From assembly GCA_934121925.1 (NCBI GenBank), contig CAKOVK010000004.1, positions 1,899 through 65,898 of the forward strand: 64,000 bases of DNA. The letters are read 5' to 3'. Below the pieces are notes generated by a model. The model made no database searches, was not told the DNA's origin, and was given only the letters and a program-made list of their open reading frames with translations. Position numbers and translations under genes: made by a program. Positions 1 through 64,000 of this stretch are shown here, one piece after another. Positions within the stretch are counted from its first letter, which is position 1, and each line of letters opens with the position of its first letter. The DNA comes from an uncultured Clostridia bacterium (GTDB lineage Bacteria; Bacillota; Clostridia; TANB77; CAG-508).

Positions 1-8679: not shown

Positions 8680-9706
8680 AAAAGCAAAAATAGAAGATTC
8701 AAATAACATAGCAAAACTTATTATAAGAGGCTGGCAGACAGCATATAAAGGACTTATAAACCAAGAATTTTTAGACAGTATGAAAGAAGATGAAATGAGT
8801 AAATGATGGAAGAAAAGCATTTTTTCCCAAAATGAAAGCAATAACATATATGTATATGAGAAAGAAAATAAAATTTTAGGAGTTATTAGATTTGGAAAAG
8901 TAGCTGATCAAAATGATATAAATCACAATGCAGAAATACATGTTTTGTATGTAGAGCCAAAACTTAAAAGAAATGGAATAGGAAGTAAATTATTTGATTA
9001 TGCAAAAAACTACTTTATAGAACATAATATGAAAAAATTAATTATTTGGTGTTTAAAAGGAAATGAGCCATCTATAGAATTTTATAAAAAGATGGGTGGA
9101 AAAATTGTTTCAGAAAGAGAAGCAAAAGTACACAATATAGAGCTAGAGGAAGTAGGTTTGGAATATAATTTGGAAGATAAAATAAAATTACTAATACCAA
9201 CTAAAGAGTACGAAAATCAAGCAATAGAATATAAAAAAGAGCATTTTGATAATGGAGAAAAAACATTACATGCGTGTTCAAAATGGGATAGAATGGATAA
9301 TTATGATGAATGGCTAAAACTATTAAAAAGTAATTCAAAAAAGGAAACAGTACAAGATAATTATGCTGTTACAACTCAATTCTTTGGAGTGAGAGAAAGA
9401 GATAATAAAATTGTTGGAATGATAAATATTAGGCATGAATTAGCAAATGATTTCTTAAGAAATTATGGAGGAAATATAGGATATGGAATAAGACCAACAG
9501 AAAGAAGAAAAGGATATGCAACACAAATGCTTGAACAAGCTTTAAAATATTGTAAAGAAGAACTTAACTTAGAAAAAGTAATGCTTGGATGTTATAAAGA
9601 AAATGAAGCATCAAGAAGGACAATTTTAAATGCAGGAGGAATACTAGAAAGAGAATTAAAAACAGAAAACGGAAAAATAGCACAGGTATATTGGATTAAA
9701 TTGTAA
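8672..9706 (+). pseudogene. tandem-GNAT acetyltransferase interrupted by in-frame TGA (8804-8806)
   Basis: ATG 8672 (MIRKAKIEDSNNIAKLIIRGWQTAYKG...EMSK) and the ORF running to 9706 are in the same frame, separated only by TGA 8804-8806. Both halves have GNAT cores (LYVEPKLKRNGIGSKL; IRPTERRKGYATQML). Confidence 0.7.
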
Positions 9707-9713
9707 AAAACTA

Positions 9714-9743
9714 TTGACAGGACAAAAAAATGTATGCTATCAT
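9714..9743 (+). promoter_or_regulatory. sigma-A promoter (TTGACA-18-TATCAT)
   Basis: TTGACA 9714-9719, TATCAT 9738-9743, 25 nt upstream of the leader ORF. Confidence 0.55.
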
Positions 9744-9767
9744 ATATTTTAATTAGAGAGGTATATT

Positions 9768-9896
9768 ATGGAAACAAAAATAGTATTTAGAAACGAGCAT
9801 CATAAAAATTAGCTTGTGTCATATATATGGCACAGGCTTTTGGTGCTTGTGCCTAAGATTTAAACCTTATGGTAGAAGTGCCATAAGGTTTTTTTG
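9768..9896 (+). promoter_or_regulatory. leader-peptide attenuator: 14-codon ORF METKIVFRNEHHKN plus alternative hairpins and terminator
   Basis: SD GAGAGG, ATG 9768, stop 9810-9812, tandem His codons 9798-9803. Hairpins TGTGTCAT/ATGGCACA and GGCACAGG/CTTGTGCC. Terminator AACCTTATGG-N8-CCATAAGGTT followed by TTTTTTT (9863-9896). Confidence 0.55.
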
Positions 9897-9963
9897 TTGT
9901 TAAAATAAGCTGGCCAGCTTAAAACAAAACTCTCTTAAAATATAAGGAGGAATGAGATTAAAT

Positions 9964-10782
9964 ATGAAAAAGAAAATTATTTTTATTACAACAATTGCAA
10001 TAATTGTAATGCTTGGAGTGCTTACAGCAATTACAATGAAAAGGACAAATGTAAAACAAAATTCATTAGAAAAAATAACAAGTAAAGGAACTTTTATATT
10101 AGGGCTTGACGATAGCTTTCCACCAATGGGATTCAGAAACGAAAACAATGAAATTGTTGGCTTTGATATTGATGTAGCAAAAGAAGTTTGCAAAAGATTA
10201 AATGTAGAATTAGTAATACAACCAATATCTTGGAATGCAAAAGAACAGGAATTAAATTCTGGTAACGTAGACTGCATTTGGAATGGGATGTCTATAACAG
10301 AAGAAAGAAAACAAGCAATGTTATTATCTGATTCGTACATGAAAAATAGGATGGTATTCATTACAAAACAAGACAGTAATCTAAAGACCTTAGAAGATTT
10401 AAAAAACAAAAAAGTAGGAGTTCAATCTGGTTCAAGTGCGGAGCAAATATTGGAAGAGTCAGAAACTTACAAAACATTAAACCAAACAGTTGCATATGCA
10501 GATAATATTACAGCCTTTATGGATTTGGAAACAAATCAAATTGATGCAGTATTTGTAGATGAAGTGCTAGCTAATTATTATATAGCAACAAATAATAAAA
10601 ACTATAACCAAATAGAACAAGCTTTAGAAGAAGAGCAATATGCAATAGGATTTAGAAAACAAGACAATGAATTATGCAATAAAGTAAATGAGATTCTAAA
10701 AGAAATAAAAGAAGACGGAACATTAGAAGCAATATCTAAAAAGTGGTTTGGAAAAGATGTTACGACAATTAAAGGGGAGTAA
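9964..10782 (+). CDS. polar amino-acid ABC transporter substrate-binding lipoprotein/anchored protein (PBP2 family)
   Basis: N-terminal signal/anchor MKKKIIFITTIAIIVMLGVL. LGLDDSFPPMGF...GFDIDVAKE...WNGMSITEERK is typical of the His/Glu/Gln/Arg-binding family. ATG 9964 is preferred over 9952 on SD spacing. Confidence 0.85.
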   Translation: MKKKIIFITTIAIIVMLGVLTAITMKRTNVKQNSLEKITSKGTFILGLDDSFPPMGFRNENNEIVGFDIDVAKEVCKRLNVELVIQPISWNAKEQELNSGNVDCIWNGMSITEERKQAMLLSDSYMKNRMVFITKQDSNLKTLEDLKNKKVGVQSGSSAEQILEESETYKTLNQTVAYADNITAFMDLETNQIDAVFVDEVLANYYIATNNKNYNQIEQALEEEQYAIGFRKQDNELCNKVNEILKEIKEDGTLEAISKKWFGKDVTTIKGE

Positions 10783-10784
10783 AT

Positions 10785-11435
10785 ATGGATTTAAATTACT
10801 TTATTAAATTAATGAAAATATTATTGGATGGAACAAAAGTATCTTTAAGAATATTTGCTATAACACTAATATTTGCAATACCTTTAGGAATATTAGTTTC
10901 TGCTTTAAGTATTTCTAAGAACAAGATAATTTCAAAAATAATAAAGCTGTATATATTGCTTATGAGAGGAACCCCATTATTATTGCAAATAATCTGTATA
11001 TACTTTGCGCCATATTATTTGTTTAAATTTTCATACAACAGATTTATAGCAGTAATTATTGCATTTACATTAAACTATGCAGCATATTTTGGAGAAATAT
11101 TTAGAGGTGGAATAGAAAGCATTCCAAAAGGCCAATGGGAGGTTGCTTTTACATTAGGCTTTACTAAAATAAAAACATTTTTTATAGTGATACTTCCTCA
11201 AGCAATAAAAAGAATATTACCATCAATTTCAAATGAAGTAATAACTTTGGTAAGAGATACTTCGCTAGCACAAGTAATTGGAGTGACAGAATTGTTTGCT
11301 TTTGCTCAAAAACAAGCTAATTATAAGTTTTCTATAATTCCATTGCTTGTTGCAGGATTAATCTATTTATTAATTAGTGTAATTTTAACCTATATTTTTA
11401 ATTACACAGAAAGGAAATTAGAGTATTATAGGTAA
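10785..11435 (+). CDS. amino-acid ABC transporter permease (HisM/GlnP type)
   Basis: 216 aa, multi-TM, EAA-like loop (FTLGFTKIKTFFIVILPQAIKRILP). Confidence 0.85.
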   Translation: MDLNYFIKLMKILLDGTKVSLRIFAITLIFAIPLGILVSALSISKNKIISKIIKLYILLMRGTPLLLQIICIYFAPYYLFKFSYNRFIAVIIAFTLNYAAYFGEIFRGGIESIPKGQWEVAFTLGFTKIKTFFIVILPQAIKRILPSISNEVITLVRDTSLAQVIGVTELFAFAQKQANYKFSIIPLLVAGLIYLLISVILTYIFNYTERKLEYYR

Positions 11436-11440
11436 ATATT

Positions 11441-12097
11441 ATGAAAGTATTAGAAATAAAAAATATAAACAAGAGCTTTAACGAAAGAAAGGTATTAAGC
11501 AATTTTTCGCTAAATATTGAAGAAGGAGAAATAGTTTCGATAATAGGGCCATCAGGAGTTGGAAAGTCAACTTTATTAAGATGCATTAATGGTTTGGAAA
11601 AAATAGATAGTGGAGAAATCTTAATTAATAATAAAAGTTTAAAAAGAAAAAAAGATAAAATATCAAAAGAAGCAAATTTAGAAGTGGGATTAGTGTTTCA
11701 AGACTACAATTTATTTCCTCAGTATTCTGTGATTAAAAATATAACATTACCATTAACAACAGTACTAAAAATAGAAAAAGAAGAAGCAACAAAACAAGCA
11801 GAAGAATTACTTAAAAAAATGAATTTATTAGAAAAGCGATATTCATATCCATACGAGTTATCAGGAGGAGAAAGACAACGAGTAGCAATAGCAAGAACGA
11901 TTGCTACAAATCCTAAAATAATATGTTTTGATGAACCAACTAGTGCATTAGATCCAAAACTTGTAATGCAAGTTTCGAAAACAATAAAAGACCTTGCAAA
12001 TATTGGCAAAGCAATAATAATAGTAACTCACGATATAAGCTTTGCAGAACAAATTTCAGACAGGATTATAGAAGTAAAACTGGAATTTGTAAAATGA
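11441..12097 (+). CDS. amino-acid ABC transporter ATP-binding protein
   Basis: Walker A GPSGVGKST, signature LSGGERQR, Walker B IICFDEPTSALD. Confidence 0.92.
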   Translation: MKVLEIKNINKSFNERKVLSNFSLNIEEGEIVSIIGPSGVGKSTLLRCINGLEKIDSGEILINNKSLKRKKDKISKEANLEVGLVFQDYNLFPQYSVIKNITLPLTTVLKIEKEEATKQAEELLKKMNLLEKRYSYPYELSGGERQRVAIARTIATNPKIICFDEPTSALDPKLVMQVSKTIKDLANIGKAIIIVTHDISFAEQISDRIIEVKLEFVK

Positions 12098-12133
12098 ATG
12101 TGAGAGGTGTGATGTGGGAAGTAGGATTTGTAG

Positions 12134-12281
12134 GGGCGTATTGAATACGCCCAAAAAAGAATTTATTGCAAACTCTACAGCAGAGATTAACTAAAAATGT
12201 TGGGGCAGGCCCTGTGTCTGCCCGAAAAAATGATATTTTGTTATATACAAAAACCAGAACGAATGGGGACAGCCCCCTTTT
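12134..12281. repeat. cluster of three GC-rich hairpins in a 300-bp non-coding gap
   Basis: GGGCGTAT-TGA-ATACGCCC (12134-12152, A-run after). GGGCAG-N9-CTGCCC (12203-12223, A-run after). GGGGACAGCCCC (12265-12276, T-run after). Together they create the spurious 84-aa antisense ORF 12066-12320. Confidence 0.6.
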
Positions 12282-12448
12282 GTCAAATAAGAGAGAAACA
12301 ACCTTAAATGAAAAATTCAATAAATTGCATTAAAAATGTTTTAATATAAAAATAATATGTTATAATATTACTAATAATGAAAAGAAATATAATAAATTTG
12401 TACATCAGAATATTCTTTTCAATGTTATTAAAGGAGGAAAAATAAAAT

Positions 12449-12598
12449 ATGAAAAATATTGTATTATATGTGATTTGCTGTTGTATTTAGAGCTCTACCT
12501 AATTTGTAGGTATGAGTTTTATTATACATACCTGCAAATCAATATATAATACAAATTTTATATATAGAGTTATGCAGGTATATGCATAACTTTTTTTG
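12449..12598 (+). promoter_or_regulatory. cysteine leader-peptide attenuator (MKNIVLYVICCCI) upstream of cysK
   Basis: SD AAAGGAGG, ATG 12449, TGC-TGT-TGT at 12476-12484, stop 12488-12490. Segment 1 TTTGTAGGTATG (12503-14) pairs with segment 2 CATACCTGCAAA (12527-38). Segment 2 alternatively pairs with segment 3 TGCAGGTAT (12573-81). Segments 3:4 form the terminator AGTTATGCA-GGTATA-TGCATAACT plus T7 (12568-12598). Confidence 0.72.
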
Positions 12599-12685
12599 TT
12601 GAACAGAAAAACAAGAGAAAAGTTGACTTTTGGGGTAGCATAAAATGAAAAATTGAATAAATTAAAACAAGGAGGATATTTGAGT

Positions 12686-13639
12686 ATGAAAGTAGGAAAT
12701 ACACCATTAATAAAGATTAAGTATAAATATAATAACAAGGAAAAATACGTTTATTCCAAATTAGAATCATATAATTTGACAGGAAGTATAAAGGATAGGG
12801 TGGCTTATTATATTATAAAATCGGCATATGAAAACAAAAAATTAGAAAAAGGAAAAGAAATAGTAGAAGCAACAAGTGGAAATACTGGCATTGCATTAGC
12901 AGCTATGGGAGCCTTCTTTGGAAATCCTGTTCATATATTTATGCCAGATTGGGTAAGTAAAGAAAGAGTAGATCTAATGAAAATGTATAATGCAAAGATA
13001 ACATTAATATCTAAAGAAGAAGGTGGATTTAAAAAGGCAATATCCGAAGCTATTAAATATGCAAATGAAAATAATGCTTTTTTAAGTAATCAATTTGAAA
13101 ACGAAGATAATGTGTTAGCACATTATGAAACTACAGGAAAGGAAATAGTAGAAAAATTAAAAAGTAATATAGGGGGATTTGTTTCAGGGATAGGTACTGG
13201 AGGAACTTTAATGGGAGTTGCAAAAAGATTAAAAGAAGAAAATAAAGAAGTAAAAATTTATGCACTAGAACCAGATAAAATGCCTTTACTATCAAAAAAC
13301 GAAATTATAGATAACCATAAAATAGAAGGAATAGGAGATGATTTTATTCCTAAAATAGTAGATAAAGAAAAAATTGATAAAGTTATTTTAATAAATGATG
13401 AAGATGCTATAAATATGTCAAGAAAAATAGCAACAGAATTAGGAATTGGAGTCGGAATATCATCTGGAGCCAATATGATTGCAAGTGTACTTGCAAAAGA
13501 AGAAAATGAAGGAAATATAGTTACAGTATTTCCAGATGATAACAAAAAATACTTATCAACAGAATTGAGCAAGCCAATAGATAAAAATGAAGAATTTATA
13601 TCTAATAAAATTGAATTATTAGATTATGAATTTATATAA
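12686..13639 (+). CDS. cysK: cysteine synthase A (O-acetylserine sulfhydrylase)
   Basis: ATG 12686 after AAGGAGG. PLP-lysine motif TGSIKDR, plus SGNTGIALA and GTGGT loops. Confidence 0.9.
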   Translation: MKVGNTPLIKIKYKYNNKEKYVYSKLESYNLTGSIKDRVAYYIIKSAYENKKLEKGKEIVEATSGNTGIALAAMGAFFGNPVHIFMPDWVSKERVDLMKMYNAKITLISKEEGGFKKAISEAIKYANENNAFLSNQFENEDNVLAHYETTGKEIVEKLKSNIGGFVSGIGTGGTLMGVAKRLKEENKEVKIYALEPDKMPLLSKNEIIDNHKIEGIGDDFIPKIVDKEKIDKVILINDEDAINMSRKIATELGIGVGISSGANMIASVLAKEENEGNIVTVFPDDNKKYLSTELSKPIDKNEEFISNKIELLDYEFI

Positions 13640-13643
13640 ATAA

Positions 13644-13845
13644 TTGACAATATAAAAAGATTTTCATATAATTATATTATAAAGGAGACAAAACCATGAG
13701 TAATTTAACAAATGCAAAATTAAATAACTGGTGGAATGTATGGGATAAAAATCACCCATACAAATTTGTCGTGCTTTAAAATATTAGTAAAATACAGGCA
13801 CATGTATGAGTGATTAAAAACTTGTACATGTGCTTTTTGTTGTTT
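13644..13845 (+). promoter_or_regulatory. promoter plus tryptophan leader-peptide attenuator (27-codon ORF with WWNVW) upstream of trpB
   Basis: TTGACA 13644-49, 17-nt spacer, TATAAT 13667-72. SD AAAGGAG. ORF 13696-13779 encodes MSNLTNAKLNNWWNVWDKNHPYKFVVL, with TGG at 13729, 13732 and 13741. Candidate antiterminator CACCCATACA (13753-62) pairs with TGTATGAGTG (13803-12). Terminator GCACATGTA-N18-TACATGTGC plus TTTTT (13798-13845). Confidence 0.72.
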
Positions 13846-13925
13846 ATGGGAGGTGGTGCATATGGAAGCTGACTGGCATTGGCAAATCTTATATAAAATT
13901 ATTTTAAAGAAAGAAGGAATTGATT

Positions 13926-15068
13926 ATGAATTATGGAGAGTTTGGTGGACAATATGTACCACAAGAATTAAAAGAGAAATTAAATGAAATTGAAAAAGAA
14001 TTTACAAAAGCAAAAAATGATGAAAAGTTCGTAAAGGAATATTTATACTATTTAAAACAATATGTTGGAAGACCAACACCACTATATTATGCAGAAAACT
14101 TAAGTAAATATGCAGGTGGGGCAAAGATATATTTAAAAAGAGAAGATTTAAATCATACAGGAGCACACAAAATAAACAATGCATTGGGGCAAGTTTTACT
14201 TGCAAAACGTATGAATAAAACACACATAATTGCAGAAACGGGAGCAGGCCAACATGGAGTTGCAACTGCAACAGTGTGTAGTTTATTTAATATTAAATGC
14301 ACAATATTTATGGGGAAAGAAGATATAAAAAGACAAGAAGTAAATGTAGAGAAAATGAAACTTTTAGGAGCAGAAGTTTATGAAGTAACAAAAGGTGAAG
14401 GAACATTAAAAGAAGCAGTAGATGAATCCTTTGAATATCTATTAAAACATCAAGATGTATTTTACTTAATAGGTTCTGCAGTGGGCCCAAGCCCATATCC
14501 AGAAATGGTAAAATATTTTCAAAAAATAATAGGAGAAGAAGCAAAAAAACAAATTTTAGAAAAAGAAGACAAATTACCTAAAGCAATAGTTGCGTGTATA
14601 GGTGGAGGAAGCAATAGTATAGGGCTATTTACAGACTTTATAAAAGAAGAGGTACAAATATTTGGAATAGAGGGAGCAGGAAAAGGCATAAAAACAGGAA
14701 AACATGCATCTGCAATATATAACAATAAAATTGGAATTTTACATGGAATGAAAACATATATAATGCAAGATGATAAAGGAAACATAGAAGAGGCGTATTC
14801 AATTTCAGCAGGTTTGGATTATCCAGGAATTGGACCAGAACACGCATACTTGAAATCTATAAGAAGAGTTAAGTATGACAGCATTACAGATAAAGAAGCA
14901 GTAGAAGCATTTAAGCTACTTTGTAGATTAGAAGGAATAATACCAGCATTAGAAAGTAGCCATGCAATAGCATATGCAATAAAAATTGCAAAAAACTATA
15001 AAAATAATGACAGCATTATTGTAAACCTATCTGGAAGAGGAGATAAGGATATAGAAATAATAAACTGA
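13926..15068 (+). CDS. trpB: tryptophan synthase beta chain (stand-alone, no trpA nearby)
   Basis: HTGAHKINN (PLP lysine), [19 protein letters not shown] motifs. ATG 13926. Confidence 0.92.
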
Positions 15069-15099
15069 GGGAAAAAGGGGGCTGTCCCCTTTTTCCCTC
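15067..15099. terminator. GC-core hairpin terminator GAGGGAAAAAGGGG-GCTGT-CCCCTTTTTCCCTC
   Basis: Perfect 14-bp stem overlapping the trpB stop. Near-identical copy at 18646-18678. Confidence 0.85.
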
Positions 15100-15101
15100 T
15101 A

Positions 15102-15408
15102 TTGACAAATCGCAATTTTTATGGTATTAATATTAATATATTTTAAAAGCAATGAAGAGGAATAGTATATATTTATGAACTTTTAGAGAAGAGTTGGTTG
15201 GTGAAAAACTTTAAGGAACTAAATATAGAACCAGCCTTGGAGCTATGGACTGAAAATTAAAGTAAGTTTTATCGGAAATCCACCGTTATCATAGGATATA
15301 ATGTTATAAGACATTATTTGAGTGTAGAAGAAATTCTAAAAATAGGTGGTAACACGGATAAAAATATTCGCCCTAAGTTAATAAATATAACTTAGGGCTT
15401 TTGTATTT
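15102..15408 (+). promoter_or_regulatory. promoter plus T-box leader (Pro specifier CCA) of proS
   Basis: TTGACA 15102-07, 17-nt spacer, TATTAA. Stem I elements AGTA and AGAGAAGAGTTGGTTGGTGAAAA. Candidate specifier GAA-CCA-G (CCA 15231-33). T-box sequence AGGTGGTAACACGG (15344-57). Terminator GCCCTAAG-N13-CTTAGGGC plus TTTT (15370-15403). Confidence 0.82.
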
Positions 15409-15505
15409 TATATACTAGGAAATTTCTCATTTCCTAGTATATAAAAAATACTATAATCGCTAATGCTTTTGAGATTTCCTCATTTCATTCGGAAACTCAA
15501 ATCGG
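15409..15505 (+). repeat. palindromic repeat element copy 1 (35-nt core plus ~60-nt tail)
   Basis: Core TATATACTAGGAAAT-TTCTC-ATTTCCTAGTATATA at 15409-15443. The tail 15444-15505 is about 78% identical to the reverse complement of 39298-39357. Confidence 0.8.
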
Positions 15506-15552
15506 CGAAAACAAAGGGCGACTAAAGTTGCTTTGTTATAGGAGGAATTAAA

Positions 15553-24283: not shown

Positions 24284-24299
24284 TGAAAGAGTGAACACA

Positions 24300-25070
24300 A
24301 TGAATAATAACCCAATAGGAGTATTTGACTCAGGAATAGGTGGATTATCTGTTTTAAGGCAAATTATTAAGTTATTACCAAATGAAAAATACATATATTA
24401 TGCTGATACAGATAATGTACCTTATGGATTAAAAACTAAAGAACAAATATTAGAATATGTAGAAAATGCAATAGACTTTTTGAATTCAAAAAAAGTTAAG
24501 GCAATGGTTGTAGCATGCAATACAGCTACAAGCGTGGCAATTAAAGATTTAAGAAGTGATTATAACATTCCAATAATAGGAATAGAACCAGCTATAAAGC
24601 CAGCAATAGAAAATAGAAAAAACAAAAAAGTTTTATTAATGGCAACACCGGTTACAGTAAAGGGAGAAAAGATTAGGAATTTAATAAAAAGACTAGGAGC
24701 AGAGGATATTGTAGAATTAATTGCAATGCCTAAACTTGTTGAATTTGCAGAAAGTGGTGAATTCAATACTGAAAGAGTTAAAGAGTATATAAGAGAGAAC
24801 TTAGAAAAATTTAACCTAGAAGAATATTCATATTTGGTACTTGGCTGTACACATTTTCCATATTTTAAAACAACGTTAAAAGAAATGCTTCCAGATAACA
24901 TATGTGTAATTGATGGAAGTATAGGTGTAGCAGAAAGATTAAAAGAGGTTTTGGAAGATAATAAAATTCTTGGAAATAATAATTTGGAAATTGCATTTTA
25001 TTATTCTGGAAGAAAAGTTGAAGAGAAATTAGAAATAGAAAAATTAAAAAACTTACTAAATAAAATATAA
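24300..25070 (+). CDS. murI: glutamate racemase
   Basis: VFDSGIGGLSVL, VVACNTAT and LGCTHFP motifs. Confidence 0.93.
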   Translation: MNNNPIGVFDSGIGGLSVLRQIIKLLPNEKYIYYADTDNVPYGLKTKEQILEYVENAIDFLNSKKVKAMVVACNTATSVAIKDLRSDYNIPIIGIEPAIKPAIENRKNKKVLLMATPVTVKGEKIRNLIKRLGAEDIVELIAMPKLVEFAESGEFNTERVKEYIRENLEKFNLEEYSYLVLGCTHFPYFKTTLKEMLPDNICVIDGSIGVAERLKEVLEDNKILGNNNLEIAFYYSGRKVEEKLEIEKLKNLLNKI

Positions 25071-25105
25071 TAGTTATAAATCTATAGAAGTAAAGGAGAA
25101 AATAA

Positions 25106-25651
25106 ATGACAGAAAATAATAAATATTTAGTAATATCAGATATACATGGATCAAATTATTATGCTAATAAAATAAGCAAAATATGCAAAAAAGAAAAGCC
25201 AGATAAAATAATTCTCTTAGGAGATTTATATTATCATGGACCACGAAATCCATTACCAAAAGAATATAATCCAATGAAAGTAGCAGAGCTTTTAAACAGC
25301 TTAAAAGAAAAAATACTATGTGTAAGAGGAAATTGTGATGCAGAAGTTGATGAAATGATTTCAGAGTTTGAATTTAAAGATAATATCGAATTAAATATAA
25401 ATGGAAAGAAGTTCTTATTTACGCATGGACAAAAATATAATATGGAAAATATTCCAAAAGGAATTAATGTTCTTGTATATGGGCATTTTCATACAGGATT
25501 TATAAAAGAAAAAGATGGAGTTATATGTGTAAATAGTGGTTCTATTTCGTTACCAAAAAACAATACAAAAAACAGTTATTTGATTATAGAAAATAAAAAA
25601 ATAGTATTGAAAGATGTTGAAGGAAATATTATTAGTGAAAAGGATATATAA
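25106..25651 (+). CDS. YfcE/MJ0936-family metallophosphoesterase
   Basis: ISDIHG, GDLYYHG, RGNCD, THG and GHFH motifs. SD AAGGAG. Confidence 0.85.
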   Translation: MTENNKYLVISDIHGSNYYANKISKICKKEKPDKIILLGDLYYHGPRNPLPKEYNPMKVAELLNSLKEKILCVRGNCDAEVDEMISEFEFKDNIELNINGKKFLFTHGQKYNMENIPKGINVLVYGHFHTGFIKEKDGVICVNSGSISLPKNNTKNSYLIIENKKIVLKDVEGNIISEKDI

Positions 25652-25806
25652 GAAATACAGCAATATGATGAGAAAAAATTGACAAATCTACAAATATTTT
25701 CTTCAGAAGGGACATATAAAACTTGATACTTTATGTAAATGATGATATAATATAAATCCAATTTACCTAGATACAGGGTATAATATGTATCACTACAGGA
25801 GAAATT

Positions 25807-26073
25807 ATGGTACTTACAAACACTCTTGTTCGCAAAATGACACCTCAAAGTGAAGAAATGAGAAAAATTGTAAGGGAGGGTAAAAATTATCCGGTGAGGA
25901 TAGAACTCATCGAAGAACCGGGAGAAATCTTGATTACTCTTATGATGAAAAAAGATCAAATAGAAGAGGCTGTTAAAGAGGCTGTGGAAGAAGTAATGCT
26001 TCCGGAGAAGAATTTCAAAGTCAAGGACATTGGCTATGGAAGCAACTTCATTTGGTTTACGGTGACCCCCTAA
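25807..26073 (+). CDS. hypothetical 88-aa protein with locally elevated GC and atypical codons
   Basis: Promoter TTGATA-17-TATAAT (about 25723-25751), SD AGGAG, ATG 25807. Followed by a strong terminator. Uses CCG x4, ACG, CTC and CGC, which are rare elsewhere in the window. Confidence 0.6.
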   Translation: MVLTNTLVRKMTPQSEEMRKIVREGKNYPVRIELIEEPGEILITLMMKKDQIEEAVKEAVEEVMLPEKNFKVKDIGYGSNFIWFTVTP

Positions 26074-26089
26074 GTATAATTTCAAAAGT

Positions 26090-26123
26090 CCGGCAGAAAG
26101 CTAATTTCTGCCGGTATTTTTTT
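26090..26123 (+). terminator. rho-independent terminator CCGGCAGAAA-GCTAA-TTTCTGCCGG plus T-run
   Basis: Perfect 10-bp stem followed by TATTTTTTT. Confidence 0.88.
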
Positions 26124-26223
26124 AATAAAGAACTATTGGAATTGGTTAAACTTTTGTTGAAAACGATAATTTTTTATGATATAAACAAGAATAATATAAA
26201 ATATAGAAATATAAAGAGAAAAA

Positions 26224-27399
26224 ATGAAAGAAGAAAAATTAACTAAAAGCGCAATAGGAATAATGGGATCTTTATTAATAAACAATGTTTTATATATGTT
26301 TGTAAACACATTTATGGTAGCATATTTTATTACACTTACAAATTATGATTATAAACAAATATCAATATACTATGTATTATCATTTATAGCAATATTATTA
26401 ACCTTTCTAACTTTTGGAAGAATAATAAAAAATAAAAATCAGGTTTGGGTATTTAGAAGTGGAATAATCGCATATTGCCTATATATATTAATGCTTGCTT
26501 TCTTGAAAGAAAAAATAGTTACATATTTTGCGCCATTAGGATTTTTTTATGGAATTGTGCAAGGCCTAATATGGGTGGCGGCACATACACTTGTAAACGA
26601 ATATACGCAAAATAATACAAACAAGTTCATTTCGTTTAAATCAATTATTAGTAAAATATTGAAAATATTTTTTCCTATAGTATTTGGAATATCAATAGAT
26701 TTAACATCATTTTCATATATTGCAAAAATAGTAATTTTGCTTTCTATTACACAATTTATATTTTCACTATTTATAGAAGACAAAGCAAAAACATATGATA
26801 AAAAATACAACTTAAAAGAATATATAAATTTGGTAAAAAATAATGATAAATTTAAAACAGTATATAAGCTATGCATATGTGATGGAATTGTAAATTATTT
26901 ATTAGAAACACTAATTGTAATACTAACAGTTATGACATTTAAAACAACTATAAGTCTAGGAGTAATTACAACAATCACGGCAATATGCTCAATTTTATCT
27001 GTATACATATTCCAATACAAACTAAAAAGCAATTGGAAGATATTAAAAATTTGCAATATAATGATGGTTTCTAGTGTGCTTTTACTACTAATAAATATTA
27101 GCAAGCCAACAATAATTATATACAATGTATGTACGGCAATATTTTTAGTAATATTAAGCAATACAGGTGACACAAAAAGATATGAGATAGTAAGCGAAAA
27201 TGAAATTGTTGTTAAAGATTATATAGTAGAACATCAAGTAGTATGTGAAGTAATACTAAATATTACAAGAATAATTGCTTATATCTTATTGTTTGTTATA
27301 AGTTTATTTAACAATATAGTATTATTTAAAATTCTATTACTGCTAGTAACAATAGTAATATTAATATACTCAAAATTATTGATAAAATTGAAAAAATAG
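26224..27399 (+). CDS. MFS-like multi-pass membrane transporter (paralog 1 of 3)
   Basis: 391 aa, about 12 hydrophobic segments, basic loop FGRIIKNKN after TM2. Confidence 0.6.
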   Translation: MKEEKLTKSAIGIMGSLLINNVLYMFVNTFMVAYFITLTNYDYKQISIYYVLSFIAILLTFLTFGRIIKNKNQVWVFRSGIIAYCLYILMLAFLKEKIVTYFAPLGFFYGIVQGLIWVAAHTLVNEYTQNNTNKFISFKSIISKILKIFFPIVFGISIDLTSFSYIAKIVILLSITQFIFSLFIEDKAKTYDKKYNLKEYINLVKNNDKFKTVYKLCICDGIVNYLLETLIVILTVMTFKTTISLGVITTITAICSILSVYIFQYKLKSNWKILKICNIMMVSSVLLLLINISKPTIIIYNVCTAIFLVILSNTGDTKRYEIVSENEIVVKDYIVEHQVVCEVILNITRIIAYILLFVISLFNNIVLFKILLLLVTIVILIYSKLLIKLKK

Positions 27400-27408
27400 G
27401 AGGGAAAA

Positions 27409-28356
27409 ATGTTAAAAGCATGTAGTATGTCAAAAAGCATAGACAGACAAGCTGTTAAAATCCTAAAAGAAAACGGTATAAGTATAGATGCATGGAATGG
27501 AGAAATGTATCCAAATAAAGAAGAACTAAAACAACTGTTAAAAAAATATGATATTTTAATTGTAGGAGTAGAGGAGAAGATAACAAAAGATTTGATTACA
27601 GATGTTAGAACTCCAAAAATTATAGCTTCTATGTCAATAGGGTTAGATCATATAGATAAAGAATGTTTTGAGTCTAAATTTATTGATATAGTTAATTGTC
27701 CCAATGCTAATGTTACATCAGTTGCGGAACATATTTTAGCATTAATACTAGATTCAAGTAAGAGAATACAAGAAGCCAATAGAAAGCCAAATAGAAAACA
27801 ATTAATTAGTAACCCTACAGATATAAACGGAAAAACAATAGGTTTAATAGGAGCAGGGAAGATATCTCAAAGAATGATAGATATAGCAAGAGTATTTAAC
27901 ATGAATATTTTGTGCTATACAGCACATCCCGAAAAACATAGAGATCTAATTGAAAAAGAAGTTGAATTTGTTGATTTAGATACATTATTACAAAAATCGG
28001 ATATTGTAAATGTGAGTGTACCATTAACAAAAGATACTAATAACTTAATATCAAGAGATAAAACAGAACTTTTAAAGAAAAATGCTATATTTATAAACAC
28101 TTCTAGAGCAGGAATTACTGATATAGAAGCTTTAGTTGATTTTGCCGATAGGAATCCCAATTTTTATCTAGGATTAGACATAGATACAGGTGAATATGTG
28201 GATTTATTATCTAAAAAAAGAAACAATGTTATTGTTACACCACATATAGCAGGATGTACAGAGGAAGCTGTAAAAAGACAATACGTAGAGTGTGCTAAAA
28301 ACATAGTTAATGTTTTGAGAAAAAGAAAAGAAGAAAAAGATTTGGAAGAAAGATAG
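27409..28356 (+). CDS. D-isomer-specific 2-hydroxyacid dehydrogenase family (PGDH-like), NAD-binding
   Basis: GLIGAGKISQRM (GxGxxG), the R/E/H catalytic set, HIAGCTEEA. Confidence 0.8.
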   Translation: MLKACSMSKSIDRQAVKILKENGISIDAWNGEMYPNKEELKQLLKKYDILIVGVEEKITKDLITDVRTPKIIASMSIGLDHIDKECFESKFIDIVNCPNANVTSVAEHILALILDSSKRIQEANRKPNRKQLISNPTDINGKTIGLIGAGKISQRMIDIARVFNMNILCYTAHPEKHRDLIEKEVEFVDLDTLLQKSDIVNVSVPLTKDTNNLISRDKTELLKKNAIFINTSRAGITDIEALVDFADRNPNFYLGLDIDTGEYVDLLSKKRNNVIVTPHIAGCTEEAVKRQYVECAKNIVNVLRKRKEEKDLEER

Positions 28357-28365
28357 GAGCATTAA

Positions 28366-29622
28366 ATGGAACAAACTAATGTCTGGAAAATTTTTTTAAT
28401 GTCAGATCTAGCCGGAAAAGTTATAAGTGTATTTAAAGACGTGTTTTTAGGAATATATTTTTTAAAGATAACGCAAGGAAACATAGCTAATGTATCAGAA
28501 TACTACATTACATTCTTTTTAGTATATTTGGTATGCTTGTTACTTGTTAATAAATTGCAGAAACTCAATTTAGTTTCAATGTTTAGAATAGGGATATTTT
28601 TAAATTTAATTCAATGTATAGTTTTGCTTGTGATGGGAGAAAGAATTTCAAACTATATTATTCCATTTGCGATATTTGCAAGTATAGGAAATGCATTTTA
28701 TTATTACCCCGAACAAATATTAATAAAAAGAGTTAATAAAGATGAGAATTTTAGAAAATATATCACTAGAGATCAAATATTAAAATATACAATAAATATC
28801 GTACTCCCTATAGTATTGGGCTATTGTATTAGTAAAAGTTCATATCAATTAGCTTTTATTATATTAATAATACTAATTTCTATAAGTCTAATTTCTTCAA
28901 TGTTCATAAAAGAAATTCAACTAGAACATGGAAAAATAAATATAAAGAAATTCTTAAAGAATATTAATGGAAGTCAAAATAAAAAAATGATGAGATTAAT
29001 GAGTTGGAGAACAATATTTAGAGGATTGAGTTCTTTTGGAGTATTATCAACATTAATCTCAATTATAACTTTTTTAGTTGTGACAACAGAATTATCACTA
29101 GGAAGCATTAGCAGTTTTATAACTATTATTTCTATTATAGTAGTATATTTAACTAACAAATTTGTTAGAAAAGAAAAATTGTCTAAATTGTTTATACCAA
29201 TGTCTATTTTTCAAAGCATTGTAGTTATAGTACTTACATTTAGTATGATGTATTTTAATATAAACAATGAAATCAGGATTGGAACACTTACAGTAAGCAT
29301 AGGCTTTTTGCTTATATTATTATACAATATAGTCAACGGAGTAAGTAATCCAATATTTGAAACATCAAACTCAATTATATATTATGAGTGTATGTGTAAG
29401 CAAAATATTAAAACAGAAGACGAACCAAATTATGTATTTTGGTTTGAAATTATGATAAATATATCAAGAAGTTTTGGATATTTAATTTTAATATTTGTTT
29501 TAAAAATTGGATTTGATTTAAATATAATTTCAATTTTAATAGTAGGGTTTACCTTAATGTATATAGCCTTTGCTTATACATTGAATACTATATGTAAAAG
29601 ATATTTGTACAATGCAAAATAA
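28366..29622 (+). CDS. MFS-like multi-pass membrane transporter (paralog 2 of 3)
   Basis: 418 aa, about 12 hydrophobic segments. Same architecture as 26224 and 32321, but highly diverged. Confidence 0.55.
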   Translation: MEQTNVWKIFLMSDLAGKVISVFKDVFLGIYFLKITQGNIANVSEYYITFFLVYLVCLLLVNKLQKLNLVSMFRIGIFLNLIQCIVLLVMGERISNYIIPFAIFASIGNAFYYYPEQILIKRVNKDENFRKYITRDQILKYTINIVLPIVLGYCISKSSYQLAFIILIILISISLISSMFIKEIQLEHGKINIKKFLKNINGSQNKKMMRLMSWRTIFRGLSSFGVLSTLISIITFLVVTTELSLGSISSFITIISIIVVYLTNKFVRKEKLSKLFIPMSIFQSIVVIVLTFSMMYFNINNEIRIGTLTVSIGFLLILLYNIVNGVSNPIFETSNSIIYYECMCKQNIKTEDEPNYVFWFEIMINISRSFGYLILIFVLKIGFDLNIISILIVGFTLMYIAFAYTLNTICKRYLYNAK

Positions 29623-29696
29623 TTACTATATAAATATAGTAATTATGCAATAATAAAAAGAAATAATGATATGTAATATAGGAGTGATTCATAAAG

Positions 29697-31130
29697 ATGA
29701 AATTAGGAATTGATATAGATAATGTTATTTCAAATTTTGACGAAGAATTATTAAAAGCATTTTTAATACATAACGACGAGTTGGGATACAATGGAGAATA
29801 TAACAAAGATGCAGAATATATAACTAGAGGAATGTTTAATTGGGGAGAGGACAAAGTAAAAAAGTTCTATGTTGATAATATAGAAAAAATTGCTAAAAAT
29901 CTAAAAGTTAAAGAAAAAGCAAAAGAGTACATAGATAAGCTAAAAGAAGATGGACATATTATCTGCATTATTACTGGAAGAGACAATGGAGAATATTCTG
30001 ATCCATATAATATGACTAAAGAATGGTTAGACAATAATTCTATTCATTATGACAGACTTATTTTAACTAATGCTTATAAAAATGATAAAAGCGGAAAAAC
30101 AAAAAAATGCAAAGAAAATAACATTGATATTATGATTGACGATTCAGCCAATATATGCCAAGAATGCATTAATAACAATATACCAGCATTACTAATGGAC
30201 ACACACTATAATAAGCAAACAAACATACCTAGAGTGCATGATTGGAAAGAATTATATGAATTCATTAGCAACTATAAAACTAAAAAAATAAATGTAATAT
30301 TAGATACCGATACTTATAACGAATGTGATGATCAATTTGCGCTTTCATATATGATTAAAAGCCAAGATATATTTAATATTGAAGCAATAACAGTTGCACC
30401 ATATTCTCATAAAGAAAGAAATGAAACTGTTATAAGCGGAAGAGAAAAAAGTTATAACGAAATATTAAAAATATGTAATTGGCTAAACTTTGATACAACA
30501 AGTAAAGTATTTAAAGGCGCAGAAGATTATATTAGTAATGGCTATAATAAAACCAATGATGCAGTTAATAAAATAATTGAAATAGCACTAAAAAACGATA
30601 AAACATATATAATGGCAATAGGAGCAATTACTAATATTGCACTTGCCATTGAAAAAGAACCTAAAATAATTGAAAGAATAGAAGTAATATGGCTAGGCGG
30701 GCATAGTTTATTACAAGACAATAACCAGGAATTTAACTTTAAGCAAGATGTAAGTGCAGTAAAAATTGTGTTTGGGTCAAAAGTAAAACTAACAGTAATT
30801 CCATGTAAAAATGTTGCATCTAATTTAAGAACTTCAATATATGAATTAAACCATTACTTAAAAGATAAAAGCAAATTATGCAATTATTTAATAGATAGAT
30901 TTTATAATGATGGATATCATGGAATACAAGAAAGAAGAGTTATTTGGGATATTTCGGTTATAGCATATATGATAAACAAAAGTTGGTTTACTACCCAAAA
31001 TATAAGTTGCCCTAATATAAAAGACGATACATCTTATGAATTGACTACGAATGAGCACAAAATAACAATGGTAAACTACATAAATGTTAATAAAGTATAT
31101 GAAGATTTATTTAGAAAATTAGGAGAATAA
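29697..31130 (+). CDS. fusion protein: 5'(3')-deoxyribonucleotidase-like HAD (NT5C) domain plus inosine-uridine-preferring nucleoside hydrolase (IUNH) domain
   Basis: N-terminal GIDIDNVIS (DxDxV), IITGRD, MIDDS. C-terminal ILDTDTYNECDDQFAL (DxDxxxDD), the IUNH signature. Confidence 0.75.
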   Translation: MKLGIDIDNVISNFDEELLKAFLIHNDELGYNGEYNKDAEYITRGMFNWGEDKVKKFYVDNIEKIAKNLKVKEKAKEYIDKLKEDGHIICIITGRDNGEYSDPYNMTKEWLDNNSIHYDRLILTNAYKNDKSGKTKKCKENNIDIMIDDSANICQECINNNIPALLMDTHYNKQTNIPRVHDWKELYEFISNYKTKKINVILDTDTYNECDDQFALSYMIKSQDIFNIEAITVAPYSHKERNETVISGREKSYNEILKICNWLNFDTTSKVFKGAEDYISNGYNKTNDAVNKIIEIALKNDKTYIMAIGAITNIALAIEKEPKIIERIEVIWLGGHSLLQDNNQEFNFKQDVSAVKIVFGSKVKLTVIPCKNVASNLRTSIYELNHYLKDKSKLCNYLIDRFYNDGYHGIQERRVIWDISVIAYMINKSWFTTQNISCPNIKDDTSYELTTNEHKITMVNYINVNKVYEDLFRKLGE

Positions 31131-31133
31131 GAT

Positions 31134-31664
31134 ATGAAAATATATTTAGTAAGACATGGACAAGTTCCACATAATGCAACTAAGCAATATAATGTTGGAG
31201 ATGAAGACTTAACAGAGGTGGGAGTGGAGCAAGCTAAAGAATTAAGAGAAAAAATAAAAAATATCAAATTTGATAAAGTTTTTTCATCACCTTTAACAAG
31301 AGCAAAACATACTGCAGAAATCATTGTTGCCAACAAATATGAATTTATAATTGACAACAGAATTAAAGAAAGAAGTTGCGGAGATTTAAGCGGAAAACTA
31401 CTTACTGAAACAAACAGAGAAGAATATTGGAACTATTATACTACTATTCAACAAGGAACAAGTGAAAACATTCGAGATTTCTTTAAAAGAGTTTATAATT
31501 TTTTAGATGAACTAAAAACTAAAGATTATAAAAATATTTTAGTAGTTGCGCATAGTGGAGTTTCAAAAGCATTTAATGGATACTTTGAAGGAATACAAGA
31601 TGGTAAATTCTTAAATAGAGGATTAAAGAATTGTGAAATTAGAGAATATGAATTGCATTTATAA
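31134..31664 (+). CDS. histidine phosphatase (phosphoglycerate-mutase superfamily)
   Basis: LVRHGQ...HN catalytic RHG motif, SPLTRA, VVAHSG. Confidence 0.82.
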   Translation: MKIYLVRHGQVPHNATKQYNVGDEDLTEVGVEQAKELREKIKNIKFDKVFSSPLTRAKHTAEIIVANKYEFIIDNRIKERSCGDLSGKLLTETNREEYWNYYTTIQQGTSENIRDFFKRVYNFLDELKTKDYKNILVVAHSGVSKAFNGYFEGIQDGKFLNRGLKNCEIREYELHL

Positions 31665-31758
31665 AGTATTGTAGAAACTGCTATGAATTTAGTATCTTGT
31701 TGTACTCATAGGCTTTTAAAGAAACAGAAAAAATTCGATAACAGAAGGAGTGAACATA

Positions 31759-32199
31759 ATGATCACTATAAAGAATGATAATAATATGGAAATGAAAGAT
31801 ATAATTCATACAAAATTAAGGAAAAACAATAGAGAAAAGTGCGAATGGTTAAAGGATAATACATCAGCAGATATAAAAATATCTGATATGAAAAGCAACA
31901 ATTTTTTGGCTTTTGATGACAATAAATTAATAGGTGGTGCAATTGGCTTTGTGCAATATAATTGGTACTTTCTAGATTTGTTATATGTAGATAAAGAATA
32001 TAGAGGACAAAGGGTTGGAACAAATTTGCTAAACCAAATAGAAAAGTTTGCTAAAAAAGAAAATTTAACAGGAATTAGAATGGAAACATGGAATTTTCAG
32101 GCAAGAGAGTTCTATGAAAAGAACGGATATATAGTATTTGCCGAAATAAAAGACTGTCCCCCTCAAACAACTTGTTATTTTTTAAAGAAAGAATGTTAG
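31759..32199 (+). CDS. GNAT N-acetyltransferase
   Basis: ATG 31759 after AAGGAG. LYVDKEYRGQRVGTNLL acetyl-CoA-binding core. Confidence 0.8.
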   Translation: MITIKNDNNMEMKDIIHTKLRKNNREKCEWLKDNTSADIKISDMKSNNFLAFDDNKLIGGAIGFVQYNWYFLDLLYVDKEYRGQRVGTNLLNQIEKFAKKENLTGIRMETWNFQAREFYEKNGYIVFAEIKDCPPQTTCYFLKKEC

Positions 32200-32320
32200 T
32201 TAAAAAATAAGGTACTTTAAATTTTTGTATCACTATGTTAGAATGTTTGTAAAAAGTAGAAATATATTTATAAAACAAAGAAAAGCTTCATTTTAATAAA
32301 GAGAGGATTATAACGTAATA

Positions 32321-33529
32321 ATGAACGAAGTAGAATATAACCAAAAGGTAGAATTAAGTAACAAAATATACCCAATATTTTCAGGAATTTCTGGTGATCT
32401 ATTGTTTTGGATTGCTATTGACACTATATTCCTAACTGTAGTTAAAGGTTTTAATGCTGCACAGATTAGTTCGCTTAGTACTATTGGAAATTTAATAACA
32501 ATATTAATATATCCAATTGCTTTTAAAATAATTAAGAAAATCGGAAACATTAGATCAATAAAACTAGGAACTGTATTATTACTGTGTTCCGCTATATTAC
32601 TTACATTTGCCAATAAATATCTTATTATATTGCTTGGACATATTTTATATGATTCAGCCTTCCTCTTTAAAAATATGGATAATGTAGTATTAAGAAAAAA
32701 TCTAAAGTATGCAAATAAAGAAAAAGATTATATTAAAATACAAAACAAATCTAGTTTTATATATTCTCTTATAACTATGTTAATAGCTTTTACAGTAGGA
32801 TTTTTATTTAATGTTAACAATTATTTACCTATGATATTATGCATATCTTTCTGTATTTTAAGTGTAATCTTATCTAACTTTTTATACGAATACAAAAATA
32901 ATAAAAATGATGAATTTAAAGAAAAACAAAAATTATCAATAACTAAACTAATTTTTTTAATACTATTATTATATGCAAGCCTTTATGCGGCAATTGATTT
33001 AGGTCAATCAAATAGTAAATTACTTATACAATACAAATTATCATCTTTTTTAGAAACTAGTAAAGTATCTATATATTTATCAGTCACAATTGCAATCTCA
33101 AGAGTGGTGAGAGTAGTAAGCGATTACTTTTTTACAAAAAAAATTAAAGGTGAAAATAAGCAAGTGTTATATATAATTGGATACACATTAGCCGGAGCTT
33201 TTATTTCTATTATACTTGGAACTATGTTAAAGCTTGAAATAATTGGAATAGTTTTAATGACACTTGGATTCTTTGTATTTCTTGGTGTACGCGACTTGTT
33301 CGCAAACTACATGAAAACATTGCTATTAAATAGTTGTAGTGAAAAATATCATGAACAAGCTATAACTTATTTAACATTATCAAGAAAAGTTGGTAAATTT
33401 TTAATTGGAGGAGCTATTACATTAATTCTATTAAGATTTGATCTTATATATGTAATGATATTTTTACTTATAATTTCAATTTTAAATATTCTAATAATTA
33501 AAAAAATATGCGACCTGCTAAAAAAATAA
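32321..33529 (+). CDS. MFS-like multi-pass membrane transporter (paralog 3 of 3)
   Basis: 402 aa, about 12 hydrophobic segments, loop FKIIKKIGNIRS after TM2. Confidence 0.6.
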   Translation: MNEVEYNQKVELSNKIYPIFSGISGDLLFWIAIDTIFLTVVKGFNAAQISSLSTIGNLITILIYPIAFKIIKKIGNIRSIKLGTVLLLCSAILLTFANKYLIILLGHILYDSAFLFKNMDNVVLRKNLKYANKEKDYIKIQNKSSFIYSLITMLIAFTVGFLFNVNNYLPMILCISFCILSVILSNFLYEYKNNKNDEFKEKQKLSITKLIFLILLLYASLYAAIDLGQSNSKLLIQYKLSSFLETSKVSIYLSVTIAISRVVRVVSDYFFTKKIKGENKQVLYIIGYTLAGAFISIILGTMLKLEIIGIVLMTLGFFVFLGVRDLFANYMKTLLLNSCSEKYHEQAITYLTLSRKVGKFLIGGAITLILLRFDLIYVMIFLLIISILNILIIKKICDLLKK

Positions 33530-33612
33530 GGAGGAACAATAAATGAAAGCAGAAAGATTAAAACCAGGAGATAGAAGAAAGTAAATAATAACAAACAATA
33601 TTGGAGGCAAAT

Positions 33613-34164
33613 ATGAAGGTTATATTTTTAGATTTTGATGGAGTTATAAATAATTGGGCAAGTCAAGATGAAGTTGACAAACTAAATGTTAAAATACTAA
33701 AAGATATTATAGATGCATCTGGAGCAAAAATTATTGCTATAACATCAAATAAATATCCATTTCAATTAAAAAAGGAAAAAAGTATGTTAAAAACTCGATT
33801 TGGAAGAGATTTATTGCAATTGAAAAGATTAGGAGTTAGTGTTGATGGGGTAACACCATTAGTAAAATGCAACAGAGCATTGGAGATAATAGAGTACTTG
33901 AATGCAAATAAGGATGTCCAAAATTACGTTATATTAGATGATGAAGTAATTGAAAATGAACAACTTATAGAACATCAAGTTTACCTAGATTTGTATAAAG
34001 GCTTACAAGAAGAACACAAAAAGCCGGCGTTAGACATATTAAATGGAAGGTTAGGATTTTACCCAAAAGATTATAATAGAAATGAAACAAGCGAGGATAG
34101 AATAAGAAGAATTAATGAATACTATAATAGCGAAAAAAATGCAACTGATGAAAAATGCCATTAA
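33613..34164 (+). CDS. HAD-like phosphatase domain protein (HAD_SAK-type, FLDFDGVIN)
   Basis: ATG 33613 after GGAGG. DxDG motif I at the N-terminus and VILDD near residue 110. Confidence 0.6.
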   Translation: MKVIFLDFDGVINNWASQDEVDKLNVKILKDIIDASGAKIIAITSNKYPFQLKKEKSMLKTRFGRDLLQLKRLGVSVDGVTPLVKCNRALEIIEYLNANKDVQNYVILDDEVIENEQLIEHQVYLDLYKGLQEEHKKPALDILNGRLGFYPKDYNRNETSEDRIRRINEYYNSEKNATDEKCH

Positions 34165-34188
34165 AATATGGCTTTTTTCATTGCTACG

Positions 34189-34245
34189 TTTTTCCAAAAC
34201 TTGTCGAAAAATAATAGTTTTGGAAAAATATTTCCAAAACTTGAC
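34189..34245. repeat. 13-bp perfect inverted repeat plus third direct copy (operator-like)
   Basis: TTTTTCCAAAACT (34189-34201) and AGTTTTGGAAAAA (34217-34229) are exact reverse complements. TTTCCAAAACTTG recurs at 34231-34243 (= 34191-34203). Confidence 0.6.
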
Positions 34246-34383
34246 TTAATTAAAACGGAATAAATGGGAAGGCCTCCTTTTGTTTGAATTTAAACAAAAG
34301 TGATCTGTTTTATTTCTTCCACAAAAATTTAATTAAGACTTCATAAATAAATAATAAAGTAGTATAATAAAAAAGAGGTTTTT

Positions 34384-35223
34384 ATGAAAAAGATTAATCT
34401 TAAAGAAAAATATAAGTTAATACAGAAGTTATCTGCAAACATGAAAAAAGATCATGTAAGTGAATGTTCAGCAGAATGCTCTTATTATACAATACTATCA
34501 TTTATACCATTTATAATATTGCTAATAACATTAATACAATATACAAATATAGCTCCTCAAACTTTATTTGAAGCTATATCTAGAATAATTCCATCAAGTA
34601 TGAATGAAATGGTTTTAGGAATAGTGCAAGAAGCTTATTCCAAATCACTAGGCACGGTATCTATTTCAATTATTTTTACAATATGGGTAGCAGGAAGAGG
34701 ACTTTTTGCACTAACAAAAGGATTGCAATTTGTTTATCATGTTGATAACGAAGAAAAGGCTTCATATATATATTTAAGAGTAAAAGCAATTATAGAAACA
34801 ATACTATTTATTATTTTAATTGTTGTTGGTCTAGTATTATTAGTTTTTGGTAATAGTCTTAGAGAAATTATACAAGAACATTTTGGCTGCTTAAGAAATT
34901 ATAATATATGGTCATCTATATTGACAGGGATAGGGTTTATACTAGCAACATTTTTAATATTTATTTTGCTTTATAAATATATACCTAAAAATAAAGTAAC
35001 ATTTAAAAGCCAAATATATGGAGCTCTGTTTGGAGCAATTGCGCTTAATGCAGTATCATTTGTATTTTCTAAATATTTAGATATATTTAAAGGATTTTCT
35101 ATAACATATGGAAGTTTAACTACATTAATGTTAATTATGATGTGGACTTATTCTTGCTTTTATACAGTATTCTTAGGTGCTGAATTAAATAAGTTAATAA
35201 ATCAAAAAGAAAAAAATATATAA
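34384..35223 (+). CDS. YihY/BrkB-family membrane protein
   Basis: 279 aa, 6 TM. SYYTILSFIPFIILL and a C-terminal GAELN motif are characteristic of YihY. Confidence 0.8.
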   Translation: MKKINLKEKYKLIQKLSANMKKDHVSECSAECSYYTILSFIPFIILLITLIQYTNIAPQTLFEAISRIIPSSMNEMVLGIVQEAYSKSLGTVSISIIFTIWVAGRGLFALTKGLQFVYHVDNEEKASYIYLRVKAIIETILFIILIVVGLVLLVFGNSLREIIQEHFGCLRNYNIWSSILTGIGFILATFLIFILLYKYIPKNKVTFKSQIYGALFGAIALNAVSFVFSKYLDIFKGFSITYGSLTTLMLIMMWTYSCFYTVFLGAELNKLINQKEKNI

Positions 35224-35224
35224 G

Positions 35225-35254
35225 AAAATCCTGCCATATTGTTGGCAGGATTTT
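35225..35254. terminator. bidirectional terminator AAAATCCTGCCA-N6-TGGCAGGATTTT
   Basis: Perfect 12-bp stem flanked by A/T runs, between convergent genes. Confidence 0.88.
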
Positions 35255-35260
35255 AAAGGA

Positions 35261-35617
35261 TCATATTAAGTTGTAACGAGTGTCCAACATTTCGTACACT
35301 TCATTTCTTAACTCTTCTGGCAATTCTTTTGCCGCCTCCCTATAATACTCATCATCCAAAATTTTAATAGAAGAATAATAGAGGTCTTCAGCCTTTTTTC
35401 TTAAGGCTTCTCGAGCATCTTTATTTTCAATAGATCTTGCTTCATAATATAGTTTCCGGGCATCAAACATACCTTCATAAGCATACTTTACTGGCCAATA
35501 AATTGAGCAATACTTATTTATTTTCCTTTCGCGAGTAAAATAAGTTACTACAAAATAAAGAGCTAAAGAGATTACAAGTATAATGACAAAAAAGTTAAAA
35601 TAGAAAAATAAGCGCAT
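35261..35617 (-). CDS. hypothetical N-terminally membrane-anchored protein (118 aa)
   Basis: SD AGGAGG on the - strand, one TM, then a helical charged domain. Contains the only zero-frame-readable CGG in the window (35455-57 on +). Also uses CGC x2, CGA and CGT. Confidence 0.6.
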   Translation of the reverse strand: MRLFFYFNFFVIILVISLALYFVVTYFTRERKINKYCSIYWPVKYAYEGMFDARKLYYEARSIENKDAREALRKKAEDLYYSSIKILDDEYYREAAKELPEELRNEVYEMLDTRYNLI

Positions 35618-35819
35618 AAATCCTCCTAAAATAAAGATATAATTATTTTTATTTCGCTATATCTGCGAAAGGATGTAAATTAATAATACTATTAATTTAC
35701 ATAAAAGTCAAATTTAGAATCAAAAACAAAATAAATTATCTATTAATATGTTGAAAAAAAGAAAGGCATATGTTAATATTTAAACGGTGAGAATTAGTTA
35801 ACAACGAATAGTGAACAAT

Positions 35820-35854
35820 TATATACTAGGAAATTTTTCATTTCCTAGTATATA
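35820..35854. repeat. palindromic repeat element copy 2 (core only)
   Basis: TATATACTAGGAAAT-TTTTC-ATTTCCTAGTATATA, 47 nt upstream of the adhE ATG. Confidence 0.8.
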
Positions 35855-35900
35855 AAAACAATAAAGTACAAACTATTAAAATAAATAAGGAGGATGTAAA

Positions 35901-38507
35901 ATGGACAAAAATTACGAGACAGTAGATAGTATAGGAAACTTACAAAATACTATTACAAGAGTTAGAAAAGCACAAGAAGAATTCTCAAAATTTTCACAAG
36001 AAAAAGTTGATGAAATCTTTAAGGCTGCTGCAATTGCAGCAAATCAAGCAAGAATACCTCTTGCACAAATGGCTGTAAAAGAAACTGGTATGGGAGTGGT
36101 AGAAGACAAAATTATTAAAAACCATTATGCTGCTGAATATATTTATAACAAATATAAAAATGAAAAAACATGTGGAGTTGTAGAAGAAGACAACTATTAT
36201 GGTATAAAAAAAGTGTTAGAACCAATTGGAATAATTGGAGCAGTTATACCAACAACAAACCCAACATCAACGGCAATATTTAAAACATTAATTTGTTTAA
36301 AAACAAGAAACGGAATTATAATAAGCCCTCATCCAAGAGCTAAAGCTTCAACAATAGCAGCTGCAAAAGTTGTTTTAGAAGCAGCAGTAAAAGCAGGAGC
36401 TCCAGAAGGAATTATAGGATGGATAGATGTTCCTTCACTAGAACTTACAAATACATTAATGCAATCAGTAGATACAATATTAGCAACAGGTGGACCAGGT
36501 ATGGTTAAGTCTGCTTATTCAAGCGGAAAACCAGCACTTGGAGTTGGAGCAGGAAACACACCAGCAATTATAGATGAAAGTGCTGATGTTATATTAGCAG
36601 TAAACTCAATTATACATTCAAAAACATTTGATAATGGTATGATATGTGCTTCTGAGCAATCTGTAATTGTATTAGATAAAGTATATGAGGAAGTAAAAGC
36701 AGAATTTGCAAAAAGAGGTTGCTATATATTAAATAGTGAAGAAATAGAAAAAGTAAGAAAAACAATAATTATAAATGGTGCATTAAATGCCAAAATAGTT
36801 GGACAATCTGCTTATAATATTGCTAAACTTGCAGGAGTAGAAGTACCAGAAACAGCAAAAATATTAATAGGTGAAGTAGAAAGTGTAGATTTATCAGAAG
36901 AATTTGCACATGAAAAATTATCACCAGTTTTAGCAATGTATAAAGCAAAAGATTTTGAAGATGCATTAGCTAAAGCAAAACAACTTATAGCAGATGGAGG
37001 CTTAGGACATACTTCATCATTATATATAAATACACTTACACAAAAAGAAAAAATAGAAGAATTTTATAGTAATATGAAAACTTGTAGAGTACTTATAAAT
37101 ACTCCATCATCACAAGGAGGAATAGGAGATTTATATAACTTTAAATTAGCTCCATCTTTAACACTTGGTTGTGGTTCTTGGGGAGGAAACTCAGTATCAG
37201 AAAACGTTGGAATAAAACATTTATTAAATATAAAAACAGTTGCCGAAAGGAGAGAAAATATGCTTTGGTTTAGAGCACCTGAAAAGGTATATATAAAAAG
37301 AGGTTGCTTACCTGTAGCCTTAGAAGAATTAAAAAATGTAATGGATAAGAAAAAAGTATTTATAGTAACAGATACATTCTTATTTGAAAATGGTTATACA
37401 AAACCAATAACAGATAAATTAGATGAATTAGGAATAGCACACACAACATTTTCAAATGTAGCACCAGATCCAACACTTGCTTGTGCAATAGAAGGAACAA
37501 GAGCAATGAATGAATTTAAACCTGATGCAATAATTGCTGTCGGTGGTGGTAGTGCAATGGATGCTGGTAAAATTATGTGGGTTATGTATGAGCATCCAGA
37601 AGTTGATTTCTTAGATATGGCAATGAGATTTATGGATATAAGAAAAAGAGTTTATACATTCCCTAAAATGGGAGAAAAAGCTTACTTTATAGCAGTTCCA
37701 ACTTCAGCTGGTACTGGTTCAGAAGTTACACCTTTTGCTGTTATAACAGATGAAAAAACAGGAACTAAATATCCTTTAGCAGATTACGAATTATTACCAA
37801 AAATGGCAATAGTTGATTGCAATATGATGATGAATGCTCCAAAAGGATTAACATCAGCATCTGGTATAGACGCTGTAACTCACTGTCTAGAAGCATATGC
37901 TTCAATGATGGCTACTGAATATACAGACGGATTAGCTATTGAATCTTTAAAGAATATATTTAAATATTTACCAAGAGCTTATGAAAATGGAGCAAACGAT
38001 CCAGAGGCAAGAGAAAAAATGGCAAATGCAGCTACAATGGCTGGTATGGCTTTTGCAAATGCATTTTTAGGTGTATGTCACTCTATGGCTCATAAACTTG
38101 GTGCATTCCATCACATACCTCATGGAATTGCAAATGCATTAATGATTAATTATGTTTTAAGATTTAACAGTGCTGAAGTACCAACAAAAATGGGAACATT
38201 CCCACAATATGATCATCCACATACTTTAAGAAGATATGCAGAAGTAGCAGAAGCTTTAGGATTTGGTGGAGCAAATGATGAAGAAAGCCTAAACAATCTA
38301 ATAAAAGCAATTGATGAATTAAAAGAAAAAATAGGAATTAAGAAAACTATTAAAGATTATGGCGTTGATGAAAAAGATTTCTTAAACAGATTAGATGAAA
38401 TGTCAGAACAAGCATTTGATGATCAATGTACAGGTGCAAACCCAAGATACCCATTAATAAGTGAAATTAAAGATATGTATTTAAAAGCTTATTATGGAAA
38501 AGAATAA
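35901..38507 (+). CDS. adhE: bifunctional acetaldehyde-CoA / alcohol dehydrogenase
   Basis: 868 aa. N-terminal ALDH domain (catalytic Cys in MICASEQS) and C-terminal Fe-ADH domain (GGGSAMDAGK, His cluster HSMAHKLG). Confidence 0.95.
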   Translation: MDKNYETVDSIGNLQNTITRVRKAQEEFSKFSQEKVDEIFKAAAIAANQARIPLAQMAVKETGMGVVEDKIIKNHYAAEYIYNKYKNEKTCGVVEEDNYYGIKKVLEPIGIIGAVIPTTNPTSTAIFKTLICLKTRNGIIISPHPRAKASTIAAAKVVLEAAVKAGAPEGIIGWIDVPSLELTNTLMQSVDTILATGGPGMVKSAYSSGKPALGVGAGNTPAIIDESADVILAVNSIIHSKTFDNGMICASEQSVIVLDKVYEEVKAEFAKRGCYILNSEEIEKVRKTIIINGALNAKIVGQSAYNIAKLAGVEVPETAKILIGEVESVDLSEEFAHEKLSPVLAMYKAKDFEDALAKAKQLIADGGLGHTSSLYINTLTQKEKIEEFYSNMKTCRVLINTPSSQGGIGDLYNFKLAPSLTLGCGSWGGNSVSENVGIKHLLNIKTVAERRENMLWFRAPEKVYIKRGCLPVALEELKNVMDKKKVFIVTDTFLFENGYTKPITDKLDELGIAHTTFSNVAPDPTLACAIEGTRAMNEFKPDAIIAVGGGSAMDAGKIMWVMYEHPEVDFLDMAMRFMDIRKRVYTFPKMGEKAYFIAVPTSAGTGSEVTPFAVITDEKTGTKYPLADYELLPKMAIVDCNMMMNAPKGLTSASGIDAVTHCLEAYASMMATEYTDGLAIESLKNIFKYLPRAYENGANDPEAREKMANAATMAGMAFANAFLGVCHSMAHKLGAFHHIPHGIANALMINYVLRFNSAEVPTKMGTFPQYDHPHTLRRYAEVAEALGFGGANDEESLNNLIKAIDELKEKIGIKKTIKDYGVDEKDFLNRLDEMSEQAFDDQCTGANPRYPLISEIKDMYLKAYYGKE

Positions 38508-38530
38508 ATTCAAAAGAAAGGATGATAAAT

Positions 38531-39292
38531 ATGTGTTATAATCTAAATAATCCAATAGCACAAAGAAAAACAAAAACAGTTTATAAAGACAGTGATAAAA
38601 CTATAAAATTATTTGTAGAAAATTATTCAAAGGCAGATATACTTAACGAAGCTCTAAATCAAGCTAGAGTAGAAGAAGGAACTTCTCTAAATGTACCTAA
38701 ATTATTAGAAGTAACAAAAATAGATGGTAGATGGGGATTAGTTTCAGAACACATTGAAGGAACCCCTCTTAATAAACTAATGGAAGAACATCCAGAAAAA
38801 GAAGAAGAGTATTTAAATCTTTTTGTAGATACTCAAATGAAAATATTATCAAACTCAGTACCTTTACTAAATAGAATAAAGGATAAATTTAGAAGAAAAT
38901 TAAGTAATGCTGTAAACATAGATGAAAATACAAGATACGAATTAATGCAAAGATTAGAAGGAATGAAAAACCATACAAAGTTATGCCATGGAGATTTTAA
39001 TCCAAGCAACGTAATTGTAAAAGATAATGGAGAAGTATGTGTAATAGACTGGGCACACGTAACACAAGGAAATGCCTCAGCAGATGTTGCAAGAACATTC
39101 TTACTATTCTCAATTGAAGAAAAAAATGAACTAGCTGAAAAATATATTAATCTATTTTCAGAAAAATCTGGTATATCAAAAGCAAATATTCAAAGATGGA
39201 TACCAATAGTTGCAGCAACTCAAATGACTAAAGGAAAAGAAGAAGAACAAGAGTTTTTAAGCAATTGGATAAACGTTGTAGATTATGAGTAA
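38531..39292 (+). CDS. aminoglycoside/choline-kinase-like phosphotransferase (APH family)
   Basis: HGDFNPSNVIV catalytic loop and IDW metal-binding motif. ATG 38531 after AAAGGA. Confidence 0.75.
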   Translation: MCYNLNNPIAQRKTKTVYKDSDKTIKLFVENYSKADILNEALNQARVEEGTSLNVPKLLEVTKIDGRWGLVSEHIEGTPLNKLMEEHPEKEEEYLNLFVDTQMKILSNSVPLLNRIKDKFRRKLSNAVNIDENTRYELMQRLEGMKNHTKLCHGDFNPSNVIVKDNGEVCVIDWAHVTQGNASADVARTFLLFSIEEKNELAEKYINLFSEKSGISKANIQRWIPIVAATQMTKGKEEEQEFLSNWINVVDYE

Positions 39293-39296
39293 ACAT

Positions 39297-39392
39297 ATAT
39301 TTGAATTTTCGAATGAAATGATAAAATCTCAGAGATAATAGCAATTATAGTACTATTTATATACTAGGAAATTCTTCATTTCCTAGTATATA
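39297..39392 (-). repeat. palindromic repeat element copy 3 (tail plus core, inverted relative to copy 1)
   Basis: Core TATATACTAGGAAAT-TCTTC-ATTTCCTAGTATATA at 39358-39392. The upstream 60 nt equal the reverse complement of the copy 1 tail at about 78% identity. Confidence 0.8.
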
Positions 39393-39454
39393 AATAAATG
39401 GTAAAGTGAATAGTCTTTACTGTAGCTTTGTCATTTCTTGTCGAATATTTATTC

Positions 39455-39483
39455 TTGAAATTTGCTTAATAATCTAATATAAT
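39455..39483 (+). promoter_or_regulatory. sigma-A promoter (TTGAAA-17-TATAAT)
   Basis: TTGAAA 39455-60 and TATAAT 39478-83. Overlaps the 5' edge of the toxin remnant. Confidence 0.55.
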
Positions 39484-39738
39484 TATAACAATCTGTATTT
39501 ATATTCATTCTATAAAAGAAAATATAGTCCTCATTCTGCAAAGGAATTCTTTAAAGATTTTAATTCTAAAATTCAATCTTTATCTTTATTTCCATATATG
39601 TATCCAAAATTATTATCTGATAATTCATATAGAAAAATTTTATTTAACAAAAAATATATTATTTTATACACTATTTATAACAATAACATATATATAGATT
39701 CAGTTTTCTATTGCGGTCAAGATTATTTAAAATTATAA
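39478..39738 (+). pseudogene. RelE/ParE-family toxin remnant (N-terminus, start codon and antitoxin missing)
   Basis: Open frame …LYLYSFYKRKYSPHSAKEFFKDFNSKIQSLSLFPYMYPKLLSDNSYRKILFNKKYIILYTIYNNNIYIDSVFYCGQDYLKL*. It follows the ParE/RelE pattern (A..F...I...I..L..FP....... YR.........I.Y.I.....I.I..V.....DY). No ATG/GTG/TTG upstream of the internal Met. Confidence 0.6.
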
Positions 39739-39887
39739 AATGCAAACAAAGAATTGGCGGCTATTGTGGACTCTATTGGTTTGTAAAATTTTATAGACTT
39801 TTTGTAGCTAATATGATATATTATATAAGAATTAAGAGAAGAACAAGAATACGTGATAATAAATATATTAATAGAAGAGGCGAAAAA

Positions 39888-40685
39888 ATGTTATTCAAGA
39901 ATGCTGATCAAGTAACTCCTTGTGGAATGTTTTCATTAGGACATTTAATATTGTTTACAATAACTATGATAAGCGTAGTAATTGCATTAAAAAAAACAAG
40001 ACATGTTAAACAAGATAATGTAAAAAAAATAATAAGAAAAAGTACTATAATTTTATGGATATTGGAAATAATTAAAATTGTATTCAATATTAAAAACTAT
40101 GGTTTTAAAGAAGTAAACAAATATGTACCGCTATATTTTTGCAGTTTGGTACTATATGCGGGTATATTTAGTGGCTTTTGCAAAGGCACTTTAAAAAGAA
40201 TTGGAGATGTATTCCTTTCAACAGGAGGAATAGTAGCAGGAATGATCTTTTTAATATCACCGTTAACATCGTTAACAACTTATCCAGCAATACATTTTAT
40301 AAGTTTACACAGTTGCTTATTACATGGAACAATGGTTTATATAGGGATATTAATGTTAATAACAGGATATGTAAAAATAGAAAAGAAAGACATAATATAT
40401 TACTCTGCGCTAATAGTAATAATTAGTGTTATTGCATATATAGTAAATGAATTTTGTGGTAGCAATTTAATGTTCATATCACAAAACTATCCGGGAACAT
40501 TTTTAGAAATAATATATGATTTTTCTGGAAAATTATTTCCTTTAATTATGGTTGGAGTTCAAGCAACATTGCCATTCTGCTTAGTATATGAAATTTATAC
40601 TAGCATATTAGATAAAAAAGCAAATAAATATAAATTAGACATTTTAGATAGGTCGGAAGAGGATAAAGAAGTATATATGAACTAA
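39888..40685 (+). CDS. integral membrane protein (YwaF/TIGR02206-like)
   Basis: ATG 39888 after GAAGAGG. The track start 39711 runs through the toxin remnant and is not credible. About 7 TM segments. Confidence 0.55.
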   Translation: MLFKNADQVTPCGMFSLGHLILFTITMISVVIALKKTRHVKQDNVKKIIRKSTIILWILEIIKIVFNIKNYGFKEVNKYVPLYFCSLVLYAGIFSGFCKGTLKRIGDVFLSTGGIVAGMIFLISPLTSLTTYPAIHFISLHSCLLHGTMVYIGILMLITGYVKIEKKDIIYYSALIVIISVIAYIVNEFCGSNLMFISQNYPGTFLEIIYDFSGKLFPLIMVGVQATLPFCLVYEIYTSILDKKANKYKLDILDRSEEDKEVYMN

Positions 40686-40838
40686 AAAATAAAAATGATT
40701 TAGTTTCCAATTTATGTTTTCAAATAAAGTGAGAAAGTTTCAAAAGCAATACTTATTATAGGTTTTTATTTATATAATAGAAATGAAAAAATTTCTATTA
40801 TAAAAAAATAATAATAATATTTTAAGGAGGAACGAAAG

Positions 40839-41915
40839 ATGGAAAGAAAAGTTAAAGTTGTACAAATAGGTACAGGAAAAATGGCAAAATATACAATGAG
40901 GTATGTTTTGGAAAAAGGTGGAGAAGTAGTAGGTGCAATCGATGTAAACCCAGCTGTCATAGGAAAAGATATAGGAGAAATAATTGGAGGACAAGACCTA
41001 GGAGTAAAAGTAACTGACTTAAAAGATGCAGAAGAAATGCTAAAACAAGTAAAACCAGATATATGTATAGTAGAAACAATGAGCTTATTAAAAGATGTAG
41101 AAGAACCACTTATGCTATGTGCAAAATTAGGAATAAATGCAGTTTCAACTTGTGAAGAAGCATTTTATTCTTGGAATTCAAATCCAAATTTAACTAAAAA
41201 AATAGATGAATTAGCAAAACAAACAGGATGTACAATAGTAGGAACAGGATACCAAGATATATATTGGGGACAACTAATAACAAGCATCTGTGGATCAACA
41301 CAAAAAATAACAAAAATAAAAGGCAGCTCAAGCTACAATGTAGAAGATTATGGAATAGCTCTTGCAAATGCACATGGAGCAGGATTGACATTAGAGGAGT
41401 TTGATAAACAAGTTGCATCAGTAGATAAAATAAGTGATGAAGAGAGACAAAAAATTATAGAAAGTGGAGAGTATTTACCATCATATATGTGGAATACAAA
41501 TGGATGGTTATGCGATAAATTAGGGCTAACAATAAAATCACAAACACAAGTAACAGTTCCAACAACAAATAAAGAAGATATTTATTCAGAAACATTAGGA
41601 GTGACAGTAAAAGCAGGAGATGCAACAGGAATGAGCGCAATAGTTACAACTGAAACAGAAGAAGGAATAACAATAGAGTCAGAATGTATTGGAAAAGTAT
41701 ATTCAAAAGAAGATTTTGATAAAAATGAATGGTCAGTATATGGAGAACCAGATACAACAATAACAGTTGCAAGACCAGCAACAGTAGAACTAACATGTGC
41801 AACAGTAGTAAATAGAATACCAGATATAATAAATGCAAGACCAGGCTTTGTACCAACAGCAGAAATAGGAGAATTAAACTTTAAAACAAAGGCATTAAAT
41901 GAATATGTAAAATAA
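40839..41915 (+). CDS. NAD(P)-dependent amine dehydrogenase, DapB-like fold (2,4-diaminopentanoate dehydrogenase-like)
   Basis: N-terminal Rossmann VKVVQIGTGKMAKY, 358 aa, SD AAGGAGG. Confidence 0.5.
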   Translation: MERKVKVVQIGTGKMAKYTMRYVLEKGGEVVGAIDVNPAVIGKDIGEIIGGQDLGVKVTDLKDAEEMLKQVKPDICIVETMSLLKDVEEPLMLCAKLGINAVSTCEEAFYSWNSNPNLTKKIDELAKQTGCTIVGTGYQDIYWGQLITSICGSTQKITKIKGSSSYNVEDYGIALANAHGAGLTLEEFDKQVASVDKISDEERQKIIESGEYLPSYMWNTNGWLCDKLGLTIKSQTQVTVPTTNKEDIYSETLGVTVKAGDATGMSAIVTTETEEGITIESECIGKVYSKEDFDKNEWSVYGEPDTTITVARPATVELTCATVVNRIPDIINARPGFVPTAEIGELNFKTKALNEYVK

Positions 41916-41925
41916 TTTAACAACG

Positions 41926-41951
41926 AAAAAAAGGGGGATAACCCCTTTTTT
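41926..41951. terminator. terminator AAAAAAAGGGGG-ATAA-CCCCTTTTTT
   Basis: GC core flanked by symmetric A/T runs. Confidence 0.8.
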
Positions 41952-42072
41952 CATTGTTAAATAGTTTCTTTTGAGTAGCCACAGAACTTGCAAACATTTT
42001 AATAAATATTTAAAATAAAATTGAGAATTAAAAAATAATATGATATAAATAAAGCAAGAAAGGGTCGATTTT

Positions 42073-42759
42073 ATGGAAAATAAAATTAGACAAGATTTGT
42101 TTGAAATGCAAGATCTGAAATACAAAGAATTTCATGGAAGTTTATGTCCAGACATGGATAATATTATTGGCGTTAGAATTCCGAGACTACGTGAATATGC
42201 AAAAGAACTATATAAAAGCAATAATTTGAAAGATATAAAAATCGAAGATAAATATTATGAAGAGTTAGTAATTCAAGGGATGTTAATAGGCTTTCAAACA
42301 AAAGAGCCAATAGAAGAAGTAATAAAACAAGTAGAAGAATTTGTCCCTAAAATAAACAGCTGGGCTGTTTGCGATACTTTTTGCGCTGGACTAAAAATAA
42401 CAAAAAAACATCAACCAGAAATGTTCGAAGTTATAAAACAGTATTTAAAATCAAAACAAGAATATGAAGTACGTTTTGCTATTGTAATGCTTTTAGATTA
42501 TTATATAAAAGACAAATATATAGACCAAATGCTACAAATACTAGACAATGTAAAATTAGATAAGTATTATGTGCAAATGGCAAATGCTTGGGCAATTTCA
42601 ATATGTTTAATAAAATACTATAATAAAACATTAGATTTTTTGAAAATAACTAAAATAGATGATTTTACATATAATAAGGGGATTCAAAAAGCAATAGAAT
42701 CTTATAGAATAACAAACGAACAAAAGGAATATTTAAGAACTTTAAAGAGGAGAAGATAA
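42073..42759 (+). CDS. DNA alkylation repair protein (AlkD-like HEAT-repeat family)
   Basis: 228 aa. YKEFHGSLCP...IGVRIPRLREYAKEL...WAVCDTFC is typical of the family. Confidence 0.75.
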   Translation: MENKIRQDLFEMQDLKYKEFHGSLCPDMDNIIGVRIPRLREYAKELYKSNNLKDIKIEDKYYEELVIQGMLIGFQTKEPIEEVIKQVEEFVPKINSWAVCDTFCAGLKITKKHQPEMFEVIKQYLKSKQEYEVRFAIVMLLDYYIKDKYIDQMLQILDNVKLDKYYVQMANAWAISICLIKYYNKTLDFLKITKIDDFTYNKGIQKAIESYRITNEQKEYLRTLKRRR

Positions 42760-42760
42760 A

Positions 42761-43591
42761 ATGAAAAGAATTGTAACAATACAAGATATATCATGCGTAG
42801 GAAAATGCTCACTTACTGTGGCACTTCCAATAATATCCGCAATGGGAATAGAAACAGCAGTTATTCCAACAGCGGTACTTTCAACACATACAGCATTTAA
42901 GAATTTTACATACAGAGATTTAACTAACGATTTGCCTAAAATTGCAAGCCACTGGAAACAAGAAAAATTTAACTTTGATGGGATTTATACAGGATACTTA
43001 GGATCAATAGAACAAATAGATATGCTAAAAGAATTTTTTAAACAGTTTAAAACATCAGAGAATTTTATATTTATAGATCCTGTTATGGCAGACAATGGCA
43101 AACTATATGCAGGATTTGATACAAATTTTGTTAAAGAAATGAAAGAACTTTGTAAAACGGCAGATATAATAGTTCCAAATATTACAGAAGCAAGCTATAT
43201 GCTAGAAAAAGAATATAAAGAAAATTATAGCGAAGAAGAAATAAAACATATGTTAATAGAGTTAAGCAATTTAGGGCCTAAATATGTTGTTTTAACAGGT
43301 GTAAGCTTTAAAGATAATGAACTGGGAGTAATGTCATATAACAAAGAAACTAATAAATTCTTTACATATTTTAAAGAAAAAGTACCTGCCAAATACCATG
43401 GAACAGGGGATATTTTTGCTAGTACATTAGTGGGAGCAATAACTAATAATAATACAATAGAAGAAGGATTAAAAATTGCAGTAGATTATGTTTGGAAAAC
43501 AATTAATGATACATATAAAACAAATAAAGAAGATGCATATGGAGTAAACTTTGAAACCAAGATACCATATCTAATAAATAGAATAAAGTAA
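42761..43591 (+). CDS. pdxK: pyridoxal/pyridoxamine kinase
   Basis: IQDISCVGKCSL N-terminus. GTGDIFAS ribokinase-fold anion hole. Confidence 0.85.
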   Translation: MKRIVTIQDISCVGKCSLTVALPIISAMGIETAVIPTAVLSTHTAFKNFTYRDLTNDLPKIASHWKQEKFNFDGIYTGYLGSIEQIDMLKEFFKQFKTSENFIFIDPVMADNGKLYAGFDTNFVKEMKELCKTADIIVPNITEASYMLEKEYKENYSEEEIKHMLIELSNLGPKYVVLTGVSFKDNELGVMSYNKETNKFFTYFKEKVPAKYHGTGDIFASTLVGAITNNNTIEEGLKIAVDYVWKTINDTYKTNKEDAYGVNFETKIPYLINRIK

Positions 43592-43605
43592 TATAGGAGC
43601 ACAAA

Positions 43606-44208
43606 ATGAAAATAATATATGGAAGTAGCAATAAAGCAAAATTAGAAGAAATAAAAAATTTTTTTGATAATAATAATATAAATGTAGAAGTAATTTCTTT
43701 AAAAGACATAAATTTTAATGAAGAAATAGATGAAAATGGAACAACTTTTGAAGAAAATTCTCTAATAAAAGCAAAAGCAATAAAAGAATTTTGCAGTAAA
43801 AACAATATAAATGAAACAATAATAACAGATGATGCTGGACTATGTGTAGATGCTTTAGATGGAAGACCTGGAGTACATAGTGCCAGATATGCAGGAGACC
43901 ATGCACCACAAGAAGCATCTATAAACAAACTTTTAACAGAATTAAAAGGAATACCAATGGATAAAAGAACAGCTAAATTCGTTTGTGTATTAACATCAAT
44001 ACTTAAAGATGGAACAAAAATAGTAGCAAGGGGAGAAACAAAAGGAAAAATAGCAATTAAACCAGGACCTATGGGAAAACTTACATATGGACCTGTATTT
44101 ATGCCAGATGAATTTCATGGAAAAGTTATGAATGAATTAAGTGCAAATGAACTAAAACATACACACAGAGAAAAAGCATTAATAGAATTACTAAAAAATT
44201 TAAAATAA
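43606..44208 (+). CDS. rdgB: non-canonical purine NTP pyrophosphatase (XTP/dITPase, Ham1 family)
   Basis: TFEENSLIKA, DDAGLCVDALDGRPGVHSARYAG and FMPDE motifs. Confidence 0.92.
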   Translation: MKIIYGSSNKAKLEEIKNFFDNNNINVEVISLKDINFNEEIDENGTTFEENSLIKAKAIKEFCSKNNINETIITDDAGLCVDALDGRPGVHSARYAGDHAPQEASINKLLTELKGIPMDKRTAKFVCVLTSILKDGTKIVARGETKGKIAIKPGPMGKLTYGPVFMPDEFHGKVMNELSANELKHTHREKALIELLKNLK

Positions 44209-44220
44209 AAGGAGCATATT

Positions 44221-45369
44221 ATGAAAATAACATTTTATTCAAATTTTCTTACACATCATCAAATTCCATTTTGCTTAGAAATGTATAAAAAATATGGTGA
44301 AGATTTTAAGTTTGTATCTATGGAAAAAATAAATCAAGAAAGAATTTCCTTAGGATATAAAGATATGGATAATGACTATCCATTTGTATTAAAAGTATAT
44401 GAAAGCAAAGAAGAATATGATAAAGCTACAAAATTAGCAGTAGATAGTGACATAGTTATAGCAGGTTCTACGCCAACAGATGACTATATAAAAGAGAGAC
44501 TAAAACAAGATAAAATTACATTTAGATACTATGCAAGAATTTTTTATAATGGAGTACTTAGTATATTTGATTTTGAAAATTCTAAAAAAGTATATGATAG
44601 GCATCTAAAATATAAAAAGAACAAAAACCTATATTTATTATGTGCAAGTAGTTATGGACCAAATGATTTCAATGAATTAGGAATGTATAAAAATAAATGC
44701 TTTAAATGGGGATACTTTCCAGAAACGAAAATATATAACATAGAAGAATTGCTAAAGCAAAAAGAAAATAAAAAAATAGAAATTATTTGGGTAGGAAGAT
44801 TTATAAAAGAAAAACATCCAGAATGTGTAGTAAAGTTAGCTCAAAAATTAAAAGAAGACAACCTTGAGTTTGAAATTAAAATGATAGGTAATGGAGAGCT
44901 ATTTGACAAGACTAAAATGCAAATTGAAAAAAATAGATTAACTAATCAAATAAAATTGATAGGAGCAGTAAAATCGGACAAAGTAAGAGAATATATGGAG
45001 AAAGCAAATATATTTATTTGCACAAGTGATAAGAGCGAAAGATGGGGAGTTGTTTTAAACGAAGCTATGAATAGTGGTTGTGCAGTAATTGCATATAAAG
45101 GAATAGGAGGAGTTCCATTTTTAATTAAAAACAACGAAAATGGATTAGCATATACAAAATTTGAAGATTTTTATGAGAAAACTATAGAAGTAATAAAAAA
45201 CAAAGAATTGAGAGAAAAACTATCTATAAATGCTTATAAAACAATAACAGAAACGTGGACTGCTAAAGTTGCAGTACAAAATTTTGAAAAATTAATAAAT
45301 TCCATAGTTAAAGGAAAACCAAATCCAGTAAAAGAAGGACCAGCAAGCACCGCACAACCAGTTAAGTAA
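44221..45369 (+). CDS. glycosyltransferase, GT-B fold (family 4/1)
   Basis: 382 aa. The C-terminal E-x7-E region is not clear (SERWGVVLNEAMNSGCAVIA). Confidence 0.7.
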   Translation: MKITFYSNFLTHHQIPFCLEMYKKYGEDFKFVSMEKINQERISLGYKDMDNDYPFVLKVYESKEEYDKATKLAVDSDIVIAGSTPTDDYIKERLKQDKITFRYYARIFYNGVLSIFDFENSKKVYDRHLKYKKNKNLYLLCASSYGPNDFNELGMYKNKCFKWGYFPETKIYNIEELLKQKENKKIEIIWVGRFIKEKHPECVVKLAQKLKEDNLEFEIKMIGNGELFDKTKMQIEKNRLTNQIKLIGAVKSDKVREYMEKANIFICTSDKSERWGVVLNEAMNSGCAVIAYKGIGGVPFLIKNNENGLAYTKFEDFYEKTIEVIKNKELREKLSINAYKTITETWTAKVAVQNFEKLINSIVKGKPNPVKEGPASTAQPVK

Positions 45370-45490
45370 AGAATTTTAAATAACTAGTTGATTCTAAAAT
45401 ACAATTTGTGGTAAAATGCCATTGTAATACTATATTCAAATTTTAACAAATGGACTATAATTATAAAATTTATAATATATGGAGGAAAAA

Positions 45491-46654
45491 ATGAAAGAGA
45501 AAGTTAAAACAAAATTTGAAGAGTTATTTGGAAACAAAGGAGAAATTAAAGAATATTTTGCACCAGGAAGAGTGAATTTAATTGGAGAACACACAGATTA
45601 TAATGGAGGACACGTATTCCCTTGTGCATTAACAATGGGAACTTATGCAGTCGCAAGAAAAAGAAATGATAACAAGTTAAGACTATATTCAATGAACTTT
45701 GAAAAAATAGGAGTGTTAGAATCTACAATAGATGATTTGAAATATAATCCTAAAGAGGATTGGATTAACTATCCTAAGTCAATGATTTGGGCAATGAAAA
45801 ATGATGGCTTTAATATAGACAAAGGATTTGATATAGTATATTATGGAACTATTCCAAACAGTTCAGGACTTTCATCTTCTGCTTCAATAGAAGTACTAAC
45901 AGGATTTGTTTTAAAAGATATGTTTAATTTAGATGTAGATATGACAAAGATTGCATTGCTAGGACAAAAGGCAGAGAATAAATACATAGGTGTAAACTGC
46001 GGAATAATGGATCAATTTATAATTGCAAATGGAAAAAAAGATTGTGCGATATTCTTAGATACGGCAAATTTAGAATATGAATATGCACCAGTAAAATTGG
46101 AAAATGCAAAAATAGTAATAATGAATACAAATAAAAAAAGAGGACTAGGAGATTCTAAATATAATGAAAGAAGAGCAGAATGTGAAGAAGCTTTAAAAGA
46201 ATTACAACAAAAACTAAATATAAAATCATTAGGAGAACTTACAGAAGAAGAGTTTGAAGCAAATAAAGATTTAATAAAGAGTGAAACAAGACAAAAAAGA
46301 GCAAAACATGCTGTATATGAAAATCAAAGAACAATAAAAGCAGTAAAAGCATTAAAAGAAAATAAGATAGATTTACTTGGAAAATTAATGATAGCTTCAC
46401 ACAATTCTTTAAGAGATGATTATGAAGTTACAGGGAAAGAACTAGATACTTTAGTAGAAGAAAGCTTAAATCAAGAAGGAGTAATAGGAGCAAGAATGAC
46501 AGGAGCAGGTTTCGGAGGATGTGCAGTAAGTATAGTAAAATCAGACAAAGTAGATGATTTTATAAAAAATGTAGGAAAAGAATATAAAGAAAAAATTGGT
46601 TATGAAGCAGACTTTTATGCAGTAGAAATAGGAAATGGGCCAACAATATTATAA
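45491..46654 (+). CDS. galK: galactokinase
   Basis: GRVNLIGEHTDYNGG and GLSSSAS (GHMP) motifs. ATG 45491 after GGAGG. Confidence 0.93.
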   Translation: MKEKVKTKFEELFGNKGEIKEYFAPGRVNLIGEHTDYNGGHVFPCALTMGTYAVARKRNDNKLRLYSMNFEKIGVLESTIDDLKYNPKEDWINYPKSMIWAMKNDGFNIDKGFDIVYYGTIPNSSGLSSSASIEVLTGFVLKDMFNLDVDMTKIALLGQKAENKYIGVNCGIMDQFIIANGKKDCAIFLDTANLEYEYAPVKLENAKIVIMNTNKKRGLGDSKYNERRAECEEALKELQQKLNIKSLGELTEEEFEANKDLIKSETRQKRAKHAVYENQRTIKAVKALKENKIDLLGKLMIASHNSLRDDYEVTGKELDTLVEESLNQEGVIGARMTGAGFGGCAVSIVKSDKVDDFIKNVGKEYKEKIGYEADFYAVEIGNGPTIL

Positions 46655-46670
46655 AAAATAATAGTGCATA

Positions 46671-46689
46671 GGGCGAACAAAGTTCGCCC
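46671..46689 (+). terminator. hairpin GGGCGAAC-AAA-GTTCGCCC after galK
   Basis: Perfect 8-bp GC-rich stem with a weak T tract. Shows that the track start 46664 for the next ORF is spurious. Confidence 0.6.
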
Positions 46690-46717
46690 ATTATTCATTG
46701 TAAGAGAAGGGATACAT

Positions 46718-47527
46718 ATGAGTATTATAGGAGTAGATTTAGGAAGCACAATGACAAAAGTAGTGCAAATAAAAAATAACAACTTAACAAATAAAGGAAT
46801 ATATTCTGAAAAAAACGTAGAAAAAGTAATAGAAAAATTCATTAATGATAACAATATAGATTTAACAGAAATAGAAGAGTTTGTAACAACAGGAGTAGGA
46901 GCATCAAAAATCAAAAAGAATATTTACAATAAGCCAACAAAAATAGTAAATGAGTTTGAAGCTATTGCAAACTGTGTAGACAAAAATTGCCTAATAGCAA
47001 GCATAGGAACAGGAACAGCTTTTATTCTAAAAAATGGAGAGAATGCCGTTCATTTAGGAGGAAGTGGATTAGGCGGAGGAACTCTAATAAATTTAGCAAA
47101 AGAATTAGCAAATATTGATGATTTTAACAATATAAAAGAATTAATATTAAAGGGAAATTTGAATAGTGTAGATTTAAGATTAAAAGATATAACTCAAGAG
47201 AAACTTTCTAATTTAAGTATGGATACGACTGTTTCTAATTTTGGAAAAATAGAACCAAATGCAAACGAATCAGATATGATTAAAGGAATACTAAATATGA
47301 TAATGGAATCTATTGCAGTTATGTGTGCAATGGCTTTGAAAAATACAAAAATAAAAGAGGTTGTTGTAATAGGAACAATAACAACATTACCTCTAATAAA
47401 AGATATACTAAAAAGAGTGTCAGCTTTACATGATGTGAGTTTTGAAATTCCTGAAAATTCGCAATTTTTAACGGCAGTAGGTGCAGTAAGAAAAGAATTT
47501 ATCTCTCTTGAGAATTATCAGATTTAG
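46718..47527 (+). CDS. coaW: type II pantothenate kinase (CoaW-like, ASKHA fold)
   Basis: IGVDLGSTMTKVV phosphate-1 motif, IGTGTAF, GGSGLGGGT. ATG 46718 after GAAGGGA. Confidence 0.65.
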   Translation: MSIIGVDLGSTMTKVVQIKNNNLTNKGIYSEKNVEKVIEKFINDNNIDLTEIEEFVTTGVGASKIKKNIYNKPTKIVNEFEAIANCVDKNCLIASIGTGTAFILKNGENAVHLGGSGLGGGTLINLAKELANIDDFNNIKELILKGNLNSVDLRLKDITQEKLSNLSMDTTVSNFGKIEPNANESDMIKGILNMIMESIAVMCAMALKNTKIKEVVVIGTITTLPLIKDILKRVSALHDVSFEIPENSQFLTAVGAVRKEFISLENYQI

Positions 47528-48071
47528 GCTCAAATTTACCGGAGTCTAATATTTTTTGAACTTCAGGAGAAATAGTTGGTGGAAATTTTGAATCTCTAAT
47601 ATCTTTTAATACCTTTAAATCTCTTTCTAAGAATTCAGGACAATTCTTTTTGAAAATATGTGAAAGCTTTAACATTTCTAGTTTATCAATAAATAAATAT
47701 AAAGATTCTTTACCAAGTTTTTGAGCAATAAAAATAATGTCACCATTAGAAAGCTTAGAAAGTTTGTCTTCACTTAATGTATTAAAGAAGTACTCAGTGT
47801 CTAAAGTATTCAATGTTTGAAAATTATTTAGTCTCTCTCTTAACATTACTAAATTATTCTTTAATTTGTTAAACTCATTTTGCCTATTTTTTCCGTATGC
47901 AGCTAATATCTTTTCTCTTTCGGTAGTACCAGGTGAAAATGACCTATTATTAAAACTTAATATTTTTTCTTCTATATATCTTTCTAAGTCAAATAAATAG
48001 CAAAAATCAGATTCATTATAAATTATATCTTTAAAATTATCGTTAAATATTATTTCATCAAAATTCTTCAT
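47499..48071 (-). CDS. hypothetical protein (190 aa)
   Basis: Clean - strand ORF with SD (GGAGCGG context). Its 3' end overlaps the coaW 3' end by 29 nt. No family recognised. Confidence 0.55.
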   Translation of the reverse strand: MKNFDEIIFNDNFKDIIYNESDFCYLFDLERYIEEKILSFNNRSFSPGTTEREKILAAYGKNRQNEFNKLKNNLVMLRERLNNFQTLNTLDTEYFFNTLSEDKLSKLSNGDIIFIAQKLGKESLYLFIDKLEMLKLSHIFKKNCPEFLERDLKVLKDIRDSKFPPTISPEVQKILDSGKFEPKSDNSQER

Positions 48072-48147
48072 AGAACCGCTCCTTATATAAATATAATATA
48101 ATTATAACATTAATAATAAAAAAATCAAATTTTTATTCAAAAAAAGT

Positions 48148-48176
48148 TTGACAAAGACAGTTTTTTAATAGATAAT
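48148..48176 (+). promoter_or_regulatory. sigma-A promoter (TTGACA-17-GATAAT)
   Basis: TTGACA 48148-53 and GATAAT 48171-76, upstream of the phosphorylase gene. Confidence 0.6.
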
Positions 48177-48233
48177 TATTATTGTTATATACTAGAGAAA
48201 TTTTTAGAAAAATACGAAGGAGGTACATTATAA

Positions 48234-50795
48234 ATGTACGTATTTAATAAGATAATGGTAAATCCACAATTACCAAAGAAGATAGACAAACTATCTAAAA
48301 TAGCAAATAATTTATGGTGGTCTTGGAACACAGAATTTTTAAAGCTATTCAAAAAAATAGATATAGATTTATGGGAAAAGTGTGGTAAAAATCCTGTTAA
48401 ATTTTTAAAATTAGTGGACCAAGAAAAATTAGAAAGCATAGCAGAAGACTATGAATTTATAAAAGAATATAATAAAAATGCTAACAATTTTGAATCTTAC
48501 ATGGAAAGCAAAAATACATGGTTTAATAAAAATTATCCAGAAAACAAAAGTGACCTAATAGCATATTTTTCAGCAGAATATGGGTTAGATGAGATTTTAC
48601 CAATATACTCTGGTGGACTTGGAATGTTATCTGGTGACCATTTAAAATCAGCAAGCGATTTAGGTATCCCATTAGTAGCAGTTGGGCTATTGTATAAAAA
48701 TGGGTATTTCCATCAAAAAATAAATGCTGCAGGGGGACAAGAATCTGAATATCATGATATAGAATTAGAAAATTTGCCTATAATTCCAGTAAAAAAAGAA
48801 ACAGATGAAAATTTAATAATATCAGTAAAAATGCCAAATGGAAGACTTTACTTAAAAGTATGGAAAATTCAAGTAGGAAGAGTAAATTTATATTTATTAG
48901 ATTCGGATATAGAAGAAAATACAGATGAATATAGAGATGTAACACTAAGACTATATGGTGGAGACCAGGAAATGAGAATTAGACAAGAAATAGTTCTAGG
49001 AATAGGCGGAGTAACACTACTAAAAGAACTAGGACTTAACCCTACTATTTACCATATGAACGAAGGACATTCTTCTTTCTTAGTACTAGAACTAATTAAA
49101 GACATAATGGAAGAGAAAAAAGTATCTTTTAACATAGCAAAAGATATAGTAACAGCAAAAACAGTATTTACAACGCATACGCCAGTTCCAGCAGGAAATG
49201 ATATATTCCCAACAACATTAGTAGAAAAATATTTTAAAGATTTTTGGGTTCCTTTAGGAATTTCAAAAGAAGAATTTATGAAATTAGGAATGAAACCTAA
49301 AGAAGAAAATAAAACAACATTCAATATGGGAATTTTAGCATTAAAAATAGCTGGAAAGAAAAATGGAGTAAGTAAACTTCATGGAGCGGTTTCTAGAGAA
49401 TTGTTTGGAGAAGTATGGCCAGAAATTGCACCAAACGAATCTCCAATTACATATGTAACAAACGGAATACACACGTGTACATGGCTTGCACCAACTCTTA
49501 AACAACTTTATAATAAATATTTAACTCCATATTGGCAAGATAAAATACATTTGAATGAAACTTGGGAAAAAATAAATAATATTCCAGATGAAGAACTTTG
49601 GAAAGAACATACACTAAGAAAAGAAAGATTATTTAAACTTGTAAATGAGAATGTAACGAATAGGTTAAGAAATAATGGAATGCATTATGATCAAATAAGA
49701 GAAATAACATCAAAACTAAATCCAAATGCATTAACAATAGGATTTGCAAGAAGATTTGCAACATATAAAAGGGCTACATTAATATTTAAAGACTTAGAAA
49801 GAATTACACAAATATTAAATGATGAATCAAAACCTGTTCAATTAATATTTGCAGGGAAAGCACATCCAAAAGATATAGAAGGCCAAAATTTAATTAAGAG
49901 AATACATGAAATATCTATGATGCCTCAATTTAAAGGAAGAATATTCTTACTTGAGGGATACAATATGGAAATTTCAAGACATTTAATTTCTGGTGTCGAT
50001 GTATGGCTTAATAATCCAAGAAGACCAATGGAAGCTTCTGGAACTAGTGGTGAAAAAGCTTCTGTAAATGGAGTTGTTAACTTCAGTATACTAGATGGAT
50101 GGTGGGCAGAAGGCTACAACCAAAAAAATGGTTGGGCAATAGGAACAAACGCAGAATACTACTCATATGAAGAACAAGATACAGCAGATAGTGAAAGTAT
50201 TTATAATATATTAGAAAATAAAATAATACCTGCATATTATAATAAAGAAAATGGAATATCAAAAGAATGGCTTACATTAATGAAAAACTCTATTATCTCT
50301 ACTGGAGGAAATTATAGTACGGCTAGAATGCTTGTGGATTATACAAACAAGTTATATATGCCATTATGTAATTTGACTAATAAATATTTTAAGAATTTAG
50401 ATTTAGTTACAGAATATAACAAAATAAAAAATGGCTTATATGCAAATTGGGAAGACATTGTAATAGAGCAAAACAATAACTTAGATAATATATCAATGGA
50501 TGCAGGAAAGAATATAGATGTGTCATGTATGGTAAAACTTCCTAATATAAATGTAGAGAACATAGAAGCACAAGTATATTATGGAAAGATATTAGATAAT
50601 GGAACAATAGAAAATATAAGTATAATACCAATGAATTTAGTAAAAAGTGATAAAGAAAATAAAACATATACTTATACTGCTAAAATAGAATTAAAAACTG
50701 GTGGAAACTATGGATATACATTTAGGGTAATGCCAAAACATGAAATGTTATTAGATAGTGCTAATTTGAATCTAGTAAAATGGATAACAAAATAG
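48234..50795 (+). CDS. glgP: alpha-glucan (glycogen/maltodextrin) phosphorylase, GT35, alpha-glucan family
   Basis: 853 aa. N-terminal DUF3417-like region and the PLP-lysine region EASGTSGEKA. Confidence 0.88.
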   Translation: MYVFNKIMVNPQLPKKIDKLSKIANNLWWSWNTEFLKLFKKIDIDLWEKCGKNPVKFLKLVDQEKLESIAEDYEFIKEYNKNANNFESYMESKNTWFNKNYPENKSDLIAYFSAEYGLDEILPIYSGGLGMLSGDHLKSASDLGIPLVAVGLLYKNGYFHQKINAAGGQESEYHDIELENLPIIPVKKETDENLIISVKMPNGRLYLKVWKIQVGRVNLYLLDSDIEENTDEYRDVTLRLYGGDQEMRIRQEIVLGIGGVTLLKELGLNPTIYHMNEGHSSFLVLELIKDIMEEKKVSFNIAKDIVTAKTVFTTHTPVPAGNDIFPTTLVEKYFKDFWVPLGISKEEFMKLGMKPKEENKTTFNMGILALKIAGKKNGVSKLHGAVSRELFGEVWPEIAPNESPITYVTNGIHTCTWLAPTLKQLYNKYLTPYWQDKIHLNETWEKINNIPDEELWKEHTLRKERLFKLVNENVTNRLRNNGMHYDQIREITSKLNPNALTIGFARRFATYKRATLIFKDLERITQILNDESKPVQLIFAGKAHPKDIEGQNLIKRIHEISMMPQFKGRIFLLEGYNMEISRHLISGVDVWLNNPRRPMEASGTSGEKASVNGVVNFSILDGWWAEGYNQKNGWAIGTNAEYYSYEEQDTADSESIYNILENKIIPAYYNKENGISKEWLTLMKNSIISTGGNYSTARMLVDYTNKLYMPLCNLTNKYFKNLDLVTEYNKIKNGLYANWEDIVIEQNNNLDNISMDAGKNIDVSCMVKLPNINVENIEAQVYYGKILDNGTIENISIIPMNLVKSDKENKTYTYTAKIELKTGGNYGYTFRVMPKHEMLLDSANLNLVKWITK

Positions 50796-50913
50796 ATTTT
50801 GAAGTGCTAAGTGTGGTGTGAGAATAGTGAATCTTGGGGTAATAACCTTAAAATCCCAACTCCAATCTCACACATTTTATTATAAAATTACAATTATAAG
50901 GAAGGAATTTATT

Positions 50914-52356
50914 ATGAGAAAAACAAAAATAGTGTGTACTCTAGGACCTGCAACAGATGATCCAGAAGTGTTAAAACAATTGATGCATGCAGGAATGAAT
51001 GTGGGAAGAATAAACTTTTCTCACGGAAATTATCAAGATCAAGAAGAAAGAATAAATGTATTCAAATGGATTAGAGGAGAATTAGGATTACCAATCCCTT
51101 TACTTTTAGATACACAAGGACCAGAAATAAGAATAGGTAAATTTAAAGATGATAAAAAAGTTCTATTAGAAAAAGGAGCTACTTTTACATTACTAAACTC
51201 AGAAGAGTTAGGAGATGAAACAAAGGTATCTATAACATATAAAGAACTATATAAAGATGTAGATATAGGCAAAACAATACTTATAAATGATGGAACAATA
51301 GAACTAAAAGTAAAAGAAATAGTAGATAAAGATATAATTTGTGAAGTCATTCAAGGCGGATACTTAACAAACAGAAAAAGTATTAATGTTCCAGATTTAA
51401 TTTTAAACTTGCCAAGTATAACAGAAAAAGATATTGCAGATATAAAATATGGCATAACAGCAGGATTTGACTACATTGCAGCATCATTTGTAAGAAAACC
51501 AGAAGATGTACTTGCAATAAAAGAAGTTTTAAAGCAAAATAATGGAGAGCATATAAAGGTTATTTCAAAAATTGAAAATAGAGAAGGAATAAACAATTTC
51601 GATAAAATACTAAAAGTATCAGATGGAATAATGGTAGCAAGAGGCGACCTGGGCGTAGAAATACCTATGGAAGAAGTTCCAATATACCAAAAGCAATTTA
51701 TTAAAAAAACATATAAGCAAGGTAAACCAGTAATAACAGCAACACAAATGTTAGAAAGTATGATAACAAATTCAAAACCAACAAGAGCAGAAGTTAGTGA
51801 TATTGCAAATGCAATATATGATGGAAGTAGCGCAATAATGCTATCTGGAGAAACAGCAACAGGAAACTATCCAATAGAATGCGTAAAAACTATGGATAGA
51901 GTAGCAATAACAATAGAAAAATCATTAAAATACTGGAAAAGATTTAAAAACAGAGAATATGACTTGGAAAAATTAGACTATAAGTTTAATATGAATTATT
52001 CTGTTTGTACTTTAGCATCAAACATAGAACCTAAAGCAATAATTGCATACACAAATACAGGAGATACATCAAGAATGTTATCTAGTTTTGGCCCAGAATG
52101 TCCAATATTTGCAATTACAGAAAATGAAACAACATATAGGCAACTGGGGGCAGCTTGGAATATAATACCTAAATTATTCCCACATCAAGAAAGCATAGAC
52201 AAATTGGTTTATTTAGGAATAAATACTCTAAAGAAAGAAGGATTTTTACAAAAAGGAGACAGAGTAGTAATTGCAGGAGGCGCAAAAGTTGTTACAGATT
52301 TATCTGATGCAGAAGCAGATATAAATACTGTAATGGGAGGAATTGTAATAATATAG
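50914..52356 (+). CDS. pyk: pyruvate kinase
   Basis: ATG 50914 after AAGGAAGGA. MRKTKIVCTLGPA, MVARGDLGVEIP and MLSGETA motifs. Confidence 0.95.
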   Translation: MRKTKIVCTLGPATDDPEVLKQLMHAGMNVGRINFSHGNYQDQEERINVFKWIRGELGLPIPLLLDTQGPEIRIGKFKDDKKVLLEKGATFTLLNSEELGDETKVSITYKELYKDVDIGKTILINDGTIELKVKEIVDKDIICEVIQGGYLTNRKSINVPDLILNLPSITEKDIADIKYGITAGFDYIAASFVRKPEDVLAIKEVLKQNNGEHIKVISKIENREGINNFDKILKVSDGIMVARGDLGVEIPMEEVPIYQKQFIKKTYKQGKPVITATQMLESMITNSKPTRAEVSDIANAIYDGSSAIMLSGETATGNYPIECVKTMDRVAITIEKSLKYWKRFKNREYDLEKLDYKFNMNYSVCTLASNIEPKAIIAYTNTGDTSRMLSSFGPECPIFAITENETTYRQLGAAWNIIPKLFPHQESIDKLVYLGINTLKKEGFLQKGDRVVIAGGAKVVTDLSDAEADINTVMGGIVII

Positions 52357-52421
52357 GCTAAATAACAAAGTGGATTAAGTAGCACATATAAAAAAAGAGG
52401 TACTAAAAAGGAGACAAAATA

Positions 52422-53378
52422 ATGAAAAAAGTTTTAAAAATTGTAGGAATAGTTTTACTACTAATAATATTAACATTAGTCATAGCAGCATTAATATACG
52501 GTAAAAGCTTACTAAACAAGATTAACTATGAAGATGTAACAAGAGATCAAATAGAGATAAATGAGGGAGTTGAAGAATATTTATCCGAATATAGAAATAT
52601 AGCTATATTAGGATTGGATGCACGAGACAATACTTTTTCAAACAGCAGAAGTGATTGCATAATAATAGTAAGTATAAATAACAACACAAAAGATGTAAAA
52701 TTTGTTTCTGTTTATAGAGACACTTATTTGCAAATAGATGGATACGGTTTAGATAAAATAACACATGCATACGCATACAATAAAGCTCCACTTGCAATAA
52801 GCTCAATAAACAAAAATCTAGATTTAGATATAACAGAATATGTAACAATAAACTTTGACTCAGTTACAAGTATAGTAGATGCAATAGGAGGAATACAAAT
52901 AACAGTAACAGATGCAGAAGCAAAAAACATACCAGGTTTAACAACTGGCGGTACATATAACTTAACAGGAGCACAGGCTTTAGCATATGGAAGAATAAGA
53001 AAAATAGACAGCGATTATGCAAGAACAGAAAGAATGAGAAATGTATTGGAAAAAGTATTTGAAAAAGCTAAAAAAATGGATGTAGCTAAATTAAATAGTT
53101 TAGTAAATGAACTATTACCGAAGGTTTCTACAAATATAACACAAAATGAAATTGTAAAAATGATACCAAAAATAAAAGATTACAATGTGGTTTCAAGTAT
53201 AGGTTGGCCATATGAAGTAAGAGGAATAACAACAGATAGATGGTATGCAGTACCAGTAACATTGGAACAAAATGTAAAAAAACTACATGAAGATTTATTT
53301 GGCGAAAGTGATTATGAAGTCTCTAAAGAAGTAAAAGAAATAAGCGAGAAGATTATAAACAAAACAGGATATAGATAA
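52422..53378 (+). CDS. LytR-CpsA-Psr (LCP) family cell-wall polymer phosphotransferase
   Basis: N-terminal TM. LGLDARDN...RSDCIIIVSIN...VSVYRDTY core. Confidence 0.9.
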   Translation: MKKVLKIVGIVLLLIILTLVIAALIYGKSLLNKINYEDVTRDQIEINEGVEEYLSEYRNIAILGLDARDNTFSNSRSDCIIIVSINNNTKDVKFVSVYRDTYLQIDGYGLDKITHAYAYNKAPLAISSINKNLDLDITEYVTINFDSVTSIVDAIGGIQITVTDAEAKNIPGLTTGGTYNLTGAQALAYGRIRKIDSDYARTERMRNVLEKVFEKAKKMDVAKLNSLVNELLPKVSTNITQNEIVKMIPKIKDYNVVSSIGWPYEVRGITTDRWYAVPVTLEQNVKKLHEDLFGESDYEVSKEVKEISEKIINKTGYR

Positions 53379-53415
53379 AGCAAAAAGATGCTAGAATTTA
53401 GCATCTTTTTTGCTT
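53379..53415 (+). terminator. rho-independent terminator
   Basis: AAGCAAAAAGATGCTA-N5-TAGCATCTTTTTTGCTT. Confidence 0.85.
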
Positions 53416-53469
53416 TGAAAATGCATCTAAAAAACACAACAGATAATTTAAAAATAACATAAAAAAAAC

Positions 53470-53498
53470 TTGATTAAATAATAACTTTGTCGTAAAAT
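53470..53498 (+). promoter_or_regulatory. sigma-A promoter (TTGATT-17-TAAAAT) of the polysaccharide operon
   Basis: TTGATT 53470-75 and TAAAAT 53493-98. Confidence 0.55.
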
Positions 53499-53552
53499 AT
53501 TTATTGTAATTAAAGTACATTTTTGATACTTTATTATATGGGGGAGATACAA

Positions 53553-64000: not shown

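What the first reader, a model, noticed from the sequence alone, without database searches (positions are those of the whole stretch)
12449..12598. Cys-Cys-Cys leader peptide with a textbook 1:2 / 2:3 / 3:4 attenuator upstream of cysK
A 13-codon ORF (MKNIVLYVICCCI, strong SD AAAGGAGG) carries three consecutive Cys codons two codons before its stop. Downstream lie four segments with mutually exclusive pairings:
- 12503-14 pairs with 12527-38 (12 bp, one G-U).
- 12528-36 pairs with 12573-81 (9 bp, the antiterminator).
- 12568-76 pairs with 12583-91, followed by T7 (the terminator).

The regulated gene is cysteine synthase. In Firmicutes, cysteine genes are normally described as controlled by T-box, S-box or CymR. 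Ribosome-mediated attenuation with a Cys leader is not a mechanism I know to be described for clostridial cysK.
Basis: partly seen in the sequence, partly recalled or inferred. Interest (0 to 1): 0.68.

Follow-up and report, generated by a model that had tools for sequence, protein, structure and literature searches.

The report
Cysteine-sensing leader peptide attenuator before cysK
A 13-codon mini-gene ending in three cysteine codons, followed by competing RNA hairpins and a terminator, most likely lets an uncultured gut Clostridia bacterium turn on its cysteine synthase gene only when charged cysteine tRNA runs short. The same RNA scaffold turns up elsewhere with histidine or arginine codons in front of histidine and arginine genes.

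Summary
The ORF MKNIVLYVICCCI (12449-12490), its Shine-Dalgarno sequence, the three stated pairings and the T7 terminator are all present, and the region folds far better than shuffles (z = -7.9).

The interpretation, ribosome-mediated Cys attenuation of cysK, is strongly supported by comparison:
- 8 of 80 species-level cysK homologue loci carry a short ATG ORF with 3-5 consecutive Cys codons directly upstream. About 0.24 would be expected by chance.
- Six of these share the window's RNA scaffold.
- All four alternative helices keep 85-94% pairing and show compensatory changes.

A metagenome scan used an RNA-only pattern with no Cys codons in it. It recovered the same scaffold with CCC before cysK and cysS, RRR before a GNAT-argB fusion, and HHH or HH before hisG.

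The design is not the textbook three-helix one. An extra segment directly after the stop codon (12488-12501) and a long helix burying the ORF are also conserved. In constrained folds they give the expected logic: stall gives antiterminator; ribosome at stop, or no ribosome, gives terminator.

No experiment exists. This is a new member of a known kind, with an interesting modular twist.

The parts
12358..12366 (+). Candidate extended -10 promoter TGTTATAAT for the leader transcript. No good -35 is present.
   Evidence: Read; this is inference only. The consensus scan did not list it because it needs a -35 match. Homologous leaders in L022, L025 and L054 have TTGACA-17-TA(T/C)AAT just upstream of their leader SD.
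12430..12437 (+). Shine-Dalgarno sequence AAAGGAGG of the leader ORF, 11 nt before the ATG.
   Evidence: All homologous leaders have an AAGGA/GGAGG motif 8-12 nt before their ATG.
12449..12490 (+). Leader ORF MKNIVLYVICCCI*.
   Evidence: It is identical in two independent assemblies, L001 and L002.
12476..12484 (+). Regulatory codons TGC TGT TGT (Cys x3), one codon before the stop.
   Evidence: Runs of 3-5 Cys codons occur at the same place in homologues, 1-2 codons before the stop, with synonymous TGT/TGC variation.
12447..12478 (+). 5' arm of the outer helix, covering the start codon and the first 10 codons of the leader ORF. It pairs with 12534-12565.
   Evidence: MFE helices. The duplex is -24.7 kcal/mol, z = -7.3 against a shuffled spacer. 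An equivalent helix has z of -4 or better in 13 of 17 family members despite different sequences.
12488..12501 (+). Segment 0. It begins at the stop codon and pairs with segment 1 (12507-12521), -13.4 kcal/mol.
   Evidence: The helix is 93.6% paired across 17 leaders, with 5 pairs and 21 cells showing changes on both sides. This segment was not part of the search pattern.
12502..12521 (+). Segment 1. It pairs either with segment 0 (through 12507-21) or with segment 2 (through 12502-14).
12524..12539 (+). Segment 2. It has three alternative partners: segment 1 (12527-39, -15.4 kcal/mol), segment 3 (12528-36, the antiterminator), or the Cys codons in ribosome-free RNA (12524-31 with 12480-86).
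12534..12565 (+). Spacer that forms the 3' arm of the outer helix, complementary to the leader ORF.
12566..12581 (+). Segment 3. It comprises the terminator 5' arm (12566-76) plus loop bases. Positions 12573-81 pair with segment 2 as the antiterminator.
12583..12597 (+). Segment 4, the terminator 3' arm (12583-93), overlapping the T7 run (12591-97).
   Evidence: The terminator helix is 90.9% paired in 19 leaders, with changes on both sides at 7 pairs.
12686..13639 (+). Regulated gene: a CysK/CysM-family PLP enzyme of 317 aa. It has its own SD, AAGGAGGA, at 12670-77.
   Evidence: NCBIfam and PDB sequence search.

Best explanation
This is a cysteine-responsive leader-peptide transcription attenuator controlling cysK, built as a five-segment relay rather than the classical four.

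A transcript starting upstream of 12430 carries a 13-codon ORF. Its last four sense codons are Cys-Cys-Cys-Ile.

1. No ribosome. The ORF pairs with the spacer 12534-65, and the Cys codons pair with segment 2. Segment 3 is left free, the terminator 12566-93 plus T7 forms, and cysK is off.

2. Cys-tRNA plentiful. The ribosome runs to the stop codon (12488-90) and covers segment 0 (12488-12501). Segment 1 is freed and captures segment 2. Segment 3 again pairs with segment 4, so transcription terminates.

3. Cys-tRNA scarce. The ribosome stalls with a Cys codon in its A site. It covers the Cys codons and keeps the outer helix open, but it does not reach segment 0. Hairpin 0:1 therefore holds segment 1, and segment 2 is free. 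Segment 2 pairs with segment 3 as soon as segment 3 emerges (the antiterminator, 12528-36 with 12573-81). RNA polymerase reads through into cysK.

Shown here by computation and comparison: every sequence element, conservation and covariation of all helices, and the match between codon identity and downstream gene in homologous leaders.

Inferred: ribosome footprints, the kinetic order of folding, and the response to cysteine itself.
For: Anatomy and fold statistics.

Recurrence upstream of cysK:
- 8 of 80 species-representative cysK homologue loci have an ATG ORF of 12-16 codons with 3-5 consecutive Cys codons within 350 nt upstream.
- Across about 1.17 Mb of both strands of all loci and the window, there are only 10 other short ORFs with a CCC run.
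- From those counts I expect about 0.24 in the upstream regions, giving Poisson P of about 2e-10 (my arithmetic).

Shared scaffold: covariance model R1 finds the scaffold in 6 of the 80 loci, always with the Cys ORF, and nowhere else in those 506 kb.

Helix conservation:
- 0:1: 93.6% paired, changes on both sides at 5 pairs.
- 1:2: 92.0% paired, 3 such pairs.
- 2:3: 85.2% paired, 2 such pairs.
- 3:4: 90.9% paired, 7 such pairs.
- All slid-register controls give 20-58% paired.
- The antiterminator duplex is -11.4 to -19.6 kcal/mol in 19 leaders, against -5 to -7.5 for shuffles.
- The outer helix is conserved structurally in 13 of 17 leaders.

Codon-to-gene correspondence:
- I scanned metagenomes with a pattern covering only segments 1-2. 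It gave 15 true family members and 6 chance hits in coding DNA.
- CCC leaders precede cysK (L083, L085, L086, L087, L092, L094) and cysS (L100).
- RRR leaders precede a GNAT-argB fusion (L088, L093).
- HHH or HH leaders precede hisG (L099, L103).
- One leader cut off by the contig end precedes acetolactate synthase (L089).
- Outside the pattern-matched stretch, leaders of different specificity are 67-78% identical, as similar as Cys leaders are to each other.

Geometry: the stop codon lies 11-17 nt before segment 1 in 17 members, and the regulatory codons lie 1-2 codons before the stop in all but L103.

Constrained folds: I truncated transcripts before the terminator's 3' arm.
- A stall at any Cys codon gives 0:1 plus 2:3.
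- A ribosome at the stop (3' edge A+10, and A+12 in most) gives 1:2 with segment 3 free.
- No ribosome gives the closed hairpin with segment 3 free.
- This holds in the window, L009 (stop state at A+10 only), L017, L022, L049 and L054.

Other regulators: no Rfam family matches the leader, even at E up to 10.
Against: - There is no expression, Term-seq, ribosome-profiling or mutational evidence.
- At equilibrium the full-length RNA forms the terminator in nearly every ribosome state. The switch must therefore be kinetic, which I could not simulate.
- With a 3' footprint edge of A+14, the stop-codon state no longer gives 1:2 in several leaders.
- L025 has a weak outer helix and folds to the ON state even without a ribosome.
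- The leader is dispensable. The five closest non-conspecific homologues (77-90% CysK identity, L004-L008) lack it. A conspecific MAG (L003, 99%) has the promoter, the ORF and segments 0-2 deleted.
- The SD-to-ATG spacing of 11 nt is on the long side.
- The window's promoter is only an extended -10 guess.
- The metagenome sequences were retrieved with a pattern that fixes most of segments 1 and 2. Conservation of helix 1:2 is therefore partly by construction.
Confidence: 0.83

Rival explanations
1. The hairpins and terminator are a riboswitch, a T-box-like element or a protein-controlled element (for example CymR or an RNA-binding protein). On this reading the short ORF is incidental and untranslated.
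For: In Firmicutes, cysteine genes are classically under T-box, S-box or CymR control (established knowledge). The window does use a T-box at 15143-15378.
Against: No Rfam family matches 12100-12700, even at E up to 10. The ORF, its SD and the Cys run are conserved while the rest of the peptide is not. Synonymous TGT/TGC changes preserve Cys. The run switches to Arg or His codons with the downstream gene on an otherwise homologous RNA. A ligand- or protein-binding RNA would not predict that.
Confidence: 0.04
2. The leader senses translation in general, such as ribosome availability or global slowdown, rather than cysteine specifically. It would then work like ermC-type or pyrBI-type coupling.
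For: The outer helix makes read-through depend on a ribosome being on the ORF at all. Any slow codon near the stop would have the same structural effect.
Against: The run of 3-5 identical codons and its one-to-one match with the downstream pathway (Cys, Arg, His) across homologous leaders argue for amino-acid specificity.
Confidence: 0.06
3. The terminator at 12566-97 merely ends an upstream or orphan transcript. On this reading cysK is expressed constitutively from its own promoter between 12598 and 12685, and the leader is a decaying remnant.
For: TTGACT at 12624-29 could belong to a promoter. In the conspecific MAG L003 the leader is deleted, and an insertion carrying TGCTATAAT lies between the terminator remnant and cysK. 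Close homologues L004-L008 manage without any leader.
Against: TTGACT is only 12 nt from the nearest -10-like hexamer, TAAAAT, so it is not a usable promoter. The promoter scan lists nothing there. The full leader is intact and identical in independent assemblies. It is under purifying and compensatory selection across species.
Confidence: 0.05
4. The ORF encodes a functional Cys-rich micropeptide, such as a metal-binding or RiPP precursor peptide.
For: It has a strong SD and is a conserved ORF with a Cys cluster.
Against: It has only 13 residues, and no modification genes lie nearby. The peptide sequence outside the Cys run is not conserved. Its nucleotide sequence is instead constrained to pair with the spacer. 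Homologous leaders replace Cys by Arg or His.
Confidence: 0.01

Closest known systems
Classical leader-peptide transcription attenuators of enterobacterial amino-acid operons (trp; especially his, with segments A-F)
   Same: All have a short translated ORF enriched in codons of the cognate amino acid, mutually exclusive hairpins, an intrinsic terminator, and termination by default without translation. The multi-layer relay resembles the his leader, with A:B, C:D, E:F against B:C, D:E (established knowledge, from memory).
   Different: There is no sequence or Rfam relationship. The regulatory codons sit 1-2 codons before the stop. The discriminating event is whether the ribosome covers a segment that starts at the stop codon, a shift of only 6-12 nt. 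The whole ORF is buried in a long helix with the spacer. The amino acid sensed is cysteine, and the host is a Firmicute.
uORFC-8-2 motif upstream of cysS in Rhodobacterales (Brewer et al. 2021, PMC8632094)
   Same: It is a predicted ribosome-mediated attenuator with tandem Cys codons in a uORF and a terminator stem with a U run. One member of the present family (L100) also precedes cysS.
   Different: It occurs in alpha-proteobacteria only. It has two Cys codons at about positions 14-15, inside the first of two stems, and is found only before cysS. The sequence and architecture are unrelated. It also has not been tested experimentally.
Polycysteine leaderless sORFs of mycobacteria (Ms5788A; Canestrari et al., bioRxiv 10.1101/834739), and the Cys-run leader peptides predicted in Actinobacteria (Seliverstov et al. 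2005, PMC1262725)
   Same: They have a run of Cys codons near the stop codon of a short upstream ORF in front of cysteine-metabolism genes, and they sense Cys-tRNA through ribosome stalling.
   Different: The mycobacterial elements are leaderless. They act on translation, because the poly-Cys tract pairs with the SD of the downstream gene, and they have no intrinsic terminator. Here there is an SD-led ORF, an intrinsic terminator and an antiterminator.
His-leader attenuators predicted in Firmicutes (B. cereus group, Peptostreptococcaceae, Erysipelotrichales; PMC9413887, PMC2965389), and the Leu-rich attenuator of S. aureus ilv (PMC5794164)
   Same: They show that leader-peptide attenuation exists in Firmicutes alongside T-boxes. 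The His-type members of the present family (L099, L103, and possibly window 9768-9812) may overlap with such elements.
   Different: None is described for cysteine or cysK. No shared scaffold across amino acids has been reported in the papers I could read.
T-box leaders
   Same: The physiological logic is the same, sensing uncharged or scarce tRNA and switching between antiterminator and terminator. Both can be re-targeted by changing a few specifier nucleotides.
   Different: There is no tRNA-binding architecture and no Rfam T-box match at the cysK leader. Sensing is through the ribosome, not through direct tRNA binding.

Membership tests
Leader-peptide (ribosome-mediated) transcription attenuator | Short ORF with a ribosome-binding site in the 5' leader of an amino-acid biosynthesis gene | tested here: met
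   SD at 12430-37 and ORF at 12449-12490, 196 nt upstream of cysK. The SD plus ATG is conserved in all homologous leaders.
Leader-peptide (ribosome-mediated) transcription attenuator | ORF enriched in codons of the amino acid made by the regulated pathway | tested here: met
   The window has three consecutive Cys codons, and homologues have 3-5. On the same scaffold the codon run changes to Arg or His when the gene is argB or hisG.
Leader-peptide (ribosome-mediated) transcription attenuator | Intrinsic terminator between the leader ORF and the gene | tested here: met
   An 11-bp stem at 12566-93 followed by T7. It is conserved with 7 covarying pairs.
Leader-peptide (ribosome-mediated) transcription attenuator | Antiterminator mutually exclusive with the terminator | tested here: met
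   12528-36 pairs with 12573-81. The duplex is 3-5 SD better than shuffles in 19 leaders. The helix is 85% paired with compensatory changes.
Leader-peptide (ribosome-mediated) transcription attenuator | Ribosome position (stalled versus at the stop codon) selects between the alternative folds | tested here: inconclusive
   Constrained MFE folds of truncated transcripts give the expected outcomes in 6 of 7 leaders for a footprint edge of A+10 and most at A+12, but not at A+14. Full-length equilibrium folds do not discriminate. I could not model the kinetics.
Leader-peptide (ribosome-mediated) transcription attenuator | Read-through responds to availability of the charged cognate tRNA | not testable with these tools
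   This needs reporter, Term-seq or in vitro coupled transcription-translation experiments.
T-box leader (RF00230) | Match to the T-box covariance model (specifier loop, T-box sequence, antiterminator bulge) | tested here: not met
   The only T-box in the window is at 15143-15378. Nothing matches in 9600-14000, even at E up to 10.
SAM (S-box) or other riboswitch classes in Rfam 15 | Match to any riboswitch covariance model | tested here: not met
   Searches give only chance-level miRNA or sRNA hits with E above 0.2.
Mycobacterial polycysteine translational attenuators (Ms5788A type) | Leaderless sORF whose poly-Cys tract pairs with the SD of the downstream gene, with no terminator | tested here: not met
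   The ORF has a 5' UTR and an SD. In the MFE the Cys tract pairs with segment 2 (12524-31), not with the cysK SD at 12670-77. An intrinsic terminator is present. The features of the mycobacterial class are taken from bioRxiv 10.1101/834739.
uORFC-8-2 (Rhodobacterales cysS uORF motif) | The specific two-stem consensus with tandem Cys codons inside stem 1, upstream of cysS in alpha-proteobacteria | not tested
   No model or alignment of that motif was available to me. By its description, the host clade, the gene, the codon position and the stem layout all differ.

The most novel reading that the evidence does not exclude
The cysK leader is one member of a sequence-related attenuator scaffold in uncultured gut Clostridia. 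The scaffold has been re-targeted to at least three, probably four, amino-acid pathways simply by exchanging the 2-5 codons that sit just before the leader's stop codon.

- Cys: cysK and cysS.
- Arg: a GNAT-argB fusion.
- His: hisG.
- Possibly branched-chain amino acids: acetolactate synthase.

This would be a ribosome-read counterpart of T-box specifier swapping, and a naturally modular, programmable amino-acid sensor. In this design the sensor (the codons) and the switch (the five-segment relay plus the ORF-burying helix) are physically separable.
Probability: 0.6. Interest if true: 0.72.

Novelty: new member of a known kind. Interest (0 to 1): 0.57.

Why it matters
- It adds cysteine and cysK to the short list of pathways controlled by leader-peptide transcription attenuation. 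It does so in Firmicutes, where T-box, S-box and CymR control is the textbook picture.

- The codon run acts as a free functional label. It argues that this diverged CysK-family enzyme works in the cysteine-making direction. The same reasoning can be applied to neighbouring genes, such as the ABC transporter behind a His-His leader.

- If the shared-scaffold reading holds, evolution has re-addressed one RNA switch to several amino acids by codon replacement. That is directly testable by swapping CCC for HHH. It would also offer a compact, protein-free part for building amino-acid-responsive gene switches in Gram-positive hosts.

Tried and rejected
- Equilibrium folding of the full-length leader with ribosome masks. 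The terminator forms in almost every state, so this is not informative for a kinetic switch. I replaced it with truncated-transcript folds.

- MAFFT alignment of whole leaders (A1). The variable spacer and a wrong L049 range misaligned the 3' half, so I abandoned it. I used a 5' block (A2) and a spliced segment 2 plus terminator block (A3) instead. A3 still misregisters L017, L054 and L086 by 1-2 nt in segment 3, which makes the 2:3 counts conservative.

I rejected it on geometry, because the Cys codons are 19-27 nt upstream of 12503.

- The window's His-type and Trp-type leaders as copies of the same scaffold. R1 finds only one copy in the window, so they are analogous, not sequence-related.

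- T-box or riboswitch control in the leaderless cysK homologues. I found none upstream of cysK in 20 loci.

- TTGACT at 12624 as a second promoter. The spacing to the only -10-like hexamer is 12 nt, so I rejected it.

- One search failed because of a frame error and because of a search-term syntax error. Both were harmless.

- I did not use the large protein searches or structure prediction, because they would not bear on the RNA question.

Full report
**1. Observation**

- The SD AAAGGAGG lies at 12430-37.
- The ORF MKNIVLYVICCCI* spans 12449-12490, with TGC TGT TGT at 12476-84.
- 12503-14 pairs with 12527-38 (12 bp, one G-U).
- 12528-36 pairs with 12573-81 (9 bp).
- The terminator stem is 11 bp, 12566-76 with 12583-93, slightly longer than stated. 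It runs into T7 at 12591-97, and the consensus scan flags it as well.

RNAfold of 12425-12605 gives -57.1 kcal/mol, against -28.9 +/- 3.6 for shuffles (z = -7.9).

- A hairpin starts at the stop codon: 12488-12501 with 12507-12521, -13.4 kcal/mol.
The Cys codons (12480-86) pair with 12524-31.

**2. Context**

The window comes from an uncultured gut Clostridia MAG. The identical locus is present in two independent assemblies (L001, L002).

The downstream gene (12686-13639) belongs to the CysK/CysM family, but it scores below NCBIfam's curated cut-offs. Its nearest solved relative is PDB 5B53/5Z5C, at roughly 55% identity.

Rfam finds only a tRNA and a T-box (15143-15378, before proS) in the whole window. 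It finds nothing at the cysK leader, even at E up to 10.

**3. Conservation of the leader**

I fetched 80 species-representative genomes that encode close CysK homologues. Eight have an ATG ORF of 12-16 codons with 3-5 consecutive Cys codons just upstream of the gene:

| Locus | Leader peptide |
|---|---|
| L009 | MKKSVLYTVCCCCR |
| L017 | MSLIIIANCCCM |
| L022 | MIKNIFVNCCCCMI |
| L025 | MILINIISNCCCCMK |
| L049 | MNKYLVNNCCCLK |
| L054 | MNKNIIMNCCCCK |
| L037 | MTKCCCCCSFCFFLQY |
| L039 | MTKCCCCCSFCFFLPY |

L037 and L039 have a different layout from the others.

Both strands of all loci and the window (about 1.17 Mb) hold only 10 other short ORFs with a CCC run. Most are antisense to genes and start with TTG or GTG. 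From those counts I expect about 0.24 such ORFs in the 80 upstream regions, giving P of about 2e-10 (my arithmetic).

The leader is patchy. The homologues at 77-90% identity (L004-L008) lack it. A conspecific MAG (L003, 99%) has a deletion that removes the promoter, the ORF and segments 0-2, plus a ~140-nt insertion after the terminator. Twenty leaderless loci show no T-box or riboswitch upstream of cysK.

**4. The RNA scaffold and its relatives**

Six of the leaders share conserved blocks with the window. I turned the segment 1 to segment 2 block into a pattern containing no Cys codons, TTGTAGRNRYGAGTN{8,11}CRTRCCTRCA, and scanned metagenome contigs. Of the 21 hits, 6 are chance matches in GC-richer coding DNA and 15 are genuine.

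Every genuine hit not cut off by a contig end has three features:

- a short SD-led ORF whose stop lies 11-17 nt before segment 1 (L099, which has an insertion between segments 0 and 1, is the exception);
- a downstream terminator whose 5' arm is complementary to segment 2;
- an amino-acid-related gene downstream.

The codon run just before the stop tracks the gene:

| Codon run | Loci | Downstream gene |
|---|---|---|
| CCC | L083, L085, L086, L087, L092, L094 | cysK |
| CCC (MKQNNVVINCCCR) | L100 | cysS (TIGR00435, 470 bits) |
| RRR (MKNINVVIRRRHV, MENINVVIRRRCM) | L088, L093 | GNAT-acetylglutamate kinase fusion (TIGR00761, 226 bits) |
| HHH or HH (MKNIIIRLHHHNR) | L099, L103 | hisG (TIGR00070, 193 bits), followed by a probable hisD in L103 (by eye, not scanned) |
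| cut off by contig end | L089 | acetolactate synthase large subunit |

Outside the pattern-matched stretch, leaders of different specificity are 67-78% identical (5' part) and 51-77% identical (3' part), with z of 3.4-8.6. That is as close as Cys leaders are to each other.

This codon-to-gene correspondence on one scaffold is the strongest argument that the ribosome reads the codons as the signal. It also argues that the Cys run is not there merely to base-pair.

**5. Helices**

I counted pairs on alignment A2 (17 leaders) and on A3 (19 leaders, with the spacer spliced out).

| Helix | Paired | Pairs with changes on both sides | Cells with such changes |
|---|---|---|---|
| 0:1 | 93.6% | 5 | 21 |
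| 1:2 | 92.0% | 3 | 8 |
| 2:3 | 85.2% | 2 | 5 |
| 3:4 | 90.9% | 7 | 19 |

- Slid registers give 20-58% paired.
- Segment 0 and the terminator were not in the search pattern, so those counts are independent of retrieval. Helix 1:2 is partly fixed by the pattern.
- One column of segment 1 pairs with segment 0 in 17 of 17 leaders (U-A or C-G). The same column faces an A.C mismatch with segment 2 in 12 of 17. This looks like deliberate weakening of 1:2 relative to 0:1.
- Antiterminator duplexes are -11.4 to -19.6 kcal/mol, against -5 to -7.5 for shuffles.
- The ORF-spacer helix is present with z of -4 or better in 13 of 17 leaders, although the sequences differ.

**6. Mechanism**

The textbook model needs the stalled ribosome to cover segment 1. 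Here the Cys codons are 19-27 nt upstream of segment 1, so that cannot work.

I folded transcripts truncated before the terminator's 3' arm, with a 26-30-nt ribosome block. This gave a consistent three-state picture in the window, L009 (stop state at A+10 only), L017, L022, L049 and L054.

- Stall at any Cys codon: hairpin 0:1 plus antiterminator 2:3.
- Ribosome at the stop, with its 3' edge at A+10 (and A+12 in most): segment 0 is covered, 1:2 forms, and segment 3 is free for the terminator.
- No ribosome: the ORF-spacer helix closes, the Cys codons hold segment 2, and segment 3 is free.

The outer helix explains why naked RNA is OFF even though 0:1 forms by default. L025, whose outer helix is weak, folds ON without a ribosome.

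There are caveats. Full-length equilibrium folds favour the terminator in nearly all states. In the window the ON pair (0:1 at -13.4 plus 2:3 at -19.3) and the OFF pair (1:2 at -15.4 plus 3:4 at -12.5, plus a spacer hairpin) are nearly isoenergetic. The decision must therefore be kinetic. With a footprint edge of A+14, the stop state is no longer distinguished.

**7. Comparison with what is known**

- Leader peptides with Cys runs near the stop were predicted in Actinobacteria, without terminators (PMC1262725).
- In mycobacteria they act translationally as leaderless sORFs. The authors stated that uORF-mediated attenuation for cysteine had not been described before (bioRxiv 10.1101/834739).
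- A Cys-Cys uORF with a terminator was predicted before cysS in Rhodobacterales (PMC8632094).
- In Firmicutes, His-leader attenuators and a Leu-rich attenuator are known or predicted (PMC2965389, PMC9413887, PMC5794164).
- Four searches found nothing on a Cys leader before cysK in Clostridia or other Firmicutes, and nothing on one scaffold shared across amino acids. The held library is incomplete, so absence is not proof.

**8. Verdict**

The feature is real. It is almost certainly a cysteine-responsive leader-peptide transcription attenuator, so it is a new member of a known kind.

Its architecture is a distinct variant: regulatory codons adjacent to the stop, a fifth segment at the stop codon, and an ORF buried in a helix. 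Its apparent reuse for Cys, Arg and His genes is the part a specialist would find worth following up.

Noticed in passing
window 13644-13835 (promoter 13644-72, ORF 13696-13779, terminator 13796-13835), upstream of trpB 13926-15068: A perfect TTGACA-17-TATAAT promoter is followed by an SD-led 27-codon ORF, MSNLTNAKLNNWWNVWDKNHPYKFVVL*, with three Trp codons, and then a 16-bp terminator. Constrained folds suggest a classical Trp attenuator. Hairpin 13736-61 contains the third Trp codon and competes with an antiterminator formed with the terminator's 5' arm. A Trp leader peptide is unusual for Firmicutes, which use TRAP or a T-box.
   Followed up: partly
window 9714-9891 (promoter 9714-43, ORF 9768-9812, terminator 9862-91), upstream of the amino-acid ABC transporter 9964-12097: The leader ORF METKIVFRNEHHKN* has His-His two codons before the stop. 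It is followed by GCTTGTGTCATA / TATGGCACAGGC / GCTTGTGCC and a terminator. Constrained folds give the same five-segment logic as the cysK leader, but R1 finds no sequence relationship. This suggests the transporter imports histidine, although its best NCBIfam hits are Lys/Arg/Orn, cystine and glutamine transporters, all below cut-off.
   Followed up: partly
L003 2650-2990 (conspecific MAG, CysK 99% identical): The equivalent of window 12291-12556 (promoter, leader ORF, segments 0-2) is deleted and replaced by a short palindrome. The terminator remains. About 140 nt containing TGCTATAAT are inserted between the terminator and cysK. This could be a natural bypass of attenuation or an assembly artefact.
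   Followed up: partly
L037 2790-2840 and L039 726-776 (Bacilli MAGs): A different leader with five consecutive Cys codons at its 5' end (MTKCCCCCSFCFFLQY/PY) lies upstream of cysK. It has a different hairpin and terminator layout whose 3' arm contains AGGAGG. This appears to be an independent invention of a Cys leader.
   Followed up: no
L087 (about 100 nt after the terminator) and L092 (about 30 nt after the terminator): A second SD-led mini-ORF with Cys codons (MEQCCCVFYSKKLLFKGE*, MKLVCCIP*) lies between the attenuator's terminator and the cysK start. It may be a second, translational layer of Cys sensing.
   Followed up: no
L097, oriented coordinates 3481-4100: Two attenuator-like units lie in tandem. 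The first is a scaffold member with leader MKNINTILRHWHK*. The second is an ORF, MEKILKVLKQLHHHKTHLYQVY*, followed by two terminator-like hairpins. The downstream genes are small zinc-ribbon-like proteins of unknown function.
   Followed up: no
window 12686-13639: The CysK homologue is much closer to PDB 5B53/5Z5C (E 2e-92, about 55% identity) than to canonical O-acetylserine sulfhydrylases (E 1e-63 or weaker). From memory, not verified here, 5B53 is Fusobacterium nucleatum Fn1055, which makes H2S and L-serine from L-cysteine in vitro (function per PMC9600241). Induction by Cys starvation would argue that this subfamily works physiologically as a serine sulfhydrase that makes cysteine.
   Followed up: partly
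window 12265-12276 (+), 15078-15089 (-), 18657-18668 (-): A GC-rich hairpin core GGGGACAGCCCC recurs in intergenic DNA after gene ends in this AT-rich genome: 3 matches against 0.01 expected. Further GC-rich hairpins lie at 12133-12153 and 12203-12225. These are probably shared terminator or REP-like elements.
   Followed up: partly
L023 2745-2821: A skipping-rope RNA (RF02924, 45.7 bits, above its gathering score) lies directly upstream of the cysK homologue of another Clostridia MAG.
   Followed up: no
window 15143-15378: A T-box leader (114 bits) lies upstream of the prolyl-tRNA synthetase gene at 15553-17241. The same genome therefore uses both T-box and leader-peptide attenuation within 6 kb.
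   Followed up: no

What the first reader, a model, noticed from the sequence alone, without database searches (positions are those of the whole stretch)
13644..13845. Trp-rich (WWNVW) 27-codon leader peptide attenuator upstream of a stand-alone trpB
The layout is a consensus promoter, an SD, the ORF MSNLTNAKLNNWWNVWDKNHPYKFVVL, and then a strong terminator (9-bp stem plus T-run).

The 3' part of the leader ORF (CACCCATACA, 13753-62) can pair with TGTATGAGTG (13803-12). That overlaps the left arm of the terminator and gives an antiterminator whose availability depends on ribosome position.

Trp genes in Firmicutes are classically TRAP- or T-box-controlled. Leader-peptide control is known from Proteobacteria and Actinobacteria.
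Basis: partly seen in the sequence, partly recalled or inferred. Interest (0 to 1): 0.62.

Follow-up and report, generated by a model that had tools for sequence, protein, structure and literature searches.

The report
Two tryptophan-sensing leader peptides before trpB
The stand-alone tryptophan synthase beta gene of this uncultured gut Firmicute is preceded by a conserved E. coli-style Trp leader-peptide attenuator and then by a second short Trp-codon reading frame like one known in Bacillus, an arrangement I did not find described for Firmicute trp genes.

Summary

**The attenuator (LP1).** A 12/12 consensus promoter, an SD and the 27-codon ORF MSNLTNAKLNNWWNVWDKNHPYKFVVL are followed by a 14-16 bp terminator plus T-run. 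The leader has the full four-region layout:
- a 1:2 hairpin that contains a Trp codon;
- a 2:3 antiterminator;
- a 3:4 terminator.

In 39 distinct orthologous leaders from related gut genomes, all three helices keep pairing through compensatory changes. Two Trp codons are invariant. The spacing between the stall sites and the helices is fixed.

**Specificity.** A pattern scan of 185,579 genomes found the element only in front of this trpA-less trpB clade.

**Relatives with a T-box.** Some relatives carry a T-box with a UGG specifier in the same place. The two tRNA-Trp-charging sensors therefore look interchangeable.

A second ORF (13862-13987, MEADWHW...) has a very strong SD, conserved Trp codons 5 and 7, and a conserved reading frame across the trpB ribosome-binding site. 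It resembles the Bacillus anti-TRAP leader peptide rtpLP. It probably adds translational control; this step is inferred.

**Limits.** No experimental or RNA-seq data could be obtained.

A similar Cys-codon leader (MKNIVLYVICCCI) precedes the neighbouring cysK-like gene.

The parts
13644..13672 (+). sigma-70-type promoter TTGACA-17-TATAAT; predicted start about 13679-80
   Evidence: One search gives 12 of 12 matches. Promoter-like TTGAC..TATAAT is present at the same place in most orthologous leaders.
13682..13687 (+). Shine-Dalgarno AAGGAG of leader peptide 1 (LP1)
   Evidence: The SD and ATG are conserved in the 39-sequence alignment.
13696..13779 (+). LP1 leader ORF, 27 codons, MSNLTNAKLNNWWNVWDKNHPYKFVVL. 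Trp codons at 13729-31, 13732-34 and 13741-43.
   Evidence: Codons 13 and 16 are invariant TGG; codon 12 varies (W/M/L/I/R/N).
13737..13744 (+). region 1 (UGUAUGGG), contains Trp codon 16; pairs with 13755-13762
   Evidence: It appears in the minimum-energy fold. The hairpin is -10.3 kcal/mol. 94% of cells are paired in 39 sequences, against 25-58% when slid.
13750..13762 (+). region 2 (AAUCACCCAUACA); pairs either with region 1 or with region 3
   Evidence: It starts 18 nt after the first base of Trp codon 13 in nearly all orthologues.
13771..13776 (+). possible extra antiterminator helix (GUGCUU) with 13796-13801, inside the last LP1 codons
   Evidence: 82.5% paired, 4 of 6 pairs with a change on both sides. 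Support is modest (27 of 500 shuffles reach the covariation score).
13803..13815 (+). region 3 (UGUAUGAGUGAUU), shared by the antiterminator and the 5' arm of the terminator
   Evidence: 89% paired, 7 of 13 pairs compensatory, 42 compensatory cells, 0 of 500 shuffles as high.
13796..13845 (+). intrinsic terminator (stem 13796-13811 with 13820-13835, loop GAUUAAAA) plus T-run 13834-13845
   Evidence: -21.5 kcal/mol; 96% paired, 12 of 16 pairs compensatory.
13848..13858 (+). very strong SD (GGGAGGUGGUG; AAAGGAGGUG in most orthologues) of uORF2
13862..13987 (+). uORF2, 41 codons, MEADWHWQILYK.... Trp codons 5 and 7 at 13874-76 and 13880-82. It reads across the trpB SD and ATG in the -1 frame and stops 61 nt inside trpB.
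   Evidence: The codon pattern is M-E-x-[D/E]-W-x-W with three-base periodic variability in 36 distinct sequences. Spacer lengths of 55 to about 106 nt all keep the same frame. There is no RNA structure, z = +0.78. Gene callers call it a 'hypothetical protein'.
13913..13917 (+). SD (AAGGA) of trpB, lying inside uORF2
   Evidence: The conserved AAGAAAGAAGGA block appears.
13926..15068 (+). stand-alone trpB (380 aa, no Trp residue)
   Evidence: TIGR00263, 597 bits. Zero Trp residues. No trpA within 3 kb in the clade, whereas TrpB relatives at 63% identity or less have trpA adjacent.
15067..15099 (.). terminator-like GC-rich hairpin right after trpB (reported by the scan on the - strand); ends the unit

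Best explanation
This is a self-contained regulatory unit that switches on an indole-salvaging trpB when charged tRNA-Trp runs low. It uses two ribosome-based sensors in series.

**Sensor 1: transcription.** Its anatomy is shown by sequence and covariation; its response to Trp is inferred.
- Transcription starts about 16 nt before LP1.
- When Trp is scarce, a ribosome stalls at Trp codons 12/13 or 16 and covers region 1 (13737-44).
- Region 2 (13750-62) is then free to pair with region 3 (13803-15) as soon as region 3 is made.
- This blocks the terminator, and RNA polymerase reads on.
- When Trp-tRNA is plentiful, the ribosome runs to the stop codon at 13777. There it sits on or next to region 2 and on helix X, between regions 2 and 3.
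- The 3:4 terminator then forms and transcription ends at the T-run.
- Without translation, 1:2 forms and 3:4 terminates.

**Sensor 2: translation (inferred).**
- On read-through transcripts, ribosomes load at the very strong SD of uORF2.
- In Trp sufficiency they run in the -1 frame across the weaker trpB SD and start codon, and so hinder initiation there.
- In Trp shortage one ribosome stalls at codon 5 or 7. It also covers the uORF2 start.
- It ends about 30 nt before the trpB start codon, so the trpB site stays free.
- TrpB contains no Trp and can be made during starvation.

**Relatives.** Relatives have a T-box with a UGG specifier in place of sensor 1. This fits both modules reading tRNA-Trp charging.
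For: **Anatomy**
- Promoter, SD, ORF and terminator are in place.
- The minimum-energy fold contains the 1:2 hairpin and the terminator, z = -7.3.
- The antiterminator is the minimum-energy fold before region 4 exists.

**Covariation in 39 distinct leaders** (TrpB 72-97% identical)

| Helix | Cells paired | Compensatory pairs |
|---|---|---|
| 1:2 | 94% | 2 of 8 |
| 2:3 | 89% | 7 of 13 |
| 3:4 | 96% | 12 of 16 |

All three are far above the slid controls.

**Codons and geometry**
- TGG at codons 13 and 16 is invariant.
- Codon 13 is 18 nt before region 2 in nearly all leaders.
- The stop codon is 15 nt after region 2 in 28 of 39 leaders. In the four leaders with an early stop it lies between regions 1 and 2 or within region 2.

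**Specificity**
- The genome-wide pattern scan gave 34 true hits.
- All of them lie in front of this trpB clade or its remnants; one contig ends before any gene.
- The other 14 hits are unrelated chance matches.

**Functional equivalence**
- Seven relatives have a T-box with GAA-UGG-A at the specifier position.

**uORF2**
- Conserved ATG, SD and Trp codons, with three-base periodic variability.
- Twelve different spacer lengths all keep one frame.
- No RNA structure.
- Its SD, its M-[E/D]-x-[D/G]-W opening and its position after a Trp attenuator match the leader ORF upstream of rtpA in 17 Bacillus genomes. Several of those also read out of frame into rtpA.
- AT synthesis is reported to be regulated by tRNA-dependent ribosome stalling (PMC10327191, citing Chen and Yanofsky 2003, 2004).

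**Other**
- TrpB has no Trp.
- A Cys-codon leader with the same logic precedes the neighbouring cysK-like gene.
Against: - There are no expression data.
- At equilibrium the terminator (-21.5 kcal/mol) beats the antiterminator (-16.1). The switch must therefore be kinetic.
- Only two Trp codons are conserved and they are not adjacent; codon 12 varies.
- The LP1 peptide is conserved beyond the Trp codons (K-L-N-N before them, with synonymous changes). The simple hungry-codon model does not need this.
- For uORF2: five loci have it in frame with trpB (L013, L019, L065, L029, L037). Four have it stopping 20-46 nt before trpB. Two T-box loci lack it. The occlusion mechanism is therefore not universal.
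- All comparative data come from one clade made mostly of metagenome-assembled genomes.
Confidence: 0.8

Rival explanations
1. LP1 (and perhaps uORF2) acts as a sequence-specific arrest peptide, like TnaC. The nascent chain, together with a small molecule such as free Trp or the substrate indole, stalls the ribosome. The codons would not merely report tRNA-Trp charging.
For: The peptide sequence is conserved beyond the Trp codons:
- K-L-N-N-W-W-x-V-W in LP1, with synonymous codon changes (TTA/TTG/CTT; AAT/AAC).
- M-E-x-[D/E]-W in uORF2, with a free third position in the D/E codon.
- The same opening in the Bacillus rtpA leader ORFs.

Induction of trpB by indole would make physiological sense.
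Against: - There is no match to any leader or arrest-peptide family in Pfam or NCBIfam.
- The terminator is intrinsic, not Rho-type as in tna.
- The stall sites needed for antitermination coincide with the Trp codons.
- Relatives use a tRNA-Trp T-box at the same place. This points to tRNA charging as the signal.
- Part of the conservation is explained by RNA regions 1 and 2.
Confidence: 0.07
2. The LP1 attenuator is real, but uORF2 is not a Trp sensor. It would be a translated overlapping ORF with another role (translation enhancer, mRNA protection, remnant of an N-terminal extension of TrpB), or a source of TrpB by +1 frameshifting at the UUA-UGG site just inside trpB.
For: - In five loci uORF2 is in frame with trpB and would give a 20-residue N-terminal extension.
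- Its stop position varies widely, from -46 to +79.
- The overlapped part carries three further TGG codons (LWRVWW), at which a +1 shift would enter the trpB frame (read).
Against: - Trp codons 5 and 7 are invariant in 36 distinct sequences, while neighbouring codons vary freely.
- Their distance to the start codon is fixed, while the distance to trpB varies.
- The same SD, M-E/D-x-D/G-W design precedes rtpA in Bacillus, where translational control by tRNA-Trp-dependent stalling is reported (PMC10327191).
- trpB has its own SD and ATG at the usual TrpB N-terminus.
- The TGG codons in the overlap are forced by the conserved Y-G-E-F-G-G of TrpB in an AT-rich genome.
Confidence: 0.2
3. The short ORF is incidental. 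The conserved RNA would be a riboswitch-like or protein- or tRNA-binding element (degenerate T-box, TRAP site) that controls the terminator without translation.
For: The alternative helices alone could serve a ligand- or protein-controlled switch. Relatives have T-boxes in this position.
Against: - No Rfam family matches 13640-13925, even at E up to 10; the T-box model finds only the proS leader.
- There are no (G/U)AG repeat runs.
- The SD, ATG and reading frame are conserved.
- TGG codon 13 is invariant although unpaired.
- The stop codon sits at a fixed 15 nt after region 2.
Confidence: 0.04
4. The hairpin is simply the terminator of the upstream cysK-like gene, and the promoter and ORF are unrelated to trpB control.
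For: There is no other terminator between the cysK stop (13639) and trpB.
Against: - The leader travels with trpB, not with cysK. cysK is upstream in only 3 of 69 loci, while the leader is in about 40.
- A terminator placed between a consensus promoter and its gene, with a covarying competing helix, is not expected for a plain gene-end terminator.
Confidence: 0.02

Closest known systems
E. coli trp operon leader (trpL) and other classical ribosome-mediated attenuators, including the predicted trp attenuators of Corynebacterium and Streptomyces (PMC1262725)
   Same: A short leader ORF carries Trp codons that overlap region 1. Helices 1:2, 2:3 and 3:4 are mutually exclusive. An intrinsic terminator is present. 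The ribosome's position decides the outcome.
   Different: - There is no sequence or Rfam relationship (no RF00513 hit).
- The host is a low-GC Firmicute.
- The target is a single trpB without trpA, not a biosynthetic operon.
- The conserved Trp codons are W-x-x-W, not a tandem pair.
- In most orthologues the stop codon lies after region 2.
- A second Trp-codon uORF follows.
B. subtilis-group anti-TRAP (rtpA) operon leader: T-box(Trp) followed by the leader peptide rtpLP (Chen and Yanofsky 2003, 2004, as cited in PMC10327191)
   Same: Two sensors of tRNA-Trp charging act in series, one on transcription and one on translation. uORF2 and the Bacillus leader ORFs share:
- a strong GGAGGUG SD;
- an M-[E/D]-x-[D/G]-W opening;
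- a position right after the attenuator's terminator;
- in several species, out-of-frame read-through into the downstream gene.

Relatives of this window have exactly T-box(UGG) plus uORF2.
   Different: - The regulated gene is trpB, not an anti-TRAP protein.
- In the window the T-box is replaced by a leader-peptide attenuator.
- In L118 and L119 (B. stercoris and a close relative) the leader stops just before the rtpA SD. uORF2 instead runs through the trpB SD and ATG and stops 61 nt inside.
- Homology cannot be proved from five residues.
T-box riboswitch with Trp specifier
   Same: It has the same position, the same regulated gene and the same presumed signal in related genomes (L018, L023, L029, L037, L040, L043, L063).
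   Different: The window's leader has no Stem I, no specifier loop and no T-box sequence. It needs a ribosome rather than direct tRNA binding.
B. subtilis yfmH-yfmG leader-peptide attenuator (PMC7491331)
   Same: It is an experimentally supported leader-peptide transcription attenuator in a Firmicute, with anti-antiterminator and antiterminator hairpins that overlap the ORF.
   Different: yfmH senses many amino acids and has no Trp-codon logic. The sequences are unrelated.
TnaC leader of the E. coli tryptophanase operon
   Same: It is a short Trp-containing leader peptide upstream of an indole/Trp-converting enzyme gene.
   Different: TnaC senses free Trp through the nascent chain, stalls at its stop codon and blocks Rho. 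Here there is an intrinsic terminator with a covarying antiterminator, and no family match.

Membership tests
Ribosome-mediated (leader-peptide) transcription attenuator | Short ORF with SD and start codon in the 5' leader, conserved as an ORF | tested here: met
   The SD, ATG and frame are conserved in 39 distinct leaders.
Ribosome-mediated (leader-peptide) transcription attenuator | Codons for the cognate amino acid in the leader ORF, conserved across species | tested here: met
   TGG at codons 13 and 16 is invariant; codon 12 is TGG in 26 of 39.
Ribosome-mediated (leader-peptide) transcription attenuator | Intrinsic terminator between the leader ORF and the structural gene | tested here: met
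   96% paired, 12 of 16 pairs compensatory.
Ribosome-mediated (leader-peptide) transcription attenuator | Antiterminator mutually exclusive with the terminator, and an anti-antiterminator that overlaps the regulatory codons | tested here: met
   2:3 helix: (7 of 13 pairs compensatory). 1:2 helix containing codon 16.
Ribosome-mediated (leader-peptide) transcription attenuator | Read-through rises when the cognate aminoacyl-tRNA is limiting and depends on leader translation | not testable with these tools
Rfam Trp_leader (RF00513, enterobacterial trpL) | Match to the covariance model | tested here: not met
   No hit in 13640-13925 at E up to 10. The element is an analogue, not a member.
T-box leader (RF00230) | Stem I with specifier loop, and T-box sequence in the antiterminator bulge | tested here: not met
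   In the window only the proS leader at 15143-15378 matches. Relatives' trpB leaders do match, with a UGG specifier.
TRAP-regulated leader | 9-11 (G/U)AG repeats spaced by 2-3 nt | tested here: not met
   No run of three or more repeats in 13640-13930.
rtpLP-type translational control (Bacillus anti-TRAP operon) | Short Trp-codon ORF with its own strong SD, between a Trp-responsive transcription attenuator and the regulated gene | tested here: met
   uORF2 at 13862-13987. The same design is seen in 17 Bacillus loci.
rtpLP-type translational control (Bacillus anti-TRAP operon) | Completed leader translation places a ribosome on the downstream gene's SD or start (stop codon next to the SD) | tested here: inconclusive
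   - In the window the ORF crosses the SD and ATG and stops at +61.
- The stop is next to the SD only in L023 (-20).
- Bacillus species show both arrangements.
- The effect on initiation was not measured.
TnaC-type arrest peptide | Family sequence signature, stall at the stop codon, Rho-dependent termination downstream | tested here: not met
   No Pfam or NCBIfam match. An intrinsic terminator is present instead.

The most novel reading that the evidence does not exclude
The two leader peptides may be more than passive strings of hungry codons. Their conserved residues are L-N-N-W-W-x-V-W in LP1 and M-E-x-D-W in uORF2; the latter is shared with the Bacillus rtpA leaders. These residues could make the nascent chains take part in sensing. 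Examples would be arrest that depends on free Trp or indole, or a starvation-induced +1 frameshift from uORF2 into trpB at UUA-UGG. That would be a Gram-positive counterpart of TnaC-like control for indole salvage in gut bacteria.
Probability: 0.07. Interest if true: 0.8.

Novelty: new variant of a known kind. Interest (0 to 1): 0.55.

Why it matters
**Regulatory evolution.** The finding extends classical Trp leader-peptide attenuation to trp gene control in the Firmicutes, where T-box and TRAP are the usual mechanisms. Within one gene lineage, a T-box and a leader-peptide attenuator have been exchanged as interchangeable readers of tRNA-Trp charging. An rtpLP-like second sensor was kept in both cases. 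This is a clear natural example of modular swapping among RNA-based regulators. It also broadens the known range of the rtpLP design beyond the anti-TRAP operon.

**Gut physiology.** The regulated gene is a trpB without an adjacent trpA, in uncultured, AT-rich gut bacteria. It most likely makes Trp from environmental indole plus serine. Tight double control by Trp supply suggests that these organisms draw on the gut indole pool only when Trp is short. This bears on indole and Trp flux in the microbiome.

**Annotation.** LP1 is absent from the protein collection, and uORF2 is called a 'hypothetical protein'.

Tried and rejected
- **Rfam:** permissive scan of 11000-17000 and gathering-threshold scan of the whole window. 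Nothing in the trpB leader; only the proS T-box and one tRNA matched.
- **TRAP-site scan:** none found.
- **Plasmid collection search with 12600-15600:** only an irrelevant 76% trpB fragment.
- **RNA structure as the basis of uORF2 conservation:** rejected. z = +0.78 for 13836-13960, and the variability is three-base periodic.
- **Pfam and NCBIfam for both peptides:** no family.
- **Exact look-up:** LP1 is not in the protein collection. Two long proteins in the clusters (P0011, P0022) were fetched to look for uORF2-TrpB fusions. They are a clustering artefact and a read-through at the stop.
- **Literature:** seven searches found no description of a Trp leader peptide before a Firmicute trpB, or of uORF2. 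The T-box review PMC2650889 is not held.
- **cysK-trpB linkage:** rejected as part of the unit; cysK is upstream in only 3 of 69 loci.
- **Antisense MCCCMEH ORF at 54645-54668:** lies inside a 663-codon gene on the other strand and was dismissed.
- **Whole-genome absence of trpA and trpEGDCF in this organism:** could not be tested. Only the window and 3-kb flanks were examined.
- **NJ tree of TrpB:** rough. It is used only to say that T-box and leader-peptide loci are interleaved.
Full report
**1. The observation**

- A perfect TTGACA-17-TATAAT promoter lies at 13644-13672.
- The SD AAGGAG is at 13682-87.
- The ATG at 13696 opens a 27-codon ORF, MSNLTNAKLNNWWNVWDKNHPYKFVVL, with stop at 13777-79.
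- A hairpin at 13796-13835 is followed by CTTTTTGTTGTTT.

The hairpin has 14-16 pairs (-21.5 kcal/mol, z = -8.3).

The proposed competing pairing exists and is longer than stated. AAUCACCCAUACA (13750-62) pairs with UGUAUGAGUGAUU (13803-15), giving 12 pairs and one A.C mismatch. It is the minimum-energy fold of the transcript up to region 3 (-16.1 kcal/mol, z = -3.4).

UGUAUGGG (13737-44, containing Trp codon 16) pairs with CCCAUACA (13755-62) at -10.3 kcal/mol. The leader therefore has the complete 1:2, 2:3, 3:4 layout of a classical attenuator.

The downstream gene (13926-15068) is trpB (TIGR00263, 597 bits). It is followed by a GC-rich hairpin and then a T-box (specifier CCA) in front of proS. 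Upstream lie an amino-acid ABC transporter and a cysK-like gene. The window is 27.5% G+C.

**2. Is it more than chance?**

Trp makes up 0.65% of residues in long ORFs here, so three or more Trp in 26 codons has P of about 6e-4.

A scan of the whole window, both strands, looked for SD-preceded ORFs of 6-45 codons enriched for one amino acid. It returned only four:
- LP1;
- a second Trp ORF just downstream;
- a Cys-codon ORF before cysK;
- one antisense artefact.

**3. Relatives**

A TrpB-based search of one genome per species (185,579 species) returned 69 loci. The closest is Clostridium sp. CAG:452, with 97% TrpB identity. The others at 72% identity or more are almost all metagenome-assembled genomes from human, rodent, chicken and ruminant guts, labelled Clostridia, Bacilli or Erysipelotrichaceae.

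In this clade trpB has no trpA within 3 kb. All more distant TrpB hits of 54-63% identity for which 3 kb of downstream sequence was held (Bacillus, Staphylococcus, Lachnospiraceae and others) have trpA immediately downstream. The NJ tree places the stand-alone genes as one group (a rough tree).

About 40 of these loci carry an LP1 homologue. The consensus is M-x-N-[L/F]-x-N-x-K-L-N-N-[W/M/L/I/R/N]-W-x-V-W-x-K-N-x-[P/S]-Y-x-F-V-V-L.

A DNA pattern built from the Trp codon, region 1, region 2 and region 3 was scanned over the same collection. It gave 48 hits. Fourteen are unrelated chance matches, roughly the number expected. The 34 true hits break down as follows:
- 31 precede a trpB of this clade.
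- One sits at a contig end.
- One precedes a trpB pseudogene (L108).
- In one (L097) trpB is deleted and a trpS-like gene follows.

The element is therefore specific to this gene.

**4. Structure conservation**

On a MAFFT alignment of 39 distinct leaders I counted pairs for each helix, as defined in window coordinates.

| Helix | Cells paired | Compensatory pairs | Slid controls |
|---|---|---|---|
| 1:2 | 94% | 2 of 8 | 25-58% |
| 2:3 (antiterminator) | 89% | 7 of 13 (42 cells) | 21-45% |
| 3:4 (terminator) | 96% | 12 of 16 | 19-71% |

For all three helices, no shuffle of 500 reached the observed percentage paired or covariation score.

Examples of coordinated change in regions 2 and 3:
- CAC/GUG becomes UAC/GUA in L010.
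- AAUCCAUGCA pairs with UGUAUGGAUU in L022, and region 1 and the 3' arm of the terminator change to match.
- L034 carries a different GC-rich version.

A further short helix (13771-76 with 13796-801) would tie up the base of the terminator's 5' arm. It has only modest support.

**5. Codons and geometry**

TGG at codon 13 is invariant and lies outside all helices, so RNA pairing does not explain it. TGG at codon 16 is invariant and lies in region 1. Codon 12 varies.

Three spacings recur:
- The first base of codon 13 is 18 nt before region 2 in nearly all leaders.
- The stop codon is 15 nt after the end of region 2 in 28 of 39.
- In the four leaders with an early stop, it falls between regions 1 and 2 or within region 2, as in E. 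coli trpL.

I assume the usual footprint of about 12-15 nt on either side of the decoding centre (established knowledge, not measured here).
- A ribosome held at codon 12, 13 or 16 covers region 1 and leaves region 2 free.
- A ribosome at the stop codon sits on helix X and directly against region 2, between regions 2 and 3.

The terminator is more stable than the antiterminator, so the choice must be made kinetically during transcription, as in other attenuators.

**6. T-box relatives**

Seven loci of the same trpB clade have a T-box instead of LP1.
- L040 and L063 score above Rfam's gathering threshold.
- L018, L023, L029, L037 and L043 score 84-89 bits with E of about 1e-17.
- All seven have GAA-UGG-A at the specifier position.
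- L060 keeps only a truncated remnant.

On the TrpB tree, T-box loci are both basal and nested among leader-peptide loci. The two modules have therefore been exchanged at least once. This is independent support that LP1 responds to tRNA-Trp charging.

**7. The second uORF**

Between the terminator and trpB there is a very strong SD, GGGAGGUGGUG (13848-58); most orthologues have AAAGGAGGUG. It is followed by the ATG at 13862, which opens MEADWHWQILYK....

This ORF crosses the trpB SD (13913-17) and ATG (13926) in the -1 frame and stops at 13987.

Codon pattern in 36 distinct sequences that share its register:

| Codon | Content |
|---|---|
| 1 | ATG in 35 of 36, GTG in one |
| 2 | mostly GAA/GAG |
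| 3 | free |
| 4 | GAN, with a fully free third base |
| 5 and 7 | TGG, invariant |
| 6 | NAY |
| 8 onward | no conservation |

Ten further loci have variants and were left out of that count: W at 5 only, at 5-6, at 6 and 8, or a divergent start.

The distance from its ATG to the trpB ATG takes twelve different values (55, 58, 61, 64, 70, 73, 76, 79, 82, 85, about 100, about 106 nt). All are in the same frame. Indels in multiples of three are the mark of a translated sequence.

The region has no significant RNA structure (z = +0.78). Gene callers list the product as a 'hypothetical protein' on hundreds of contigs. It matches no family.

uORF2 occurs behind both LP1 and T-box leaders (L023, L040, L063; a divergent short ORF in L043).

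**8. Comparison with Bacillus**

I fetched the anti-TRAP gene rtpA from 17 Bacillus species. In each, a T-box (120 bits in L118) and its terminator are followed by GGAGGUG, 6-8 nt, and then ATG.

The ATG opens M-[D/E]-[D/E/S]-[G/D]-W-..., for example:
- MDDGWWC in L118, L119, L121, L123 and L125 (B. stercoris, B. inaquosorum, B. tequilensis, B. spizizenii and an unnamed Bacillus isolate);
- MESDW in B. velezensis and B. siamensis.

MESDW is identical to the opening of several uORF2 copies. In about half of the species that ORF stops 14-23 nt before the rtpA ATG, next to its SD. In most of the others it reads out of frame into rtpA, like uORF2 here.

AT synthesis is reported to be controlled translationally by tRNA-dependent ribosome stalling (PMC10327191, citing Chen and Yanofsky 2003 and 2004). 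From my own knowledge of those papers, completed translation of rtpLP blocks the rtpA ribosome-binding site, and stalling at the Trp codons frees it.

uORF2 is thus at least a close analogue of rtpLP and possibly a homologue.

**9. Proposed mechanism for uORF2 (inferred)**

- In Trp sufficiency, heavy ribosome traffic from the strong SD crosses the weaker trpB site and hinders initiation there.
- In Trp shortage, one ribosome stalled at codon 5 or 7 also covers the uORF2 start, so no queue forms.
- That ribosome ends about 30 nt before the trpB ATG. Even for the shortest spacer (55 nt) the trpB start region stays clear.

The -1 frame is the only frame that neither fuses to TrpB nor stops at the ATGA that overlaps the trpB start. 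A stop there would favour coupling with the wrong polarity.

TrpB itself has no Trp residue.

Observations that do not fit:
- five loci where uORF2 is in frame with trpB;
- four where it stops 20-46 nt upstream;
- two T-box loci without it.

**10. Known or new?**

Searches of the held literature found leader-peptide trp attenuators predicted for Actinobacteria (PMC1262725). They also found an experimentally supported leader-peptide attenuator in B. subtilis for yfmG (PMC7491331). They found no description of a Trp leader peptide before a Firmicute trpB, or of uORF2. The library is incomplete, so prior description cannot be excluded.

Mechanistically the system is built from known parts. The new aspects are:
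- the host lineage and the target gene;
- the replacement of a T-box by a leader-peptide attenuator in front of the same gene;
- two ribosome-based Trp sensors in series.

I rate it a new variant of a known kind, of moderate interest.

**11. Side observation that strengthens the case**

The neighbouring cysK-like gene (ATG 12686) has its own candidate attenuator.
- It has an extended -10 (TGTTATAAT, about 12358-66) and the SD AAAGGAGGA.
- A 13-codon ORF, MKNIVLYVICCCI (12449-12490), follows.
- After it come chained alternative helices: TACCUA/UAGGUA, AGGUAUG/CAUACCU, and AUACCUGCA/UGCAGGUAU.
- These end in the terminator at 12566-93 (fold z = -8.6).

In L011 the peptide differs (MLKEYISINCCCTN), but the three Cys codons and the helix logic are kept. 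This lineage therefore seems to use leader-peptide attenuation more than once.

Noticed in passing
window 12358-12600 (ORF 12449-12490; terminator 12566-12593), upstream of the cysK-like gene 12686-13639: A candidate Cys leader-peptide attenuator:
- the SD AAAGGAGGA;
- a 13-codon ORF, MKNIVLYVICCCI, with three consecutive Cys codons;
- chained alternative helices ending in a terminator (fold z = -8.6).

In L011 and L109 the peptide differs (MLKEYISINCCCTN) but CCC and the helices are kept. In L002 the leader ORF is deleted.
   Followed up: partly
window 15143-15378: T-box leader (114 bits) with a GAA-CCA-G specifier in front of proS (15553-17241). This organism therefore uses a T-box for proS but a leader peptide for trpB.
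   Followed up: partly
L018, L023, L029, L037 (about 300 nt upstream of trpB): The T-box is followed by a second copy of only its antiterminator/terminator part (AGGUGGCAUAGCAAGA...CUCUUGUCC...U-run, twice, about 40 nt apart). The second copy has no Stem I of its own.
   Followed up: no
L097 about 2900-3400; L108 (reverse strand) about 1300-1800: - **L097:** the LP1 plus uORF2 leader is intact, but trpB is deleted and a trpS-like gene (apparently frameshifted) follows.
- **L108:** only a fragment of trpB remains behind the leader.
   Followed up: partly
L006 about 1880-1940: A copy of the trpB attenuator's terminator sequence (GCACAUGUAUGAGUGAU...ACAUGUG U-run) lies upstream of the cysK-like gene, without a leader ORF.
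   Followed up: no
L008 + L013 (MAG RGIG2998) and L009 + L019 (MAG SIG349): There are two trpB paralogues per genome, each with LP1 and uORF2. In the second copies uORF2 is in frame with trpB (20-residue extension). In L013, LP1 stops right after Trp codon 16.
   Followed up: partly
window 13926-15068: TrpB (380 aa) contains no tryptophan. It could therefore be translated during complete Trp starvation.
   Followed up: yes
L118-L134 (Bacillus rtpA loci), 50-110 nt upstream of rtpA: The anti-TRAP leader ORF varies a great deal between Bacillus species:
- it carries one to three Trp codons;
- it stops before the rtpA SD in some species;
- it reads out of frame into rtpA in others;
- it is in frame in L121.

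Only the M-[D/E]-x-[G/D]-W opening and the GGAGGUG SD are constant.
   Followed up: partly
L005, L029, L037: Contigs that carry this Firmicute-type trpB are binned as Muribaculaceae, Alistipes finegoldii and Bacteroidaceae. This is probably mis-binning rather than transfer.
   Followed up: no
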